NCBI GenBank assembly: GCA_025363435.1
Contig: JANYDY010000090.1
Coordinates: 24,030-88,029, forward strand
Direction of reading: 5' to 3'
DNA length: 64,000 nt
Source of the DNA: Betaproteobacteria bacterium
GTDB lineage: Bacteria > Pseudomonadota > Gammaproteobacteria > Burkholderiales > SG8-41
Shown here: positions 1 through 64,000 of the stretch, in pieces
How the letters are laid out: the number at the start of each line of letters is the position of its first letter
How positions within the stretch are numbered: position 1 is the stretch's first letter
Made by a program: the position numbers and the translations under genes
The notes under the pieces: generated by a model
Told to the model about the DNA's origin: nothing
What the model saw: the letters and a program-made list of their open reading frames with translations, nothing else
The model's database searches: none

Positions 1-1
1 G

Positions 2-364
2 CACCGCGATGCATTGACCGTGGTGCGCCAGCAGCTCGAAACCCTGGAAACGCGCCAGGTGGTGTGGCAAGGCACGCTGTGGCCCGGGCAAAACATCGAG
101 TGGCAGGTCGGCGAAGAACCGTCGCAACCGCGCGCGGCGCCGGAAGAACGCACATGGCAATCGCGCCTGCGGCTGACGCTGCCGCGCTTGGGCGGCATCG
201 ACGCCACGCTGTCGGTATCGTCGCAGGGCGTACGCATCAACCTGCGCGCAACATCGGAAGACAGCGCCGCCTTGCTTGAGCATAGCCGGCAGAGCCTGCG
301 CGACGGGCTCGCCAGCGCCGGCGTGCCAACCCTCGGCATAGGAGTGGTTTATGCCGGCGGCTGA
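2..364 (+). CDS. FliK-like flagellar hook-length control protein, C-terminal part (5' end outside window)
   Basis: The frame is open from the window edge; the track start at 14 is an internal TTG. WQSRLRLTLPRLGGIDATLSVSSQGVRINLRATSEDSAALLEHSRQSLRDGLASAG has the FliK C-terminal (Flg_hook-type) pattern. Overlaps the next gene by 14 nt. Confidence 0.6.
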   Translation, partial: HRDALTVVRQQLETLETRQVVWQGTLWPGQNIEWQVGEEPSQPRAAPEERTWQSRLRLTLPRLGGIDATLSVSSQGVRINLRATSEDSAALLEHSRQSLRDGLASAGVPTLGIGVVYAGG

Positions 365-659
365 TCCGCGCCAGACCGCTGTCGCGCTGGCCTACGAAGG
401 CGGCGACGGCGCGCCGCGTATTGCCGCCAAAGGCCGCGGCCTCGTTGCCGAGGCCATTATCGAACGCGCGCGCGAGGCCGGCATTTACGTGCACGAATCG
501 CCGCAACTCGTTGCCCTGTTGATGCAGATCGATCTCGATTCGCAGATACCACAGGAGCTCTACGTCGCGGTTGCCGAAGTGCTGGCGTGGCTATACCGGC
601 TCGAACAGGCCGGCGCAACGGCAACAGCGGATAAAACACAGCAGGCGAAACAAAGCTGA
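351..659 (+). CDS. Stand-alone FlhB C-terminal-domain-like protein (EscU/YscU/HrcU family, YlqH-like)
   Basis: 102 aa. AVALAYEGGDGAPRIAAKGRGLVAEAIIERAREAGIYVHESPQLVALL...IPQELYVAVAEVLAWLY parallels the post-NPTH part of FlhB in this window (YAVALRYDETMRAPRVIAKGADLVAAKIRELGVQHNVPVLEAPALARAIF...IPGQLFTAVAEVLAYVF). It has no TM region and no NPTH. Confidence 0.85.
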   Translation: MPAADPRQTAVALAYEGGDGAPRIAAKGRGLVAEAIIERAREAGIYVHESPQLVALLMQIDLDSQIPQELYVAVAEVLAWLYRLEQAGATATADKTQQAKQS

Positions 660-737
660 AAAAATGCATCTGTTCAGCCGTTCGCATGCACCGCCGCATG
701 GCTAGACTGACTTGAAATTCGCAATGGACGGAGCACC

Positions 738-1514
738 ATGCAGAACCTCGCCACACGCAACGCCGAAGTCGAAACTGCGGAATTGAACAGTGACAACCAG
801 TACACGGTTGCGTCGCGGCTGGAAATCACGCAAATACTTTCCGCGATCATGCGCCAAAGCGCATTGATCACCGCATCTTCCGGCGGCGACAGTTTTTTCC
901 TGACCTCCATCGTCGCCATCGACGAGGAGAACAACGCCCTGCTGATCGAATGCGGGCGCCAGCAACAGCAGGTCGATCTGATCCTGAAAAAGCAGCGCCT
1001 GATGTGCACGACGGCGCTCGACAAGGTCAAAATCCAGTTCATGTGCGAAGGCATCGAAGTGGCCGGCGACGGCCGCGAACCGTGTTTCAGGATGCCACTG
1101 CCGCGTGAAATGCTGCGCTTGCAGCGTCGCGAGCACTTCCGTATGGGCATCCCGCTTTCGACGGGAGTGAAATGCACAATCACAGCGCTTGCTCCGGCGC
1201 AGACGCCCGCGGCCAAATTTGAACTCGCCGTACACGATATCAGTTGCGGCGGTATCGCCGTGATTACGCCGCCTGACCTCTTTACGCCCGAAATGGGCAT
1301 CGAGTACAACGCCTTGATCGCGCTGCCGGGCAACAGCAGCGTGCGCGCGCTGATCCAGGCGCGCAACGCCTTCATGATCACGCTCGCCAACGGCAAGCTG
1401 ACGCAGCGCTCGGGCTTCGCCTTCGTGCGGCCCGCGGAAAGCCTGCTGGCGACGATACAGCGTTACATCATGAATCTCGAACGCATGCGCCGCATGAACA
1501 GCACCGGCCGCTAG
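738..1514 (+). CDS. ycgR: Flagellar brake protein YcgR (YcgR-N + PilZ c-di-GMP binding domain)
   Basis: 258 aa. The PilZ motifs are intact: RRxxxR (LQRREHFR) and DxSxxG (HDISCGGIAV). The N-terminal YcgR-type domain and the flagellar context fit. Confidence 0.85.
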   Translation: MQNLATRNAEVETAELNSDNQYTVASRLEITQILSAIMRQSALITASSGGDSFFLTSIVAIDEENNALLIECGRQQQQVDLILKKQRLMCTTALDKVKIQFMCEGIEVAGDGREPCFRMPLPREMLRLQRREHFRMGIPLSTGVKCTITALAPAQTPAAKFELAVHDISCGGIAVITPPDLFTPEMGIEYNALIALPGNSSVRALIQARNAFMITLANGKLTQRSGFAFVRPAESLLATIQRYIMNLERMRRMNSTGR

Positions 1515-1541
1515 ACCAACAGCGCAGCCGTTTCAAACAAA

Positions 1542-1563
1542 AACGCCGCTGAAAAGCGGCGTT
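1542..1563. terminator. Bidirectional hairpin between convergent ycgR and fliE
   Basis: Perfect 9-bp stem AACGCCGCT / AGCGGCGTT with a GAAA loop, flanked by an A-run upstream and TTTT downstream. Confidence 0.6.
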
Positions 1564-1590
1564 GCATTTTCTTCATCCACAATCCTGCAC

Positions 1591-1923
1591 TCAAATCTGC
1601 ATGTTCATGATGTCGTGGTAGGCCGACACCAGCTTGTTACGCACCTGCACGGTTTGCTGGAAGGAAATGTTGGCTTTTTGAATTGACACCATCACGTCCT
1701 GCAGGCTGCTGTCTGCTGCGCCCAGCTCGAAGTCGCGCGATTTCTGTGTGGCCGCCTGCTGCATGCCGTTGACGTGATCGAGCGAGGCCTTGAGCATGTT
1801 GGCGAAATCCGTACCCTTCGCACCCGCCGCTGCAGCGTTGCCTGTTCTGGCGGCGCTGCCGCCGGCCAGAGCAGCAGCGGTGCGCAATTGTCCGAGTATC
1901 TGGTCAAGTCCTCTGGTTTCCAT
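1591..1923 (-). CDS. fliE: Flagellar hook-basal body complex protein FliE
   Basis: 110 aa. The C-terminus VMVSIQKANISFQQTVQVRNKLVSAYHDIMNMQI is the conserved FliE signature. Divergent from fliF. Confidence 0.95.
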   Translation of the reverse strand: METRGLDQILGQLRTAAALAGGSAARTGNAAAAGAKGTDFANMLKASLDHVNGMQQAATQKSRDFELGAADSSLQDVMVSIQKANISFQQTVQVRNKLVSAYHDIMNMQI

Positions 1924-2126
1924 GTCGTTTGCCTTCCATCAATCGCCGATGACGATGCACGCAGAGTATCAGCGGAGGCCGCTGCAATGCCGCGCAAATA
2001 GACGGGGATTTGCCGCCCTTTTTGCGGCTTAACGCCGCCGCCGTAATCGCATAATCGCTGCACAGACCGGCAAGCCGGGGACGCGCACCGCGCGCACCGC
2101 GCCAACGGATTATGCGGAGCAGAACA

Positions 2127-3746
2127 ATGGCGGAAGCACCAGCACACACATTACCGGCGCCGGCCTCACGCGGCTGGCCGGTCATTGCGCCACAACACAT
2201 CGGCCTGATGTTCTCGGCCGCGACCATGATTGCGATTCTGGTCGCCGGCTACCTGTGGAGCCAAGCCCCTGATTACCGCGTTCTCTACGGCAATCTGGCC
2301 GACCGCGACGGCGGCTCGGTGGTCACCGCCCTGCAGCAAATGAACATTCCTTACAAATTCGCCGATGGCGGCGCCCTGATGGTGCCGTCCGCACAGATAC
2401 ACGAAACGCGTTTGCGTCTGGCCGCGCAGGGCCTGCCGAAAGCCGGCCCGCTCGGGTTCGAATTGATGGAGACGCAGAAATTCGGCGTCAGCCAGTTTGC
2501 CGAACAAATCAATTACCAGCGCGCGCTTGAAGGCGAGCTGGCGCGCACCATACAAACACTGGCCTCAGTGCAAGCCGCGCGTGTGCATCTCGCGCTGTCG
2601 AAACCCTCGGCCTTCATGCGCGAGCAGCCCAAAGCCAGCGCCTCGGTGCTGCTCAATCTCGCGCCGGGACGCACGCTCGACAGCACCCAGGTCAGCGCGG
2701 TGATCCATCTGGTCTCGAACAGCGTGCCCGAACTAAATGCAAAAAACGTCAGCATCGTCGATCAGAACGGCAACCTGCTCTCCACCAACGGCGACAACAA
2801 CGGCCGCCCCTCGCTTGACCCGAACCAGCTCAAGTACCGCCAGAGTCTTGAGCAGAATTACATCGCGCGCGTCGAATCGATACTCGCACCGTTGATCGGC
2901 AGCGCCAATGTGCGCGCCCAGGTTACGGCCGAACTCGATTTCACCGAATCCGAGCACGCCGAAGAAATCCACAAACCGAATCAGGATACCGCCGCAGCGG
3001 TGATCCGCAGCCAGCAGCTGAGTGAATCGAGTTCTGCGCGCGGCAGCGCCTCAGGCGGTGTGCCCGGTGCGCTGAGCAATCAGCCGCCCGCCAACGCGAC
3101 AGCAGCGGTCACTGCACCGGCCGCGGCCGGCGCGACGGCTGCCGCAGTAACGCCGGCCGATACGCGCAAGGACTCGACCGTCAATTACGAAGTCGACAAG
3201 ACGATACGGCATACACGCCAGGAACTCGGTCGCATCAAACGGCTGTCGGTCGCCGTGGTGGTCAATCACCGGAAGACGACCAGCAAATCGGGCAAGGTCA
3301 ACTATACACCGCTGGCGGAAGCCGAAATCACGCAGATCACCAATCTGGTCAAGGAAGTGATGGCTTTTGACAAGGAACGCGGCGACACGGTGAGTGTGGC
3401 GAACAGTGCGTTCAATATTCCCGACAAGGAAGTGCTGCCTGAAGTGCCGCTGTGGAAACAGCCGGACGTGATCGAATCGGCCAAGATGATCGGCAAGAAT
3501 CTGCTGATCGCCACCATCCTGCTGTTTCTGGTACTGCGCGTAATGCGCCCGATGCTGAAATCATTTGCCAATGCAGTCAGCGCGCCGCCGCAGCAGCGGC
3601 TGGTGCAGGAAACCGGCGAAAGCGGCAGCGCGCCGCAACTCGAAAGTTTCGAGCAGAACGTGGACCGCGCCAAAAAAATCGCGCGTGACGATCCCAAAGC
3701 GGTAGCCAACGTCGTCAAGGAATGGGTCGGCGGCAATGGAAAATGA
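2127..3746 (+). CDS. fliF: Flagellar M-ring protein FliF
   Basis: YscJ/FliF core (YRVLYGNLADRDGGSVVTALQQMNIPYKF), N- and C-terminal TM segments. The ATG at 2127 has GGAG 7 nt upstream; the track ORF starts at 2112. Confidence 0.95.
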   Translation: MAEAPAHTLPAPASRGWPVIAPQHIGLMFSAATMIAILVAGYLWSQAPDYRVLYGNLADRDGGSVVTALQQMNIPYKFADGGALMVPSAQIHETRLRLAAQGLPKAGPLGFELMETQKFGVSQFAEQINYQRALEGELARTIQTLASVQAARVHLALSKPSAFMREQPKASASVLLNLAPGRTLDSTQVSAVIHLVSNSVPELNAKNVSIVDQNGNLLSTNGDNNGRPSLDPNQLKYRQSLEQNYIARVESILAPLIGSANVRAQVTAELDFTESEHAEEIHKPNQDTAAAVIRSQQLSESSSARGSASGGVPGALSNQPPANATAAVTAPAAAGATAAAVTPADTRKDSTVNYEVDKTIRHTRQELGRIKRLSVAVVVNHRKTTSKSGKVNYTPLAEAEITQITNLVKEVMAFDKERGDTVSVANSAFNIPDKEVLPEVPLWKQPDVIESAKMIGKNLLIATILLFLVLRVMRPMLKSFANAVSAPPQQRLVQETGESGSAPQLESFEQNVDRAKKIARDDPKAVANVVKEWVGGNGK

Positions 3747-4731
3747 GGGCATAACCAGGAGCGCCATCCTGCTGATGTCGCTCGGTGAAGACGAAGCGGC
3801 CGAGGTGTTCAAGCATCTGGGCCCGCGCGACGTGCAGAAAATCAGTGCCGCGATGACGGCGCTAAAAGGTGTAACGCGCGACAACGTCAAGTCGGTGATC
3901 AGTGATTTTTGCGAGCAGGCCGGCGACGGCGGCAATCTCGGCGCAGCGTCGAGCGACTTCATCAAGAACGTGCTTAAAAAAGCGCTGGGCGATGACAGGT
4001 CGGCGGCGCTGAACGATTGTATCGTGCAGGGCGGCGATACGAGCGGGATCGAAGGCCTTAAGTGGATGGACGGCGAAGCAGTGGCCGAACTGATCAGGAA
4101 CGAACATCCGCAGATTATTGCCACTATCCTCGTCCATCTGGAACGCGACCAGGCGTCGGAAGTCCTCACCAAACTAGCCGAGCGCACGCGCAATGATGTG
4201 TTGCTGCGCATCGCGACACTCGATGGCATCCAGCCCGCCGCGCTGAAAGAACTCAACGACGTATTGACTACGCTGCTGTCGGGCAGCAAGAATCTCAAAC
4301 GCGCCGCCATGGGCGGCGTGCGCGCCGCCGCAGAAATTCTCAACTTCATGCCGGGTGCGGCGGAAACCGCGATCATTGAAAACGTCAAGACCTTCGACGC
4401 CGATCTGGCGCAGAAGATCGTCGACGAAATGTTCGTCTGGGAAAACCTGCTGACACTCGACGACCGTTCGATCCAGGTCATGCTGAAGGAAATCCAGTCG
4501 GAATCGCTGATACTGGCGCTAAAGGGTTCGTCGCAGGAATTGCGCGACAAGGTTTTCGGCAACATGTCGCAGCGTGCCGCCGAAATGCTGCGCGAGGACC
4601 TCGAGGCCAAAGGCATGGTGCGCGTATCGGATGTCGAAACACAGCAGAAGGAAATTCTCAAACTCGTGCGCAAACTCGCCGACGACGGCCAGATCGTGAT
4701 GGCCGGCGCAGGGGACGACGCCTTTGTCTAA
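3736..4731 (+). CDS. fliG: Flagellar motor switch protein FliG
   Basis: 331 aa with typical FliG segments: ILLMSLGEDEAAEVFKHL, EHPQIIATILVHL, MSQRAAEMLREDLEAKG. Confidence 0.97.
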   Translation: MENEGITRSAILLMSLGEDEAAEVFKHLGPRDVQKISAAMTALKGVTRDNVKSVISDFCEQAGDGGNLGAASSDFIKNVLKKALGDDRSAALNDCIVQGGDTSGIEGLKWMDGEAVAELIRNEHPQIIATILVHLERDQASEVLTKLAERTRNDVLLRIATLDGIQPAALKELNDVLTTLLSGSKNLKRAAMGGVRAAAEILNFMPGAAETAIIENVKTFDADLAQKIVDEMFVWENLLTLDDRSIQVMLKEIQSESLILALKGSSQELRDKVFGNMSQRAAEMLREDLEAKGMVRVSDVETQQKEILKLVRKLADDGQIVMAGAGDDAFV

Positions 4732-5356
4732 CAGCCCGGTCATCCCGAAAGAAAAGCTCACCGCCTATCAGCGCTGGGAGCTGCACACCTTCGAACAGCC
4801 CAAGGGTCAGGCGCAGCACCACGCGCATGCGCGCGGCGCGGCGGACGACGAAGCGGCGAGAATCCGCAACGTGCACCAGCTGGCCTACGAATCGGGCCGC
4901 GCCGACGGTTTGCGTGAAGCTGCCGCCAAAACCAGCGTCGAAGCGCAGCATTTCGCAGCGCTGACTGCAAGCGTGCGCGGACAGAGCACCGAAATGAATC
5001 ATGTACTCACCGATGAAATTCTCGGTGTTGCGCTGGCCGTCGCCCAGCAGATGACGCGCCGCGTGCTGGCAGCGAACGCCGACGCCGTCATCGCCGTCAT
5101 CCAGGAAGCGCTGTCACGTGTTTTGCAACCGGCGGCGCAAGCCACCATGACGCTGCATCCGGCAGATGCCGCACTGGTGCAGGCGCAACTCGGCGAAACG
5201 CTCGCCGCCGGCAACTGGCGCGTGGTTGAAGACCCCAACATCACGCGCGGCGGCTGCATGCTGCACACGCTGGCGAGCGAGCTCGACGCCACTGTTGAGA
5301 CGCGCTGGCGCCGCATTTCCGCCGCCATCGGACAGGACACGCCATGGCTGAAATAG
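4724..5356 (+). CDS. fliH: Flagellar assembly protein FliH
   Basis: 210 aa between fliG and fliI. The TTG start overlaps the fliG stop. Called on position plus a FliH-like C-terminal region. Confidence 0.85.
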
Positions 5357-6774
5357 CCGACACCAATAATGCCCGCGCGCAGGCCACCGCGTTTTTGCGC
5401 AACTGCCGCGATATCATCGGCGCCACCGATCCATTAATGCTGGCGGGCAAACTTACACGCGTCACCGGGCTGGTGCTCGAAGCCTCGGGGCTGCGCCTCG
5501 CTGTCGGCAACTGCTGCCGCGTGCTGCTGCCGCACGGCAAAAGCGTCGAGGCCGAAGTCGTCGGTTTTTCCGAAGACCGCCTGTTCCTGATGCCGATCAA
5601 TGATGTTCACGGCGTCACACCCGGCGCGCTGGTGGTGCCGATCGAACAGCAGGCGGAGCGCCTGCGTATCGGCGCGCCGCTGCATCCGCGGCGCCGCGTT
5701 GCCGATCAGGCCAAACACGTGCCGGTCGGCGATGCGTTGCTCGGCCGCGTGCTCGACAGCGCCGGCAATCCGCTCGATCAACTCGGGCCGCTCAACTGCA
5801 ATCACAGCGTTTCACTGCACAACCGGCCGCTGAACCCGCTCGATCGCGCGCCGATCAGCCAGGTGCTCGACGTCGGCGTGCGCGCGATTAACGGTCTCCT
5901 GACCGTCGGCCGCGGCCAACGCATGGGGTTGTTTGCCGGCAGCGGCATCGGCAAGAGCGTACTGCTCGGCATGATGGCGCGCTACACCGCCGCCGATGTC
6001 ATCGTCGTCGGCCTCATCGGTGAACGCGGTCGCGAGGTCAAGGAATTCATCGAGAACATTCTCGGCGCCGCAGGGCTCGCGCGCGCCGTGGTGGTAGCTG
6101 CCCCCGCCGACACCAGCCCACTGATGCGCCTGCAGGGTGCCTCGTACGCAACCGCAATCGCCGAACATTTTCGCGATCAGGGCAAACATGTGCTGCTGAT
6201 CATGGATTCGCTGACGCGTTTTGCCATGGCGCAGCGTGAAATCGCGCTCGCCATCGGCGAGCCGCCGGTAACCAGAGGTTATCCGCCGTCGGTATTCGCC
6301 AGGCTGCCGCAACTTGTCGAGCGCGCCGGCAACGGCGCTGAAGGCGGCGGCTCGATCACCGGTTTTTACACGGTGCTGGCTGAGGGCGACGATCAGCAGG
6401 ACCCGATCGCCGACTGCGCGCGCGCCATACTCGACGGCCACATCGTGCTCTCGCGTACGCTCGCCGACCAGGGCCATTATCCGGCGATCGACATCGAAGC
6501 CTCGATCAGCCGCGCCATGACCAGCCTGATCGAGTCGAACCAGTTTGAAGCAGTGCGCCGTTTCCGCCAGCTCTATTCGCGTTATCAGCGCAACCGCGAT
6601 CTGATCAGCGTCGGCGCCTACGCCGCCGGCAGCGATCCGCTGCTCGACGAGGCGCTGGCGCGCTATCCGCAGATGGAAATTTTTTTGCAGCAGAACATGG
6701 CGGAACGGGCCGGCTACCAGGACAGCGTATCCGGTCTGCGCGTTTTTGCCGCCAGAACACCGGTCGCCGCCTGA
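5344..6774 (+). CDS. fliI: Flagellum-specific ATPase FliI
   Basis: 476 aa. Walker A GSGIGKS, Walker [15 protein letters not shown]3SS/F1 ATPase family. Confidence 0.97.
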
Positions 6775-6807
6775 CGGCTTTTTCATAGAGGCAGAAAGAG
6801 ATAAGCG

Positions 6808-7254
6808 ATGGCACAAAAACAGTTTGCACTCGAACGCATACAGGAAATCGCCGATCACCAGTCTGATGCGGCGGCGGTGAAACTCGCCGACCTCAACCGC
6901 GAACTGCACGAGCAGGAGGCGCGCCTCATGCTGCTGTTCAAGTACCGCAGCGAATATAACGAACGCCTGCAGCGCGCCGCCAGCGACGGCCTCGACGGCG
7001 CGGCGATGCGCAACTATCACGATTTTCTGCAACGCCTCGAGAGCGCCATCATGCAACAGCATGCGCGCGTGGTCGAAGCGCGCACGCACGCCGAACACGG
7101 CCTTATTGAGTGGCAGAACAGCCGGCGCAAATCGATGACCTTCGACACGCTGTCGCGGCGTTTCGAATTGAAAGAGCTGCGCGACGAGGCAATGCGCGAA
7201 CAGAAATCGCAGGACGAGATGGCATCGCATCGCCACGCCAAAGCGGCGCGTTGA
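6808..7254 (+). CDS. fliJ: Flagellar export chaperone FliJ
   Basis: 148-aa coiled-coil-type protein directly after fliI, with FliJ position and composition. Confidence 0.85.
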   Translation: MAQKQFALERIQEIADHQSDAAAVKLADLNRELHEQEARLMLLFKYRSEYNERLQRAASDGLDGAAMRNYHDFLQRLESAIMQQHARVVEARTHAEHGLIEWQNSRRKSMTFDTLSRRFELKELRDEAMREQKSQDEMASHRHAKAAR

Positions 7255-7293
7255 ATCCCCCCTCACTACACCAGACTGCAAGACGGAGAAATT

Positions 7294-8361
7294 ATGGACG
7301 CTCTACCCGTGCAAAACGCAATCGCACCCGCACCGCCCGTGAACGCGGCTGGCGGCACTGCCGCAACGGATGACAGCGCGGCAGGCGATGCCGGCGCCGG
7401 CGCGCCGCAGCACTTCAGCGCCCTGCTCGCGTTGCAACTCGGCGGCGCCGCGCAAACGACGGCCAAACCGGCAGGTGAAGATGCCGCGGACAGCGACGAC
7501 AACACCGCCACCGATACAGCCGCACTGGTCGCGGTCGATGCCTTGGCCGGTTTGAACCTGCCGGCGCTGCTGCCGATTTCGCCGGCGGCAACAGTGCCGT
7601 CGCCGGCGGTGCGTGGCGGGGCCGCCGCGAAAGCGGAGACTGCGCCCGGCGAACGCGCCGCGGCGATGACAGCAACAGCGGGTCGGAACCTGTTGCCGCG
7701 CGCTGCCGCCGACGCACCGGCGACCACAACGCAGGGCCCTGCAAACATTGCTGCTGCGCGCAGCGAAACAGCGCAGCCGTTGCGCGACGCGGCGGCACAA
7801 CAAACCGCCGCCGGCACACACAGCAGCGAGCAAACCACGCACGCCGCCGATACGCCGGCGCCAGCGGCACCGCCTGCAGTACTGGCGCAAATCGAGACGA
7901 CCGCCGCACCGGCCGCGGCGGCCCCCGTGCAGGCTGCGCTTGAAGCGCGCGTCGGCACGCCGGACTGGAACACCGAGCTCGGGCAGAAAATTGTCTGGAT
8001 GATCGGCGACAGGCAGCAGAGCGCCGAAATGCGCGTCAATCCGCCGGAACTCGGGCCGCTCGATATCAAACTCACCATTGACGGCGCACAAACCACCGCG
8101 GTATTCACTTCACCGCACAGCGCGGTGCGCGACGCCGTTGAATCCGCACTGCCGCGCCTGCGTGAAGTGCTCGCCGACAGCGGCATCATGCTGGGCAATG
8201 CCAGCGTCACCGCCGACACGCCGCGCGACAGCCAGGCCTTTGCCCGGCAGCCGCATCAGGGCACGCGCTCGACCGAACGCCTGACCGCCGACACCGGCGC
8301 GCCGGCCGCGCTGCCGCGCATGGTCAGCACTACGCGCGGTCTGGTCGATCTCTTCGCCTGA
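7294..8361 (+). CDS. fliK: Flagellar hook-length control protein FliK
   Basis: 355 aa with an Ala/Pro-rich N-terminal part. The C-terminal MRVNPPELGPLDIKLTIDGAQTTAVFTSPHSAVRDAVESALPRLREVLADSGIMLG is the FliK hook-length domain. Confidence 0.85.
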   Translation: MDALPVQNAIAPAPPVNAAGGTAATDDSAAGDAGAGAPQHFSALLALQLGGAAQTTAKPAGEDAADSDDNTATDTAALVAVDALAGLNLPALLPISPAATVPSPAVRGGAAAKAETAPGERAAAMTATAGRNLLPRAAADAPATTTQGPANIAAARSETAQPLRDAAAQQTAAGTHSSEQTTHAADTPAPAAPPAVLAQIETTAAPAAAAPVQAALEARVGTPDWNTELGQKIVWMIGDRQQSAEMRVNPPELGPLDIKLTIDGAQTTAVFTSPHSAVRDAVESALPRLREVLADSGIMLGNASVTADTPRDSQAFARQPHQGTRSTERLTADTGAPAALPRMVSTTRGLVDLFA

Positions 8362-8482
8362 GCGCACGAAACCGGATAAAGCGGGCAATTAGCGGTCTAT
8401 TCAGTCAATTGGCCTGCCTGGGCGCCCGCGATAATTCATTGCAGGCTCCAGTCAATTCACCACCGACCGACAAGGAAAAACC

Positions 8483-9142
8483 ATGGCAGTCAGCGCCGTC
8501 AAATCGGAACCCGCACCGGCCGAGGCCGCGCCGCACCCCTCCGGCAAAAAAGGTCTGCTCAAACTCGTACTGATGGCTGTGATCGGCATCGCTGCCGCGG
8601 GCGGCGGCGCCTGGTGGTATATAGGACACAAAGGCGGCGAGACCACGCAGGAAGCCAAGCACGAGCCGGCCAAACCGCCGGTGTTCTATCCGCTGGAAAC
8701 CTTTACGGTCAATCTGGTGCTGGTCGATAACCCGCAGTTTCTGCAAACCGGCATTACGCTCAAGGTCGCCGACAACGCAGTGGTCGAAGCCCTCAAGCTG
8801 CATACGCCGGTGGTGCGCGACAGCATACTGATGCTGATGTCGAGCCGCAAAGCAGCCGATCTGCTGACGATTGAAGGCAAACGCCAGCTCGGTGAAGACA
8901 TCGTCGCCAGCATGAACCTGATTCTCGGCGCCGGCGAAGCCGCCGCCAAACCGGCGGCGAAAACGGCCGATGCCGGGGCCGCCGATGCAAAAGGCGCCGA
9001 TGCAAAGAGCGCGGATGCAAAGGCCGCCGAGGAAGAAGAGGACGAAAAGGACGCCGCCGCCAAGGACGCGAAGGGCGGCAAAGCCGCCGGCGCCGAACGC
9101 CCGGTCCAGGCAGTGCTGTTCACCACTTTCATCATTCAGTGA
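8483..9142 (+). CDS. fliL: Flagellar basal body-associated protein FliL (with low-complexity insertion)
   Basis: 219 aa. Single TM (LLKLVLMAVIGIAAAGGGAWWY) and FliL core (FYPLETFTVNL...LQTGITLKV...VRDSILMLMSS). Ends VQAVLFTTFIIQ. Confidence 0.85.
   Translation: MAVSAVKSEPAPAEAAPHPSGKKGLLKLVLMAVIGIAAAGGGAWWYIGHKGGETTQEAKHEPAKPPVFYPLETFTVNLVLVDNPQFLQTGITLKVADNAVVEALKLHTPVVRDSILMLMSSRKAADLLTIEGKRQLGEDIVASMNLILGAGEAAAKPAAKTADAGAADAKGADAKSADAKAAEEEEDEKDAAAKDAKGGKAAGAERPVQAVLFTTFIIQ
8966..9025 (+). repeat. In-frame imperfect 15-bp tandem repeat (4 units) inside fliL
   Basis: Units gccgatgccggggcc / gccgatgcaaaaggc / gccgatgcaaagagc / gcggatgcaaaggcc, encoding ADAGA-ADAKG-ADAKS-ADAKA. Confidence 0.75.
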
Positions 9143-9149
9143 TGCCGCG

Positions 9150-10121
9150 ATGAGCAAGGACTTCCTGTCGCAGGAAGAAGTCGATGATCTGCTCAAGGGT
9201 GTGGGCGGCGAAGCCGACGACACCAAGGAGGAGCAGGACGGTTCGGGTGTGCGGCCGTACAACATCGCCACACAGGAACGCATCGTGCGCGGGCGCATGC
9301 CCACGCTCGAGCTTATCAACGAACGCTTCGCACGCCTCTTGCGCATCGGCCTTTTTAATTTTATTCGCCGCAGCGCCGAAATCTCGGTCAGCCCGGTACG
9401 CACCCTCAAATACAGCGAGTTCATCCGCAATCTGGTGGTGCCGACCAATCTCAATCTGGTGCAGATCAAACCGTTGCGCGGCACTTCCCTGTTCATCATC
9501 GACCCGAACCTGGTGTTTCTGATCGTCGACAATCTGTTCGGCGGCAACGGCCAGTTTCACACCAGCGCCGAAGGCCGCGACTTCACGCCGACCGAACAAC
9601 GCATCATCCAGCGCCTGCTCGCCATCATTTTCGAAGACCTCGAAAAATCGTGGGCGCCGGTGCACGAGGTGAAGTTTGAATACCTGCGTTCCGAAATGAA
9701 CACGCAGTTCGCCAGCATCGCGACACCGAACGAAGTTGTGGTGGTCACCACCTTCAACATCGAATTCGGCCCCGCCGGCGGCGAGTTTCATATCTGCATG
9801 CCGTACGCGCAGATCGAGCCGATTCGGGATCTGTTGTGCAGCAGCATGCAGGGCGACCACATGGAAGCCGACAAGCGCTGGGTGCAGATGCTGTCGAAAC
9901 AAGTACAAAGCGCCGAGGTCGAGCTGGTGGTCAACCTCGGCGAGGCCGAACTCAACTTCGAACAATTGCTCGCCATGCAGGTGGGCGACATCATCGCGCT
10001 CGATATTCCGCAGCCGATGATTGCCGAGATCGACTGCATACCGGTAATGGAATGCAAGTGCGGAATATTGAACGGCCAGTACGCGCTGAAAGTCGAGCGG
10101 CTGTTATCAAGCGCGGGCTAA
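9150..10121 (+). CDS. fliM: Flagellar motor switch protein FliM
   Basis: The ATG at 9150 gives MSKDFLSQEEVDDLL, the CheY-P-binding-type N-terminus; 323 aa. The track start at 8970 overlaps fliL in another frame. Confidence 0.95.
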   Translation: MSKDFLSQEEVDDLLKGVGGEADDTKEEQDGSGVRPYNIATQERIVRGRMPTLELINERFARLLRIGLFNFIRRSAEISVSPVRTLKYSEFIRNLVVPTNLNLVQIKPLRGTSLFIIDPNLVFLIVDNLFGGNGQFHTSAEGRDFTPTEQRIIQRLLAIIFEDLEKSWAPVHEVKFEYLRSEMNTQFASIATPNEVVVVTTFNIEFGPAGGEFHICMPYAQIEPIRDLLCSSMQGDHMEADKRWVQMLSKQVQSAEVELVVNLGEAELNFEQLLAMQVGDIIALDIPQPMIAEIDCIPVMECKCGILNGQYALKVERLLSSAG

Positions 10122-10142
10122 CAGAATTAACAGGAGATCATC

Positions 10143-10583
10143 ATGACTGAAGCCGCAACCGAGGAACAGGTATCCGCCGACAATTGGACCGCAGCGACGT
10201 CCGAACAGGCGCCGGCCGGCGGCGCAGCAACAACAGACGCCGCAGGCAATGCATCAACGCAGGTTGCCGCGGCGCCGATATTCGAACAATTTGCGGCAGG
10301 CGGCGCCAAGGGCGGCGCGCACAACGATATCGACATGATTCTCGATATTCCGGTGCAACTGACGGTTGAACTGGGGCGCACCAAAATCGCCATCAAGAAT
10401 CTGCTGCAACTGGCGCAGGGCTCGGTGGTTGAACTTGAAGGACTCGCCGGCGAACCGATGGACGTGCTGGTCAACGGCTGCCTGATCGCGCAAGGTGAAG
10501 TGGTGGTGGTCAACGACAAGTTCGGTATCCGTCTCACCGACATCATCACGCCGTCGGAACGGCTGCGGAAACTCAAGCGATGA
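10143..10583 (+). CDS. fliN: Flagellar motor switch protein FliN
   Basis: 146 aa. C-terminal SpoA domain: DIPVQLTVELGRTKIAIKNLLQLAQGSVVELEGLAGEPMDVLVNGCLIAQGEVVVVNDKFGIRLTDI. Confidence 0.95.
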   Translation: MTEAATEEQVSADNWTAATSEQAPAGGAATTDAAGNASTQVAAAPIFEQFAAGGAKGGAHNDIDMILDIPVQLTVELGRTKIAIKNLLQLAQGSVVELEGLAGEPMDVLVNGCLIAQGEVVVVNDKFGIRLTDIITPSERLRKLKR

Positions 10584-11023
10584 TGACGCGCATTGCTGCC
10601 GTCGCCGGCGCTGCCCTGACGGTGCTGTTTTCAGCGCTGGCGCAAGCGCAGATCGCACCGGCACAGACCGCACCCGCCGGCATCGGCGCCGGCCAGATTT
10701 TCGGCCTCTTCGCCGGCACGCTGTTCGTGCTTGCCGTAATCGCCGGCGCGGCCTGGCTACTCAAGCGTCTGAGCCCGCGCGGTTACGGCACGGACGGCGT
10801 GCTGCGTGTGGTCGCCGGCGCCGCCGTTGGTCAGCGCGAACGTGTGGTCGTTGTTGAAATCGGCTCGTCGTGGCTGATCGTCGGCGTGGCCCCCGGCAGC
10901 GTCAATCTGCTGCAACAGATGCCGCGCGCGGAAATGCCCGCGGCAACGACCACCGCACCGCTGCCATCGACTGCATTCGCAACCTGGCTCAAGCAGGTCA
11001 TGGAAAAACGCAATGAAAAGTAA
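10580..11023 (+). CDS. fliO: Flagellar biosynthesis protein FliO
   Basis: 147 aa, single TM, between fliN and fli[28 protein letters not shown] is the FliO-type pattern. Confidence 0.8.
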
Positions 11024-11756
11024 ACAGCTTCTGCTGCTCGCCGCCGCCGGCTTTGTCATCGCCATGCCGGCGTTCGCGCAGAATGCGCTGCCGGCATTCA
11101 GCAGCACACCCGCACCCGGCGGCGGGCAGAATTACAGTCTCAGCCTGCAAACGCTGCTGCTGCTGACTTCGTTGTCGTTTTTGCCAGCGCTCTTGTTGAT
11201 GATGACGGGCTTCACGCGTATCGTCATCGTACTCTCGCTGTTGCGCCAGGCGCTCGGCACGCCGACCGCCCCGCCCAATCAGGTGCTGATCGGACTGTCG
11301 CTGTTTCTGACGCTGTTCGTGATGTCGCCGGTGCTCGATCGCATCAACGCCGATGCCTGGCAGCCGTTCTCCGAAAACAAAATTACGCTCACCGCGGCAG
11401 TCGAAAAAGGCAGCGTGCCGCTGCGCGAATTCATGTTGAAGCAAACGCGCGAAGGCGATCTTGCGCTGTTCACGCGGCTGTCCGGTCAAACAGTGGAAAA
11501 TCCGCGCGAAACGCCGATGAAGATTCTTATTCCGGCCTATGTCACCAGCGAACTGAAAACCGCCTTTCAGATCGGTTTTCTGGTGTTTATTCCATTTCTG
11601 ATTATCGACATGGCGGTGGCCAGCGTGCTGATGTCGATGGGCATGATGATGGTGTCGCCGGCGATGGTTTCGCTGCCGTTCAAGCTGATGATATTCGTAC
11701 TGGTCGATGGCTGGGCCCTGCTGGTCGGCTCGCTGGCGCAGAGCTTCGCCACATGA
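11013..11756 (+). CDS. fliP: Flagellar export apparatus protein FliP
   Basis: 247 aa. Signal peptide, then [32 protein letters not shown] and [26 protein letters not shown]. Confidence 0.97.
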
Positions 11757-12022
11757 CGCCGGAGACCATCGTCACCATCGGTCAGCAGGCGCTACTGGTG
11801 CTGTTGATGATTTCGGCGCCAATGCTGCTGGCGGCACTCGCCGTTGGTCTCATCATCAGCATTTTCCAGGCGGCTACGCAAATCAACGAAATGACGCTGT
11901 CGTTCATTCCCAAGCTGGTGACGGTTTTTCTGACCATGATTGTCGCCGGACCGTGGATGATGTCGACATTGATTGACTACATCCGCCGTCTCTACACACA
12001 GATTCCGTCGCTGATCGGCTGA
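11753..12022 (+). CDS. fliQ: Flagellar export apparatus protein FliQ
   Basis: 89 aa, two TM segments, ATGA overlap with fliP. Confidence 0.95.
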
Positions 12023-12820
12023 TTGCGGAAAAAGCGGCAAGCCCCCGTGATTACTGTCACCACCGCCCAACTCAATGCCTGGCTCGCCCTCATGCTGTGG
12101 CCGTTTGCACGCATACTCGCGCTGCTGGCGACCGCGCCGCTGACCGGCAACGCGCAGGTCACCGCACCGGTCAAGATCGGGCTGGCAATCCTGATCACCG
12201 CAGTGGTTGCGCCAACGCTGCCGTCGCCGGAAATCGATCCGGGTTCGGGTGCCGGCTTGCTGCTGCTGGCGCGCGAAACAGCACTCGGCATTGCGATGGG
12301 CATGGCGATGCGCGTGGTTTTTGCCGGCGTCGCGGCGGCCGGTGATGTGATCGGCTTGCAGATGGGTTTAGGCTTCGCGCAGTTCTACGATCCGCAAAGC
12401 AACGGCCAGGTACCGGTACTCGGTCAATATCTCGGCTTGCTGGCGACGCTGACGTTTCTCTCGCTCAACGGCCACCTCGTCATGATCTCAACGCTGATCG
12501 AATCGTTTCACGCCGTGCCGGTGGATGCCGCCGGCGCCGGCCATTGGCTGCTGCTTGCAGAAGCCGGCGGCATGGTGATGCGCGCCGCGCTGCTGCTGTC
12601 GTTGCCGCTGGTTGCAACGCTGCTGGTGGTCAACGCCGCGCTCGGCGTATTAACGCGTTCGGCGCCGCAACTGAATATATTTGCGATCGGTTTCCCGATT
12701 ACCATGATTGTCGGTTTTTTCGCGCTGATGCTGTCATTGCCGTATTGCATGCCCGTATTCGAACGCCTGTTTGAAAGCGGCTTCGGCACGATGCTGCAAG
12801 CGGCCACACCATCGCGCTGA
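12023..12820 (+). CDS. fliR: Flagellar export apparatus protein FliR
   Basis: Polytopic membrane protein after fliQ. Start is either the TTG at 12023 or the in-frame GTG at 12047. Confidence 0.93.
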   Translation: MRKKRQAPVITVTTAQLNAWLALMLWPFARILALLATAPLTGNAQVTAPVKIGLAILITAVVAPTLPSPEIDPGSGAGLLLLARETALGIAMGMAMRVVFAGVAAAGDVIGLQMGLGFAQFYDPQSNGQVPVLGQYLGLLATLTFLSLNGHLVMISTLIESFHAVPVDAAGAGHWLLLAEAGGMVMRAALLLSLPLVATLLVVNAALGVLTRSAPQLNIFAIGFPITMIVGFFALMLSLPYCMPVFERLFESGFGTMLQAATPSR

Positions 12821-12837
12821 GCAGGCGCGCACCTGCT
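12820..12837. terminator. Short hairpin between convergent fliR and the histidine kinase gene
   Basis: AGCAGG-cgcgca-CCTGCT (6-bp stem) in the 21-nt gap. No clear T-run. Confidence 0.3.
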
Positions 12838-12841
12838 GAAA

Positions 12842-15067
12842 TTACGCAGAAGCCGCGGAACGCAATTCATCCGGCAACACTGCGTGCGGTTCCTGCGGCA
12901 GTGAAAAGCGGAAAGTCGCGCCCTGCCCCGCCACGCCTTCGGCCCAGACGCGGCCGCCGTGGCGATGCACGATGCGCTGCACCGTGGCAAGTCCGATGCC
13001 GGTGCCCTCGAATTCCTCACGCGTATGCAAACGTTGAAACACACCGAACAAACGGTGCGCGCTCGACTGCTCGAAACCAACGCCGTTATCGCGCACGAAA
13101 TAAATCTGCTCGCCGGCTGCACCTGTTTCACAACCGACCTCGATGACGGCGTTGGCGCGCGGCGCCGAATATTTGTAGGCATTCGACAGCAGGTTGACCC
13201 ACACCTGGTGCAGCAAGCCGCGATCGGCGAAGACCGGCGGCAATGCCGACACCCGCAAATCGACGCTGCGCCCCGCCAGATCGGGCGCCAATTCATCGAA
13301 CGCGCGTTGCACGGCGGCATTCATATCGAGCGAACTCAAGCGCAGTTCGGCGCGTGTGGCGCGCGCAAAAAACAGCAGGTCATCGATCAATTCGCCCATG
13401 CGCGCCGCGGCGGCATTGATGCGTTCGAGGTGGCGGCGTCCGTCCTTGCTGACCGAATCGGGCAATTCAGTGTCAAGCATGCGCGCGAAGCCGGAGATAT
13501 GCCGTACCGAAGCGCGCAAATCGTGCGAGACCGAATAGCTGAACGATTCGAGTTCGCGGTTGGCCGCCTGCAACTGCTCGGTGCGCTGCTCGACGAGGCG
13601 CTCAAGCCCGGCGTGCAGGCGACGCAACTCGCCATCAGCAAGCACGCGCGCGGTGATGTCGCGCGCGTAAATCAGCAAATGTACCGGCTCGCCGTCGTCG
13701 TCGGATACCATCAGACAGCTCAAGGCCAGCCAGACTTCGCCGCCGTCGCCGCGCATGCAGCGTTTTTCGCAATCGGCCGATTTAACCTGACCGGCCGTCA
13801 GCGCGCGCAGTTGCCGCTTCCACGCAAGGCCCTGCTGCGGATGAATCAGATCGTCAAAGCGCCGCGTCAGCAGGTCCGCTTCGCTATAGGCCAGCAAGCG
13901 GCAGAAGGTCGGCGACATTTTAAGCATGCGTCCGTCGAGGCCGGCGTGCAGCACCATCACCGATGAAAATTCTTCGGTCTTGGCAATACGGCGTTCGGTG
14001 GCGCGCAGCTTGCGCACCGTTTGTTTGACCAGCGCACGCGCGCGCTGCGAGGCGCGTGTCAGCGATAACACCAGTGCAAACAGCAGCAGGCTGATCGCCA
14101 GGCCCGCACTGAGCGGCCCCAGCCACACGGCATAACCGACTGTGGCCGACGGTGCGACGACTACCCGCCAGGCGTGACCGCCGAAGCGCACGGTTCTGGC
14201 AATGCCGCCGGCGCCGAACTCGGCCAGATCGGCGCCGGTTTGAAACTGGCCGGCGCTATCGTAGAGCAGCTTCGCATTGTTTTCAGCACCGCCTTCGCCG
14301 ATGTCGAACAGCGCGAAACGGTGCTGCGGCAGTTGCGCACCGCGCACCACGCTGGTCACCAGTTCCTCAAGGCGAAAATTGGCGCGCACTACACCCATAA
14401 AAGCAATGCGGCGTTCGTCAACAGTCCCCACCGGGGCGCCGCCGCGATAGACCGGCAGAAACAGGAAAAACGCCGTGCGATTGGGATTAATCAGAAATGG
14501 CACCGGACCGAGCGCCGACAGGGTCGCGTTGTCGCGCGCCACGCTGATGGCCGAACGGCGCACCGGATCCACAAACAGATCGGCGCCGACCGGCGAATTA
14601 CCGCTGCCGAAGTGCACGCGATGCACGGTCGGGACATATTCGTCGCGCGTGCCCGGCGGCAAGATCGTGTAATTGCTATAGATTCCGCCGTATGCACGCA
14701 CGCTGCGTTCGAACGCCGGACGCTCCGCGGCAGTCACGCGCGGTGCAAATGAAAGCGTCTGCATGCCCGGGTAGCGCTGCGGCAATTCAAGGCTGTTGAC
14801 GAAACGCTCGAATTCATCCGGTGTCACCGCGCGCGAACCGACAAACAGGCCGCGCACCGCGTAAACAACCTCAACGTAGGCGCGCATGCGCGCATCGACC
14901 GCGGTGACGATTTCGTCGGCGGCGTTTTCCGACTCGATGCTGTGCATGGTCTGCGCATCACGCACCACCAGCGCGGTGACAATAACCGTGGCGAGCACGC
15001 CGGCCTGCAAAAGCAGCCATGCGATCCAGACACGCGATAAAGCCCTGACTATGCGGAATTTCGGCAT
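12842..15067 (-). CDS. Sensor histidine kinase, CHASE-like periplasmic domain + PAS + HisKA/HATPase (no receiver)
   Basis: 741 aa. TM1, then a ~270-aa periplasmic region with the CHASE-type pattern (FVNSLELPQRYPGMQTLSFAPRV...YVPTVHRVHF...DLFVDPVRRSAISVARD), then TM2 and PAS. H-box FSYSVSHDLRASVRHISGF; ATP-binding boxes NLLSNAYKY, VRDNGVGF, GTGIGLATV. Confidence 0.85.
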   Translation of the reverse strand: MPKFRIVRALSRVWIAWLLLQAGVLATVIVTALVVRDAQTMHSIESENAADEIVTAVDARMRAYVEVVYAVRGLFVGSRAVTPDEFERFVNSLELPQRYPGMQTLSFAPRVTAAERPAFERSVRAYGGIYSNYTILPPGTRDEYVPTVHRVHFGSGNSPVGADLFVDPVRRSAISVARDNATLSALGPVPFLINPNRTAFFLFLPVYRGGAPVGTVDERRIAFMGVVRANFRLEELVTSVVRGAQLPQHRFALFDIGEGGAENNAKLLYDSAGQFQTGADLAEFGAGGIARTVRFGGHAWRVVVAPSATVGYAVWLGPLSAGLAISLLLFALVLSLTRASQRARALVKQTVRKLRATERRIAKTEEFSSVMVLHAGLDGRMLKMSPTFCRLLAYSEADLLTRRFDDLIHPQQGLAWKRQLRALTAGQVKSADCEKRCMRGDGGEVWLALSCLMVSDDDGEPVHLLIYARDITARVLADGELRRLHAGLERLVEQRTEQLQAANRELESFSYSVSHDLRASVRHISGFARMLDTELPDSVSKDGRRHLERINAAAARMGELIDDLLFFARATRAELRLSSLDMNAAVQRAFDELAPDLAGRSVDLRVSALPPVFADRGLLHQVWVNLLSNAYKYSAPRANAVIEVGCETGAAGEQIYFVRDNGVGFEQSSAHRLFGVFQRLHTREEFEGTGIGLATVQRIVHRHGGRVWAEGVAGQGATFRFSLPQEPHAVLPDELRSAASA

Positions 15068-15151
15068 GCCTAAATTGTAGGCTTATTCGGCGCCGGCTGC
15101 TAAGCTAAGGCACTAAGCACAAAGCGATTTCTCAAACAAAGCCGACAAGGC

Positions 15152-15167
15152 TGTGACATTTGTCACA
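15152..15167. promoter_or_regulatory. Perfect CRP/Vfr/Clp-type palindrome TGTGA-N6-TCACA upstream of the kinase gene
   Basis: TGTGACATTTGTCACA (7-bp arms) lies 85-100 nt upstream of the kinase start codon, in the gap after the lipoprotein gene. Confidence 0.45.
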
Positions 15168-15199
15168 AACGCTTCCCGCCATGACGGCAAGAGGGGAAA

Positions 15200-15673
15200 T
15201 CAGCGTACGATTTCGACTACGCCCTGCGCGATCCGTTGCGCGATCGGCACGCCGGAGTCAACGCCTTCGGAAAATTCGACCACGCGATAACTCAAGGCGC
15301 CGCGCGCGCGCACCAGTTGTTCGGCGCGCCGGTAAAACGCCGGCAAGGCCTCGCCGTCGCCGCCGGTGGTGAAGCGTTTCTTGCGCATGGCGATACGGTA
15401 GCGCGTGTCGTTCAGGCGCATCTCCTCAATCTGCCAGTTCGGCGCCAGCGGATCGATAATCACGAACAGCGCCACACCCGCAGCGATGCTTTCCAGCGGC
15501 ACGCTCAGCGATTTGCTGACGGTCACGAGGTCGGGCGGAATCAGCATGTTGCTGCTGGGCACGCCTTCAATACCGCTGCAGCCGGCCAGCAGGGAAAACA
15601 GTATCGCGCCGGTCAGCGACAAGCGCCGCCGTGGTCCGAATGCCGCCGCAGTTATTTGCACAATGCACCTCAC
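15200..15673 (-). CDS. Putative lipoprotein of unknown function, translationally coupled to flgL
   Basis: 157 aa. Signal with RRR n-region and lipobox LLAGC. The GTG start overlaps the flgL stop (GTGA); an alternative GTG is at 15661. Confidence 0.6.
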   Translation of the reverse strand: MRCIVQITAAAFGPRRRLSLTGAILFSLLAGCSGIEGVPSSNMLIPPDLVTVSKSLSVPLESIAAGVALFVIIDPLAPNWQIEEMRLNDTRYRIAMRKKRFTTGGDGEALPAFYRRAEQLVRARGALSYRVVEFSEGVDSGVPIAQRIAQGVVEIVR

Positions 15674-16965
15674 AACAAATCGAACAGGTTCAGTTTGGTG
15701 ATCTTGAGAAAGGACTGCTGCGCCGCCTGCAGATAAATCTGTTGCTGGCTGAGGTCGCTGATCGCTTTCGTATAGTCGAGATCCTGCAGCCCGGACAGCG
15801 TCTGCTCGTATTGCTGGTCAACGTCGTCGGCCGAGCTCTGCGCCGTATCAACTTCCTTGAGCCGCGCGCCGACCGACGCACGCGTCTTCAGCACATTGTT
15901 GAGCCCGTTGTCGAGTTCGGTCAGCGCGGTGTTCACCGCGTTCTGGTACTGTGCGTTGGAAGCCGGCGTTGCATTGGTGCCGGTTTTCAGCGCCGTAATC
16001 AAGCTGTGCAGCGTCGCAAACATGTCCTGACTGGTGCTCGCCTGCACGCTGACGCTGTCGCCACCGGCCGGTGCACCGCTGATGGTCACCGAGGCGCCGA
16101 AGTCGAACGGCGTCGCATTGGTGTCCGGCGGTGCCTGCGTAGCGAAACTGATCGGCGTGCCCGGCGTAAACGTGCGCAGGTAGGGGCCGGCAGCGGGCGC
16201 AACACCGGTCAGCATCGACACGTTGTTGACGTTGTCGACGATGTCGTAAGTGACCGCGCCGCCGCTGGAGAAAAAGCGAATGCTGAAATCCTTCGCGTTC
16301 GCCGCCGTATTCCATTTCGACGGATCGCTGAGCACGCTCGAATCGATAATGCCGGTGCCGGCGTTGGCACCCGCGGCGGCGGCAGCAAAGGCGCCGTTGC
16401 CGTTGCGAATATCGCCGAACACCGCGTTGCCCGAATCGTTGACTGCGATCATGCGCACAGGCCCGATCTGCGCCACGCGCTGACCGGCGTCGCCGCTATA
16501 GGCAACCACACCGGGACTGGTTTCGCTGAACGGCTGCGTTGCGCCCTGATAACCCGAAAACAAAAACCGGCCGTTGCCGTCGCCGCGATTGGCGAGGCCG
16601 AGCAGTTCCTGGTAACGCCCGTCAAGTTCAGTGGCAAGCGCTGCGCGGTCAACGTTGGTAAGCGTCGGATCGCCGGCATTGACCGCCAGTGTGTGTGCGT
16701 CCTGCAACAAAGCGGTGAGGTCGGACAATGCACTTTCTTCGAGGCTCAGTTGCGACTTCGCCACATCGCCGTTAGTCTTGTATTGCGCGTTCAAGGCCTG
16801 TGACTGTTTGACGTTCAGCGCGGCGGCGGCGGCGATCGGGTCATCAGCCGGCGTCATCACGCGGCGGCCGCTCGAAATCTGCTGCTGCAAATGGATCTGG
16901 TCCTGCTGGCGCTGCTGCAGGCCCGACACGCCGAGTTCGTAAACCATGTTGGTACTGATGCGCAT
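15670..16965 (-). CDS. flgL: Flagellar hook-associated protein 3 FlgL
   Basis: 431 aa. Flagellin-like termini: MRISTNMVYELGVSGLQQRQ ... AAQQSFLKITKLNLFDLL. Confidence 0.9.
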   Translation of the reverse strand: MRISTNMVYELGVSGLQQRQQDQIHLQQQISSGRRVMTPADDPIAAAAALNVKQSQALNAQYKTNGDVAKSQLSLEESALSDLTALLQDAHTLAVNAGDPTLTNVDRAALATELDGRYQELLGLANRGDGNGRFLFSGYQGATQPFSETSPGVVAYSGDAGQRVAQIGPVRMIAVNDSGNAVFGDIRNGNGAFAAAAAGANAGTGIIDSSVLSDPSKWNTAANAKDFSIRFFSSGGAVTYDIVDNVNNVSMLTGVAPAAGPYLRTFTPGTPISFATQAPPDTNATPFDFGASVTISGAPAGGDSVSVQASTSQDMFATLHSLITALKTGTNATPASNAQYQNAVNTALTELDNGLNNVLKTRASVGARLKEVDTAQSSADDVDQQYEQTLSGLQDLDYTKAISDLSQQQIYLQAAQQSFLKITKLNLFDLL

Positions 16966-17055
16966 GCGGCTCTCCTCGTGAAGACCAATTATTTGTTCAA
17001 GTCTTCACTGATTGGGGGGCTATAAAGGGGCTTGGCCCGCTTGTTCGTACATTTC

Positions 17056-18954
17056 CTAGCGAAGTTCGAGCACTGTCTGGAACAGTGTTTGTGCGATCTG
17101 GATCATTTTTCCAGCGGCCTGATATGCCTGCTGATAACGCAGCAGATTGGCCGCCTCCTCGTCGAGGTTGACGCCGGACAGGCCCTGTTGCGCGAGCGTC
17201 GATTGCTGCACCAGCGTGCTCTGCGTCTGCGCCATGACATCGGTCTGCTGTGTCTTGCTGCCGACCTGGCTGACCATCTGGCTGTAAGCGCCCTGGTAGG
17301 TGGCAGTACCGCCGGCAAGTTTGTTTTGCGTTTGCAGCGCCGTCAGCAGCAGCGCGTTGCGGCCGTCGGCCACGCCACCGTTGTTGGGTGTGATCGTAAA
17401 TACGTCGCCCGCTGCCGGCGCACCGGAAATCTGCACGCTCCAGCCGTTGTAAGTGATATTGCCGCCGGCCGTATAGGCCACGCCGCTCGGGTTGCCGGTG
17501 CCGGCACCTGCAACGTCGAAGGTGCCGGCAGCGGTAAACGTAATGGTGACGGGCTGCAGCAGATTGGTGTTCGGCGGCGGCGGCGTGTTGACAGTGCCCG
17601 CGCTGATCGTGCCGTTGCCGGTGTTGACACCCGCGACTATCGTGCGTATCGGCGCGGCGGCGGCAATCGCCGCCGGGTCGGTGAGATTCATCGCCATGCT
17701 ACGCGCGGCGGTGCGCGTCGGCTCAATCAAAAAAGTGTCGCCGGTACTGGCCGCACCGGAGGCCAGCGTCATGGTCACGCCGTCTATGGTCTGCGGCAGC
17801 GTTGCATAGCTACTGGTCGTGTTGTCGGAGAGGCGCGTGACGTCGTAGCCGGCAACGGTCTTGGTCAGGCGGTAATCACTGGTGGTAAGGGCGCTGACAC
17901 TGGTAATGGCAGCCGTAATTACCGCGGTGCCGGCATTGGTCGCACGACCGAGCACGAGCGGCGACAGCAGCGTGAAAAAATTACCGCCGGCGGCGCCATT
18001 GAGATCGCGACCGAGCTGGTGTTGATCATTAAAAGTCTGCGTCAAACCGGCAGCGACCTGGCCCAGCGCATTCTGCGCGGCATCAAGGTCGGTGGCGCGG
18101 AACGTCAGCAGCGCGCCGAGACTGCCGCCCTGAAACGTGGTCGGGCCGAGCAATATGGTATTGCCGCCGATGTTATAACCGACTTCGGTGCGTTGCGGAT
18201 CGTCGCGCGACTGCGCGGCAGCTAGCGTCATTACATTGGCGCCGACCACCAGATTCTGGCCGTTGCCGATGACCACGTTGATGGTGCCATCGCTTTGCGC
18301 GATGGCAGTGGTGCCGGCCAGTTGATTGAGTTGGGCGACCAGCGCATCGCGCGCATCGAGCAGATCGTTGGGCGGTTGCGTCGGGGTTTGCTGCACGGCA
18401 AGGATGCGGCCGTTGAGCGCGCCGACCTGCTGGGCAAGCGAATTGATGCTCGTCACCGTACTCGAAATCTGTGAATTGACGCTGCTCTGCAACTGGTCGA
18501 AACGCGCCGCCAGCGCATTAAAGCGCGCCGTCAGCGTCGCCCCCGCCGAGACCATGCTCTGCCGTGCGGCGACATCCGACGGATTGGTTGCCACCGTATG
18601 CGCTGACGAAAAAAACGCCTGCAGCGCCGGCGACAGACCGGCGTTGGTGTCGGCGACGACATTGTCGATCTGCTTCATCTGCGCGTTGTAGGTCGTGTAG
18701 TAGCTGGCCTGCGCCTGCGACTGCGCGAGCTGCGATTCGAGATACTGGCTGTAACTGCGCACCACCGTATCGATCTGCACGCCCTGGCCGAAAAATCCGG
18801 CGCCGGTGGCGAGCGGCGGCAAAGCGCTCTGCTGAATCGCCTGCCGGTGATAGCCCGGCGTGCTCGCATTGGTGATGTTGTGACCGGTGACCGTCAGCCC
18901 GGCCTGCGCCGCAGCAAGGCCGGTCAGACCCAAACCGTAGATGCCGGTGCTCAT
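17056..18954 (-). CDS. flgK: Flagellar hook-associated protein 1 FlgK
   Basis: 632 aa. N-terminus MSTGIYGLGLTGLAAAQAGLTVTGHNITNASTPGYHRQ; C-terminus LLRYQQAYQAAGKMIQIAQTLFQTVLEL. Confidence 0.93.
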   Translation of the reverse strand: MSTGIYGLGLTGLAAAQAGLTVTGHNITNASTPGYHRQAIQQSALPPLATGAGFFGQGVQIDTVVRSYSQYLESQLAQSQAQASYYTTYNAQMKQIDNVVADTNAGLSPALQAFFSSAHTVATNPSDVAARQSMVSAGATLTARFNALAARFDQLQSSVNSQISSTVTSINSLAQQVGALNGRILAVQQTPTQPPNDLLDARDALVAQLNQLAGTTAIAQSDGTINVVIGNGQNLVVGANVMTLAAAQSRDDPQRTEVGYNIGGNTILLGPTTFQGGSLGALLTFRATDLDAAQNALGQVAAGLTQTFNDQHQLGRDLNGAAGGNFFTLLSPLVLGRATNAGTAVITAAITSVSALTTSDYRLTKTVAGYDVTRLSDNTTSSYATLPQTIDGVTMTLASGAASTGDTFLIEPTRTAARSMAMNLTDPAAIAAAAPIRTIVAGVNTGNGTISAGTVNTPPPPNTNLLQPVTITFTAAGTFDVAGAGTGNPSGVAYTAGGNITYNGWSVQISGAPAAGDVFTITPNNGGVADGRNALLLTALQTQNKLAGGTATYQGAYSQMVSQVGSKTQQTDVMAQTQSTLVQQSTLAQQGLSGVNLDEEAANLLRYQQAYQAAGKMIQIAQTLFQTVLELR

Positions 18955-18986
18955 TGCAGATTATCCTTGTGCATGCGCGCAGGCGG

Positions 18987-20090
18987 CTAGCGGCGCGCCA
19001 GCAGTTGTGCCGGCGCTGCTGCCGGCGGCGCGTAAGCAAGGCTTTGCCGCAGCGTATTGCCGTTGATGACGCGCACCAGTTTGTCCGCATACGCGGGGTC
19101 GGTGGCGTAACCGGCCTGCTGCAGGCCGCGCGCAAAACCGCGCGCATCCTGCGCCTGCGCCAGCACGCCGGCATAACGCGGATTGCCGCCGATCAGTTTG
19201 GCGTAATCCTTGAAGGCTTCGCCGTATGAAGCATAGACGCGGAATTTCGCGCTGGTCTTCTGCGCTACGCCGTTGACGTATTCGGTGGTGGTTTTTTCGA
19301 CAACCGGCCCGTTCCAGCCTTTGCCTGCTTTGACGCCGAACAGATTGTGCGTCGCGCTGCCGTCGCTGTTGCGTATCTCATGCTTGCCCCAGCCGCTTTC
19401 AAGCGCAGCCTGACCGACCATGAACTGCGGCCGCACGCCGATCGAGCGCGCCGCATCGACGGCATGGTTCCAGATGCGATTGACGAAGTCGCCGGTCTGC
19501 GCGATGGTTGACGCGCCGGACACGGCGCTCGCCGCATTGGCTGCAACCGGTGCAGATGCAGACGAGGCCGGCAAACCCGCCGAAGTCATGTGCTTGCTCA
19601 TGATCGGGTCAACCCAGGCTTCATCATCAAGCGAGAGCGGCTGCACATCAAGCGACTGCGCCGCCGGCATTGCCGGGGCGACTGCCATCGCCGCAGTGTC
19701 CAGATTCAATTTGGCCAGCGCCAGCGTCGACATTTGCAATGCCGCGCTTGAATCGGCTGCGGCCGCGGGTTCCGGCGCCGCACCGCCGCGCGACAACTGG
19801 CGCGCGATGGTATCGGCAAGACCGGTGCCGCGCGATGCCATCTGCTGTGCAAACTGCTGGTCGAGCATGGCGGTATAAATTTTTGTCTGCTCGCTGTCGA
19901 ACAAACCGTCTTTCGGTGTCGCCTCACGCATACTCTTCATGATCATGCCGAGAAACATCGCCTCGAACTGTTTGGCGGCACCGGCAATCGCCTTGTCGGG
20001 CGCGTGCCTGGCCTGCGACTTGAGCTGATCAAGACTCTGCGTGTCGACGGCCAGTGAACCAACCAGGCCCATGCTGTTGTTCGCGCTCAT
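18987..20090 (-). CDS. flgJ: Flagellar rod assembly protein / peptidoglycan hydrolase FlgJ
   Basis: 367 aa. Rod-binding domain (AAKQFEAMFLGMIMKSMRE) and C-terminal glucosaminidase (GQAALESGWGK...NLFGVKA). Confidence 0.9.
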   Translation of the reverse strand: MSANNSMGLVGSLAVDTQSLDQLKSQARHAPDKAIAGAAKQFEAMFLGMIMKSMREATPKDGLFDSEQTKIYTAMLDQQFAQQMASRGTGLADTIARQLSRGGAAPEPAAAADSSAALQMSTLALAKLNLDTAAMAVAPAMPAAQSLDVQPLSLDDEAWVDPIMSKHMTSAGLPASSASAPVAANAASAVSGASTIAQTGDFVNRIWNHAVDAARSIGVRPQFMVGQAALESGWGKHEIRNSDGSATHNLFGVKAGKGWNGPVVEKTTTEYVNGVAQKTSAKFRVYASYGEAFKDYAKLIGGNPRYAGVLAQAQDARGFARGLQQAGYATDPAYADKLVRVINGNTLRQSLAYAPPAAAPAQLLARR

Positions 20091-21220
20091 ATGATTTCCA
20101 GATCTGCGCGCAAGGCGCCGGCGGCTTTCATCGCCTGCAGTATCGCCAGCAGATCCTGCGGCGTGGCGCCGATCGAGTTGAGCGCTTTGACGACATCGGC
20201 AAGATTCGCCCCTCTGACCATGGTCAGCGCACCCTTGTCCTGGCGGATTTCAATCTGCTCGCGATTCGCCTGCACCGTAGTGCCGCCCGATAGCGGTCCG
20301 GGCTGGCTGATGATGGGCTCACTCGTGATGACGACCGAGAGATTGCCGTGCGAAATGGCGCAGGTGTCGATGGTGACACGGTTGTTCATGATCACCGAAC
20401 CGGTGCGCGCGTTGACGATGACGCGGGCCGGGCTTTCGGCCGGCGTGATATCGATCTCTTCGACATGCGCGAGAAATTCAACGCGGCGATCGCGTTCGGT
20501 CGGCGCCGCCACCTGGATCATGCGTGCATCGATCGCGCTGGCGATGCCGTCGCCGAATTTTCTGTTGATGCCGTCAACCACCCGCCGCGTTGTCGTGAAG
20601 TCGGTGGTATTCAAACCGAGATAGATGTAACCATCCTGGCCGAGCTGGGTCGCTACCGCGCGTTCTATCGTTGCGCCGCCGATGATGCGGCCGACGGAGA
20701 GATGATTGATCTGCACGCTGGAGCCGCCGGCGCTCGAAGCGCCTACCCCGCCGACCAGCACATTGCCCTGCGCCATTGCGTAGGTCTGGCCGTCGGCGCC
20801 TTTCAGCGGCGACAGCAGCAGCGTGCCGCCGCGCAGCGATTTCGCATTGCCCATCGACGACACGGTGACATCGATGGTCTGTCCCGGCTGCGAAAACGCC
20901 GGCAGCTGCCCCGTCATCATCACTGCGGCGACATTTTTCAATTGCAGATTAGTGCCCGGCGGCAGATTGACGCCGAGTTGCCCGAGCATGCTGGTCAGGC
21001 TCTGCACGGTGAACGGCGTTTGCGTCGTTTGATCGCCGCTGCCGTCGAGGCCGACGACCAGGCCGTAGCCGATCAACTGGTTGGCGCGCACGCCCTGCAC
21101 GCTGGCAAGATCCTTGATGCGCTCGGCGCGCGCGCCGGCGGCAATCGCCATTACGCCGAGCAGCGCCAGCAGCGTCAGCGCGATGCCCGAGGAGAGAAAT
21201 CCGGAATGGAGGCGGCGCAT
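20087..21220 (-). CDS. flgI: Flagellar P-ring protein FlgI
   Basis: 377 aa. Signal peptide, then RIKDLASVQGVRANQLIGYGLVVGLDGSGD. Confidence 0.97.
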   Translation of the reverse strand: MRRLHSGFLSSGIALTLLALLGVMAIAAGARAERIKDLASVQGVRANQLIGYGLVVGLDGSGDQTTQTPFTVQSLTSMLGQLGVNLPPGTNLQLKNVAAVMMTGQLPAFSQPGQTIDVTVSSMGNAKSLRGGTLLLSPLKGADGQTYAMAQGNVLVGGVGASSAGGSSVQINHLSVGRIIGGATIERAVATQLGQDGYIYLGLNTTDFTTTRRVVDGINRKFGDGIASAIDARMIQVAAPTERDRRVEFLAHVEEIDITPAESPARVIVNARTGSVIMNNRVTIDTCAISHGNLSVVITSEPIISQPGPLSGGTTVQANREQIEIRQDKGALTMVRGANLADVVKALNSIGATPQDLLAILQAMKAAGALRADLEII

Positions 21221-21222
21221 GA

Positions 21223-21912
21223 TCAGAACGGCAGGGTGTTCAGGAAAAAGCGCGACAACCAGCCCATGTTCTGCGCGTTTTCGATTTGTCCGCTGCCGCG
21301 GTATTCAATGCGGGCGTCGGCGATCTGCACCGAGTTCACGCTGTTGGCGGAGGTCATGTAAAGCGGATTGACCACGCCGGAGAGGCGGATGAATTCGGAG
21401 CCGTGATTGATGCCGACCTGCTTCTCGCCGCTAACCAGCAAATTGCCGTTCGGATAAACCTCGATTATGGTGACTGTGATGGTGCCGGTGAAAACGTTGT
21501 TGCTGGCGGTTTCACCGTCGCCGCTGAATTTGATATCGGAGTTGGCCGCGAGTCCGGCACCCATGAAACTCTTGCCCGGCAATCCCGACACATTGGTAAC
21601 GCCGAAGTTGTTGTCGCTCGAACGGTTGGTCGTCGTATTCGATTTTTTATCGGCAGACGTGTTCTCGACGATATTGACGGTCAGCGTATCGCCGACATTG
21701 CGCGCGCGGCGGTCTTCGAACAACGGCCGGTGAAAACCGGTTTGATAAATCGCGCCGTTAGCCTGCGCCGGCGCGGCGAGCATCGGCGGGCGCACGCTCA
21801 TCGGCTGGTGCACCGAGGTTGCCGGCGTGGTGGTGATGCAGGCCGACAGCGGCAATGCCAGCAGCGCGGCGGCGGCACGCAGGCTGCGATTGCAATGGAA
21901 GATGAATTTCAC
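21223..21912 (-). CDS. flgH: Flagellar L-ring lipoprotein FlgH
   Basis: 229 aa. Lipobox LPLSAC; LFEDRRARNVGDTLTVNIVE core. Confidence 0.95.
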   Translation of the reverse strand: MKFIFHCNRSLRAAAALLALPLSACITTTPATSVHQPMSVRPPMLAAPAQANGAIYQTGFHRPLFEDRRARNVGDTLTVNIVENTSADKKSNTTTNRSSDNNFGVTNVSGLPGKSFMGAGLAANSDIKFSGDGETASNNVFTGTITVTIIEVYPNGNLLVSGEKQVGINHGSEFIRLSGVVNPLYMTSANSVNSVQIADARIEYRGSGQIENAQNMGWLSRFFLNTLPF

Positions 21913-21929
21913 GCTTGTTCCCTCTGTGC

Positions 21930-22712
21930 TTACAGTTGCGCCAGCTTTTGCAGCATCTGGTCGGAGGCCTGGATCGATTTCGAATTGATCTCGTAGGCGC
22001 GCTGGGTTTGAATCATGCTCACCAGTTCCTCGACGACGTTGACGTTCGACGTCTCGACGTAACCCTGATTCAACAGGCCGAGGCCGTTGGTGCCCGGCGT
22101 GTTGGCGTTCGGTGTGCCGGAGGCGGCCGTTTCCAGATAAAGGTTTTCGCCCATGCTTTGCAGGCCCGCCGGATTGACGAAGTTGACGAGCTGCAACTGG
22201 CCGGCCTGCGTCGGCGCCGCTGAACCTGCCTTGACCACGGAAATCACACCGTCGCGCGCAATCGTCACGCTCAACGAATTGGCCGGAATGGTGATCGAAG
22301 GCTGCACATGAAAGCCGCTTGAGGTCACCAGCGCACCCTGCGCATCGACGTGAAACGAGCCGTCGCGCGTGTAACCGGTGGTGCCGTCGGGCAGCAGTAC
22401 CTGGAAAAAACCCTGGCCGCTGACTGCGACATCGAGCGGGTTGTCGGTCTTTTGCAGATTGCCCTGCGTGAAAATGCGTTCGGTCGCAACCGGGCGCACA
22501 CCGGTGCCGATCTGCAATCCGGACGGCAGTTGCGTCTGCTGCGAAGACTGCGCACCGGGCTGGCGCAGCGTCTGATACAGCAAATCTTCAAACACCGCAC
22601 GCGCGCGCTTGAAACCGTTGGTGCTGACGTTGGCCAGATTGTTGGCGATGACATCCATATTGGTCTGCTGGGCGTCGAGGCCGGTCTTGGAAATCCACAG
22701 TGAGCGCATCAT
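21930..22712 (-). CDS. flgG: Flagellar distal rod protein FlgG
   Basis: 260 aa. [35 protein letters not shown], with the conserved rod-family C-terminus. Confidence 0.97.
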
Positions 22713-22780
22713 GATTGCATCCGTTTCTTGAGTGGTATCGTTCAGGCGTTAATTCGATTTGCGCGATTTGCCGTTTTGCA

Positions 22781-23524
22781 TCAACCCTGCAGCCCGAGCA
22801 GCTGCGCGGCATCTTTCGAATTGTTCTCGGCGTTCTGCAGCAGCTTGATCTGCATGTCGTACTGGCGCGACAGCGAGATCATGCTCACCATCTGCTCGAC
22901 CGCATTGACGTTGCTCGCTTCGAGCGCGCCCGACACCAGTTTGACGTTGCTGTCGGCCGCCGCCGCCGCGCCGGCGCGCAGGCGGAACAGGCCGTCGCTG
23001 CCGCGTTCGAGTTCTGCTTCCGGCGGATTAACAAGTTTGATGCGCCCCACCGTCGTATTGCCGGCGGGCCGCGTGCCGGTCGGCACGGTCGACAGCGTGC
23101 CGTCACCGGCGATCGTGATCAGCGTGTCTGCCGGAATTGCAATAGTGCCGCCGTCGCCCATCACCGCGTGACCGGCGCGCGTCTGCAAGACGCCGTTAGC
23201 GGAAAGTTGCAGACTGCCGTTACGCGTATACGCTTCGCTGCCGTCCGGCGCTTGCACCGCAATCCAGCCCTTGCCTTGCACCGCGACATCGAGATCACGC
23301 CCGGTCTGCTGAATCGCGCCCGGCGTGAAATCCGCACCCGGTGTTGAATCAACGACGAAGGTGCGCGTGTTCAAACCCGCGCCGGCTACCGGCACCGCGC
23401 GGAACACGCTCATCTCGGCGCGAAATCCGTTGGTGGTGAGGTTGGCGAGATTGTGCGCAACCGTGGCCTGCTGACCCATGGTCTGCTTGGCGCCGCTGGT
23501 GGCGAGATAAATCATGCGATCCAT
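22781..23524 (-). CDS. flgF: Flagellar proximal rod protein FlgF
   Basis: 247 aa. MDRMIYLATSGAKQTMGQQATVAHNLANLTTNGFR; rod-family termini. Confidence 0.93.
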   Translation of the reverse strand: MDRMIYLATSGAKQTMGQQATVAHNLANLTTNGFRAEMSVFRAVPVAGAGLNTRTFVVDSTPGADFTPGAIQQTGRDLDVAVQGKGWIAVQAPDGSEAYTRNGSLQLSANGVLQTRAGHAVMGDGGTIAIPADTLITIAGDGTLSTVPTGTRPAGNTTVGRIKLVNPPEAELERGSDGLFRLRAGAAAAADSNVKLVSGALEASNVNAVEQMVSMISLSRQYDMQIKLLQNAENNSKDAAQLLGLQG

Positions 23525-23571
23525 GGTTTACTCCGTTGGCATGGAAAGTGTGGCGGTTGCGATCAACCGCA

Positions 23572-24813
23572 TTACTTCAGGTTGACCAGCGTTTGCAGCA
23601 CCGCGTCCTGCGTCTTGATCGATTGCGCGTTGGCCTGATAAACACGTTGCGCGGTGATCATGTTGACGAGCTCGGCGGTAAGATCGACGTTCGACGATTC
23701 GGTCGCCGATGCCTGCGTCGCACCGAGGTCGCCGCTGCCGGGCGCGCCGACCACCGGCAATCCGGAATCGGCAGTTTCATCCCAGCGTCCATTGCCGCTC
23801 GGCCGCAGGCCGCGCGGATCGGAAAAATTCGCCAGCACGAACTGGCCGAGATTGCGGCTCTGCCCGTTCGTGTAGTGGCCGACCATGATGCCGTCGGCGC
23901 CGACGTTGAAGCCGGCAAGGCGGCCGGAAGCGAAACCGTCCTGCACCAGCGAATTGACCGCGAAGCTGGCGCCGAACTGCGTGGTGCCGCTGAAATCGAG
24001 CGCAAAGTTCATCGGGCTGGTCGCGCCACCAGCGATCGTTAGCGCCACCGGCGAAATCGGCATGACGGTAGTCAGAGCACCGCTTGCGTTGAAATTCACA
24101 TTGATCGGCAGCCCGGCGCCGCCGCCGAGATCGACGTTGGCAACCGCGGTGCCGTCAACCGTGGCGTGCAGATCCCACTGGCCGGCGGTTGCCGTCTTCA
24201 CAAAATATAGCGTGAACACATGCGAATTGCCGAGACTGTCGATAACCGAACCCGAAGTGGAATCGTTGTAGCTGGTCGGATCCGACGCGTTGAACACGCC
24301 GGTGGCCGGCAGCGTTTCGCTCGAATCAAGGTTCAGGCTGGACCTGAAGCTGGAGGTCGGCGTCGGCGGCAGTTGCGCGCTCGAAATCTGCATCGCCGCC
24401 GGTGCGGTCGGCACAATGTTGCCGGTGGCGTCAACACCGTAGCCGGTCACCCGGAGATTGTCGGAGGTGACGATGTAGCCGGCGTTGTCGAGGTGGAACT
24501 GGCCGTTGCGCGTGTACGAAATCGTGCCGCTATCGCTCAGGCGGAAAAAACCCTTGCCGTTAACCGCGATGTCGAGCGGATTGTTGGTGACAGTGATCGC
24601 GCCCTGCGTGAACTCCTGTTCGATCGCCGCCACCTGCGTGCCGATGCCGATCGCAGTCGAGCCGGAACCGTTGAGCGAACTGGCGAACACATCGGAGAAC
24701 AACACGCGCGATTGTTTGAAGCCGACGGTGCCGGCGTTCGAAACGTTGTTGCCGATGACGTCGAGACTTTGCGACGCCGCATTAAGACCGCTTAATCCTG
24801 TTTGGAATGCCAT
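23572..24813 (-). CDS. flgE: Flagellar hook protein FlgE
   Basis: 413 aa. MAFQTGLSGLNAASQSLDVIGNNVSNAGTVGFK; C-terminus MITAQRVYQANAQSIKTQDAVLQTLVNLK. Confidence 0.93.
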   Translation of the reverse strand: MAFQTGLSGLNAASQSLDVIGNNVSNAGTVGFKQSRVLFSDVFASSLNGSGSTAIGIGTQVAAIEQEFTQGAITVTNNPLDIAVNGKGFFRLSDSGTISYTRNGQFHLDNAGYIVTSDNLRVTGYGVDATGNIVPTAPAAMQISSAQLPPTPTSSFRSSLNLDSSETLPATGVFNASDPTSYNDSTSGSVIDSLGNSHVFTLYFVKTATAGQWDLHATVDGTAVANVDLGGGAGLPINVNFNASGALTTVMPISPVALTIAGGATSPMNFALDFSGTTQFGASFAVNSLVQDGFASGRLAGFNVGADGIMVGHYTNGQSRNLGQFVLANFSDPRGLRPSGNGRWDETADSGLPVVGAPGSGDLGATQASATESSNVDLTAELVNMITAQRVYQANAQSIKTQDAVLQTLVNLK

Positions 24814-24825
24814 GATGCCTCCTGA

Positions 24826-25500
24826 TTACATGATTTGTCTGATTTGCTGCACCGGTACATCGCCGACACCGGTGACCATTGCATGCGCGCCGTCGCTGCC
24901 GAGCATGACGCTCGAAACCGTGCCGCTCATCAACGACGTGACGGGAACCGCTTTACCGCTGCTGGTTGCGGTGATCTGAAAGCTATAGGTGCCGGCGGCA
25001 GCGGTAACACCGCCGTCGCTGCGGCCGTCCCACTGGAAGCCGGCGAGCCCGGCCTGGCGCGCGCCGAGATCGATCTGGCGCACTACATTGCCGGACGGCC
25101 CGACGACGTTGACTTTGACGCTGTCGGCGGACTGCGAAAGATTAATGCCGCCGCTGACCGCCGCGCTGCCGTTGAAAGCGAGATTGCTGCCTTCGGCAAA
25201 TACCGTGTGGCCGATCAAGCCCGCCGACTGCAGCGATTGCGCCGAAATGAAAGAGGCGGACAGCGACTGCATCGCCGTATTCAGTTTTTCAATCCCGGTG
25301 ACGGTGCTGATCTGCGACAACTGCGAAGTCAGTTGCGCGTTGTCCATCGGATTCAAGGGATCCTGATTCTTCAGCTGCGACACCAGCAGTTTGAGAAAGC
25401 GGTCCTGAATGTCGCTCGAGTTCGATGCCGCGGCAGCGGCCATGCCGGCGGTAGTCGCTGCAGACGCGCCGCTGGCAGAGGTGTTTTGTACTGTGGGCAT
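24826..25500 (-). CDS. flgD: Flagellar hook capping/assembly protein FlgD
   Basis: 224 aa. LKNQDPLNPMDNAQLTSQLSQISTVTGIEKL motif. Confidence 0.9.
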   Translation of the reverse strand: MPTVQNTSASGASAATTAGMAAAAASNSSDIQDRFLKLLVSQLKNQDPLNPMDNAQLTSQLSQISTVTGIEKLNTAMQSLSASFISAQSLQSAGLIGHTVFAEGSNLAFNGSAAVSGGINLSQSADSVKVNVVGPSGNVVRQIDLGARQAGLAGFQWDGRSDGGVTAAAGTYSFQITATSSGKAVPVTSLMSGTVSSVMLGSDGAHAMVTGVGDVPVQQIRQIM

Positions 25501-25509
25501 GCGATCTCC

Positions 25510-25914
25510 TTATGAGCCGAGCTGCAAAGTTTTCAGCAACATCGTTTTGGCGGTGTTCATCATCTCGACGTTGTTCTGATACGAACGCGAGGCCGAAATC
25601 ATGTTGACCATTTCATCCACCACGTTGACGTTGGGCATCGAGACAAAACCCTTGGGGTCGGCGAGCGGATGCTGCGGGTTGTAAATCTGTTTGGCCGGCG
25701 ACTGATCTTCAATCACGCCGGTGACGCGCACGCCGCTGCCGGCTTCACCGGCCATCGGCACGCTGCTGAACACCACCTGCTTGCCGCGATAGACCTTGCC
25801 ATCGGGGCCGGCCGCACTTTCGGCATTGGCGAGATTGCTCGCCGTTGCATTGAGCCGCTGCGACTGCGCCGTCATGGCGCTGCCGGCAATGTCGAACACG
25901 TTAAAGAGTGACAT
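25510..25914 (-). CDS. flgC: Flagellar basal-body rod protein FlgC
   Basis: 134 aa. [31 protein letters not shown]; C-terminus [27 protein letters not shown]. Confidence 0.96.
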
Positions 25915-25917
25915 GGC

Positions 25918-26328
25918 TTACCCCTGGATCGCTGCCAGCAAGGACTTCAGCTGGCTGTTGAGAAACATCAAATTGGCTTCGAAACGCACCGCGTTCTCGG
26001 CAAACTGCGCACGCTCGACATCCATATCAACCGTGTTGCCGTCGAGCGAAGGCTGCACCACCTGCCGGTAAAGCAAAGAGCTGCTGCCCGATGCCGATGC
26101 TTGCGGCGAGGCCAGATGCGTGTTCACTGTGCGTGTCAATTCGTTGGCCGAAACGCGGCCGGCCACGGCGTCGTTCAGCGACTTGGTAAAATCGATGTCG
26201 CGCGCCTTGAAGCCCGGCGTGTCGGCATTGGCAATGTTCGAGGCGAGGATCTGCTGGCGCAGGCCGCGCAGATTGAGCGCCTCCGCATGGAACTGCAGTG
26301 CTGCATCCAGTGAATTGGCCATGGTCAT
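25918..26328 (-). CDS. flgB: Flagellar basal-body rod protein FlgB
   Basis: 136 aa. RQQILASNIANADTPGFKARDIDF; first gene of the flgB operon. Confidence 0.95.
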   Translation of the reverse strand: MTMANSLDAALQFHAEALNLRGLRQQILASNIANADTPGFKARDIDFTKSLNDAVAGRVSANELTRTVNTHLASPQASASGSSSLLYRQVVQPSLDGNTVDMDVERAQFAENAVRFEANLMFLNSQLKSLLAAIQG

Positions 26329-26447
26329 TACCTTTGTTACTGCTTGTTGTCCTGCCTGATTACAGAATTTCCTGCGCTCTGCCGTGAATGCCTGTGCGTG
26401 ATATCCGGTGCACGCGCCATGCGGCAGTAAACGGTGTTCATCATAGG

Positions 26448-26466
26448 TAGCGCAGCGGCTGCGCTA
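26448..26466. promoter_or_regulatory. 19-bp palindrome in the flgB/flgA divergent promoter region
   Basis: TAGCGCAGC-g-GCTGCGCTA (9-bp perfect arms). A second 16-bp palindrome GCCCTCGCGCGAGGGC lies at 26513-26528. Confidence 0.3.
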
Positions 26467-26590
26467 TCAGGTGATTAGAAGGTCAAAAGCGGCTCATTTC
26501 CGCTGCTCGCCCGCCCTCGCGCGAGGGCAAAATCTGCCCATCGTTAAAGCAGGCGCGCACCCCGCCGGCGCTACTCTCGGAGAAAATCAC

Positions 26591-27304
26591 ATGAAGGCTT
26601 TTCTGCACTGCACCGCAGCTATTCTTCTGGCGATCGGTGCGAGCCTGTGCGCAACGCCTGTCGCCGCGCAAACACCCGCCATCCAGTCCGCCGCCTCGAT
26701 TCATCAAGCCGTCGAGCAGTTCGTGCGCCAGCAAACCAGCGGCCTGCCCGGCAAAATCGGCTACACCATAGGCGCCATCGATGCGCGCCTGGTGCTGCCG
26801 GCCTGCGGCGCGCTTGAAATATTTGTGCCAGCGGGCGGGCGTTTGTGGGGGCCTACTAACCTGGGCGTACGCTGCGGCGGCCCGGCGCAATGGACGATTT
26901 ACGTCAATGTCGATGTCAGAGTCGGCGGCAGCTATCTAACCGCCTCGCGCGCGCTCGCACCGGGCCAGGTCATCAGTGCGGCCGATATTGCCACGCAAAG
27001 CGGCGACCTCACGCTACTGCCGCAGGGTGTGCTCGCTAATATAGAGAACGCCGTCGGCCGGATCGCCGTCTCGTCGATCGCCGCCGGCCAGCCGCTGCGT
27101 TTCGACCAGTTACGCGCCCCGCTCGCCGTGCAACAGGGCCAATCGGTCAAATTGCTCTCCGGCGGCAACGGCTTTCGCGTCAGCGCCGAAGGCCGTGCCT
27201 TGAATAATGCACAGGAAGGGCAGCTCGCCCAGGTGCGCACCAACGGCGGCCAGACCGTTAGCGGCGTGGCGCGTGCCGGCGGCACGGTTGAGGTTGCGTT
27301 TTAA
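26591..27304 (+). CDS. flgA: Flagellar P-ring assembly chaperone FlgA
   Basis: The ATG at 26591 gives the signal peptide MKAFLHCTAAILLAIGASLCATPVAAQ. C-terminal FlgA/SAF-type region (AAGQPLRFDQLRAPLAVQQGQSVKLL). The track ORF starts at 26471. Confidence 0.85.
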   Translation: MKAFLHCTAAILLAIGASLCATPVAAQTPAIQSAASIHQAVEQFVRQQTSGLPGKIGYTIGAIDARLVLPACGALEIFVPAGGRLWGPTNLGVRCGGPAQWTIYVNVDVRVGGSYLTASRALAPGQVISAADIATQSGDLTLLPQGVLANIENAVGRIAVSSIAAGQPLRFDQLRAPLAVQQGQSVKLLSGGNGFRVSAEGRALNNAQEGQLAQVRTNGGQTVSGVARAGGTVEVAF

Positions 27305-27419
27305 GTCAGGCTGCCGAACCGCCGCATTTCGGCACAATGTCACTTAAATATATTTAATATATCGATCATGTGTTTACCCGTATTCGCGACCCCGCCAGCC
27401 GGCTATTTACCGGGTCGGC

Positions 27420-27446
27420 TAAAGTTTCGGCCGCGCCATACCGTAA
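27420..27446 (+). promoter_or_regulatory. Candidate sigma-28 (FliA) promoter of flgMN
   Basis: TAAAGTTT is a perfect match to the enterobacterial -35 TAAAGTTT. After N11 comes TACCGTAA, only ~4/8 to GCCGATAA. It sits 35 nt upstream of the flgM ATG. Confidence 0.4.
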
Positions 27447-27481
27447 TTTGCGATAGTCCGATCTTGCAAAGGTAGAGTCAC

Positions 27482-27787
27482 ATGAAAATCGATAACAGCC
27501 TCAAAACGATAGTCGGCGGGCCGTCTCTTGAAGACAGCACCCGTCCGGCCAGAAAATCCGGCAGCGGGTCCACCGCGGTTGCCAACGACAAAGTTGAACT
27601 AAGCAATGTCTCAGCCAGCCTGCAGGCCATCGAAAAAGGTTTCGCCGACACCCCGGTAGTCGATCAGGGCAAAGTGGACGAGATCAAACAAGCGATCGCC
27701 AACGGTCACTTCAAAGTCAACGCCGACAAAGTCGCCGACCGCCTGTTGAAAACCGTGCAGGACCTGATCAACGCACACAAAGCGTAA
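27482..27787 (+). CDS. flgM: Anti-sigma-28 factor FlgM
   Basis: 101 aa. C-terminal VDQGKVDEIKQAIANGHFKVNADKVADRLL is the FlgM sigma-binding region. Confidence 0.85.
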   Translation: MKIDNSLKTIVGGPSLEDSTRPARKSGSGSTAVANDKVELSNVSASLQAIEKGFADTPVVDQGKVDEIKQAIANGHFKVNADKVADRLLKTVQDLINAHKA

Positions 27788-27800
27788 TCATCCGTTCACC

Positions 27801-28274
27801 ATGGCCATCGACACCGCCGCATTGACCAGCAACATCGACCGCGAAATCGCGGCATTGCGCGTGCTCATCGATCTCCTGCGTGCCGAGCAATCGGCACTGG
27901 TGCGCGGTGAAAGCGAACGCATTGCGGAATTTGCCGAACCCAAGGCGGCTCATCTGTTTGAACTGACGCGCTTCGGTGAAGAACGCGCCCGCCTGCTCGC
28001 CGCCGCCGGACTCAAAGTCGACCGCGCCGGCATGCACCGCTTTTTTCGCGAAAACAACAGCGGCGCCGCACGCACCGCCTGGCGCAAACTGCTCGAACTC
28101 ACGCAAGTCGCGCAACAAACCAACACCACCAACGGCATGCTCATCACCGCGCGCTTGAACCACACCCAGCGCGCCCTCAGCGCCATCTTCTCCGCCGCGC
28201 GCGTCCCCGGCGCTTACGGCGCCGACGGCAACACCGTCAGCCTGCGCACCGCACAGCAACTCGCTGTCGCGTAA
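27801..28274 (+). CDS. flgN: Flagellar export chaperone FlgN
   Basis: 157 aa following flgM. LIDLLRAEQSALVRGESERIAEF is FlgN-family helical pattern. Confidence 0.8.
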   Translation: MAIDTAALTSNIDREIAALRVLIDLLRAEQSALVRGESERIAEFAEPKAAHLFELTRFGEERARLLAAAGLKVDRAGMHRFFRENNSGAARTAWRKLLELTQVAQQTNTTNGMLITARLNHTQRALSAIFSAARVPGAYGADGNTVSLRTAQQLAVA

Positions 28275-28760
28275 TTTTTCTTTGCGGCAAATTTTTGCGC
28301 AAGCGCAGAGTCGCTTGGGCCTAGTCACGGCCGTCGGGTCGCAGTTGCTTACTGGCCTCGGCGTCACACGTCTCCAATTCCGCCTGCTATTTCAAGTGAA
28401 TTGCCTCGCCTTATGGTCTGCGGTAACGTATTAGCTTAAGTAATGGTGGCGGTTATAGGTATAGCCGGGGTCATAGTCGACCTCCCTCATTGTGCGAGAC
28501 GGAGCAATGGTAATCCCATGGCTCATTCTGCCGATCGTTATCATTTGGGCATTCCTCGCCGGAGCAGGACTGCTAATGATGGTCACGTCGAAAATTGGAG
28601 ACCAATCCGAGCCGGTTCGATCGCGAACTCAACCAGCGCGGACGATTGCAGTCTTGTCGATTCTCTAATGCATATACTGTTGCTCGGGCCCAGCCTCAGG
28701 ACGGTTGATTGAAAAATGGAGTCGAGGTGAATTATCCAAGCAGAAGGTAAATCGGAAATC

Positions 28761-29009
28761 ATGCCGGACACGCCAAGATACTGGTTTCCTGCAAAACGCT
28801 ACGGTTGGGGTTGGAGCCTGCCTGTAGTCTGGCAAGGCCGGGCGGTCATGGCGGCTTTTGCAATTCTTCTTCTCATCGGCGCGGCGACCTTGCTGCCGGG
28901 CTATGGCCCGGCAGCATTCGTCGCCTTTGCAGCGCTGCTCTGCGCACTTCTAGTCGCAATATGCTGGATCAAAGGCGAGCCTCCATCCTGGCGGTGGGGC
29001 GGCAAATAA
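28761..29009 (+). CDS. Small membrane protein, unknown function
   Basis: 82 aa. WFPAKRYGWGWSLPVVWQGR followed by two hydrophobic helices. GC looks lower than in neighbouring genes. Confidence 0.5.
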   Translation: MPDTPRYWFPAKRYGWGWSLPVVWQGRAVMAAFAILLLIGAATLLPGYGPAAFVAFAALLCALLVAICWIKGEPPSWRWGGK

Positions 29010-29070
29010 AACTGTATATCGCGAGCATCCACCCGCTTCCCCCTGAGAGCCGCCGCAAAACAACGCGCGC

Positions 29071-29103
29071 AAAAAAGCCGGTTGCGATCACGCGCAACCG
29101 GCT
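29071..29103 (-). terminator. Rho-independent terminator downstream of fliA
   Basis: 11-bp stem AGCCGGTTGCG / CGCAACCGGCT, followed on the minus strand by T6. A second hairpin CCTCGCCCCGC-tatc-GCGGGGCGAGG lies at 29116-29141. Confidence 0.65.
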
Positions 29104-29161
29104 TTGCAAAACTCCCCTCGCCCCGCTATCGCGGGGCGAGGGAGTATCTTCAAGACAACGT

Positions 29162-29890
29162 CTAGGCAAATTCCACAGCCGCCCTCTTCAACTTTGCCCG
29201 CAACCGCGCAATCGCCTGACTGTGCAACTGGCACACCCGCGATTCACTGACACCCAGCACCTCGCCGATCTCACGTAAATTCATTTCCTGTTCGTAATAC
29301 AAACCCATCACCTTCTGTTCGCGATCGGGCAGATCCTCGATCGCTTCGACCAGCGTGTGGCGTTCGTCTTCGTCGAGCAGCGACTGCAGCGGATTCGGCC
29401 GCTCATCGGGGTAATAATGATCGAGGAAGCTTTCCTCGCCGTGGCTTTGCAGGTCTTCGGCCGACACCAGCTGGTAACCGCGCGCATCCTGCAGCAGTTG
29501 CTGGTAATCGCTGATCGACAAACCAAGTGCATCGGCGAGTTCCTGTTCGGTCGGCGGGCGCTTGTTCTGCTGTTCGAGCTTGCTGATCATGGCCTCAACC
29601 TGGCGCAGACTCTTGCGCAGGCCGCGCGGCAGCCAGTCGGATTTGCGCAGACCGTCGAGCATGGCGCCGCGGATGCGTTGCACCGCGTAGGTTTCGAACT
29701 GCGCGCCGTGGCCGTCCTGAAAGCGACGCGCCGCATCGAGCAACCCGAGCATGCCGGACTGGACCACGTCATCGAGCTCAACACTCGGCGGCAACGACGC
29801 CATCATGTAGTGCGCAAGGCGTTTGACCAGCGGTGCAAACTTGATGATGCACTGTTCAACGGCAGCTTCACTTGTATTGACATAACTCAT
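29162..29890 (-). CDS. fliA: Flagellar sigma factor FliA (sigma-28)
   Basis: The ATG at 29890 gives MSYVNTSEAAVEQCIIKFAPLVKRLAHYM. Sigma-70 regions 2-4 are present (DDVVQSGMLGLLDAARRF; EIGEVLGVSESRVCQLHSQAIARLR). Confidence 0.95.
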   Translation of the reverse strand: MSYVNTSEAAVEQCIIKFAPLVKRLAHYMMASLPPSVELDDVVQSGMLGLLDAARRFQDGHGAQFETYAVQRIRGAMLDGLRKSDWLPRGLRKSLRQVEAMISKLEQQNKRPPTEQELADALGLSISDYQQLLQDARGYQLVSAEDLQSHGEESFLDHYYPDERPNPLQSLLDEDERHTLVEAIEDLPDREQKVMGLYYEQEMNLREIGEVLGVSESRVCQLHSQAIARLRAKLKRAAVEFA

Positions 29891-29891
29891 A

Positions 29892-30788
29892 TCAGGCTCC
29901 GGCAGGGGCAATGGCGTAATTGGAAAAAACGGACGCGCGCGGCAGCGCAACGACTGGCTTGCTGCGCGCCGGCGCCGGATGCGACCAGGCAGCGATCGCG
30001 GCGGCAATTTTGTGGAAGCCTGCGGCCGACACCGACGCCGGAAACTGTTCGATCACGGGCTGACGGCCTTCGGTGGCGCGCTGCAATTGCGCGTCGCGCG
30101 GCAGATAGCCGAGGCATTCGAGGCTGGCACGCAAATGCGCGCCGGCGACACGCCGCAGGTTTTCGAAAATGACTTTTGCGTTGCGCTCGCTCGATACGCG
30201 ATTGAGCAGCACGTGCAAACGCTGCTGCGGCTGTTGCGCGTGCACGCGTTTGATCAATGCGTAGGTGGCGGTGATCGCGTCTGCACCGGCTGCCGAGACC
30301 ACAATCGATTCGGCGGCAAAGCCGCGCAGCCACGCGCTGGCATTCGTCTCGGCGCAGGCGTCGATCAAGAGGTAGTCGAAACGCGGCGCCAGTTGCGCAA
30401 CCGTCGCGTCGAAACGTTCGCGCTCGCGCGCGCTGTGGCCGTCGCGCAGTGCCGACACCGCCGGCAATACCATTACGCCGGCCGGGCCGTGCAGCAATGC
30501 ATCATCAATTTCGCATTTACCGCCGAGCGCATCGCGCAGATCAAAACGCGGACGCAGCCCGAGCAGCGCGCTGACATTAGCGCTGCCACTGTTGGCATCG
30601 AGCAGCAGGACCTGCAGCCCGCGCGTGGCGAGCGCCGCCGCGACATTGACGGCGATACTGGTCTTGCCGGCGCCGCTGGCGCCGGATTCGAGCGCGATAA
30701 CGCGCGCGACATTGCGCCCGAGCAGACGGCGCAGGCCTTCGGCCTGATCGCTGCGCGCGGCGGCGGATTCGAAAGCACTATCAGCCAT
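29892..30788 (-). CDS. flhG: FlhG/FleN (MinD-type flagellar number regulator) with degenerate Walker A
   Basis: 298 aa, collinear with FleN/FlhG. N-terminal DQAEGLR FlhF-activator motif. The P-loop reads SGASGAGKT instead of SGKGGVGKT. Confidence 0.85.
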   Translation of the reverse strand: MADSAFESAAARSDQAEGLRRLLGRNVARVIALESGASGAGKTSIAVNVAAALATRGLQVLLLDANSGSANVSALLGLRPRFDLRDALGGKCEIDDALLHGPAGVMVLPAVSALRDGHSARERERFDATVAQLAPRFDYLLIDACAETNASAWLRGFAAESIVVSAAGADAITATYALIKRVHAQQPQQRLHVLLNRVSSERNAKVIFENLRRVAGAHLRASLECLGYLPRDAQLQRATEGRQPVIEQFPASVSAAGFHKIAAAIAAWSHPAPARSKPVVALPRASVFSNYAIAPAGA

Positions 30789-31908
30789 GCGCGAGCCCCG
30801 CCGTCAGTGCAAACGGAAATTCGTCGGGGCGCAGCGTATGCACCGTGGCATCAGCGGTGAAGCGCAGCGCGCGGTGCGTCAAATAGGTGGCGTTCGGCAC
30901 GTGCACGTCTTCCGGCACGCGCTGGCCATTGGTTACATAGTGCACGCGCAGCTTGTGGCGGATTGCGCTGTCGAGTGCGGCGGCGACGCTGGCCGATTCG
31001 TCGATCTTGGTGAAAATGCAGCCGTGGATGCCACCGCTCGAATAGGCGCTGATCACTTCGTCGAGGGTAGCGGCATTGGTAGTTGCATTGAGCAGCAGCA
31101 GGCGGCGGATCTGGCCGTTGCCGGTGGCGAGCATCGCCGCCTGTTCGGCGACCATTTTGTCGCGCTGGCTCATGCCGACGGTATCGATCAGCACCGCGCG
31201 CTTGTCGCGCAATTGCGCCAGCGTAGCCTTCAAGTCGTCGCCGTCTTTGACCGCGTGCACCGGCACGTTGAGGATGCGGCCGTAGACGCGCAATTGATCG
31301 TGCGCGGCAATTCTGTAGCTGTCGGTGGTCAGCAGGGCAAGGCTGTTGGCGCCGTGGCGCACCACGCAACGCGCGGCGAGTTTAGCCACCGTGGTGGTTT
31401 TGCCCACACCGGTCGGCCCGATCAGCGCAAATACGCCGCCCTGCTCGACCAGCGCTTCATGCGTGGTCACCGGCAAACGGCGCTGGATTTCGGTGCTAAT
31501 GGCTTTTCGCGCCGCGGCGGCAGTAGCGTCTTCCTGCACGGTGGCGATCAATTCGCGCGCCAGCGACGGCGAAAAACCGCAGTCGAGCAGCATCTGCATC
31601 ATCGAGGCGCGCGCAGGTGCACGCGCCTTCATGCCCGACCAGGCCATGCCGGCGAGCTCGCGCTGCATCAGCGATTTCATCGACGCCAGCTCGCGCATCA
31701 TCTGTTGCACCATGCCATCGGCGGGCGCAGCAGCTTGCGCGGCGGGCCGCGCGGCAGCACCCGGCAGATCGCCGGCCGACAGCGCGGTGATTTCGATGCC
31801 GCCTTCGACAGACGTATTGGAAATAATCATGGCGTCGTCGCCGAGCGCGGCGCGTACTTTGCGCAGCACTTCGCGCGACGTCGTTCCGGAAAATGTTCTT
31901 GGCGTCAT
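30781..31908 (-). CDS. flhF: Flagellar SRP-type GTPase FlhF
   Basis: 375 aa. G1 GPTGVGKTTT, G3 DTVGMSQRD, G4 TKIDE. Confidence 0.9.
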   Translation of the reverse strand: MTPRTFSGTTSREVLRKVRAALGDDAMIISNTSVEGGIEITALSAGDLPGAAARPAAQAAAPADGMVQQMMRELASMKSLMQRELAGMAWSGMKARAPARASMMQMLLDCGFSPSLARELIATVQEDATAAAARKAISTEIQRRLPVTTHEALVEQGGVFALIGPTGVGKTTTVAKLAARCVVRHGANSLALLTTDSYRIAAHDQLRVYGRILNVPVHAVKDGDDLKATLAQLRDKRAVLIDTVGMSQRDKMVAEQAAMLATGNGQIRRLLLLNATTNAATLDEVISAYSSGGIHGCIFTKIDESASVAAALDSAIRHKLRVHYVTNGQRVPEDVHVPNATYLTHRALRFTADATVHTLRPDEFPFALTAGLAHG

Positions 31909-33992
31909 GCTTTACTCCCGACCAGCGAGGTGACTTTGATAGCGCGAGAATCCGGCACCTCGGCGTGTGCCAGCACTTTGAGTTGGGTGATCGCGCGACG
32001 CAGAAAACGCGACAGCAAAATACGCAGCGGCGCCGGCACCAGCAGCACCGGCGGCAAGCCCAGTTGTTCCTGCTGACGCGCCGCCGCCTGCGCGCTGCGC
32101 ATCAGACTCTCGGCGAGATCGGGTTCAATCACCGAACCTTCGCCACCGCCCTGCACGGTCTGCATCAAGAGGCGTTCGAGCGCGGGGTCGAGCGCCAGCA
32201 CCTGCAATTCGGATTTACCGGGTGCGAGTTGCTGCACGATGGCGCGGCCGAGCGCCACACGCGTCAGCGCCGTCAATTCGTTGGCATCCTGGGTGCGCGG
32301 CGCGTTGACAGCCAGCACTTCAATAATGGTGCGCATATCGCGGATGTGCACGCCTTCTTCGAGCAGGTTCTGCAGCACGCGCTGCAGCGTGCTTATCGGC
32401 AGGAGTTTGGGCACCACATCCTCGAAAAACTTCGGCGTGTCGCGCGATAGATGATCGATCAACTGCTGCAGTTCCTGGCGACCGAGCAGATCAGCGGCGT
32501 GCGTTTGTATCAACTGGCTGATGTGGGTGGCGACCACGGTGCTGGCATCGACCACCGTGTAGCCGAACTGTTGCGCCATTTCGCGTTGTGCGGCATCTAT
32601 CCACACCGCCGGCAGGCCGAAGGCGGGATCCTGTGTTTGGGTGCCGGTCAGCGGCCCGCTGACGCGGCCCGGATTGATGGCGAGGAACATGCCCGGATGC
32701 GCTTCGTGCTGGCCGATCTCGACGCCCTTTAACGTGATGCGGTAACCGGACGGCCGCAGCTCGAGGTTGTCGCGGATATGAATTGCCGGAGGCAGAAAGC
32801 CGACATCGTGCGCGAACTTGCGGCGGATCGCTTTAATACGGCGCAACAGTTCGGCGTCCTGCGCCTTGTCAACCAGCGGAATCAGGCGGTAACCGACTTC
32901 GAGACCGAGCGTATCGACCGGGGTAACGTCGCTCCAGCCGACTTCATGCGTTTCGGTGGCGGGCGCTGCGGTAGCCGGCGTTTCGGTTTTGCTGTTTTCG
33001 TCCAGCGTCTGGCGCTGGTAAATAAACCAGGCGGTCGCGCCGAAGCCGGCGGCAAGCAGCAGAAACGCCACATGCGGCATGCCCGGCACCATGCCCATCA
33101 CGCCGATGATGGTGCCGGTCAGCGCCAGCGCCGAGGGTTTGGCCAGTACTTGCGTGAAGAGCTGCTGGCCGGTGTTCTCTTCGTTGCTGACACGGCTGAC
33201 CACAAGGCCGGCTGCGGTTGAAATGATCAGCGCGGGAATCTGCGCGACGAGACCGTCACCGATGGTCAGCAGCGTATAGGTCTTGGCGGCTGCGGCGATG
33301 TCCATGTTGTGCTGGAGCACGCCGATGATGAGGCCGCCGATGATGTTGATGAACAGAATGATGATGCCGGCCACCGCGTCGCCGCGCACGAATTTGCTCG
33401 CACCGTCCATCGAACCGAAAAAATCCGCTTCCTGCGCAATTTCGGCGCGGCGCTTGCGCGCGACGTCTTCGGCGATCAAACCGGCATTGAGATCGGCGTC
33501 AATCGCCATCTGCTTGCCGGGCATCGCGTCCAATGTGAAGCGCGCGCCGACTTCGGCGATGCGCCCGGCGCCTTTGGTGATAACAACAAAGTTGATCACC
33601 ACCATGATGACGAAGACGACGAGACCGACCGCGTAGTTGTCGCCGACCAGAAAGTGGCCGAACGATTCGATCACCTTGCCGGCGGCGGCCGGGCCGGTGT
33701 GGCCTTCGAGCAATACCACGCGGGTCGATGCGACGTTGAGCGAAAGTCTGAGCAGCGTGGTCACCAGCAGCACGGTCGGAAACACCGCGAAGTCGAGCGG
33801 CTTCACCGTGTTCATGCCGACCAGCAGCACCATGATGGAGAACGCGATGTTAAATGTGAACAGCATGTCGAGCATGAACGGCGGCAGCGGCAGCACCATC
33901 ATCGCCAGCAGCATGACAATGAGCACCGGCCCCGCCAGCCCGCGCGCAATCGACGCCGAACTCGGCCTCGCCATGGCCATTGCGCCTATCAT
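31905..33992 (-). CDS. flhA: Flagellar export apparatus protein FlhA
   Basis: 695 aa. FHIPEP family (FGSMDGASKFVRGDAVAGIIILFINIIGG) with a large cytoplasmic C-terminal domain. Confidence 0.97.
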   Translation of the reverse strand: MIGAMAMARPSSASIARGLAGPVLIVMLLAMMVLPLPPFMLDMLFTFNIAFSIMVLLVGMNTVKPLDFAVFPTVLLVTTLLRLSLNVASTRVVLLEGHTGPAAAGKVIESFGHFLVGDNYAVGLVVFVIMVVINFVVITKGAGRIAEVGARFTLDAMPGKQMAIDADLNAGLIAEDVARKRRAEIAQEADFFGSMDGASKFVRGDAVAGIIILFINIIGGLIIGVLQHNMDIAAAAKTYTLLTIGDGLVAQIPALIISTAAGLVVSRVSNEENTGQQLFTQVLAKPSALALTGTIIGVMGMVPGMPHVAFLLLAAGFGATAWFIYQRQTLDENSKTETPATAAPATETHEVGWSDVTPVDTLGLEVGYRLIPLVDKAQDAELLRRIKAIRRKFAHDVGFLPPAIHIRDNLELRPSGYRITLKGVEIGQHEAHPGMFLAINPGRVSGPLTGTQTQDPAFGLPAVWIDAAQREMAQQFGYTVVDASTVVATHISQLIQTHAADLLGRQELQQLIDHLSRDTPKFFEDVVPKLLPISTLQRVLQNLLEEGVHIRDMRTIIEVLAVNAPRTQDANELTALTRVALGRAIVQQLAPGKSELQVLALDPALERLLMQTVQGGGEGSVIEPDLAESLMRSAQAAARQQEQLGLPPVLLVPAPLRILLSRFLRRAITQLKVLAHAEVPDSRAIKVTSLVGSKA

Positions 33993-35137
33993 GCTGCCGC
34001 CTCGTTCGGGTCAAGACCGGCCGGCACTGCAATCTCCGCCAGCGGCCGCGGCGCCAAACCGCCGTGTTCGCGATAGCTCTTGAGCTGAAACACGTAGGCG
34101 AGCACTTCGGCGACTGCGGTAAACAACTGGCCGGGAATTTCGTCGTTGATGTCGGCGTGGCGGAAAATCGCACGCGCCAGCGCCGGCGCTTCGAGCACCG
34201 GCACGTTGTGCTGCACGCCCAATTCGCGGATTTTTGCCGCAACCAGATCCGCACCCTTGGCGATGACGCGCGGCGCGCGCATGGTTTCGTCGTAGCGCAG
34301 CGCTACCGCATAGTGCGTCGGGTTAGTGACGATCACGCTCGCCTTCGGCACTTCGGCCATCATGCGGCGCCTGGCCATTTCGCGCTGCTGCGCGCGGATC
34401 GCCGCCTTGATCTGCGGGTCGCCTTCGCTTTCTTTCGATTCCTGGCGCAGTTCCTGGCGCGACATCTTCAGTTCGTCGCCATGCCGCCACAACTGAAACG
34501 GCACATCGGCCGCGGCCACCACTGCCAGCGCGCCGGCCAGCATCAGAAAACTCATGCCGAGAATCCGGCCCAGTTCGGAAATGCCGGTTTCCAGCGGCAG
34601 CCGCACCAGTTGCAGCAGCGCCTCGCGGTAATGCCAGACGATCATCGCGCCGGCGACTGCAATCAATACGGATTTTATAATGGCTTTGATGAGTTCACCG
34701 GCGCCGCGCCACGAAAACACGCGGCCGATGCCGGCGAGCGGATCGATGCGCTGAAAATCGAAACGCAGCGCGTCGGTAGTAAACAACCAGCCGCTCAGCA
34801 GTTGCGGTGCAATCAGCGCCACTGCCAGCAGCAGAATCAAAAGCGGTGCAATTGCCAGCAGCGCTTCGAGCGCCTGCGTATGCATGCGCATCATCATGTG
34901 CGCGGGATCAAAGGCGCCGGCGGCGTCGAAATGCATGGCTTCGCGCACCAGGCCCGACATGCGGCCGAACAATTGCCCGCCCAGCCACCAGAGACCGGCA
35001 CCGCTCGCCGCCATCATGGCGAATGTCGTCAGTTCCTGCGAGCGCGCAACATGGCCCTCTTCGCGCGCCTGCTCGAGGCGCCTCGGAGTCGCGTGTTCGG
35101 TCCGTTCCTGATCGTTGTCTTCAGCCATCGCATTCAA
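33989..35137 (-). CDS. flhB: Flagellar export switch protein FlhB
   Basis: 382 aa. Four TM segments and the NPTH autocleavage site (VIVTNPTHYAVAL). Confidence 0.96.
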   Translation of the reverse strand: MNAMAEDNDQERTEHATPRRLEQAREEGHVARSQELTTFAMMAASGAGLWWLGGQLFGRMSGLVREAMHFDAAGAFDPAHMMMRMHTQALEALLAIAPLLILLLAVALIAPQLLSGWLFTTDALRFDFQRIDPLAGIGRVFSWRGAGELIKAIIKSVLIAVAGAMIVWHYREALLQLVRLPLETGISELGRILGMSFLMLAGALAVVAAADVPFQLWRHGDELKMSRQELRQESKESEGDPQIKAAIRAQQREMARRRMMAEVPKASVIVTNPTHYAVALRYDETMRAPRVIAKGADLVAAKIRELGVQHNVPVLEAPALARAIFRHADINDEIPGQLFTAVAEVLAYVFQLKSYREHGGLAPRPLAEIAVPAGLDPNEAAA

Positions 35138-35197
35138 TCAAATGTGACGGCCAGTATCGCGGCTGGGAGACGCCGGCGATGCCGCAAACAGGTGGAT

Positions 35198-35226
35198 ATA
35201 ACCGCGGTTATTCGCGCAATTGCGCG
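35198..35226. promoter_or_regulatory. Two adjacent perfect 14-bp palindromes upstream of flhB
   Basis: ATAACCGCGGTTAT (35198-35211) and CGCGCAATTGCGCG (35213-35226), within the 98-nt gap between the HDOD gene stop and the flhB start. Confidence 0.3.
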
Positions 35227-35235
35227 CGGCGCGAC

Positions 35236-36183
35236 TTACGGGCGGGATGGTTCACTATCCGCGGGGGTTATCGAATTAACAGCGGAATCAACAGCGGGGT
35301 CGGCTGCGAACGGCAGCGTCCGCGCGGCGGCCGGCACGCCGTACCATTCCTCTTCAGGGATAGCCGCGACGGCAACATCGATGACACGGCTGCGTGCAGC
35401 GTCGGCGCTCATATTCAGAAGTTTGCCGATGCCTTCAAAATCGTCGGGCAATGCCGGGTCATCCCAGCCGTGCGCCGAATGGCGCGCCACCGCCGTCGCC
35501 AGCGCGACATTGGTGACGCGCGAATTGTGCGCATGTTCCTCGTCGAGCAGCGAAAGCAGAAGTTCGGGCAGTTGCCACGCCTTGACCATCGCCAGTTGCA
35601 GATCGATCAGACGAAAGCCGATGACTTCGCGCTGCACGCGCTCGCTGCGCAGCGCGCGGTCGAGGCGCTGCCGCGCGGCGATTTCACAGGCCAGTTGCGG
35701 CGCATAACACCACAGCAGCATCTCGGCCATGTCGTGCAGCAACGCGCCAACCATGACTTCTTCCGGATCAACGTCGTGGCGCAGCCGCGCCCAGTCGCGC
35801 GCATACAACGCTGCGTGGCGCGCGCGGCTCATCACCGCGCGCGCGCCACGCAGCGAGGCCGCATCGGCAGCAAGCCGCTCATCAATCGCCGGTTGCGCGC
35901 TGAAATATTTAAAAAACGGCGACATGCCCAGCATCATCAGGGCATGCGGAATGGTGGTGATTTCGGCGTTGCGCCGCAAATTGCGGTGCTGCTGCAGATA
36001 GAGCAGCACTTTGACCGTCATGAACGGGTCGCGCAACACTGCGGCGACGACACGCTGCGGCGTGGTGCCGGCTTCGTCTTCGTGCAGGCGCTGCAATTCG
36101 GTCACCGTGCGGCCGAGCACCGGCAGTTCGGCTTCGCGCAGCATGGCAACCCATTGCTCTATGGTTTGCAACCGCGGCGCCAT
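35236..36183 (-). CDS. HDOD domain-containing signalling protein
   Basis: The ATG at 36183 gives MAPRLQTIEQWVAMLREAELPVLGRTV. HD-related pattern VGALLHDMAEMLLW and PHALMMLG. The track ORF starts at 36267. Confidence 0.8.
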   Translation of the reverse strand: MAPRLQTIEQWVAMLREAELPVLGRTVTELQRLHEDEAGTTPQRVVAAVLRDPFMTVKVLLYLQQHRNLRRNAEITTIPHALMMLGMSPFFKYFSAQPAIDERLAADAASLRGARAVMSRARHAALYARDWARLRHDVDPEEVMVGALLHDMAEMLLWCYAPQLACEIAARQRLDRALRSERVQREVIGFRLIDLQLAMVKAWQLPELLLSLLDEEHAHNSRVTNVALATAVARHSAHGWDDPALPDDFEGIGKLLNMSADAARSRVIDVAVAAIPEEEWYGVPAAARTLPFAADPAVDSAVNSITPADSEPSRP

Positions 36184-36185
36184 CG

Positions 36186-36965
36186 TTACATGGTCCAGAC
36201 GTAGATCGTCGAGTGCATGCGATCGCCGACACGGATGATTTGCGCGGGCGCCACACCGGGCACGCAAAAATCATTGCTGATGAAAATGCTGCCCGGACAC
36301 ATTTCGGCGCGCGCCTTCTGCCACAGGCTCGCCATCGGCGCCGGCGACAAATAAGCGTAGACGACGTCATAAGAGGCCAGATCGGTCTGCCAGAAATCGC
36401 CCCACTTGATGTGCATACGGCGCCGTCCGTACGCGCGCAGGCAGCTCAACAGGTAAGGCAGCGGCGCCATCTCGACGCCGCTATAAAGGCCGTCGGGACG
36501 CACCTGCGCCACATCGGCGAGAAAAGAAGCAGTGCCGCAGCCGAGATCGAGCAGGCGGAAACCGCGCGCCTGCGGCAGCAGCATGGTCACCACTGCGGCG
36601 GCGCGGCGGCTCGACAGAAACAAGGGCACACGATTGCGCCAGGCGCCGACGTTGCATAAGAGCAGAACGCTCAGCGCACCCAGGTACAGCGCAGGTGCTA
36701 TCTGCAGCGTCAACAGCGCGTACGCCGCCGGAAAAAAGAACAGGTTGATCGGCAACCACCAGCGCGGCAGGCCGATCGCCATGCCGAGCAGCGCCGCGAC
36801 TGCACCCTCGAGCCAGGGCAGTACTGCCGCCGACGCAACGCCGGGCAACCACGCGGCGAATACGCCGAGAGTCACAATGCAAGCAGCATGCAACCACGCC
36901 GCGCGCACCGCCGGGGAAGCTGCCACAGCCGGATCGCCGGCACCCGCTTCAATTTGTGCCAGCAT
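36186..36965 (-). CDS. Membrane-anchored class I SAM-dependent methyltransferase
   Basis: The ATG at 36965 gives MLAQIEAG. About 110 aa with 3-4 hydrophobic segments, then motif I LLDLGCGTASF and the post-I/II pattern DVVYAYLSP. The start overlaps the motB 3' end by 17 nt; the stop is 2 nt before the HDOD start. Confidence 0.7.
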   Translation of the reverse strand: MLAQIEAGAGDPAVAASPAVRAAWLHAACIVTLGVFAAWLPGVASAAVLPWLEGAVAALLGMAIGLPRWWLPINLFFFPAAYALLTLQIAPALYLGALSVLLLCNVGAWRNRVPLFLSSRRAAAVVTMLLPQARGFRLLDLGCGTASFLADVAQVRPDGLYSGVEMAPLPYLLSCLRAYGRRRMHIKWGDFWQTDLASYDVVYAYLSPAPMASLWQKARAEMCPGSIFISNDFCVPGVAPAQIIRVGDRMHSTIYVWTM

Positions 36966-37881
36966 CTTTGCCCCCTGTGTTTGCCGCGGCGGAATTTTTT
37001 GCCGATGGCCCGCCGCTTTCGCGCTTGAGCGATTCTTCGGCATCGCGCGTCAATACGATCAGTGCGATGCGACGATTGATCGGGTTGAACGGATCGTTCG
37101 GGTCGAACAGTACCGCCGAAGCCATGCCGACAACACGCTTGATCTTGCCCTCGGCGATGCCGCCTTCAACCAGCACGCGGCGCGACGAGTTGGCGCGATC
37201 GGCCGACAGTTCCCAGTTGCTGTAACCGCGTTCGCCGGAGGAATAGGGTTTGGCATCGGTGTGCCCGGTCAGGCTGATGCTGTTTTTGACTTCGTTGAGC
37301 GGCGCCGAGAGTCCGAGCAGAATTTCGCGTGCGTACGGTTTTAACTTGGCGCTGCCGAGATCGAACAGCGGCCGGTTGAGTTCGTCGACGATTTGCACAC
37401 GCAGACCCTCGTTCGTAAAGTCGATCAGCAACTGGTCGCGGTACTTGCGCATCAGGGCGCTTGCATCGATTACCTGGTCGAGGCGGGCTTTCAGCGCATT
37501 CAAACGAACGCCTTCAAGGCGCTGCACCTCGGCCTTCGCGTCTTTCGGATTGATCTGCTGCTTGCGTTCGGGCAGCGTGCCGCGCTTCATCTGCATGCTG
37601 TCGCCGCGCGTGAGATCGCGGCCGCCGGCCGCCATCGGGCTGGTGCTGTCGCCGCTGCCGCTGCCGCCGGACAGCGCAACCTTCAACGGCGTGCGGAAAT
37701 AATCGGAGATACCCTGTAGATCGCCCTTGGTGGTCGAACCGAGCAGCCACATCAGCAAAAAGAACGCCATCATCGCAGTAACGAAGTCGGCGTACGCGAT
37801 TTTCCATGCGCCGCCGTGGTGGCCGGCGGCGGTTTTCTTGATGCGTTTGATGACGATGGGGCGCTGGGTGTCGTCAGCCAT
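36949..37881 (-). CDS. motB: Flagellar stator protein MotB
   Basis: 310 aa. TM with the conserved Asp (WKIAYADFVTAMMAFFLLMWLL); OmpA-like C-terminal domain (SLTGHTDAKPY...NWELSADRANSSRRVL...NRRIALIVL). Confidence 0.93.
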   Translation of the reverse strand: MADDTQRPIVIKRIKKTAAGHHGGAWKIAYADFVTAMMAFFLLMWLLGSTTKGDLQGISDYFRTPLKVALSGGSGSGDSTSPMAAGGRDLTRGDSMQMKRGTLPERKQQINPKDAKAEVQRLEGVRLNALKARLDQVIDASALMRKYRDQLLIDFTNEGLRVQIVDELNRPLFDLGSAKLKPYAREILLGLSAPLNEVKNSISLTGHTDAKPYSSGERGYSNWELSADRANSSRRVLVEGGIAEGKIKRVVGMASAVLFDPNDPFNPINRRIALIVLTRDAEESLKRESGGPSAKNSAAANTGGKDAGTN

Positions 37882-37920
37882 GCTGCACCTGCGCGCCGTC
37901 GACGCGGTGTTTGCGCTTCA

Positions 37921-38772
37921 CTACTTTCTCTTCACATGGGCTTCGAGTTCAAGGAAGGACGGACGCTCGGTCGAGTAGAGCACCTTGCGGCCGAATTCCA
38001 CCGCCAGCGCCGGCGAATAACCGTTCAGGCTGGCGAGCAGCGTGACCTTGATGCATTCGAGCATCTTGCTCGACTCGACGAGTTTCTGTTCGAGCAGGCT
38101 CGACAGCGGACCGACAAAACCATAGGCCAGCAAAATGCCGAGGAAGGTGCCGACCAGCGCGTGTGCAATCAGCATGCCGAGTTCCGACGGCGGAATGCCG
38201 ACCGATTCCATGGTGTGCACGACACCCATCACTGCCGCCACAATGCCGAACGCCGGCAGACCGTCGCCGAGCTTCGCCACGCAATGCACCGGCACCTCGC
38301 CTTCCTGATGGTGTGTGCCGATTTCGTTGTCCATCAGATTTTCGATTTCCATCGCGTTAAGGTTGCCACCAACCATCAAACGCAGGTAGTCGGTCATAAA
38401 TTCCAGCACGTGATGGTCGGCGCTCACATTGGGGTACTTCGCGAACAGCGGGCTCTGGCCCGGATTCTCGACATCACCCTCGATCGTCATCAGGCCCTCT
38501 TTGCGCACCTTGGCCAGAATGTCGTAGAGCAGCGCCATCAGATCCATATAAAGCTGCTTCGAATACTTCGAGCCCTTCAGTACCGACGGCAAAGCCTTCA
38601 GCGTGGCCTTGATGGCCTTGCCGTTGTTGCCGACGAGAAAAGCGCCGGTGGCGGCGCCGCCGATCATCAGCAGCTCAAGCGGCTGAAACAGCGCGCCGAG
38701 GTGACCGCCGGCCATGGCGAAGCCGCCGAAAACCGAAGCCATTACGATGAGGTATCCGACGATCACCAGCAC
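37921..38772 (-). CDS. motA: Flagellar stator protein MotA
   Basis: 283 aa, 4 TM, MotA/ExbB family (GIVAAVMGVVHTM...LIAHALVGTFLGILLAYGFVGP). Confidence 0.95.
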   Translation of the reverse strand: MLVIVGYLIVMASVFGGFAMAGGHLGALFQPLELLMIGGAATGAFLVGNNGKAIKATLKALPSVLKGSKYSKQLYMDLMALLYDILAKVRKEGLMTIEGDVENPGQSPLFAKYPNVSADHHVLEFMTDYLRLMVGGNLNAMEIENLMDNEIGTHHQEGEVPVHCVAKLGDGLPAFGIVAAVMGVVHTMESVGIPPSELGMLIAHALVGTFLGILLAYGFVGPLSSLLEQKLVESSKMLECIKVTLLASLNGYSPALAVEFGRKVLYSTERPSFLELEAHVKRK

Positions 38773-38960
38773 GGCGCTGCCCCTTAATCCAGTTTCACGT
38801 TCGCACGGTCGAATTGCCGGCGCCTCAGGCGCGGCAATCCGTGCATGTGAAGAATAGCCCCGGCGCGGTGCGGGTGAACCCGTAAATAGGCGGGTAAAGT
38901 GCCCGCTGTTTTACGCGTCTGACGCGACGCACCGAGTGTGCGACGCTGTTGTCAGGCCGG

Positions 38961-39575
38961 TTAGCTTACGCGTGCCGCGGCAACGCGCAGCTTGCTGCCG
39001 ATGAGCGCAGGCGCGGGCAGTTTCAATGCGGCACCTGCACTGACAGCGGCGGCCGCGGCGGCCTGGCGTGTTTTGCCGGCGCGCGACGGCACATGGCAAA
39101 GACCGCAGACGTAACCGCGATGCAAATCCATCGCATGCACAACGAAGTAGCCGCCGCATTCGGTGCACGGCACCGTGGTCAGCATCTTCGCATCGAGAAA
39201 ACGGATCAGGCTCCAGGCGCGGGTCAGGCTCAACACTGATTCAAGATTGTTGACTTCGACGTGTTCGAGATAGAGACGGTAGGCTTTGACAATCGCCTCG
39301 ATGCCGCTCAATCCGGCGTTTTTGCCGAGGTAGCGGTAGATATCGATAAACAGCGAGGAGTGTATGTTCGGCTGCCAGCTCATGAACCAGTCGGTCGAAA
39401 AAGGCAGCATGCCCTTGGGCGGCGACACGCCTTTGACTTCCTTGTAGAGGTTAAGCAGACGTTCGCGGCTGAGATTGGTCTCGGCTTCGAGAACCTGCAG
39501 ACGCGCGCCAAGATTTACCAGCTCGATTGCAAGCTGAATCTGTTTTGATTCCGTCACGACGCTTTTGTTGCGCAT
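38961..39575 (-). CDS. flhC: Flagellar master regulator subunit FlhC
   Basis: 204 aa. QLAIELVNLGARLQVLEAETNLSRERLLNLYKEVKG; zinc-site cysteines CTECGGYFVVH...YVCGLCHVP. Confidence 0.93.
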   Translation of the reverse strand: MRNKSVVTESKQIQLAIELVNLGARLQVLEAETNLSRERLLNLYKEVKGVSPPKGMLPFSTDWFMSWQPNIHSSLFIDIYRYLGKNAGLSGIEAIVKAYRLYLEHVEVNNLESVLSLTRAWSLIRFLDAKMLTTVPCTECGGYFVVHAMDLHRGYVCGLCHVPSRAGKTRQAAAAAAVSAGAALKLPAPALIGSKLRVAAARVS

Positions 39576-39609
39576 GGCTGTGCTCCAAGTTGGCGGAATA
39601 AAGATTCGA

Positions 39610-39927
39610 TCAGGCGAGGCCGGCGGCCGGCTGACCCGCCATCAACACAGCGGCATGCGAAGCGGTCATCGGCTTGTTTGTGTTGTGGTCGGTAAGCAAA
39701 CCGAGTATCGCGCGGTCGTCGCAGCGGAAACGGCACATCAACATATTGGACGCCGCCATCTTCATGATCTGGCCGGGCGACAGCTGATCAAGAATTTCCG
39801 CGACCTCCTGGCTAATGCCGAGACGAAACACGGCGGTTGCAATATCCATGCGGATCATTTGCTGCGCGAGCAGCAGGTAAGCCAGATTGGTTTCGCGGAT
39901 TTCGCCCAGCAGTTGATCTTTGCTCAT
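39610..39927 (-). CDS. flhD: Flagellar master regulator subunit FlhD
   Basis: 105 aa. LLGEIRETNLAYLLLAQQMIRMDIATAVFRLGISQEVAEIL. Confidence 0.93.
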   Translation of the reverse strand: MSKDQLLGEIRETNLAYLLLAQQMIRMDIATAVFRLGISQEVAEILDQLSPGQIMKMAASNMLMCRFRCDDRAILGLLTDHNTNKPMTASHAAVLMAGQPAAGLA

Positions 39928-40045
39928 GACCCTCTCCTTTAAATGTCGCGTTGACGTTTACGATGGAGTGAATCATGCGCGCCGCTGCGTGAAAACTTAA
40001 TCGGACAGATTCGATGAATTGACCTGCTTGATGCGCGTTATGTTT

Positions 40046-40064
40046 TGTAGGAAGACTTCCTACA
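40046..40064. promoter_or_regulatory. 19-bp perfect palindrome in the flhDC upstream region
   Basis: TGTAGGAAG-a-CTTCCTACA (9-bp arms), ~120-135 nt upstream of the flhD start codon. Confidence 0.35.
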
Positions 40065-40251
40065 TCGCCGGCACGCCCGCAATCGAAGTCGTTATGCGTC
40101 CATGACTTGCGTGATTCGACTCAACGAAAGTCTGAGCAGCAAACTGCAAACCGCGAATTACCGCGCGTTTTACCGGGCTGTTTGCAGCGTCAATCCACGC
40201 GCACCGGCCGTATCCTGCGTCAAGTCACGGGGAACACCAGACAGGAACACT

Positions 40252-40386
40252 ATGGCGGTCATTGCGGTATTCAATCAAAAAAGCGGCGACGACAAAACCA
40301 CCCCCGCACTGAGCGTCAGTGCGGGGTTTGCCATACTCAAGCGCGATCGGATTGCGATTGATCCCGATGCGCAGCAAGGACATTTA
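40252..40386 (+). pseudogene. ParA/MinD-like N-terminal remnant with mutated Walker A
   Basis: MAVIAVFNQKSGDDKTTPALSVSAGFAILKRDRIAIDPDAQQGHL mirrors the ParA N-terminus (IAVxNQKGGVGKTTTAxNLAAxLA...IDLDPQGN), with KGGVGKTT changed to KSGDDKTT. Similarity ends before the convergent Fur-family gene, in all three frames. Confidence 0.4.
40302..40326 (-). terminator. Hairpin downstream of the Irr-like gene
   Basis: Perfect 11-bp stem CCCCGCACTGA-gcg-TCAGTGCGGGG, followed on the minus strand by GTGGTTTTG. It lies inside the parA-like remnant. Confidence 0.35.
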
Positions 40387-40460
40387 CGCATGTGCGCCGG
40401 CCAACCCGGGCGCGCGCGACTACGCGGCGCCAGTGCGCAAACCCGGCAGTGGCGGATTTT

Positions 40461-40883
40461 TCAATTCGTGCGCGAACGAATGCGCACAATCACATCAACG
40501 CCCTCGGCAACCGCGCCATGCGGCAGCGGCGGCAAACCGGTGACTGCGATGGCGCGCGCGTCGATATCCGTGAGTTCGCCGGTATCAACATCGTAGAAGT
40601 GATGGTGCGGCGCAGTGTTCGGGTCGTAGAACACTTTGCCCGGCGCCGCGATCACCTCGCGTATGAGCTTGTGCTCAACAAACAGTTTCAGCGTGTTGTA
40701 AACAGTCGCCTTCGAGGTTTCAGTGGCGCGATCATTGGCCAGCGCGAGTATGCGATCGGCCGAAACGTGCTCGCAGCGCGACAGGATGGCATGCGCAATC
40801 TCAATACGCTGATGCGTCGGGCTGATGCCGTGCTCACGCAGCAGTGCGGGCAGGCTTTCGCGTGTGTAGGTGTTTTGTTCCAT
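40461..40883 (-). CDS. Fur-family transcriptional regulator, Irr-like (HHH motif, no Cys-based metal site)
   Basis: 140 aa. Winged-helix ATVYNTLKLFVEHKLIREV, then KVFYDPNTAPHHHFYDVDTGELTDI...GLPPLPHGAVAEGVDVIVRIR. By recollection this follows the rhizobial Irr pattern (YFDTN..HHHF...LP.PP.G..I..VDV.IRLR). Confidence 0.8.
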   Translation of the reverse strand: MEQNTYTRESLPALLREHGISPTHQRIEIAHAILSRCEHVSADRILALANDRATETSKATVYNTLKLFVEHKLIREVIAAPGKVFYDPNTAPHHHFYDVDTGELTDIDARAIAVTGLPPLPHGAVAEGVDVIVRIRSRTN

Positions 40884-41217
40884 GATCCGGCTCCAAGCGC
40901 GACTGATTCTAGGCCAACAATTGGACTCTGTCTAATTCGCAAATATCGTTCGCGTTGGTGCCTGTGCGCTGCCACAGCGCGCCGGCGTGTGACTTATCGC
41001 ACAGCGGCATTGCGCGCTGCGTCTGCAAGCGCCCCGGTGCTAGAATTCGAAGCGGCGCTCTGCCAACCAGAAATCAATTTAACTCATTGTTTTTGTTTTT
41101 AAATAATGCGTCAATTTCACGCGATTTCCGTTCATTCCAACAGAGTGACCGCTTATCGGTAAAGCGTGGAATTGCCCGTCCATCGTCATTAACATGCCAA
41201 CGTCTGGGGAGTAAATC

Positions 41218-41697
41218 ATGCAACGTTCTTCCGGCTTTACCTTGATAGAACTGATGATCACTTGTGCGATCGTGGCGATTCTTGTCGCCGTCGCACTGCC
41301 TTCCTACCAGCAACACATGATCCGCGCGGTGCGCTCCGCCGGACAGCAGTTTTTGCTCGATCTCGCGCAGCGCCAGGAACAGTACTTCATCGACGTGCGC
41401 TGGTACGCTGCGGGCATCGCCACCACATCGACTGCGACCAAGATCACGATGTCGACGCCTGACACCGTTGCTGCAAAATATCAGGCGCCGGCATTTACGG
41501 TGCCAGTGCAGGCTGCCGGTGTAGTGCCGACGTTTACCATATGCCTTGCGCCGATCGCCGGCGGCACAGTCAGCACGGACGGCAGACTGTGCACCAACAA
41601 TGCCGGACAGCGCTGGCGCGAAGTCGACAGCAACAGCGCCTACGACAGCGCCAAAGATTGCCTCTGGGAACGCAACACGTGTACGCCGACTCCGTGA
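41218..41697 (+). CDS. pilE: Type IV pilin-like protein (PilE-type)
   Basis: 159 aa. Prepilin leader MQRSSG|FTLIELMITCAIVAILVAVALPSYQ. Confidence 0.85.
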   Translation: MQRSSGFTLIELMITCAIVAILVAVALPSYQQHMIRAVRSAGQQFLLDLAQRQEQYFIDVRWYAAGIATTSTATKITMSTPDTVAAKYQAPAFTVPVQAAGVVPTFTICLAPIAGGTVSTDGRLCTNNAGQRWREVDSNSAYDSAKDCLWERNTCTPTP

Positions 41698-42293
41698 CGA
41701 CGGCAACATGGCGGCGCGCTGCGGCGCGCGGCTTCACGCTCATCGAACTGATGATCGTGCTGGCGATCGTTGCCACACTGATCGCCATCGGGTTGCCGAA
41801 CATGGCCGATTTTGTCGCCGAACAACGCGTGCGCAGCGTGACCTCCGATATTGCTTCGCAAATTGCCTATGCACGCGCCAAATCAGTCGAACTGGGCCGC
41901 CGCGTTTACATACAGCGGCTCGGCGCCGACTGGAACAGCGGCTGGCGCATCTTTGCCGACCTCAACAACAATCTAACCTACGACGCCGGCGAAGAACTCC
42001 AGCAGTTCAACGGCTTTGGTACCGGTACCGGCAGCGCAACCGGCCGGCTGTATGTGTGCAGCACGGTCGCCGATTTCGCCACCAATGTGATTTTCCGCCC
42101 CGACGGGCGCGTCGTCCGCTCAGGCACCGCAACCACCGCAGCCGACGGCATTTATGTCGTCGACCCGATGGGCGACACTGATCCCTGCAATAACAAAACC
42201 CGCGCCGTGCTGTTCGATCTTTCCGGTCGCGTCAATTCCCGCATCATCACCAGCGGCTCGGCGAGTTGCAAAGGGGTGACGCCACCATGCTGA
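41694..42293 (+). CDS. fimT: Type IV pilus minor pilin FimT/GspH family
   Basis: The in-frame GTG at 41694 (GTGA overlap with the pilE stop) gives VTTATWRRAAARG|FTLIELMIVLAIVATLIAIGLPNM. GspH-type body (RSVTSDIASQIAYARAKSVELGRRVYI). Confidence 0.8.
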   Translation: MTTATWRRAAARGFTLIELMIVLAIVATLIAIGLPNMADFVAEQRVRSVTSDIASQIAYARAKSVELGRRVYIQRLGADWNSGWRIFADLNNNLTYDAGEELQQFNGFGTGTGSATGRLYVCSTVADFATNVIFRPDGRVVRSGTATTAADGIYVVDPMGDTDPCNNKTRAVLFDLSGRVNSRIITSGSASCKGVTPPC

Positions 42294-42964
42294 AACGCCG
42301 CGGCTTTACCATGATCGAGGTGCTCGTCACGCTGGTCATCCTGATGTTCGGGCTGCTGGGTATTGCCGGTCTGATGGCGCGGGGCCAGCGCGCGGCATTC
42401 GAAGCCTTTCAGCGCCAGCAGGCGCTCTCACTCGCCGGCGATATGGCCGAACGCATACTCGGCAACCGTCAGCAGGCGGGCAACTATGCCGCAGCGGCGC
42501 CGCTGGTTACGCCGGTCGGCAATAACTACGGCCTTTTTTATGCCGACCTGCTGAAAAACAACATCACCAATTGCGCCACCGCCGTGTGCACCAGCCTCGA
42601 ACTGCAGCGCTACGACGTTGCGATGTGGGAAGGCCAGTTGCTCGGTTACAGCGAAAACCTCGCCGTCGGCGGCAATCGGGTCGGCGGCATTTTGAATGCC
42701 AACGGTTGCATCGTGCAACTCGCCTCGACAGTGGCGAGCTGCCCGGCTGCACCGGCACCCGTCGGCAATGTGTTTACGCGCACACTGCGCATCAGCGTTG
42801 CCTGGCAAGGCAGCGAAGATACCGGGAGCCCCAGCGTTGTTGCCAACATGACCTGCGGCACCGGCCTCTACCGGAGCCGCAATAACCTTGGCGTCTACGT
42901 TGTATCCGAGGCGAGTCGCCGCCTGGTCGCCACCGACGTTAACGTTCTGGAAAACTGCCCATGA
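42287..42964 (+). CDS. pilV: Type IV pilus minor pilin PilV
   Basis: The ATG at 42287 gives MLKRRG|FTMIEVLVTLVILMFGLLGIAGL, a PilV-type N-terminus. Confidence 0.85.
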   Translation: MLKRRGFTMIEVLVTLVILMFGLLGIAGLMARGQRAAFEAFQRQQALSLAGDMAERILGNRQQAGNYAAAAPLVTPVGNNYGLFYADLLKNNITNCATAVCTSLELQRYDVAMWEGQLLGYSENLAVGGNRVGGILNANGCIVQLASTVASCPAAPAPVGNVFTRTLRISVAWQGSEDTGSPSVVANMTCGTGLYRSRNNLGVYVVSEASRRLVATDVNVLENCP

Positions 42965-44103
42965 TGCGCGCATCCATGACTGCGATGCGACAGGCCGGCC
43001 TGTCGCTGATTGAAATGATGATCGGCCTGGCGATCGGGTTGTTCCTGACGCTCGGGCTGTTCACGCTGATCGCCAATTCATCCAATGCGTTCAAGATTCA
43101 GGATGATTTTGCGCGCATGCAGGAAAACGCAACCGCTGCCATGCGTTATATCGGCGCCTCGGTGCGACAGGCCGGGTTCTACGGCTACGTGCAGGACGCC
43201 ACCTCGCTCAACCTGTCCTACGGCGCTGTCAGCACCGCCACCGACTGCGGCTCAGCGACGAATCTGCCGTTGACGAATTGGGCGTTCGAAGTCAGACAAC
43301 CGATTTTCGGCCTGGTGGGGCTGACGCAGGCGGACGTGAATATCGTATTGCCGTGCATCCTCGCCAGCAACTACTATTCCGCACCCGCTGCCGGCCAGCA
43401 GATACTGGTGACGCGCGGCTCGAACGGCTATCGAATTCCCGATCCAAACGGCGACGGCAATCTTACCGATGGCGTTGCCGCAGAGCGTAACGGTGCAACA
43501 ACGATTTACGTGCAGTCAGACCCCGGTGAAGGTCTGCTTTTCGCGGGCGCAAATTACGCCGCTCTCAGAGCCGCCGGCCGCACGCGCACCCTGCCGGGCG
43601 CCATCGTGCGCGATGCAGACATTTTCGAGTACGCCGCGCATGTCTATTACATCCGGCCGTGCAGCCGCTTCGCCAGCGGCACTGCCTGCACGGCGGCGGC
43701 CGACGACGGCAAACCGATTCCCACACTGGTCAGACAGGAACTCGTCGCCAGCGTGATGACCGAAGTCGCCCTCGCCGAAGGCATCGAACGCATGAGCCTG
43801 CTCTACGGCGTAGACAATGCGCCGGCCGGTTCACCCGACGGCGTCGCAGATACTTTTACTGCAACACCCGCCACCGCCGACTGGGCCAACATCGTGGCGG
43901 TGCGCGTCGCCCTGCTGGTGCGTTCGAGCACGCCGACCGGGCAATATGACGATTCAGCCAAGACCTATGATCTCAATGGCGACAACGTCACCGACTATCG
44001 CTGCACGCTTGACACGATTACACCTGCGGCGTGCAGCTACAAACGCAAGGTTTTCTCGCAACTGTTCCAGTTGCGCAATGTCGCCCAACGCCGAGGCCTG
44101 TGA
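42961..44103 (+). CDS. pilW: Type IV pilus minor pilin PilW
   Basis: 380 aa. MRQAG|LSLIEMMIGLAIGLFLTLGLFTLI; ATGA overlap with pilV. Confidence 0.85.
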   Translation: MMRASMTAMRQAGLSLIEMMIGLAIGLFLTLGLFTLIANSSNAFKIQDDFARMQENATAAMRYIGASVRQAGFYGYVQDATSLNLSYGAVSTATDCGSATNLPLTNWAFEVRQPIFGLVGLTQADVNIVLPCILASNYYSAPAAGQQILVTRGSNGYRIPDPNGDGNLTDGVAAERNGATTIYVQSDPGEGLLFAGANYAALRAAGRTRTLPGAIVRDADIFEYAAHVYYIRPCSRFASGTACTAAADDGKPIPTLVRQELVASVMTEVALAEGIERMSLLYGVDNAPAGSPDGVADTFTATPATADWANIVAVRVALLVRSSTPTGQYDDSAKTYDLNGDNVTDYRCTLDTITPAACSYKRKVFSQLFQLRNVAQRRGL

Positions 44104-44597
44104 TGCCCAACCAACATTCCGTGCAACGCCAGCGCGGCGCCGTGCTGATCGTCAGCCTGATCATGCTTTCGGTGATGACGCTGTTTGTTATTTCCATGCT
44201 CAGAACGTCGATACTCGAATTGAAAATCGGCGGCTCAAGCCACGTCGCGGCACTCAATTTTGCCAATGCCGAATATGCAATCAACAAATGGATCAACGAT
44301 AACAACGGCCGTCTCGCACCGAATTTCCTCGGTTTGACGCCGCTGTCCGCCGGCTGCAGCAACTCGACGTCCGGCGCCGGCCAGTGCACCGACCCGCCAA
44401 CCGTGTTCGGTGGCACCGTCGCGCTGACGCCGACGCAGATTCACTGTGGTCCGTGGGCGAATTTCGGCAGCATGATGGGCGCGGCGCAATTGACCGCCGC
44501 ACGCTTCGACCTGCGCGCGCTGGCCACCGGTACGCTCGGCGGCAGCACGCTGGTGCATCAGGGCGTGCAATCGCTCGCACCGCCCGGCTCCTGTTAA
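44103..44597 (+). CDS. pilX: Type IV pilus minor pilin PilX
   Basis: The ATG at 44103 (TGATG overlap with pilW) gives MPNQHSVQRQRGAVLIVSLIMLSVMTLFVISML, the PilX_N pattern. Confidence 0.8.
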   Translation: MPNQHSVQRQRGAVLIVSLIMLSVMTLFVISMLRTSILELKIGGSSHVAALNFANAEYAINKWINDNNGRLAPNFLGLTPLSAGCSNSTSGAGQCTDPPTVFGGTVALTPTQIHCGPWANFGSMMGAAQLTAARFDLRALATGTLGGSTLVHQGVQSLAPPGSC

Positions 44598-44667
44598 TTC
44601 CAGAATTTATTTTGCAGCCATCCCGAATTTTTCGAATTTGTCGTAGTCCAGCCAAACGAGGTCCGCC

Positions 44668-47600
44668 GTGAATAAACGAAATTTTTTCAGCAAAGCCATT
44701 ACCTGGTTGTTGATCACAGCACTGGTTAATCCCGCCGCGATGGCGCCGGCGTTTGCGCGCGACACCGACATTTTCATGGTCACCAACACCGGTTCGACGG
44801 TGGCGGAGCCCAATATCATGATCGTGCTCGACACTTCGGACTCGATGAACCTGTTTGAAGACTGGCGCGAATATCCCGGCGCCTACGACTCGCACGTCGA
44901 GTATCTGTGGAACGACCTCACAGTCATCGGCAACAGCACGCAGCCTAACTACGTTTCCGAAAACAGTTCGTATATTTCGTCCGGCGTCGGCCCGGTCGTC
45001 ACCTCGATTACGCGCGTCGGCAATCTTGCAACGGTGCAATTCGCCGCCAATCACAACTACCAAATTCTGCCGACGCCCTGGACGGTCGCTGTCTACAACG
45101 CGACAGATCCGCTCTACAACGGCAGCTTTCCGATCAACAGCATGCCAACGTCGACGCGCATCACTTATGTGATGACCGGCACGCCGGCGGCCAATGCCGT
45201 CGCCACCGGCGGCACCCTGCTCTACGCGTCGGCACGTAGCCCGAGCCCGTCCAGCACCCTGGGTTTCTGGGGCGGTGACACGCCCGAGACGCGTCTCGCC
45301 TTGTGGAATTCCGCAAAAACCTATGCCAACGGCACCGAAACCATTGGTGTCGGCGACCCCGGCGTACGCAATGTCTGGCGCAACTACAACGACGCTTCAT
45401 GGATGTACTGGACGACCGCCAGCATTTCATCGATCCGCCTGCGCTCGCCGAGCTTGAACCGTTTCCGCGGCCACATTCAAACCATCGGCGGTACGCGCTC
45501 CGGCGTCACCTTCACGGCAACAACCGACTACCGCGTCTACAACAAATGCAACGATTCCGGCAATGCGCCGGTTGCCGACGTTGCGTCCAATACCAGTGCC
45601 ACCGGCATTTCGAGCCGCATCGACCCGGTTGACGGCGTCACGCCGTACGGGCTCACCCCTTCAACAATTTTTGCGCCGTCGAGCGCACCGCGCAACAGCG
45701 GCCGCTATCGCGGTCAGGAATGGATACGCTGGGAAAGATTCCTCAACCTGCGCGCCGGCCGCTTCACGAACAACGACTCTGACTGGAACTCGGCGGGGTT
45801 CACTTTCAACAACAACAACGTCGGCGTCGCGCCGACATACCCCATCGGCGCCGGCCCGTACACCATCGCCGGAGGTTCGGGCGTTGGTAACGTCGGCCAG
45901 AATATATCTATGCGCGCCAACTATGCGATCAATGCGGTCAATGCCTCGACGCTGCGCGACAGCTGGCCGAATACACCGGGCTTCAACAGCACGACCAATA
46001 TCGGCTGGCAGGGCCAGCCGATCCGCACGCGCATCGACAAATCAACTGCGAGCTCGACGCAAAGCGGCGACTCCTACGCCGGCTGGACCACGCCGAAAGC
46101 CGACCTTGGCGGCTTCCAATTCGCCAGCCTCATCACCGGCGCACCGTACAGCAACAGCTTCGTCGCCAGCGGCGGTTCGACCATAGGTACGGCCAGTGCT
46201 GCATTGGCGTGGGGCGTACTGGCAGAAGCGCTCAATATTTACGGCGTCACAGGCACAACCGGCGCGTTCAACGCGGCGCCGGCTTACCCTGTCGCAGGCC
46301 ACGTCCTCTACAAAGCCTGGTACGGCAATCGCGACAATCCGCCTGGCAGCGGCTTTTCTTTCACCACCGGCACGCCCGCCTACTACGACCACGGTGCCAC
46401 TATCGGTACCGTATTCAACGCAACGACCATCGACCTAACCGCTGCCGCCAGTAATGGTCTCAGCAGTTTTACCGTCGGCAACATCGTCAATGTTACGGAT
46501 AACGTGACCAATCTGGTCGAAACCATTGCAACCGTGACGACCTTCGGCGGACAGCCGCGCATCACCGTAACCGGCCCGTCGCTACTGACGCTGGGGGCGA
46601 CGGTAAAAATTGCCCCCAATCTCAAGCTGACGACCAGCAGCACGGTGGTCACGCAAACCGTGTGTACACGTACTTGCACGCTCGACGCCGACGGCGTTGC
46701 CGGCGCTCCAATCACGCCGGCGAGTCCGACGCAAAAAGATCCGCTGACCTCGAACAGCACCAACGGCAACCTCTATTACGCAAAAGCCGGTTCAACCTGC
46801 GTCGCCTCGGACGTTGCCGGCCTCGGCGCGACCGGCGGCAACAATTGCACCACCGGCGCCGGCATCCCGGCCGCCTGCAGTGCGCCGGTCGCCAGCGGCT
46901 CCTATGTGACAGCAACATACGGCAGTTGCGCGTGGAGCGGCCGTCAAAGCCTTTATGTCGAAGGCTACGGCACCTATTATTACGGCGGCACCTGCGGTGC
47001 GGCATCGACCTGCACGGGCCCGGGCGGCGCCAACGCCGCTGCCTGCCCGGCGGGGCGTATACTGACACCGCAATTCTTTGGCGGCGTCAACTATCGACTC
47101 AGCAATCATTGCCAGGTCAGCGGCCTGACCAACCTCACCATTAACGGCACGGCAATGGCGGGCTCGTACCTCGGCGGCAACGGCACCCAGGGTTGCAGTA
47201 ATGCCAATAACCTGACGGCAGCCTGCCCGACACGGCCGGGCGCCGCCAATCCGGCCGGCTGCTACTACGTCAATGCCGGCTCGGCGACCGCTGCCTGCAA
47301 CCAACCTTCACCGACCACGGTCTCCACCGGCGGCACGACCTCGAACGACTTTGCAGTGTTCAACATGGCCGCCAACGACACGATCCTCTATCACGATTGC
47401 ATCGCCGACAACGGCACCACCGGCAACCCCACCAGCGGCTATGCCAAGAATAACGCCGACGTCGCTTTCGGCACATCGTGGGCTGCCACGTACAACGCCA
47501 CCGCAGCCGCCACCACCGCGCCGTACTCAACCGCCGGTTCGGCGATCGCCGGCGGCAATATGGATGTCTATTCGGTCAATTACCTGAACTGGCAGTTCGG

Positions 47601-50600
47601 CCCGAAAGGTCCGGCCAGTGCGCCAATCGGGCGCAAAACGCGATTGCAAATCGCCAAAGATGCCTTGAGTGGCATCGTCGCCACCACCAACGGCGTGCGC
47701 TTCGGCCTGATGGTATTCAACCGCACGGCCTTATGCACCAACGCCACCGGCTCTATCGCGCCGGGCACCAACCTGTTTACCTCGAGCAATCCCGGCTTTA
47801 CCGCCGGGCAAGCGATACAGGTGCTCGGCGCCGGCGCCAGCGGCGCAACGCTGACCACTACCATCAGTTCATTCGCGGCCAATGTGCTCGACCCGACGCT
47901 GACCGATTTCACACTCGGCGCCAATGCCTCATCCGCCGCCACCACCGGCAGCATTGCGACCGGCTCCAACGTCGTTACGGTTGCCAACGTGACCGGTTTT
48001 GCGGTGGGTCAGCGCATAAAAATCAACAACGCCGATCCGAGCAGCCTGCCGGTGACGACCGATCTGTTTGCGTTCATCAACTCGATCAATCCATTCAGCA
48101 AACAGTTGACACTGAGCGACGTGGCGACGGCGACGGTTGCCGCCGGCACGCCGGTATCGATCAGTTCCTACATCACCACCATGGAAAGCAACCCCTGCGG
48201 CGGCGCCATCGTCAGCGACGGTGCGAACGTGGCGCGCGTGATCAAGCGCATGGGCTCGAGCTCGGTCGATCTGCCGGATTACAACAATCGCGCCACACTG
48301 ATTTCCGCAATCAATGCGGTAGTGGCTGCCGCGCGCACGCCGCTGACTGAATCGATCTACGAGGCTTACCGTTATTTCAGCGGCCGCACACCGAAATGGG
48401 GCACCTCGGCGGCAAATACCAGTTCAGGCAATCCCGCCTCGTTCGGGCGCGACCCCACGGCGATCTGTACTTCGACCGGCCCGGGTACCGGCTGTACTGC
48501 GCTCGGCGCCTATGCTTCGCCGATGCTGAACAACCCGAATACCGCCAATCCGGCCGGTTGCCAGAAAAACTATGTCGTGCTGATTACCGACGGCGGCCCC
48601 GAGGACGATTTCAGCGCCAACGGCGACATACGCAATTTGAGCTGGGCGGGCCCGCTCGGCACCGTCGCAGCGCGCACCGGACTGGATTCGACACAGACCG
48701 ACAGCACGACCGATCAGTTCGAAACCACACCGGTCAGCGGCCCCGCACCGCATCTGCCGTACGGGCCGACCGACCTTGCCGGCACGCTGTTCGACGGCGG
48801 CTATATCTGGCTCGACGAATTGACCTATTTCATGACCAACGCCGACGTCAGCCCGGGGGCGCGCAATTTCACCTCGGATGGCAGCGCCGATTCGATTCCC
48901 GGCCGACAATCGGTCAATACTTACACGATCGGATTTGCCGGCGCCAATTCGCCCGTTTTGCAGAATGCTGCGTTACGCGGCAACGGCCAGTACTACACGG
49001 CTGACAACAGTGCAGCCTTGTCGGCGGCGATCATCGCCGCACTGGCGGCGATTACAAACTGGAACCCGACTGTGGCGGCGCCGACGGTGCCGATCTCGGC
49101 ACTGAACCGTTCGGAAAACGCAACCGACGTTTATCTGTCGTTCTTCCAGCCCGATCCGACGACTGAATGGCTCGGCACAGTGAAGAAATTCCAGTTGAGC
49201 CGCTACCCCGACAACGGCGACGCAACGATCTGCGGCTCCGGCATCGGTTTGTGTCTGGTCGGCCAGAGCCGGCTGACCAAATCGGCGCCGAACGAGAGCG
49301 GCGTCTACAACATCGAGACCGTGACCGTCGATACCATTACCGGCATTACGCAATCGGAAGTCGACGTCAATGCATCGAGCTTCTGGGCGCCGGCGACAGT
49401 GCTTGACGGCAGCCGGCCGGCAGCCGGCGGCACGGGCTATCAGTTGATCAACAATACGGGATCGCCCACTTTGTTGACGCCGGAAACCCGCAAGGTCTAT
49501 ACCTTTCTGACGAATTCTGTTGCGGCTAATCGTGGCAACTCCGGCGCCACTGCTGATCTGACCAATGCCGTCAACAAGGTACACATGACGAACACGAACA
49601 TCACCAAGTGCCGTCTTGGTGACGCCGCGGACTGCGTGTCGGCAGGCAGCGGCACCATGGCCGACGATGTTCAGGAAACCTATATCAACTGGATCCGCGG
49701 CGGCGACGTTGCGGCAACCGGCACATCGTGTACTGACGGCTTGACGGCCACCACGTGCACGACCTGGCGCCTCTGGCCGCATGCCGACGTGCAGCACTCC
49801 AAACCGGCGATTCTGACTTACACCGGGGCGCCGAGTGTCCTGCAATACATGTTCTACCTGCAGAACAACGGTCTCGTCACGGCAGTCGATACCGCAACCG
49901 GTCTTGAAAAATGGAATTTCATGGTCGAGGAGGCGCTGCCGCAAATCAACGCGATGCGCACGGATGCCTCGGGCGGTGAAATTTACGTGGCTGACGGCAC
50001 GCCGACGATCTATCACCAGGACGCCAATAACGACGGCTATGTCAACGGTACTGACCGGGTATACATGTTCTTCGGTCTGCGCCGCGGCGGCCGCGTTTAT
50101 TACGCGCTCGATATCACAGACCCGCTTACACCGCTGTTCAAGTGGAAAATCGACGCCAGTCAGGCGCCGGGAACCACGGCCAAGATCTGCGTTGGCAGCG
50201 GCACCTGCTCACCGGTCACCGGGTTTAATGAGTTGGGGCAGACCTGGTCGACACCGTTTGTCGGCAAAATACTCGCCAATGCAAACCCGGTACTGATTTT
50301 CGGCGGCGGCTATGACGCAGGCAATCCGGTACCGGTATTTCCGGCGGTCGCCGGTGATGACGCACAGCCGCCGGGCACGCGCTCGATGGGCCGCGCGCTA
50401 TACGTCATCGATGCCTTCGATACGACAATCATCAAATCGTGGGGGGTAGGCCAGCCCGGCGCCTTTATCGGCGGCGGCGGCGGGTCAATGATTTACGCCA
50501 TCCCGTCCGACGTGACAGCGCTCAATACCGACCTTGATTCACAGGGCTATATCGACCGTATCTACGTCGGCGATATGCGCGCGAACGTATGGCGTTTCGA

Positions 50601-51369
50601 CGTCGGCGATGCAACACCGTCCAATTGGAACGGCAAGCTTTTTGCCACACTGTCGAGCGATATTTCCTCGGGGGAAAGACGCAAAATCATGTTCCCGCCG
50701 GCAATCGTGAAACAGAATCTGCCGTACCGTTTTGACGCAGTCTACGTCGGCACAGGCGACAAGGAACATCCGTTGTGCCTGACCGCGAACCAGGTCACGC
50801 CAACGGTCATGACCAACACCTGTGCGCAGTTTGCTCCGCAGGACAAGATGTTCATGGTGATCGATAAGGACTACGGAACAATCATGAGCGGAGGCGCGCC
50901 CAACGTGAACGCCATTACAGTTGCCGATCTAACGCAGCGTCTGACCGGCGACCTGGTCACCAATACATCGGCGTCGGTCCTGAACACGTCTCTTGGTTGG
51001 TACCGCAATCTCGATAACGGCGAGAAAGTAATTAACGCAGCGACCGTATTCGAGCAGCGCTTGCGCTTCGGCACCTATGCACCGCTGGGACAAAGCGGCG
51101 GCGCCTGCGTGCCGGCGGGCGAAGGCCGCCTGAACGAGATCGACGCGCTGACCGGTGATCTGGTGCCGATTAACGGTGCGGTAACTCAGGCGTCGGATCG
51201 TTATTACTCGACGTTTATCACGCACGGTTATATTTCAACCGGCCAGTTGATCGTGCAGGGCAAGAACATCTACCACATCGTGGTTTCCGACTCGCGCTTG
51301 CAGTCTGTGCTGGTCGGCAGCCTCGGCTCGGCAACCAAGATTTACTGGTACATGGAACCCGAGCAATAA
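44668..51369 (+). CDS. pilY1: Giant PilY1-like type IV pilus tip adhesin (2,233 aa): split vWA domain + C-terminal PilY1 domain
   Basis: GTG start with GAGG 7 nt upstream; signal peptide. MIDAS DTSDS (res 55-59). vWA/PilY1 landmarks: YSVNYLNWQF (968-977), RLQIAKDAL, VRFGLMVFN (1010-1018), TPLTESIYEAYRYFSG (1224-1239), NYVVLITDGG (1301-1310). C-terminal domain with Ca-site-like DANNDGYVNGTD and DLDSQGYIDRIYVGD...VWRFDV. Confidence 0.85.
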   Translation: MNKRNFFSKAITWLLITALVNPAAMAPAFARDTDIFMVTNTGSTVAEPNIMIVLDTSDSMNLFEDWREYPGAYDSHVEYLWNDLTVIGNSTQPNYVSENSSYISSGVGPVVTSITRVGNLATVQFAANHNYQILPTPWTVAVYNATDPLYNGSFPINSMPTSTRITYVMTGTPAANAVATGGTLLYASARSPSPSSTLGFWGGDTPETRLALWNSAKTYANGTETIGVGDPGVRNVWRNYNDASWMYWTTASISSIRLRSPSLNRFRGHIQTIGGTRSGVTFTATTDYRVYNKCNDSGNAPVADVASNTSATGISSRIDPVDGVTPYGLTPSTIFAPSSAPRNSGRYRGQEWIRWERFLNLRAGRFTNNDSDWNSAGFTFNNNNVGVAPTYPIGAGPYTIAGGSGVGNVGQNISMRANYAINAVNASTLRDSWPNTPGFNSTTNIGWQGQPIRTRIDKSTASSTQSGDSYAGWTTPKADLGGFQFASLITGAPYSNSFVASGGSTIGTASAALAWGVLAEALNIYGVTGTTGAFNAAPAYPVAGHVLYKAWYGNRDNPPGSGFSFTTGTPAYYDHGATIGTVFNATTIDLTAAASNGLSSFTVGNIVNVTDNVTNLVETIATVTTFGGQPRITVTGPSLLTLGATVKIAPNLKLTTSSTVVTQTVCTRTCTLDADGVAGAPITPASPTQKDPLTSNSTNGNLYYAKAGSTCVASDVAGLGATGGNNCTTGAGIPAACSAPVASGSYVTATYGSCAWSGRQSLYVEGYGTYYYGGTCGAASTCTGPGGANAAACPAGRILTPQFFGGVNYRLSNHCQVSGLTNLTINGTAMAGSYLGGNGTQGCSNANNLTAACPTRPGAANPAGCYYVNAGSATAACNQPSPTTVSTGGTTSNDFAVFNMAANDTILYHDCIADNGTTGNPTSGYAKNNADVAFGTSWAATYNATAAATTAPYSTAGSAIAGGNMDVYSVNYLNWQFGPKGPASAPIGRKTRLQIAKDALSGIVATTNGVRFGLMVFNRTALCTNATGSIAPGTNLFTSSNPGFTAGQAIQVLGAGASGATLTTTISSFAANVLDPTLTDFTLGANASSAATTGSIATGSNVVTVANVTGFAVGQRIKINNADPSSLPVTTDLFAFINSINPFSKQLTLSDVATATVAAGTPVSISSYITTMESNPCGGAIVSDGANVARVIKRMGSSSVDLPDYNNRATLISAINAVVAAARTPLTESIYEAYRYFSGRTPKWGTSAANTSSGNPASFGRDPTAICTSTGPGTGCTALGAYASPMLNNPNTANPAGCQKNYVVLITDGGPEDDFSANGDIRNLSWAGPLGTVAARTGLDSTQTDSTTDQFETTPVSGPAPHLPYGPTDLAGTLFDGGYIWLDELTYFMTNADVSPGARNFTSDGSADSIPGRQSVNTYTIGFAGANSPVLQNAALRGNGQYYTADNSAALSAAIIAALAAITNWNPTVAAPTVPISALNRSENATDVYLSFFQPDPTTEWLGTVKKFQLSRYPDNGDATICGSGIGLCLVGQSRLTKSAPNESGVYNIETVTVDTITGITQSEVDVNASSFWAPATVLDGSRPAAGGTGYQLINNTGSPTLLTPETRKVYTFLTNSVAANRGNSGATADLTNAVNKVHMTNTNITKCRLGDAADCVSAGSGTMADDVQETYINWIRGGDVAATGTSCTDGLTATTCTTWRLWPHADVQHSKPAILTYTGAPSVLQYMFYLQNNGLVTAVDTATGLEKWNFMVEEALPQINAMRTDASGGEIYVADGTPTIYHQDANNDGYVNGTDRVYMFFGLRRGGRVYYALDITDPLTPLFKWKIDASQAPGTTAKICVGSGTCSPVTGFNELGQTWSTPFVGKILANANPVLIFGGGYDAGNPVPVFPAVAGDDAQPPGTRSMGRALYVIDAFDTTIIKSWGVGQPGAFIGGGGGSMIYAIPSDVTALNTDLDSQGYIDRIYVGDMRANVWRFDVGDATPSNWNGKLFATLSSDISSGERRKIMFPPAIVKQNLPYRFDAVYVGTGDKEHPLCLTANQVTPTVMTNTCAQFAPQDKMFMVIDKDYGTIMSGGAPNVNAITVADLTQRLTGDLVTNTSASVLNTSLGWYRNLDNGEKVINAATVFEQRLRFGTYAPLGQSGGACVPAGEGRLNEIDALTGDLVPINGAVTQASDRYYSTFITHGYISTGQLIVQGKNIYHIVVSDSRLQSVLVGSLGSATKIYWYMEPEQ

Positions 51370-51387
51370 AACGCAGCAGGCGTAAAA

Positions 51388-51417
51388 ATCCCCGCCCGTG
51401 TGGCGGGGATTTTTTTG
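51388..51417 (+). terminator. Rho-independent terminator of the pilus operon
   Basis: ATCCCCGCC-cgtgt-GGCGGGGAT followed by a T7 run, 19 nt after the pilY1 stop. Confidence 0.85.
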
Positions 51418-51468
51418 TCTGTGGTTTGCAGCAGAGCCGTCAGCCGCAGCAGCAAGGCCGCGCGCGGT

Positions 51469-52395
51469 TCAGGCCGAGGCGAGATTCTTCGGCAGCGGAA
51501 AGGTGACGCGTTCGGTGATCCCGGAAAGCTCTGATACTTCCGTCGCACCGAGTTCACGCAGTCGCGCGACCACTTCCTGCACCAGCACCTCCGGTGCGGA
51601 AGCGCCGGCGGTAATGCCGACGCAGCGGCTGCCGGCGACCCATTGCGGGTTCAATTCACGGGCGTTATCCACCATATAGGCAGCGACACCCTGGTTCGCC
51701 GCGACTTCGCGCAGGCGGTTCGAATTGGAACTGTTCGGCGAGCCGACAACTATCACGACGTCGCACTGTTGCGCCAGTTCCTTGATCGCGTCCTGGCGGT
51801 TTTGCGTGGCGTAGCAAATGTCGTCCTTGCGCGGACCGGCAATTTTCGGAAACCGCGCGCGCAGCGCGGCGATGATCTGGCTCGCGTCATCAACCGACAA
51901 AGTAGTCTGGGTCACGAAGGCGATATTGCTTTCGTCAGTTACCTTCAAGGCAGCGACATCGGCGGGTTTTTCGACTAGATACATGCCGCCTTGCGACTGC
52001 CCCATCGTACCTTCAACTTCGGGGTGGCCGTGATGGCCGATCATGACGATTTCGCGGCCCTGCTCGCGCAGCTTGGCAACTTCGACATGCACCTTGGTCA
52101 CCAGCGGACAGGTCGCATCGAAGACGCGCAGGCCGCGTGCTTCGGCGTGTAGACGCACCGCCTGCGAAACGCCGTGCGCGCTGAAAATCACTGTGCTGCC
52201 GGCCGGCACCTCGTCGAGATCTTCGACGAAAACCGCACCTTTGGCACGCAGATCCTCGACGACGAATTTGTTGTGCACGACTTCGTGGCGAACGTAGATC
52301 GGCGCGCCGTGTATCGACAGCGCGCGTTCGACGATTTCAATCGCACGATCAACACCGGCACAAAAGCCGCGGGGTTTGGCGAGAAGTACTTGCAT
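51469..52395 (-). CDS. ispH: 4-hydroxy-3-methylbut-2-enyl diphosphate reductase IspH (LytB)
   Basis: 308 aa. [23 protein letters not shown]...FSAHGVS...[10 protein letters not shown]. Confidence 0.97.
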
Positions 52396-52438
52396 GGGGC
52401 CGGATTATATCCGATGCGCCGCGAATGCCGGCGCCGTG

Positions 52439-52900
52439 TCAGGATTTTCGCTGCGGCTTCAGGCTGTCCCACACCACCAGCGCGGCACCGCAGGTAATCG
52501 CCGAATCAGCAACGTTGAACGCCGGCCAGTGCCAGCCGGTGGCGTGAAAATCGAGAAAATCGACCACCGCACCGACTAAAATGCGATCGATCAGATTGCC
52601 CAGCGCGCCCCCCAGTATCAGGCTGAGGGCAAAGCAAAAAACCGTTTCGCGCGCATGCCGGCGCAGCAAAAACACGATCCAGACCGAGGCGATCAACGCA
52701 ATGCCGATGAAAAACCCGCGCTGCCAGCCCGCCGCAGCGGCGAGAAAACTGAAGGCCGCACCGGCGTTATGAACCAGCACGATATTAAAAAAAGACGTTA
52801 TCTCAACGCTGCGGCCACCGCCCAACCATTGCGTTATCGCATATTTCGACGCCTGGTCGAGAACGATGAGAAGCGCCGCAATGCCGAGCCAGCGGCTCAT
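52439..52900 (-). CDS. lspA: Lipoprotein signal peptidase II LspA
   Basis: 153 aa, 4 TM. VHNAGAAFSFL and GGALGNLIDR...VVDFLDF motifs. Confidence 0.95.
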   Translation of the reverse strand: MSRWLGIAALLIVLDQASKYAITQWLGGGRSVEITSFFNIVLVHNAGAAFSFLAAAAGWQRGFFIGIALIASVWIVFLLRRHARETVFCFALSLILGGALGNLIDRILVGAVVDFLDFHATGWHWPAFNVADSAITCGAALVVWDSLKPQRKS

Positions 52901-52910
52901 GTGCGGTCAC

Positions 52911-55862
52911 TCATGCAAAGCGGCGCGGCTCGCCCGCTCCGTAAAGGTTCGCCACGCAGCGCGCGCAAATCTCCGCATGCGCCGCATCGGCGCCAACATC
53001 GGCGCGGTAATGCCAGCAGCGTTCGCACTTGCTGTACGTCGTTGCGCTGACTTTCACGCTGACGCCCTCAAGCGCCGTGGCTATCGCACCGGCGTCACTG
53101 CCTTTATTGACAGTGGTCCGCGAGGTAATAAAGGCAAAACGCAAATCGTCGGCAAATGAACTCAACAGCGCATGATTTTCGCCATCAGCGTAGAGATCGA
53201 CCTCGCCGGCAAGCGAAGAACCGATCTTGCCGGCAATGCGCAGGTCTTCGAGCAGCTTCAAGACGTCGGAGCGCAAAGCACGCAACTTCTGCCAGCGCCC
53301 GCGCAAGACATCGGCATCGCGCGGCTGCGGAAACTGATACCAGGTCTGTTCGAAAACGCTGCTGTCAGTGCCATTGAGCGTTTCCCAGACTTCGCTGGCA
53401 GTGAACGACAACACCGGCGCCATCAGGCGCACCAGTGTCTGCGTCATGTGATAAAGCGCGTTTTGCGCCGAACGCCGCGCGCGGCTGTTGGCGCCGGCGG
53501 TATAGAGGCGGTCTTTCAGCACATCGAGATAAAACCCGCCGAGGTCTTCGGAACAGAAGGACTGCAGTTTCTGCGCGACGTTGTGAAATTCGTAACGTCC
53601 GTAATGGCCGGGCGATTGCGGTTCCTTGACGCCAAGTTCGGCAGGCGCCAGCGCGGCCTGCAAATCCTGCGTCATGACCAGCGCATAGCGGTCTATTTCG
53701 AGCCAGTCGTCGACCGGCAGCGCATGCGCTTTGGGGTCGAAGTCGGCGATGTTGGCCAGCAGAAAACGCAGCGTGTTGCGGATGCGCCGGTACGATTCGA
53801 CGACGCGCTTCAAAATTTCATCCGAAATCGACAACTCGCCCGAATAATCGGTCTGCCCGACCCACAGACGCAGGATATCGGCGCCGAGCGTATCGAGCAC
53901 TTTCTGCGGCGCGATCACGTTGCCCACCGATTTCGACATCTTGCGGCCTTTGCCGTCGACGACGAAACCGTGCGTCAGCAAGCCGCCATAGGGCGCGACA
54001 CCGTTGATCATGCACGACACCAGCAGCGACGAATGAAACCAGCCGCGGTGCTGGTCCGAGCCTTCAAGATACAAATCGGCCGGAAACTGCAACACATCCT
54101 TGTGCGAGCCGCGCAACACCGTTTCGTGCGTCGAGCCCGAATCGAACCAAACGTCCAGCGTGTCGCGGATTTTTTCGTACTGGCCGGCATCGGCGCCGAG
54201 CAGCTCGCCTATATCGAGCTGCTGCCATGCTTCGATACCCGATTGTTCGACTTTTTGTGCAATCGTTTCCAGCAACTCAAGCGTGCGCGGATGCAGTTGG
54301 CGCGTCTCTTTGTGGATGAACAGCGGCATCGGCACGCCCCACTGGCGCTGGCGCGACAGGGTCCAGTCCGGACGGTTGGCGATCATGCCGTGCAGACGCG
54401 CCTTGCCCCAGTCCGGATAAAACTTCGTCGCTTCGACGGCGCGCAACGCCGTCGCGCGCAACGTCTCCGCCGGTTTGACGCCGCCGTAACCGGGCACCGC
54501 CTCCATGCCGGCGAACCATTGCGTGGTGGCGCGGTAAATGATCGGCGACTTGTGGCGCCAGCAATGCATATAGCTGTGCAGCTCCGGCTTCTCGTGAAAC
54601 AGCGCACCGTTTTCACGCAACTTCTCGACGATCTGCGGATTAGCTTTCCAGATGTTGAGCCCGCCGAACAGAGGTAGCGCTTCGCTGTAACGGCCGCTGC
54701 CCTGCACCGGCGTCAGGATTGCGTCGTCCTTCATGCCGTTGGCGCGGCAGGAGTTGAAGTCTTCGATGCCGTACGACGGCGCGCAGTGCACGATGCCGGT
54801 ACCAGTTTCAAGCGTGACGTATTCGGCCAGATAGACAGGCGAGGTGCGTTCGTAGAAAGGATGACGGAACTTGATTAATTCCAAATCCTTTCCGAGGCAG
54901 GTTGCCAGAATCTTGCTTCGCGTTATCCCATAGCCCGTCAAAAGAGGTGAGACATAATCGTCGCCATATGGACTCTGAACCAAAGGTCCTTTTTTTCCCA
55001 TTTGAATCGGAGGGCGATCATATTCCGGGGGAAATGCGAATTTTGACGCGACAATCAATAGTCCCCTGTCGGTTTCAACTAGGGCATATTCGAAATCTGG
55101 ATGTACATTAAGTGCTTGGTTGGCCGGTATCGTCCACGGCGTAGTGGTCCAGATCACGATCCAGCCCTTGGCGTCTGGCAGATTCGTCAGTCCGAACGCC
55201 TTGGCAATTTTGTCCGGCTCCGCGAACGGAAAACCGACATCGACCGCGGTGTCCTTGCGATCGATGTATTCGACCTCGGCCTCGGCCAGCGCCGAGCCGC
55301 AATCGAAGCACCAGTTCACGGGCTTCAGGCCGCGATAGACGTAGCCCTTCCCGATCAGCTTGCCGAGCGCGCGGATTTCGTCGGCTTCATTCTTGAAATC
55401 CATCGTCAGGTACGGGCGATCCCATTCGCCGAGCACGCCGAGACGGATGAAATCTTTTTTCTGGCGCTCGATCTGCACCGCCGCATAGGCGCGCGACTTC
55501 TGCTGCACTTCGCCCACGCTCAAGGCCTTGCCGAATTCTTTTTCGATCTGGATTTCGATCGGCATGCCGTGGCAATCCCAGCCCGGCACGTACGGCGCAT
55601 CGAAACCCGACAGCGATTTCGATTTGACAATGATGTCCTTGAGGATTTTGTTGACTGCATGGCCGATGTGAATATCGCCATTCGCGTACGGTGGCCCGTC
55701 GTGCAGAATGAATTTCGGCCGCCCCTGCGACGCCGCACGGATCTGTTCATAGAGCTTGCGCTCCTGCCACGCTTTCAACATCAACGGCTCGCGTTTAGCG
55801 AGATCGCCTCGCATCGGAAACGGCGTGTCCGGCAGGTTCAGGGTTTTTTTGTAATCAGCCAT
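52911..55862 (-). CDS. ileS: Isoleucyl-tRNA synthetase IleS
   Basis: The ATG at 55862 gives [13 protein letters not shown]; 983 aa. HIGH ([11 protein letters not shown]), KMSKS, C-terminal zinc-ribbon cysteines (CERCWHY...CARC). The track ORF starts at 55919. Confidence 0.97.
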
Positions 55863-56808
55863 TGCGGGTCTTGCGGTTGGTTGCACGCGCGGCAAAAAAG
55901 CCTTTCGCGTTTTCGACATCGCGCGCGATCTGGCGCTTTAATGTTTCGATGTCGGCGTATTTTTCCTCGTCGCGGAATTTATGCAAAAACTCGATCTTCA
56001 AATGTTTACCGTAGATATCGCGATCGAAATCGAACAGATGCACTTCAAGACAAGGCCGCGCGTCACGCGCTACAGTGGGCCGCACACCGAGACTCGCCAC
56101 ACCCGGCAGTATCCTGCCGTCCAGGCCCTGCACTTCAACGGCAAAAATGCCCGCCAGTGGCGGCCGGTTGTGTTTCATCAGCACGTTGGCAGTCGGGCAT
56201 CCGAGCGTGCGGCCGAAACCGTCGCCGTGGACGACGCGCCCGCTGATCGAATAAGCACGGCCCAGAAGGCGTTGCGCACCCGTCATGTCGCCGGCTGCCA
56301 GCGCCTCACGCACCGCAGTGCTCGAAACGCGTATGCCGTCAACCAAAACACTGGTCATCGCATGCACTTCAAAACCACAGCGCGCCTCGGCGGCCTTCAG
56401 CATGACGAAATCGCCGGCGCGGCGCGCGCCGAAACGAAAATCGTCGCCAACCTGTATCCAGCGTGCACCGAGACCGCGCTGCAGCAGGCGCTCGATAAAG
56501 TCTTCCGGTGCGGTTTTCGCAAAATCGAAATTGAAACGGCAGATATGCACGCGCTCGACACCGGCGCGTTCAAGCAATTCAAGTTTTTCGCGCAATGAGG
56601 TCAGGCGTGTCGGCGCTTTGTCCGGCGCAAAAAATTCGCGTGGATGCGGTTCAAACGTCATCACGCAGGACGGCAGCGAGCGCTCGCGCGCCGCCGCGCT
56701 CAAACGCGCCAGCATCGCCTGGTGGCCGAGATGTACACCATCGAAGTTGCCTATGGTCAGGGCAACAGGCATCTCGGCAGCGTCCGGTATGGTGCGTGAG
56801 ATGCGCAT
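55855..56808 (-). CDS. ribF: Bifunctional riboflavin kinase / FAD synthetase RibF
   Basis: The ATG at 56808 gives [22 protein letters not shown] adenylyltransferase motif and a C-terminal riboflavin kinase domain ([11 protein letters not shown]). Confidence 0.95.
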
Positions 56809-56935
56809 ACAAGCCAAGCTAAAAGCTTGAATTGTAGCGTGTTTTAGACGAAGCGGTCTAGGCGCGCGGACTCGTTACTGGCGAAGCCAGCCGTTTGCGG
56901 GCAGCGCGCCACGCCCTCGCTCTCGGCCCGAAGTT

Positions 56936-57724
56936 TTACCGATGACCCATCGCGAGGGCGCTGAGGGCCACTGCGCCGGTGGCCGAATCAAACTGCAAAG
57001 CCACATCGGCATGCGCGAAGGCCGCGCCGAGCAGAATAATCGCCGGACCATCGCCAAGTTGCGCAGCGGCACGCGGTAATTCCACGAGATTGCTGCGGAT
57101 ACGATGCGTGTTTGGCAGCGACGCATTTTCGACCAGCAGGACGGCTGTTTCCGCCGGCATGCCCGCCGCTAACAAACCCGCCGACAATGCCTGCGCCTGG
57201 CCGGCGGCCATGTAAATCGCCGCACTGTCCGCATTGCATACGGCCTTGATCCACTCGCTTGGGTCCTTACCGGCGCCGATGCGCGGCGTCACCAGCGCAA
57301 CATTGCGGCTGACGCCGCGTTGCGTGAATGAAATTTTCAGATCGGCGCAAGCTGCCAGCGCGGCCGTAATGCCGGGCACGATTTCAACCACAACACCGGC
57401 GTCATGCAAGGCATCGATTTCTTCCTGCGCGCGGCCGAACAGCATGGGATCGCCGCCTTTGAGGCGAACGACGGTTGCAACTCTTTGCGCGGCGTCGATC
57501 AGGCGCTTGTTGATGAAACGCTGTGCGGTCGAGTGCTTGCCGCAGCGTTTACCGACGGCGATTTTTTCCGCCTTCGCGGCCAGGGCAACGACTTCCGGAT
57601 TAACCAGCGCATCGAAAAAAACGATATCGGCTCGTTCAAGCAGACGCGCGGCGCGCAGCGTCAGTAAATCAGGCGCGCCAGGGCCGGCGCCGACCAGATA
57701 GACGGTGCCACATGCAGATTTCAT
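56936..57724 (-). CDS. cobA: Uroporphyrinogen-III C-methyltransferase (SUMT, CobA/CysG-C type)
   Basis: 262 aa. VYLVGAGPGAPDLLTLRA...VVRLKGGDPMLFGRAQEE...VPGITAA. Confidence 0.9.
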   Translation of the reverse strand: MKSACGTVYLVGAGPGAPDLLTLRAARLLERADIVFFDALVNPEVVALAAKAEKIAVGKRCGKHSTAQRFINKRLIDAAQRVATVVRLKGGDPMLFGRAQEEIDALHDAGVVVEIVPGITAALAACADLKISFTQRGVSRNVALVTPRIGAGKDPSEWIKAVCNADSAAIYMAAGQAQALSAGLLAAGMPAETAVLLVENASLPNTHRIRSNLVELPRAAAQLGDGPAIILLGAAFAHADVALQFDSATGAVALSALAMGHR

Positions 57725-58248
57725 TTTGCTGCAGCAGCTTGTGCCGTAGCAGCACGCCGCCGGAACAGCGGCTGCGGGCGCTCAACCGACGTCTGATAGG
57801 CTTCGCTGAAATCACCGAAGGCCGACAACGCGGCCTTCGCATCTTCGCCGGCTTTCAGATCGAAAGCATCAAAGCCGCAGCGTGAAAGGTAGAACACCAC
57901 ATCGCGAATCACGTCGCCGATCGCGCGCAATTCGCCGGTCCAGCCGTACCGCTCGCGCAACAGGCGCGCAATCGACGAACCGCGGCCGTCGGTGAAATGC
58001 GGGAAGTCAACGGCGACCAGATCAAAATGATTCAGGTCGCCGGCAATCACGGCGGGATCGTCGGTATTGGCAAGCCACACGCCCAAGCGCCCTTTGCGCG
58101 CGAGCAAGGCATCTTTCTGCGCCAGCCACTGCGCCAGCGGCACGATCACATCGCCTTCCGGCACCGCCGGCAGGCTTTTGTCGGCGCCGGCCTTAAGCAG
58201 CTGCCAATTGTTCGCCGCGACCTGCCGGTTTTTTATGATGCCCGCCAT
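57721..58248 (-). CDS. DUF934-family protein associated with sulfite reductase
   Basis: The ATG at 58248 gives MAGIIKNRQVAANNWQLL. FDLVAVDFPHFTDGRGSSIARLLRERYGWTGELRAIGDV matches my recollection of the DUF934 pattern. Overlaps the cysI 3' end by 56 nt. Confidence 0.8.
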   Translation of the reverse strand: MAGIIKNRQVAANNWQLLKAGADKSLPAVPEGDVIVPLAQWLAQKDALLARKGRLGVWLANTDDPAVIAGDLNHFDLVAVDFPHFTDGRGSSIARLLRERYGWTGELRAIGDVIRDVVFYLSRCGFDAFDLKAGEDAKAALSAFGDFSEAYQTSVERPQPLFRRRAATAQAAAAK

Positions 58249-59893
58249 ACACATGCTCCTTGAATGGTTCAATGCCGATGCGTTGCACCACATCGATAAA
58301 ACGTTCTTCCGCGCTATCGCGGCGTTCAATGTAAAGATCGATCAACTTCTCGACCACGCCGGGCACCTCGGCTTGCGACACCGACGGCCCGAGCACCTTG
58401 CCCAGCGCCGCCTTGTTGCCCTGCGCACCGCCGATCGAGATCTGGTAGAACTCGGCGCCCTGCTTGTCGACACCCAGCACGCCGATATGACCGACATGAT
58501 GATGACCGCAGGAATTCATGCAACCGGAAATATTCAGATCGAGTTCTCCGATGTCATAGAGATAATCGAGATCGTCGAAACGACGCGTAATGGCATCGGC
58601 TACCGGCAGCGATTTCGCATTGGCCAGTGAACAGAAATCACCGCCCGGGCAGGCGATGATGTTGGTCAGGAGGCCGATGTTCGGCGTTGCCAGCCCGAGT
58701 TCACGCGCCTGCTGCCAGAGCTCGAATAGATCCGACTGGCGCACATCGGCGAGTATCAGATTCTGCTCGTGCGACACGCGCAATTCGCCGAAACTGTAGC
58801 GATCGGCAAGATCGGCCACTGCTTCCATTTGCGCATCCGTCATGTCGCCGGGTGCGACGCCGGTTTTTTTTAGCGACAGCGTGACCGCCGCATAACCGGC
58901 GACCTTGTGCGCCTGCACGTTGCGGCGTGCCCAGCTGGCGAATGCCTTGTCGCGGCCGAGAGCGAGCACATAACCGGACGCGAGTTTGTCCAGTTTTTGA
59001 TAGGCCGGACGGGTGAAGCGTTTAGTGATGCGCTCGACTTCCTCCTCGATCAGCGTTGCCGGACCATCTTTCAGATGCGCCCATTCGGCTTCGACCTGCG
59101 CACGGAACACCTCGGGCTTGGTTTCCTTGACGAGTATCTTGATGCGCGCCTTGTACTTGTTGTCGCGCCGGCCGTAGCGGTTGTAAACGCGCAGCACGGC
59201 GTCAAGATAGGTCAGCAGATGCTGCCACGGCAGAAATTCGCGGATCACCGTGCCGATGATAGGCGTGCGACCGAGGCCGCCACCGACGTAAACGCGGAAG
59301 CCGATGTTGCCCTTGTCGTCGTACTGCGCCTGCAACCCGATGTCATGCACCTGAATGGCAGCGCGGTCGGTTTCAGCGCCACTGACGGCGATCTTGAATT
59401 TGCGCGGCAGGAAGGCGAATTCCGGGTGGAAAGCAGACCACTGACGGATAATTTCGCACCACACCAGCGGATCAACGATCTCGTCCGGCGCCACGCCTGC
59501 AAAATGATCAACCGTGGTATTGCGTATGCAATTACCGCTGGTTTGAATCGCGTGCATCTGCACACTCGCCAGCTTCTCAAGAATATCGGGCACGTCCTCA
59601 AGCTTGGGCCAGTTGTACTGGATGTTCTGGCGCGTGCTGAAATGAGCGTAGCCGCGGTCCCATTTGCGCGCAATGTAAGCAAGCGCTCGCAATTGACGGG
59701 AGGCCAGCAGGCCATAGGGGATGGCCACCCGCAGCATAGGTGCAAATCTCTGTATATAAAGACCATTCTGCAGTCGCAGCGGCCGGAAGTCGTCTTCGGA
59801 CAGGCTGCCTGCCAGAAAACGACTCGTCTGGTCGCGAAACTGCGCGACCCGGTCGTCGACGATGCGTTGATCAATTTCGTCGTAGATGTACAT
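58193..59893 (-). CDS. cysI: Sulfite reductase hemoprotein (nitrite/sulfite reductase family, CysI-type)
   Basis: 566 aa. Siroheme/4Fe-4S cysteine clusters (IIACPGGDFC and SGCMNSCGHHH), duplicated half-domain architecture. Confidence 0.92.
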   Translation of the reverse strand: MYIYDEIDQRIVDDRVAQFRDQTSRFLAGSLSEDDFRPLRLQNGLYIQRFAPMLRVAIPYGLLASRQLRALAYIARKWDRGYAHFSTRQNIQYNWPKLEDVPDILEKLASVQMHAIQTSGNCIRNTTVDHFAGVAPDEIVDPLVWCEIIRQWSAFHPEFAFLPRKFKIAVSGAETDRAAIQVHDIGLQAQYDDKGNIGFRVYVGGGLGRTPIIGTVIREFLPWQHLLTYLDAVLRVYNRYGRRDNKYKARIKILVKETKPEVFRAQVEAEWAHLKDGPATLIEEEVERITKRFTRPAYQKLDKLASGYVLALGRDKAFASWARRNVQAHKVAGYAAVTLSLKKTGVAPGDMTDAQMEAVADLADRYSFGELRVSHEQNLILADVRQSDLFELWQQARELGLATPNIGLLTNIIACPGGDFCSLANAKSLPVADAITRRFDDLDYLYDIGELDLNISGCMNSCGHHHVGHIGVLGVDKQGAEFYQISIGGAQGNKAALGKVLGPSVSQAEVPGVVEKLIDLYIERRDSAEERFIDVVQRIGIEPFKEHVYGGHHKKPAGRGEQLAAA

Positions 59894-60004
59894 GTTTTAT
59901 TAGCTTCTTTTTTCGAACGAGTCGCATAGTATCAACCGCGCGTTATACCGGGAAAGACTGTTATGTTAGAATCTAATAACCTATGCTTATTTACAGATAA
60001 CTCC

Positions 60005-60949
60005 ATGAAAATTCAGCAATTACGCTATCTGGTCGAGGTCAACAAACAGGGCCTCAATCTGTCCGCCGCTGCCGAAAAGCTGCACACCTCCCAACCGGGC
60101 ATCAGCAAACAAATTCGCCTTTTGGAAGATGAGCTTGGCGTCGAAATCTTCGTCCGCAACGGCAAACGCGTTGTCGCCGTCACGCCGCCCGGCACGGCCA
60201 TCCTCGAAATTGCGCAGCGCATTCTGCACGAAGCCGAAAATCTCAAACAGGCCGCACAGGACTATTCAAATCAGGACGCCGGCAAACTGACCATCGCGAC
60301 CACGCACACGCAGGCGCGTTACGCACTGCCCGAGGTGATCCGCCGCTTCAGCCAGAAATACCCCAAGGTCAAGCTCGGCCTGATCCAGGGTAACCCGGTG
60401 CAGATCTGCCAGTTCGCGCTGAGCGGGCAGGCGGACTTCTGCATCGCTACTGAAGCGATCTCGAGCTTCGAAGAACTGGTGATGCTGCCCTGCTACGGCT
60501 GGAACCGCTGCGTCATCGCACCGCCCGATCACCCAATACTGAAGAAAAAAACGCTGACTATCGAGGAGATTGCGCGTTATCCGATCATCACCTACGATTT
60601 CGCCTTCACCGGCCGCTCGCAAATCAATCATGCGTTCGAAGCCAAAGGCCTGAAACCGAATGTTGTGCTGACTGCCATAGACTCCGATGTCATCAAGACC
60701 TATGTCGCGCTCGGCCTCGGCATCGGCATACTGGCAAAAATGGCCTACGACCCTGAGCAGGACAGAAACCTGCGCGCGATGGACGCGAGCCACCTCTTCG
60801 AATCGAGCACCACGCGCATCGGCATCCCGCGCAAGGCCTATCTGCGCGGCTATATTTACGATTTCATCGAAATGTTCGCGCCGCAGTTAAGCCGCAAAGT
60901 GGTGGACGATGCGGTGCACGGCAAACCGAAAATCGACTACGACATGTGA
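60005..60949 (+). CDS. cysB: LysR-family regulator, CysB/Cbl-like
   Basis: The ATG at 60005 gives MKIQQLRYLVEVNKQGLNLSAAAEKLHTSQPGISKQIRLLEDELG, a CysB-type HTH. Divergent from cysI. Confidence 0.8.
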   Translation: MKIQQLRYLVEVNKQGLNLSAAAEKLHTSQPGISKQIRLLEDELGVEIFVRNGKRVVAVTPPGTAILEIAQRILHEAENLKQAAQDYSNQDAGKLTIATTHTQARYALPEVIRRFSQKYPKVKLGLIQGNPVQICQFALSGQADFCIATEAISSFEELVMLPCYGWNRCVIAPPDHPILKKKTLTIEEIARYPIITYDFAFTGRSQINHAFEAKGLKPNVVLTAIDSDVIKTYVALGLGIGILAKMAYDPEQDRNLRAMDASHLFESSTTRIGIPRKAYLRGYIYDFIEMFAPQLSRKVVDDAVHGKPKIDYDM

Positions 60950-60968
60950 GCCGCCGATTGCCGGCGGC
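60950..60968. terminator. Hairpin between convergent cysB and tlpA-like genes
   Basis: GCCGCCG-attgc-CGGCGGC (7-bp stem) directly after the cysB stop. No T-run. Confidence 0.3.
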
Positions 60969-60977
60969 ACGACGCGG

Positions 60978-61574
60978 CTAACGAAACTGGCGCGACAACT
61001 GCGCAATCAGTTTGTCGTCGTCCCAGTTCAATTCGCCGATATGGCTGTAACGGACGCGGCCATCCGCGCCGACAATAAAACTCGCCGGCAGTCCGCGTGC
61101 TCGCCAGGCCTTCATGGCGACGCTGCTGTGGTCGCGTAAAAAAATAAAATCGAGCGGCAGCTTCTGCAGAAATTCTTCGATGCGCGCCTCCCCTTCGCCG
61201 ACATTGATGGCGAGCACGACAAACGGTTTACCGGCGAAGCGTTTTTGCAGCCGCTGCATCGAGGGCATTTCATCGCGGCAGGGCTCACACCAGGTCGCCC
61301 AGAAATTGATCAACACGACTTTGCCGCGATAATCGGTCAACCGGTGTTTTTTTCCAGCAAGGTCGGCAAGTTCCAGTGCCGGCGTCGCGCCGCCGCTCCA
61401 CGGCTTCAACGCCTGTGCCGTTGCAGCGCCATTTGCAGCCGGCACTACGATGAGCAGCATGGTCCACACAGCGGCCAGCAAGAGAATGCCGGTGCGGCAA
61501 CAGAAAAATTTATTCACGAAGAGCAGATGCAAAAACAGCGGGCCCGAACATTCAGGCCCGCCGCCTTTGATCAA
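60978..61574 (-). CDS. TlpA/ResA-like periplasmic thiol:disulfide oxidoreductase
   Basis: Thioredoxin fold with WATWCEPC. Signal-like VNKFFCCRTGILLLAAVWTMLLIVVPAANGA. The start is uncertain: either TTG 61574 overlapping the upstream stop, or GTG 61517. Confidence 0.8.
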   Translation of the reverse strand: MIKGGGPECSGPLFLHLLFVNKFFCCRTGILLLAAVWTMLLIVVPAANGAATAQALKPWSGGATPALELADLAGKKHRLTDYRGKVVLINFWATWCEPCRDEMPSMQRLQKRFAGKPFVVLAINVGEGEARIEEFLQKLPLDFIFLRDHSSVAMKAWRARGLPASFIVGADGRVRYSHIGELNWDDDKLIAQLSRQFR

Positions 61575-62686
61575 GCGCCGAACGAGGTCAGTTCCTGCGC
61601 CGTCATTTGATAACGGAAATTATCCGGATCAAGACTGTCGAGCCGGCCTGAGGTGGTTTCCGCCTGCGGATACATGAGGAAGCCGATCTTGCCGTTGGTG
61701 GACCTGGGCAGGGTGACGTCATGTGCAGTGTTGAACGCCAGCCAGTTCATTTCCCACGAACCGAACAAACGCGTACGCGCAGCCTTCACCAGCGCGTCGT
61801 CGATCGGCAATTGCGCATCGGGTTTTTCTTCGAGTATCACCTTGCGCACGTCGGCCGGGTCAACCGGCACCCAACCGTAACTCGCGGTATAAAACTCGGC
61901 GCGGCAATGCTGCGCCCGCGTTACATTTTCAGTGCCGGCACCCAGACTGCGATAACCGTATGCCGACTTGGCCACACGCACGCCGTAGATATCGCGCGCC
62001 GGGATTCCGGATGCGCGCGCGAGACCGACGAACAGCGCATTGAGGTCGGCACACTTGCCGCCGAGGTTTTTCGATTCGAGCAAATACTTGATGTCGCCGA
62101 CGCCGCAACCGCGGGTCTTCGGATCGCGGTAGGTGTTTTCGACGATCCATTCGTAGATCGCGCGCGCCTTCTCGACGTCGCCACCACGCACGTTTTTGGT
62201 AATTTCACGCGCCGTGTCGCGCACAATGCCATCGGTCGGAATCAACTCGGTCGGCGCAAGATATTTTTGCAGTTCGGCGCGATCCGCCTTTACCCCGGCG
62301 CCCGGCTTGCTTAAGTCGACGGCGCGATCACGCGTCGCGAAGCGGCTGATCACCTGCACGGCCGGCACCTTGCTCGCATCGGCTGTTTCAAAGTAGAGCA
62401 TTTCGGCGCCGGTTTTGCTGTCGCTTACCGCCGTGGCGGTGCCGCCTTCGACGCTCCAGGTGCTGCCGAGATTTTTCTGATAATCACTGTCGCCGGCAAT
62501 CGGCAACGGCAACCACACGCGCGTCACGCCCGCGGGTTTGAGCACACCAACTTTAGTGGTCACTTCAAAAACGCGCCACTTGTCGGTCGATGCCGCAAGG
62601 GCTTCGGACACCAACTGCGGCATGGCGGAAACCGCTGCCGCAGCAGGCAGCGCAGTCGTAGTCTTGATGAAATCCCGTCTGTTCAT
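61571..62686 (-). CDS. Tat-exported transglutaminase-like cysteine peptidase family protein
   Basis: 371 aa. Twin-arginine signal MNRRDFIKTTTALPAAAAVSA. Transglutaminase core GGKCADLNALFVGLARASGIPARDIYG...HCRAEFY...GWVPVDPAD (Cys-His-Asp). Confidence 0.85.
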   Translation of the reverse strand: MNRRDFIKTTTALPAAAAVSAMPQLVSEALAASTDKWRVFEVTTKVGVLKPAGVTRVWLPLPIAGDSDYQKNLGSTWSVEGGTATAVSDSKTGAEMLYFETADASKVPAVQVISRFATRDRAVDLSKPGAGVKADRAELQKYLAPTELIPTDGIVRDTAREITKNVRGGDVEKARAIYEWIVENTYRDPKTRGCGVGDIKYLLESKNLGGKCADLNALFVGLARASGIPARDIYGVRVAKSAYGYRSLGAGTENVTRAQHCRAEFYTASYGWVPVDPADVRKVILEEKPDAQLPIDDALVKAARTRLFGSWEMNWLAFNTAHDVTLPRSTNGKIGFLMYPQAETTSGRLDSLDPDNFRYQMTAQELTSFGA

Positions 62687-62859
62687 AGCAACTCACCTCT
62701 CAAGTAATGTTCCGGATCATGAAGGTTCGGTCGCGTGCACGACGCGACGTTGCCGTCAGCGGGAGGGCGGCTTGTGCGGGCGGCACGCGGGATTGCGGCG
62801 TGCGAGACGAACATAGGGCTTCATGAGAGGCGTAAGGATACTCGGCAAACGTCGAACGC

Positions 62860-64000
62860 TCAAGCCGCGCGCAGGGTGAAATCGCGCAAGCGGAAGCCGA
62901 GCAGCCACAGCGTGGCGAAATAGGCGGCGCCCCCCAGCAATACGACCGCGGATAGCCAACCGACACGCAACATTGCCCGGGCCGCCAGCCACGTCTCACC
63001 AGTGCCGGCGGCGAACCACAGGCAGATTCCCATGACTGCAATGGCAACAGCAATTTTGCCGGTGAAAACAAACCATCCCGGTTGCGGCGTATAGATGCCG
63101 TGCAGCCGCAACTGGCGATACAGCAGTCCGGCATTGAGACAAGCGCCAAGCCCGATCGCCAGTGCGAGGCCGGCGTGTTGCAGCGGAATCATGAAAATGA
63201 AATTCATCGCCTGTGTTGCGGCCAGCGAGATCAAGGCGATTTTCACCGGCGTCCTGATGTTCTGCCGCGCATAAAACCCCGGCGCCAGTACCTTGACGAG
63301 GATCAGTCCGAGCAAACCGACGCTGTAGGCGATGAGCGCATTGCGCGTCATCATTACATCGTTGACGGAAAATTCGCCGTAATGAAACAGCGTGGTGATC
63401 AGGGGCACCGCCAGAATCGCCAGCGCAACCGCCGCCGGCAACGCCAGCATCAGCGTCAGGCGTAAACCCCAGTCGAGCAATTTGGCATATTCGTCTGGCG
63501 CTTGATCGGCATAGTGTTTGGCCAGGCTCGGCAGCAAAATAGTCCCGAGCGCGACGCCGAGCAGCCCGGTCGGAAATTCCATCAAGCGGTCGGCGTAATA
63601 CAGCCACGACACGCTGCCGGTGACCAGAAACGAGGCAAAAATAATATTGATCAACAGACTGATCTGGCTGATCGACACGCCGAACACCGCCGGCCCCATC
63701 TGCTTGATCACGCGCCATACGCCGGCGTCGCTGAAATCGAGCTTCAAGCGCGGCAGCAAACCAAGCCGCCACAGGTGGGGAATCTGAAAAGCCAGTTGCA
63801 GCACGCCGCCGCAGAACACCGCCCACGCCAGCGCTTTCACCGGCGGGTCAAAATAAGGCGCCAGCCACAACGCAAAGGCGATGAACGACAGATTGAGCAG
63901 CGCCGGCGTCAGCGCCGGCACGGTGAATTTGCTGTAGGTATTCAGAATGCCGCCGGCCAGCGACACCAGCGAAATGAAAAATATGTAGGGAAAAGTGATG
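62860..64000 (-). CDS. murJ: Lipid II flippase MurJ (MviN), C-terminal part; 5' end outside window
   Basis: The frame stays open to the window edge. [25 protein letters not shown]...[21 protein letters not shown] is typical MurJ. Confidence 0.9.

Follow-up and report, generated by a model that had tools for sequence, protein, structure and literature searches.

A family-specific cysteine-rich module in giant PilY1-like pilus-tip proteins of Betaproteobacteria

The N-terminal regions of PilY1 proteins decide the adhesion target and the force sensing of type IV pili (T4P), and to our knowledge none of these regions has been solved experimentally. A 64,000-nucleotide stretch of DNA from a Betaproteobacteria bacterium (assembly GCA_025363435.1, contig JANYDY010000090.1; hereafter the window) encodes a large PilY1-like protein in whose N-terminal half 15 cysteines are crowded into 246 residues. 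This raises the question of what kind of domain these cysteines belong to, how they are bonded and what they may contribute at a pilus tip.

The pilY1-like gene and its neighbours

The gene lies directly downstream of a set of minor-pilin genes on the same strand (41218..44597, +), which were recognised by their Pfam domains:

41218-41697, + strand, pilE/ComP-like minor-pilin gene (N_methyl and ComP_DUS)
end at 42293, + strand, FimT/GspH-like minor-pilin gene (GspH)
42266-42964, + strand, PilV-like minor-pilin gene (Tt1218-like)
42961-44103, + strand, PilW minor-pilin gene (PilW)
end at 44597, + strand, PilX-like minor-pilin gene (PilX_N)
44668..51369, + strand, pilY1-like gene, 2233 aa with a GTG start and an intact open reading frame (ORF list, translation)

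The translated protein is 100% identical to a database entry (P0001). A Pfam scan did not find PF05567 in the window protein itself, and the NCBIfam model T4_PilC_Neiss matched it weakly (E=5e-5, far under the cut-off). The family profile (A3) matched the C-terminal domain of P. aeruginosa PilY1 (3HX6; 3HX6_A) with E=6.5e-19 over profile positions 1274-1686 of 1751, and PF05567 is carried by homologues that are 45-50% identical across the C-terminal half. By way of the profile and the homologues, the protein has the C-terminal beta-propeller homologous to PF05567/3HX6 that marks PilY1/PilC proteins, and it also shares its locus with minor pilins (fimT/fimU-pilV-pilW-pilX). It is a PilY1, and the minor-pilin operon places it in the context of a T4P tip protein.

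Within the protein, the following features were located:

44668..44757, + strand, Sec-type signal peptide, residues 1-30, ending in AFA and followed by RD (read from the sequence by inspection)
44830..44844, + strand, MIDAS DxSxS motif D55-T-S-D-S59, behind the putative first strand of the vWA domain (motif search, alignment)
45547..45549, + strand, Cys294, candidate partner of the module's unpaired Cys (invariance, parity)
46663..47400, + strand, Cys-rich module, residues 666-911 with 15 Cys, envelope ~643-940 (translation, alignment, AlphaFold2)
46927..46995, + strand, C754-A-W-S-G-R-x-S-x-Y-V-E-G-x-G-T-Y-Y-Y-G-G-T-C776, the module's most conserved non-Cys motif (alignment, pLDDT)
47386..47409, + strand, L907-x-H909-D910-C911-x-x-D914 motif at the C-terminal module edge (alignment)
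47734..48198, + strand, C1023...C1177 pair around a clade-specific insert (co-occurrence, model)
49165..51366, + strand, C-terminal PilY1 beta-propeller region, residues ~1500-2233 (3HX6 profile match, PF05567 in homologues)

By inspection, the signal peptide consists of a basic n-region, the hydrophobic core ITWLLITALV and an AxA site, and the mature N-terminus RDTDI is kept throughout the family. Many PilY1s, though not all, have a vWA domain with a MIDAS motif at the N-terminus. In this family the DxSxS motif is present in nearly all members, within a conserved LDTSDSMN block, and in the AlphaFold2 model of residues 32-1230 the secondary-structure elements follow one another in an order compatible with a split vWA domain. 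Matches to vWA sequences were weak, both for VWA_2 (Pfam) on residues 989-1021 (E=0.0045, under the cut-off) and for the VWFA protein 9e5c against the family profile (E=0.014).

Conservation and distribution of the module

Translation gives 32 cysteines in the whole protein, with those up to C1177 at positions 294, 666, 670, 711, 727, 737, 754, 776, 782, 793, 815, 843, 853, 865, 877, 911, 1023 and 1177. The original prediction had placed 15 of them in residues 666-911 (nt 46663-47400) and only C294 and C1023 outside this stretch before C1177, which is exact. The cluster is non-random: when the residues of the protein were shuffled 20,000 times, a density of at least 15 Cys per 246 aa came up once. 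The module is rich in Ala, Gly, Thr, Ser and Asn, and the short recurring contexts that had been pointed out in it were all recovered (AACP at 791-794 and 851-854, TAAC at 874-877, GTCG and TCTG). No DNA-level repeats of note were present across 46500-47600, which means that the recurring AAC contexts did not arise by recent duplication. Likewise, hhalign comparison of four sub-segments found no internal repeats past trivial overlap, and on both counts the recurring C-x9-11-AAC contexts look like convergent loop contexts.

The segment alone returned nothing in a word-indexed search, but its apparent orphan status was rejected as a prefilter artefact on low-complexity composition: a query with the full protein retrieved 107 relatives, against which the module segment gave E-values down to 1e-88 (local BLAST/phmmer). 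Some 130 giant PilY1 proteins, 1.7-2.4 kaa long, share the module; they come from Rhodocyclaceae and Burkholderiales, and Ca. Accumulibacter phosphatis is among their sources. Searched against 1.84 billion representative proteins, the module profile matched 39, all of them giant PilY1s or fragments thereof, and the module went undetected outside this family at E<=1e-3. A single module sequence gave no tblastn-confirmed match among species representatives.

Across 53 single-copy modules (median identity 37%), conservation is 96% in the Cys columns and 43% in the other columns. All 15 module cysteines are retained in nine orthologues at 61-67% identity; additional cysteines occur in these only in pairs, and their whole-protein totals are always even (32-36). 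The C754-C776 motif, which is also the highest-pLDDT region of the module, has W756, G758, R759, E765, G766, G768, G773 and G774 each at least 91% conserved (53 sequences), and relatives with 19-21 Cys carry two copies of it. At the C-terminal edge, H909 is kept without exception and C911 in 106 of 107 sequences; for D910 and D914, conservation is 92% or more.

Parity and pairwise loss of the cysteines

The number of cysteines is odd in all 110 complete modules (11, 13, 15, 17, 19, 21, 23 or 31). It is odd as well in the stretch from the mature N-terminus up to the module (94/94 proteins, exactly 1 in 60 of them), with C294 present in 107/107 homologues, while downstream of the module it is even in 92 of 94 proteins. 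Joint losses, which represent few independent events and whose counts overstate the number of such events because the sequences are phylogenetically related, were seen for 670 with 737 (3 sequences), 782 with 793 (more than 10) and 666 with 727 (4); residues 711, 754, 815 and 877 are missing together as a foursome in 2 sequences. In one protein (P0077) the loop between C853 and C865 is deleted along with both cysteines. Five sequences lack C727 and keep C666, which would need a replacement Cys elsewhere. The approach is valid because obvious local pairs behave as expected: 1023/1177 (both in 15 sequences, neither in 92), 1648/1656, 1688/1697 and 2037/2052 co-occur perfectly. The last three belong to the co-occurring local pairs of the beta-propeller, together with 1522/1529 and 1841/1847.

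Odd counts in the module and upstream of it, combined with loss and gain in pairs, point to seven intramodule disulfides and one tether to C294. This parity rule thus predicts an interdomain bond, and it lends support to the earlier hint that C294 is the sixteenth cysteine, paired with the module. The seven intradomain bonds would use 14 of the 15 module cysteines. The most parsimonious of them would be 666-727, 670-737, 782-793 and 853-865, with two further bonds among 711, 754, 815 and 877, and 776-843 by elimination. The fifteenth cysteine, most likely C911 of the invariant HDC motif, would then pair with C294, which is itself invariant and belongs to the conserved N-terminal core. We infer both the exact bond map and the C294-C911 link from the sequences. 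The tether probably comes from C911, as judged from parity and invariance only, and C294 could instead pair with another invariant cysteine (776, 843, 853 or 865). An alternative in which four C-x9-11-C loops are closed locally (727-737, 782-793, 843-853 and 865-877) was set aside as less parsimonious, because the co-losses of 670 with 737, 666 with 727 and 853 with 865, as well as the pattern in P0036, would need rewiring.

An odd count could in principle also spare one thiol for an intermolecular bond, and the CxxxC at 666-670 together with the conserved H909, D910, D914 and E765 could bind metal. We consider it very improbable, however, that the module cysteines are ligands of Zn, Fe-S or similar, or free thiols for bonding to minor pilins. 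The upstream region always carries a matching odd cysteine, which implies an intramolecular partner; cysteines are gained and lost strictly by twos, the loop deletion taking exactly two; neither CxxCH nor a cluster-type spacing occurs; and no intermolecular PilY1 disulfides were observed in P. aeruginosa (PMC8806160). The protein is moreover exported, and a metal cluster was rejected on this ground and on the pairwise behaviour of the cysteines. Export, cysteine conservation above background and pairwise gain and loss are all as found in a disulfide-bonded extracytoplasmic domain.

Predicted fold, position and comparison with other tip proteins

AlphaFold2 was run on the isolated module and on residues 32-1230. 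The module is all-beta in the model, with a core at 735-855 of pLDDT 78-95; the mean confidence is moderate (pLDDT 71.5 overall) and residues 652-700 are poorly predicted. The edge at 899-945 is confident only within the model of the whole N-terminal region, the HDC motif rising from low pLDDT in the isolated module to 80-88 in the 32-1230 model, which suggests that this strand packs against the remainder of the protein. Together with the conserved Cys columns, their loss and gain in pairs and the odd count in every module, the all-beta model supports the original prediction of a disulfide-rich extracellular module; the cysteines are conserved among orthologues and the segment is not predicted as disordered.

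The more specific proposal of a lectin-, EGF- or toxin-like domain found no such backing. Pfam gave no match for the module segment of the window or in any of 25 members, PDB sequences gave no match to the module profile, and Foldseek with the module model reached at best E=3 in the PDB and E=1.2 in BFVD. An EGF-like domain has ~40 residues and six cysteines bonded C1-C3, C2-C4 and C5-C6; the module has Cys spacings of 4-45 residues over 246 aa, unlike EGF, and no EGF family appeared in Pfam (window segment and 25 members) or among the Foldseek matches. Nor was any lectin fold, whether C-type, ricin-B, jelly-roll or other, recognised by Pfam, by the PDB-sequence search or by Foldseek (PDB and BFVD). 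In knottin toxins, a span of 30-50 residues contains three disulfides, one of which passes through the ring formed by the other two; no profile or fold of this kind was matched. The bonds proposed here would be mostly local loops and a two-rung ladder, and the cysteines are scattered over ~250 residues, unlike such knots. The high Cys density and an aromatic, Gly-rich GTYYYGG that could suit glycan binding would fit a widely distributed binding domain borrowed by PilY1, and the cystine-knot protein Gremlin-1 is in the Foldseek list, though with E=6.2 and probability 0.02. Against the lack of recognisable relatives and the confinement of all 39 profile matches to giant PilY1s, we regard a borrowed domain as improbable.

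Given the conservation, pairwise behaviour and parity of the cysteines, the predicted beta fold and the restriction to one family, residues ~643-940 probably form a family-specific all-beta domain held by disulfides, with seven internal bonds and the C294 tether, that faces outward and has a stabilising role. The module would sit in a ~930-residue insertion that leaves the putative vWA domain directly after the MIDAS DxSxS loop, and this insertion point suggests that it lies on the side of the pilus-tip protein that faces outward, towards the ligand. The Dsb system would form the bonds in the periplasm, before extrusion of the tip complex. The most likely role would be structural, providing mechanical and proteolytic stability to a Gly/Thr-rich, weakly hydrophobic head domain, as would be needed on a fibre pulling with about 100 pN. 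The conserved WSGR...VEGxGTYYYGG and HDC..D may form a putative adhesion surface. Its position at the apex and its adhesive or mechanical role are both putative. More speculatively, and with considerable doubt on our part, the module may be an undescribed fold unique to giant PilY1 of Accumulibacter-type Betaproteobacteria, with C294-C911 as a clamp or force sensor at the apex and the WSGR/GTYYYGG/HDC surface binding the floc or granule matrix.

FimH, a chaperone-usher adhesin cited in PMC8806160, carries just one disulfide, in a lectin domain whose fold is known. Disulfide-bonded fimbrial tip adhesins of this kind resemble the proposed arrangement in periplasmic oxidation, in their place at the end of a tension-loaded fibre and in needing disulfides for function under force; they differ in the pilus system, in the single disulfide and in the absence of homology. 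Another counterpart is P. aeruginosa PilY1, in which 7 of 11 cysteines lie in the vWA domain and are functionally important (Webster et al. 2022, PMC8806160). In the literature, the pilus apex is where the vWA end of PilY1 is placed, and vWA cysteines have been shown to matter in force sensing (PMC8806160, PMC9210963). Both proteins are T4P tip-associated, with most cysteines in an N-terminal region (vWA/MIDAS in P. aeruginosa, putatively so in the window protein) and a C-terminal propeller that docks on minor pilins, and in P. aeruginosa the cysteines have been proposed to govern mechanical behaviour (PMC8806160; review PMC9210963). P. aeruginosa PilY1, however, has its 7 cysteines in ~320 residues and no separate Cys-rich domain, whereas the window protein has 15 in a discrete domain of ~250-300 residues within the ~930-residue insertion. 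The two Cys regions share no sequence similarity in the profile search, which found giant betaproteobacterial PilY1s only.

With vWF A2 and Cys152 of P. aeruginosa PilY1 as precedents (PMC8806160, PMC9210963), the disulfides, in particular the tether between C294 and the module, might primarily act as a force-sensing switch that is broken or isomerised under pilus tension and signals surface contact. One long-range bond (~617 residues) between two invariant cysteines would be of the clamp type that hides chain length. Most of the bonds, however, would be short-range loops (782-793, 853-865) typical of static stabilisation, and we think a primary switching function unlikely.

That a Cys-rich module would be unusual for the pilus-tip protein of a Gram-negative bacterium, as first supposed, does not hold, because Cys-rich PilY1s have been published, both that of P. 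aeruginosa (PMC8806160) and those of myxobacteria, which have 7-41 Cys and 5-20 predicted disulfides (PMC13190605). The extended PilY1s of myxobacterial clades 1.5-1.7 have 30-41 Cys and 5-20 predicted disulfides, read as stabilising large extracellular domains, and Cys content follows clade and length (PMC13190605, 2026). They are similar in this respect but belong to Myxococcota rather than to Rhodocyclaceae/Burkholderiales. As the module went undetected outside its own family at E<=1e-3, it is probably an independent solution; the comparison with the myxobacterial proteins is with their published description. Cys-rich PilY1 was thus already known, as was Dsb-dependent pilus biogenesis, and nothing established is overturned; the module itself is a new domain variant on this theme. 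A new domain family could start from this compact and conserved module, whose fold is apparently novel and whose disulfide map is testable. Among the carriers of the module are Ca. Accumulibacter and Dechloromonas, organisms of importance in the removal of phosphorus from wastewater, a process in which pili and aggregation have practical significance.

The insert between C1023 and C1177, a region gapped in 85% of the family, was modelled with beta strands (AlphaFold2) and comprises two tandem small beta-barrels (~1030-1100 and 1096-1149), the two halves being 36% identical (E=3e-4). Foldseek with the 1199-residue model gave weak matches only (E>=1.4e-3), to small barrels of phage tail and tailspike proteins, E1 enzymes and EF-Tu; we attribute these to the small inserted beta-barrels rather than to the Cys-rich module.

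Genomic setting and identity of the protein

The cysteine-rich module is encoded within a long, intact ORF that follows five same-strand type IV minor-pilin genes. The features concerned are as follows.

41218-51369, plus strand: cluster of the upstream minor-pilin genes (ComP/PilE-like, GspH/FimT-like, PilV-like, PilW and PilX_N) with pilY1
44668-51369, plus strand: pilY1-like ORF, GTG start, intact, encoding 2233 aa
46663-47400, plus strand: module, residues 666-911, 15 Cys in 246 residues (6.1%)
51469-52395, 52439-52900, 52911-55919 and 55855-56817, minus strand: long downstream ORFs, from the ORF list

From their translations, we read the four downstream ORFs as ispH, lspA, ileS and ribF. 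The cluster adjoins an ispH-lspA-ileS-ribF block (51469-56817, minus strand), a neighbourhood that we take to match that of the fimU-pilVWXY1 cluster of Pseudomonas aeruginosa. Here pilY1 is followed by neither pilY2 nor pilE; instead, the cluster opens with a PilE/ComP-like gene.

Searched alone, the protein gave only weak profile matches (VWA_2, E=0.0045 on 989-1021; T4_PilC_Neiss, E=5e-5) and no match among PDB sequences. Searching 5.8 billion proteins with the full-length sequence retrieved 107 relatives of 1.4-2.4 kaa, many carrying a PilY1 annotation or PF05567, and a profile built from 40 of them matched 3HX6, the C-terminal domain of P. aeruginosa PilY1 (E=6.5e-19). The N-terminus looks like a Sec signal peptide ending AFA/RD, followed by a family-wide LDTSDSMN block that includes the MIDAS DxSxS. 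When residues 32-1230 were modelled with AlphaFold2, ~930 mostly beta residues came after the predicted first vWA strand (49-54), and vWA elements resumed only thereafter (helix 992-1006, strand 1011-1017), suggesting that the insertion departs from the vWA fold where the MIDAS loop lies. We therefore read the protein as an exported PilY1 whose vWA domain is probably split and whose C-terminal part is a propeller. The C-terminal ending YWY.EPE(Q/R) (window 51340-51366) is nearly invariant in the family and may contact the minor pilin complex.

A conserved, family-specific cysteine-rich domain

Up to residue 1177, cysteines occur at 294, 666, 670, 711, 727, 737, 754, 776, 782, 793, 815, 843, 853, 865, 877, 911, 1023 and 1177. 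This script recount agrees in every detail with the positions, density, background and short sequence contexts of the original prediction. Outside the module there are 17 Cys in 1987 residues, and of 20,000 shuffled versions of the protein only one had 15 or more in any 246-aa window. The module background is Ala/Gly/Thr/Ser/Asn-rich, with no meaningful DNA repeats at 46500-47600 and no internal repeat detected by hhalign within the module. GC skew is strongly negative (-0.12 to -0.14) at window 44000-48000, the N-terminal half of pilY1, and about -0.03 elsewhere, which probably reflects codon composition in a sequence rich in Thr, Ala, Gly and Asn.

With residues 640-940 as query, local BLAST, phmmer and jackhmmer found the module in 105 of the 107 relatives, nearly all of which have 13-20 Cys in their densest 250-aa window. 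The comparative alignment called for by the original prediction bore out conservation of the cysteines: across 53 single-copy modules, whose median identity to the query is 37%, conservation is 96% in Cys columns and 43% in other columns, and nine full-length orthologues (61-67% identity) retain all 15. Near-invariant non-Cys residues accompany them, in C754-x-W-S-G-R...V-E-G-x-G-T-Y-Y-Y-G-G-T-C776, R856-x-G858 and L907-x-H-D-C911-x-x-D914. In some relatives sub-segments are duplicated (e.g. a second C-x-WSGR or YxxGG[ST]C), raising the module count to 19, 21, 23 or 31 Cys. At the sequence level, the module is a conserved domain of the whole giant PilY1 family. A word-indexed protein search with the 301-aa module returned 0 matches, missing even the identical database protein; the same query scored up to 288 bits against relatives fetched by full protein. 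Such searches can overlook low-complexity queries altogether.

AlphaFold2 predicted an all-beta module, both regions being modelled from family alignments (residues 32-1230, 40 sequences: mean pLDDT 76, pTM 0.66; module alone, 25 sequences: mean pLDDT 71.5, with 78-95 for residues 735-855). Neither PDB (best E=3, probability 0.01) nor BFVD (best E=1.2) offered a Foldseek match to the module, the module profile matched no PDB sequence at E<=10, and Pfam gave no meaningful family match to module members. On present evidence, the proposed EGF-, lectin- or toxin-like (knottin) character is therefore not upheld. An exhaustive HMMER search of 1.84 billion representative proteins with the module profile yielded 39 proteins at E<=1e-3, all of them on inspection giant PilY1s or contig-truncated pieces thereof. 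These results, together with the lack of PDB, BFVD and Pfam matches, indicate that the module is family-specific.

Cysteine parity and a proposed bond map

The whole protein contains 32 Cys (script count on the translation); in orthologues extra cysteines come in twos and totals are even, 32-36. Across the 107-sequence alignment, C1023 and C1177 are both present in 15 sequences and both absent from 92, and 1648/1656, 1688/1697 and 2037/2052 co-occur equally perfectly. Since such obvious local pairs co-occur perfectly, presence and absence can serve as a proxy for pairing. Within the module, joint absences involve C670 and C737 (3 sequences), C782 and C793 (more than 10), C666 and C727 (4), and 711, 754, 815 and 877 as a foursome (2); in the relative P0077, deletion of loop 853-865 removes both C853 and C865.

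All 110 complete modules have an odd Cys count (11, 13, 15, 17, 19, 21, 23 or 31). Between the mature N-terminus and the start of the module the count is likewise odd in 94/94 proteins, with exactly one Cys in 60; between the end of the module and ~residue 1200 it is even in 92/94. This parity is most simply explained by seven bonds inside the module and one further bond joining the module to C294, which is present in 107/107. C911 is the favoured partner, being the most conserved module Cys (106/107), lying in the invariant HDC motif and occupying a strand that is confident only in its N-terminal context (pLDDT <50 in the isolated module, 80-88 when the whole N-terminal region is modelled). 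We propose the map 666-727, 670-737, 782-793, 853-865, two bonds within {711, 754, 815, 877}, 776-843 (by elimination) and 911-294, which we infer from few independent events. Elsewhere, C1298 (window 48559-48561), just ahead of vWA strand NYVVLITDGG, and C2147 (window 51106-51108), in a conserved AC.P.GxGRL motif near the C-terminus, are each retained by at least 105 of the 107 relatives. Neither has an obvious partner nearby, and the two may form a long-range bond joining the vWA domain to the propeller.

Putative role, novelty and distribution

[quoted passage not shown] The module would leave the vWA domain on its MIDAS face and so should be exposed at the tip. Its chain has few hydrophobic residues and much Gly, Thr, Asn and Ala, and disulfides probably provide much of its stability. 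It is likely to act as a rugged, protease- and force-resistant head domain, its conserved aromatic/Gly-rich surface serving putative adhesion. Alternatively, the long-range C294 tether could possibly be a force sensor, by analogy with vWF A2 and PilY1 Cys152 (PMC8806160, PMC9210963). The periplasmic Dsb system would oxidise the cysteines ahead of tip-complex assembly.

Disulfide-dependent pilins and adhesins are routine in Gram-negative bacteria. Moreover, PilY1 proteins with N-terminal regions rich in cysteine have been reported before: of the 11 Cys in P. aeruginosa PilY1, 7 lie in the vWA domain and matter for function (PMC8806160), and in myxobacterial PilY1s, which contain 7-41 Cys, the 5-20 disulfides predicted are read as stabilising long extracellular domains (PMC13190605). 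The view that such a module is unusual for a pilus tip protein is thus unjustified. What is new is this particular domain. It spans ~250-300 residues as a discrete and conserved unit, has no match by profile or by fold, and is limited to giant PilY1s of Rhodocyclaceae and Burkholderiales; its strict odd-Cys rule predicts an interdomain tether.

Residues 1023-1177 (window 47734-48198) form a clade-specific vWA insertion of two tandem small beta-barrel units (~1030-1100 and 1096-1149; 36% identity to each other, E=3e-4), flanked by the co-occurring C1023 and C1177. Homologous barrels are placed differently in relatives (e.g. residues 1690-1745, in the propeller region, of P0040), look like mobile insert domains and probably account for weak Foldseek matches to phage tailspike, Dit, E1 and EF-Tu barrels. 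Two more beta-rich inserts, ~100-170 (window 44965-45180) and ~575-660 (window 46390-46650), are confined to the closest orthologues (9-14 proteins), most of the family showing gaps at these positions. Such inserts, not the Cys module, largely explain 2233 aa against ~1800 aa in relatives.

Among GTDB species representatives we found 52 loci, nearly all with betaproteobacterial titles, the closest only 57% identical. Hosts include Ca. Accumulibacter phosphatis (NC_013194.1), other Accumulibacter, Ca. Desulfobacillus denitrificans (AP021857.1), Ca. Dechloromonas phosphorivorans, Sterolibacterium, and Rhodocyclaceae and Burkholderiales MAGs. The module is encoded at 48 of the 52, with an odd Cys count in all but three spans (8, 10 and 14 Cys), which lie in short ORFs or take in just part of the module. 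Implausible MAG labels at loci L030, L047, L016 and L009/L033 (Chitinophaga pinensis, Streptomycetaceae, Bifidobacteriaceae or Bordetella parapertussis), and the Luteitalea sp. label of the family protein P0042, probably reflect mistakes in binning or labelling and not the real range of the family.

Follow-up and report, generated by a model that had tools for sequence, protein, structure and literature searches.

The ileS gene in the window (the whole 64-kb stretch of DNA that was analysed) contains a patch within its editing domain whose composition departs from that of the surrounding gene. We interpret this patch as a real sub-genic mosaic, in which 0.25-0.3 kb were replaced by recombination with a divergent ileS allele of lower third-position GC content (GC3), and we assign this reading a probability of roughly 0.72. 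The patch breaks with the rest of the gene in composition, carries extra residues and is absent from the nearest relatives; homologues of its loop occur on other backbones, and its flanks are native. This pattern most likely originated when recombination brought in a tract from a relative of different composition. The process is a known one, and the gene is a clear case of an ordinary kind of mosaic.

Gene identity and genomic context

The open reading frame that encodes ileS spans 52911-55919 on the reverse strand. Its homologue-supported start is M20 (Table 1), as starting at the in-frame ATG at 55919 would lengthen the protein by 19 residues present in no homologue. One entry in the protein collection, P0001, matches the 983-aa product exactly. 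The allele is known from one contig (97-kb, NCBI) of one assembly, and the protein is a singleton. Pfam domains tRNA-synt_1 (2.6e-135), Anticodon_1 and zf-FPG_IleRS were identified in the product, the last of these (PF06827) at the C-terminus (aa 945-971). The best solved structures were of the IleRS1 type (8c9e, 2e-238; 1ffy, 3e-210), with the 1032-aa IleRS2 entries at about 1e-95. The distinction between IleRS1 and IleRS2 is drawn in a preprint (bioRxiv 10.1101/2023.01.31.526100).

In the translation, both class I signature motifs, HIGH (in GDIHIGHAV) and KMSKS, are canonical and located in native sequence. The residues of the CP1 editing domain are likewise intact (WTTTPWT, N248, H359 and D368); from a mapping by hand on the E. 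coli sequence, we take the editing motif and residues to be those at T241-T246, N250, H333 and D342 of that protein. The stretch encoding His359 and Asp368 has 89-94% nucleotide identity to P0003 and P0006. As HIGH, KMSKS and the editing residues are unchanged, the enzyme is predicted to retain normal charging and proofreading.

The genomic neighbourhood is also conserved. In relatives, ribF is the same neighbour of ileS, with collinear blastn matches at 80-84%, and the gene order ribF-ileS-lspA-ispH is common to the window and its relatives, which is a chromosomal context. The sequence-only reading had described the gene as otherwise native-looking, a view borne out by the collinear flanks, the conserved synteny and the IleRS1 backbone. 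An acquired ileS of the IleRS2 or MupA type, in which a eukaryote-like backbone, often on a plasmid, has an altered synthetic site, was rejected given this backbone, the chromosomal gene order and the lack of a plasmid or phage relative in the searched collections.

Table 1. Features of the ileS region, in positions of the 64-kb window
Feature	Position	Strand	Evidence
ileS CDS, 983 aa, bacterial-type IleRS1	52911..55862, stop codon included	(-)	ORF list, translation, homologues
Low-GC tract, putative mosaic, codons 245-339	54846..55130	(-)	GC, GC3, change-point scan, blastn breaks, codon usage
28 consecutive extra codons, aa 274-301	54960..55043	(-)	codon alignment with insert-less sisters
WTTTPWT, aa 238-244, threonine-rich editing-site motif, conserved left anchor	55131..55151	(-)	nucleotide alignment
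FRHPFY, aa 332-337, conserved right anchor; homology to sisters resumes	54852..54869	(-)	blastn, codon alignment
Editing-site His359 (GTGIVH) and Asp368 (YGIEDF), native composition, just downstream of the patch	54759..54788	(-)	translation, alignment
ribF, FAD synthetase / riboflavin kinase, upstream neighbour of ileS	55855..56817	(-)	Pfam FAD_syn and Flavokinase
lspA, downstream neighbour of ileS	52439-52900	(-)	Pfam Peptidase_A8
ispH/lytB, downstream of lspA	51469-52395	(-)	Pfam LYTB

Composition and extent of the patch

A recount of the patch returned the figures that the sequence-only reading had given by hand: 108 of the 240 nucleotides in 54871-55110 are G or C (45%), against 66.7% in the flank 54661-54720. 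For comparison, GC content is 61.0% in the whole 64-kb window and 58.5% in ileS. The third codon positions, earlier described as A/T-rich, account for the difference, as GC3 over aa 245-333 is 0.43 versus 0.75 in the remaining ileS, with GC1 and GC2 nearly unchanged. Sliding 80-codon segments along the 45 putative genes of the 64 kb (n = 14,623) gave a mean GC3 of 0.748 (sd 0.056). The lowest value of all 14,623 segments, 0.40, belongs to the ileS patch (54876-55115), for which estimates span 0.40-0.44. No other gene has a minimum below 0.537, and the 13,694 segments from other genes all stay above 0.40. The homologous segment of 75 other beta- and gammaproteobacterial ileS genes differs in GC3 from the rest of its gene by -0.02 on average (sd 0.057), compared to -0.33 in the window.

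Codon choice in the patch is atypical as well. Glycine is encoded by GGA in four of seven cases, versus three of 72 in the remaining ileS. The corresponding values are 4/10 versus 3/42 for CCT among proline codons, and 3/11 versus 1/88 for CTA and TTA among leucine codons. These A/T-ending codons suggest a source with a lower GC3 than this genome of 61% GC, and an import too recent for amelioration.

A likelihood scan with two change points placed the tract at codons 249-354 (54801-55118), with a log-likelihood ratio of 22.4 versus a maximum of 12.0 over 200 permutations. Its left edge is sharp (codons 243-251) and its right edge fuzzy (codons 306-357). The core that lacks nucleotide homology to the sister genomes covers approximately 54870-55090. 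The patch stays in frame, as previously read, and the 91-residue peptide quoted at that time corresponds to aa 249-339 of the 983-aa protein. Low identity to P0003 and P0006 at aa 205-244 raised the suspicion that the tract reaches 5' to about aa 200, which was rejected. In these residues, the window matches P0005 (81% nucleotide identity) and retains the common state; the derived state is common to P0002, P0003, P0004, P0006 and P0007.

Several other origins of the anomaly were discarded. An embedded feature that lowers GC was rejected since all checks for one came back empty: the patch contains no Rfam family and no sigma-70 promoter or terminator consensus, and no antisense ORF is conserved across the three backbones that carry such a patch (see below). 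An origin by internal duplication or repeat was rejected because the 64-kb window holds no further copy at the DNA or protein level. Insertion of an intein or mobile element was rejected on the grounds that the insert is just 29 aa long, and has neither a second copy in the window nor, apart from one spurious hit, a match outside IleRS among 1.84 billion cluster representatives.

Comparison with the nearest relatives

The nearest relatives, P0002-P0007, share 88-91.5% amino acid identity with the window protein outside the patch. They are 950-954 aa long (950-955 aa across the nearest relatives), compared to 983 aa, and lack the insert. This includes P0002 and P0003, which have the closest backbones (91.5%). 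The sequence-only reading had asked whether close relatives share the segment with a congruent phylogeny, and we thus observed the opposite.

For comparisons with sisters at the DNA level, we used the five nearest ileS genes for which DNA was available, located on five contigs; outside the patch, their products share about 90% amino acid identity with the window protein. In blastn searches, homology to all five contigs breaks at about 55045-55092 and at 54863-54883. More than 5 kb on each side of the patch are collinear with the sister contigs at 77-86% identity. The codon alignment agrees with this, with one or two differences to the sisters up to codon 244, after which nearly every codon differs. 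GC3 shifts at this point as well, directly 3' of WTTTPWT. Relative to the sisters, dN is 0.37-0.46 in aa 245-340 and 0.02-0.09 in the flanking blocks, while dS in the patch is saturated for three of the five. The sisters of the window are fairly distant, with a backbone dS of 0.56-0.96 to the nearest of them, which makes this contrast less clean than that between P0027 and P0115 described below. An excess of synonymous differences at those patch codons that encode identical amino acids was significant relative to P0006, P0027 and P0031. It was not significant relative to P0003, which speaks against the recombination reading. The region of aa 201-340 is hypervariable even among the insert-less sisters.

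How the patch may have arisen can be outlined as follows. A tract of about 0.25-0.3 kb in the resident chromosomal ileS would have been replaced via homologous recombination (gene conversion). The incoming tract would be the corresponding part of a divergent ileS allele of a 'long-loop' class, turning about 60 canonical codons into 89. Homology for the crossovers was likely supplied by the conserved coding sequence of WTTTPWT on one side and of FRHPFY/GTGIVH on the other. Such an event would place the loop in the CP1 domain, downstream of the threonine-rich motif and ahead of the His/Asp editing residues.

The extra loop and its occurrence on other backbones

Extra residues in the patch had been suspected from the sequence, and are indeed present: the segment from TTPWT to HPF measures 89 aa in the window and 60 aa in the nearest relatives. 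Besides the 28 consecutive extra codons (Table 1), a 29th is found at aa 314. A Pro/Gly-rich loop stands, in frame, where the canonical 'DLxEACL' stretch would be. AlphaFold2 assigned aa 275-303 a pLDDT below 50 and no secondary structure, and the extra residues probably form a flexible surface loop.

The loop motif KFAxPxEYxRxPxxMGxxGP was also found in P0027 and P0031, and we refer to loops with this motif as KFA-type. The window patch has 53-57% identity to those of P0027 and P0031 over 75 aa, and the inserts alone align with a pairwise BLASTP E-value of 4e-10. The three backbones are mutually 74-75% identical. Like the window protein, P0027 and P0031 have insert-less closest neighbours, namely P0115 (93%) and P0084 (89%), respectively, in 200 of 200 bootstraps. 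The patch is therefore incongruent with its backbone, since its loop is homologous solely to those of P0027 and P0031, while the backbone is nearest to P0002 and P0003. At the nucleotide level, the window patch is only about 63% identical to the other two in the alignable flanks, so that the link among the carriers rests on the amino acid homology of the loop. Patch GC3 is low in P0027 and P0031 too.

The comparison of P0027 with P0115 localises the difference to the patch. Over aa 41-200 their DNA identity is 98-100%, and over aa 401-680 it is 92-100% in all but three 20-codon blocks. In the patch, identity drops to 0.58 and 0.35, with a GC3 of 0.40-0.60 versus 0.74-0.94. P0031 and P0084 show the same patch-limited collapse. 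Patches of this kind are also found in independent assemblies from other samples, both in the P0027 lineage (L001, L086, L087 and L088) and with P0031 (L083 and L084). Between the other carriers, dN/dS in the core of the insert is about 0.07-0.15, and the KFA-type loop is kept under purifying selection in those lineages. We found no description of the KFA-type loop or of sub-genic ileS mosaics in the literature searched. A vertical signature indel marking a clade was rejected as an origin, as the KFA-type loop is found on three backbones, each nearest to insert-less neighbours.

Search for a donor

We queried several collections for a source of the patch. A word-index protein search with the patch alone gave no usable candidates. 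When the 79-aa patch was run in an exhaustive HMMER search against 1.84 billion cluster representatives, the one match was to a eukaryote-like tandem-repeat protein, and we judged it spurious. With no non-IleRS match among these 1.84 billion representatives, the insert was not captured from another protein family; the clustering at 50% identity probably merges IleRS variants, about which this search says little. A profile of four KFA-type patches, searched against a collection of 5.8 billion proteins, recovered short IleRS fragments only, with canonical or other long loops and none of the KFA type. Among the matches listed, the genome-collection scan reached at best 73% and contained no KFA-type loop. 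In the metagenome scan, the KFA-type loops among the listed matches were all on contigs of the P0027 lineage. In plasmid and phage collections, there was no relative of the patch beyond canonical chromosomal-type ileS at 31-39%.

The genome, metagenome and protein searches thus found, among the matches listed, no native lower-GC host of the KFA-type loop and no donor, which weighs against recombination with a lower-GC allele. A low-GC donor is suggested by composition. Of the recombination tract from a low-GC donor proposed in the sequence-only reading, the tract has held up, given its absence from the sisters, the blastn breaks and the loop on other backbones. For the donor, the proposal stays where it began, with the composition of the patch.

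Alternative explanations

Short and long CP1 loops may instead have coexisted for a long time in soil Burkholderiales, as an old allelic dimorphism maintained by selection and shuffled among lineages by recombination, with low GC3 being intrinsic to the KFA-type allele. We consider this rather unlikely. The three carrier lineages all have low patch GC3, yet their patch alleles are mutually saturated at synonymous sites, so low GC3 could be maintained and not be a transient mark of import. The backbones of P0027 and L087 are close (dS 0.21) and their patches far apart (dS 0.84), implying that several KFA-type alleles circulate. The hypervariability of aa 201-340 among insert-less sisters and the many other long-loop types at the site, some of them sporadic (P0108, P0011, P0034 and P0102), would also fit a dimorphism. 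However, the searches for an antisense ORF, an Rfam family and a promoter or terminator found nothing that would hold GC3 low, and GC3 is normal in the long-loop types L003, L013 and L006. Recombination onto this backbone would still be needed, and what sets an old dimorphism apart from recent replacement is just where the allele came from and how old it is.

In an unlikely extension of the recombination reading, the site between WTTTPWT and FRHPFY would be a recombination hot spot where loop 'cassettes', the short form and several long ones including the KFA type, are repeatedly exchanged among uncultivated soil Burkholderiales under purifying selection. If so, diversifying or balancing selection may be exerted on the surface of the editing domain by a partner or antagonist, with candidates ranging from a toxin, phage factor or natural-product inhibitor to a tRNA or protein contact specific to the lineage.

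Because the window allele originates from a single assembly, we also considered an assembly chimera, in which about 250 bp of ileS from a co-occurring organism were spliced into the contig of a metagenome-assembled genome. The protein is a singleton on one contig, and the patch edges coincide with motifs conserved in all IleRS, both of which would fit a chimera. Still, it is very unlikely. Patches at the same site and with the same composition are present in the independent assemblies named above, and a chimera would require the assembler to switch twice, precisely and in frame, within about 285 bp. Moreover, the conserved run at the left junction is just about 20 nt long, which is probably below typical assembly k-mers, and no co-occurring donor sequence is known.

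A lineage-specific insertion had been raised from the outset; in this reading, the extra residues would be of vertical origin and would have diverged rapidly, with constraints relaxed or altered and no transfer involved. The predicted disorder of the loop and the fast evolution of the segment in relatives are consistent with it. We nevertheless judge it highly improbable, as the insert is homologous to those of P0027 and P0031 on unrelated backbones, and each intervening insert-less lineage must then have lost the loop. Fast protein change also leaves the drop in GC3 at codons for conserved amino acids (aa 245-262) unexplained, and purifying selection acts on the loop in other lineages.

Acquisition of ileS variants by horizontal transfer is a known path to resistance (bioRxiv 10.1101/2023.01.31.526100), and the sequence-only reading had accordingly raised a relevance to mupirocin. 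Beyond this general background, nothing favours an imported tract that alters sensitivity to mupirocin-like IleRS inhibitors, which is extremely unlikely: the patch falls between WTTTPWT and GTGIVH, in the CP1 editing domain and outside the synthetic site, and the searched collections hold no plasmid or phage relative of it. The structure matches and the zf-FPG_IleRS C-terminus identify the enzyme as a canonical IleRS1, in which HIGH, KMSKS and the residues for editing are all preserved; a link to mupirocin resistance is thus not supported.

Relation to known systems

The mosaic penicillin-binding-protein genes of Neisseria and Streptococcus are products of interspecies homologous recombination. 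The window ileS resembles them in having a divergent, differently composed block in a native, syntenic and essential gene, with edges in conserved coding sequence and related blocks on unrelated backbones. It differs in having no apparent selective agent or resistance phenotype, an unsampled donor, and a block that differs by 29 codons in the length of a surface loop as well as by substitutions. Whole aminoacyl-tRNA synthetase genes often move horizontally, including IleRS2 of the ileS2/mupA type. Here too foreign ileS sequence would have entered a genome, but only about 0.3 kb of the 2.95-kb gene would be foreign, on a native IleRS1 backbone with conserved synteny and no plasmid or phage association. 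Lineage-specific insertions are known in the CP1 editing domains of the class Ia enzymes IleRS, LeuRS and ValRS, and 'conserved signature indels' serve as clade markers. The insert shares with these its discreteness, a fixed position on the surface of the editing domain and the intact catalytic residues. Unlike signature indels, the KFA-type loop is found on three separate backbones, marks no clade and is anomalous in composition.

If the recombination reading holds, mosaicism over just a few hundred bases can arise even in a translation enzyme that is universal and essential. Trees or 'signature indels' derived from this segment would then mislead, which bears on the use of ileS as a phylogenetic marker. 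A compositional island need not signal an error when it lies in a core gene, a point of relevance to the binning and quality control of metagenome-assembled genomes. The patch has no apparent relevance to antibiotic resistance. That a single loop type recurs on three backbones, always at low GC3 and subject to purifying selection, draws attention to an editing-domain surface with a possible lineage-dependent role.

Other long loops at the same site

Other types of long loop also occupy this site. The sporadic ones among them, listed above, are found inside insert-less clades, and L003, L013 and L006 have long loops of normal GC3. In addition, a large related clade with proteins of 979 aa has its own long loop here, which is apparently vertical and has native GC3.

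The ileS gene carries a tract of anomalous composition

The flagged stretch lies within a long minus-strand ORF that translates as an isoleucyl-tRNA synthetase (IleRS). We placed the start of ileS at the second in-frame methionine, where its homologues begin, as does P0001, an identical protein in the database. The ATG further upstream is probably not the real start, as its additional residues are absent from the closest homologues with inspected N-termini (P0003-P0007 and P0027). Pfam detected tRNA-synt_1, Anticodon_1 and a C-terminal zf-FPG_IleRS domain, and the HIGH and KMSKS motifs are canonical in the translation. The top solved structures are of IleRS1 (8c9e, 2e-238; 1ffy, 3e-210), while the 1032-aa IleRS2 structures match more weakly (~1e-95). 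The predicted enzyme is a bacterial-type IleRS1.

Coordinates of ileS and associated features in the window
Feature	Position	Strand	Remark
Long ORF	52911-55919	-
ileS	52911-55862	-	983 aa
In-frame upstream extension	55863-55919	-	ATG lies 57 nt before the start backed by homologues; +19 residues if used; overlaps ribF 3' end
ileS neighbours			ribF upstream, lspA and ispH downstream (Pfam); order same in relatives
Patch	~54846-55130	-	low-GC tract, editing/CP1 region
Change-point tract	54801-55118	-	codons 249-354
Main block of insert	54960-55043	-	28 codons, aa 274-301
T7 run	54990-54996		mRNA A7 (GGA AAA AAA GGA)
FRHPFY	54852-54869	-
WTTTPWT	55131-55151	-
Antisense ORF	54902-55111	+	69 aa, TTG start
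Second variable stretch	55131-55260	-	aa 201-244, directly upstream of WTTTPWT
Other stretches with 240-nt windows <50% GC	27272-27565; 28523-28762; 39813-40174; 40980-41336
Same	55808-56077		spans ribF/ileS junction
Same	59731-60192		between divergent ORFs 58193-59893 (-) and ~59930-60946 (+)

Recounting reproduced the composition given in the sequence-only reading: 108 of the 240 nucleotides at 54871-55110 are G or C (45%), against 66.7% in the flanking stretch 54661-54720. GC in the window overall is 61.0%. Third positions in the patch are indeed A/T-rich, as GC3 falls with GC1 and GC2 nearly flat. In 30-codon windows, GC3 is 0.37-0.50 over aa 256-345 versus 0.7-0.9 on either side. A two-change-point scan delimited a tract with a GC3 of 0.43 inside and 0.76 outside (log-likelihood ratio 22.4; permutation maximum 12.0, n = 200), sharp at its left edge (codons 243-251) and diffuse at its right (codons 306-357). 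The patch has the lowest GC3 (0.40) of 14,623 80-codon windows from the 45 putative genes in the 64 kb (mean 0.748, sd 0.056), the next gene minimum being 0.537. Its codon choice is foreign to the rest of ileS, with enrichment of GGA, CCT, CTA/TTA, ATA and TCA. The dip is real and not due to chance. Neither is it a general property of this ileS region, since GC3 of the homologous segment minus that of the rest averages -0.02 ± 0.057 in 75 other beta- and gammaproteobacterial ileS genes listed, versus -0.33 in the window.

The patch contains an insert absent from the nearest relatives

In a protein collection of 5.8 billion clusters, the proteins closest to the window IleRS are 950-955 aa long and 84-86% identical overall, or 88-91.5% outside aa 196-345. 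Extra residues had been suspected in the patch, and 89 residues separate TTPWT from HPF in the window compared to 60 in its nearest relatives. A codon alignment resolved these into one block of 28 consecutive codons and a single codon at aa 314; the insert takes the place of the canonical DLxEACL stretch.

Using blastn, we compared window positions 50-61 kb with the five sister contigs with DNA sequence (L002, L085, L090, L091 and L092). All are collinear with the window over the entire gene cluster at 77-86% identity, and all five alignments end at ~55045-55092 and resume at 54863-54883. dN against these sisters is 0.37-0.46 in aa 245-340 versus 0.02-0.09 in the flanking blocks, with dS in aa 245-340 saturated for three of these sisters. 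The insert-less L002 (encoding P0003) shows a mild GC3 dip in the homologous codons (0.59-0.61 versus 0.75), and its alignment reaches ~45 nt deeper into the left edge of the patch than those of the other sisters. This could be an overwritten remnant of a shared import, or noise.

The same loop type occurs on other backbones

Among the best 120 homologues, the long loop KFAxPxEYxRxPxxMGxxGP (KFA type) was found elsewhere only in P0027 and P0031, whose patches are 53-57% identical to that of the window over 75 aa (insert-only BLASTP, E = 4e-10). The three backbones are mutually only 74-75% identical, and the nearest backbone neighbours of the other two carriers are insert-less: P0115 (93%) for P0027 and P0084 (89%) for P0031, with bootstraps of 200/200. 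Patch GC3 is low in these carriers too (0.54-0.56 versus 0.76-0.83). At the DNA level, P0027 and P0115 share 98-100% identity over aa 41-200 and 92-100% across aa 401-680 except for three 20-codon blocks. Identity in the patch falls to 0.58 and 0.35, where GC3 is 0.40-0.60 in P0027 versus 0.74-0.94 in P0115. P0031 and P0084 show the same pattern, and recombination thus appears to be visible in the DNA of both sister pairs.

P0027-type patches are present on four independent contigs (L001, L086, L087 and L088) and the P0031 gene on two (L083 and L084). Several KFA-class alleles circulate, because the backbones of P0027 and L087 are close (dS 0.21) but the dS of their patches is 0.84. Among the other carriers, the insert core has a dN/dS of ~0.07-0.15, indicating purifying selection.

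Over the whole gene, blocks of 98-100% nucleotide identity between L001 (P0027) and L093 (P0115) alternate with blocks of 75-88%, which makes the ileS of this group look recombinant over its full length. In aa 681-980, identity is 0.75-0.90 and dS 0.57, compared to 0.15-0.17 elsewhere.

Several further long-loop types, dissimilar to one another, are found at this IleRS site in Burkholderiales (P0108, P0011, P0034, P0102, P0037, P0089 and P0040; L003, L006 and L013). One is native to a large clade of 979-aa proteins and some are sporadic within insert-less clades, such as P0108, whose nearest backbone neighbours all lack an insert. GC3 is normal in those with DNA (L003, L013 and L006).

Origin of the patch

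The insert-less nearest relatives, the alignment breaks and the same loop on 74-75% identical backbones support the earlier suggestion of a mosaic gene and point to a sub-genic mosaic. Roughly 0.25-0.3 kb of the resident ileS would have been replaced by a homologous tract from a divergent allele of the long-loop class. Homology for crossover was likely provided by the conserved sequences encoding WTTTPWT and FRHPFY, as identity to the sisters is lost and regained there. The A/T-ending codons suggest a source with lower GC3. Genome, metagenome and protein searches yielded no donor, with nothing closer among the matches listed, and in the low-GC Burkholderiales that the genome scan listed, the segment is canonical and lacks the KFA-type loop.

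Alternatively, short and long alleles might form a long-lived dimorphism in which recombination shuffles the alleles and the low GC3 is a maintained state instead of a passing one. That GC3 has stayed low in each of the three carrier lineages would fit, but we consider this unlikely: searches for Rfam families, promoter or terminator consensus and a conserved antisense ORF found nothing holding GC3 low, and recombination would be needed here as well. An assembly chimera is improbable. Although the window allele is known from one contig, the phenomenon recurs in independent assemblies for the P0027 and P0031 lineages, and at the left junction conservation extends over only ~20 nt. A purely vertical insertion is contradicted by loop homology across unrelated backbones and seems very improbable. 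Acquisition linked to mupirocin resistance, raised initially as background, can practically be dismissed, given where the patch lies, that the enzyme is an IleRS1 and that the plasmid and phage collections searched yielded no relatives.

Mosaic essential genes arising by interspecies recombination are well known, as is horizontal movement of whole aminoacyl-tRNA synthetase genes. The mechanism of the patch mosaic is unsurprising, and the patch has no resistance link. What is unusual is that the exchanged block brings a 29-codon indel into the editing domain, and that one loop class apparently sits on at least three backbones, with low GC3 each time. A literature search found no description of the KFA-type loop or of sub-genic ileS mosaics. 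The patch points to a variable editing-domain surface and calls for caution in indel- or ileS-based phylogeny and in MAG quality control.

Structural context and neighbouring variation

The loop is flanked on one side by the threonine-rich editing motif and N248, and on the other by His359 and Asp368, likewise editing residues; all are intact. By hand mapping to the E. coli sequence, we take them to be the counterparts of T241-T246, N250, H333 and D342. AlphaFold2 (120-sequence alignment) gave aa 275-303 a pLDDT below 50 without secondary structure, which fits a flexible, Pro/Gly-rich, surface-exposed loop; the low values may also stem from a shallow alignment at this segment. Because the editing residues are intact and the loop looks flexible and superficial, enzyme function is probably retained.

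The T7 run inside the insert puts a homopolymer prone to slippage into an essential gene, but it is not exceptional: the 64 kb contain 12 A/T runs of at least 7 nt, this one included. The antisense ORF was rejected as a candidate for holding GC3 low and is most likely a chance ORF, since not all three carrier lineages have open antisense frames across the patch.

Identity is also low at aa 205-244, but this is unrelated to the patch, and GC3 in this second variable stretch is normal. Here the window retains the common state with P0005 (81% nucleotide identity), whereas a derived 'AFRDFAAIGKAFGG' state upstream of WTTTPWT is shared by P0002, P0003, P0004, P0006 and P0007. In the backbone tree, the window nonetheless falls among these derived-state relatives.
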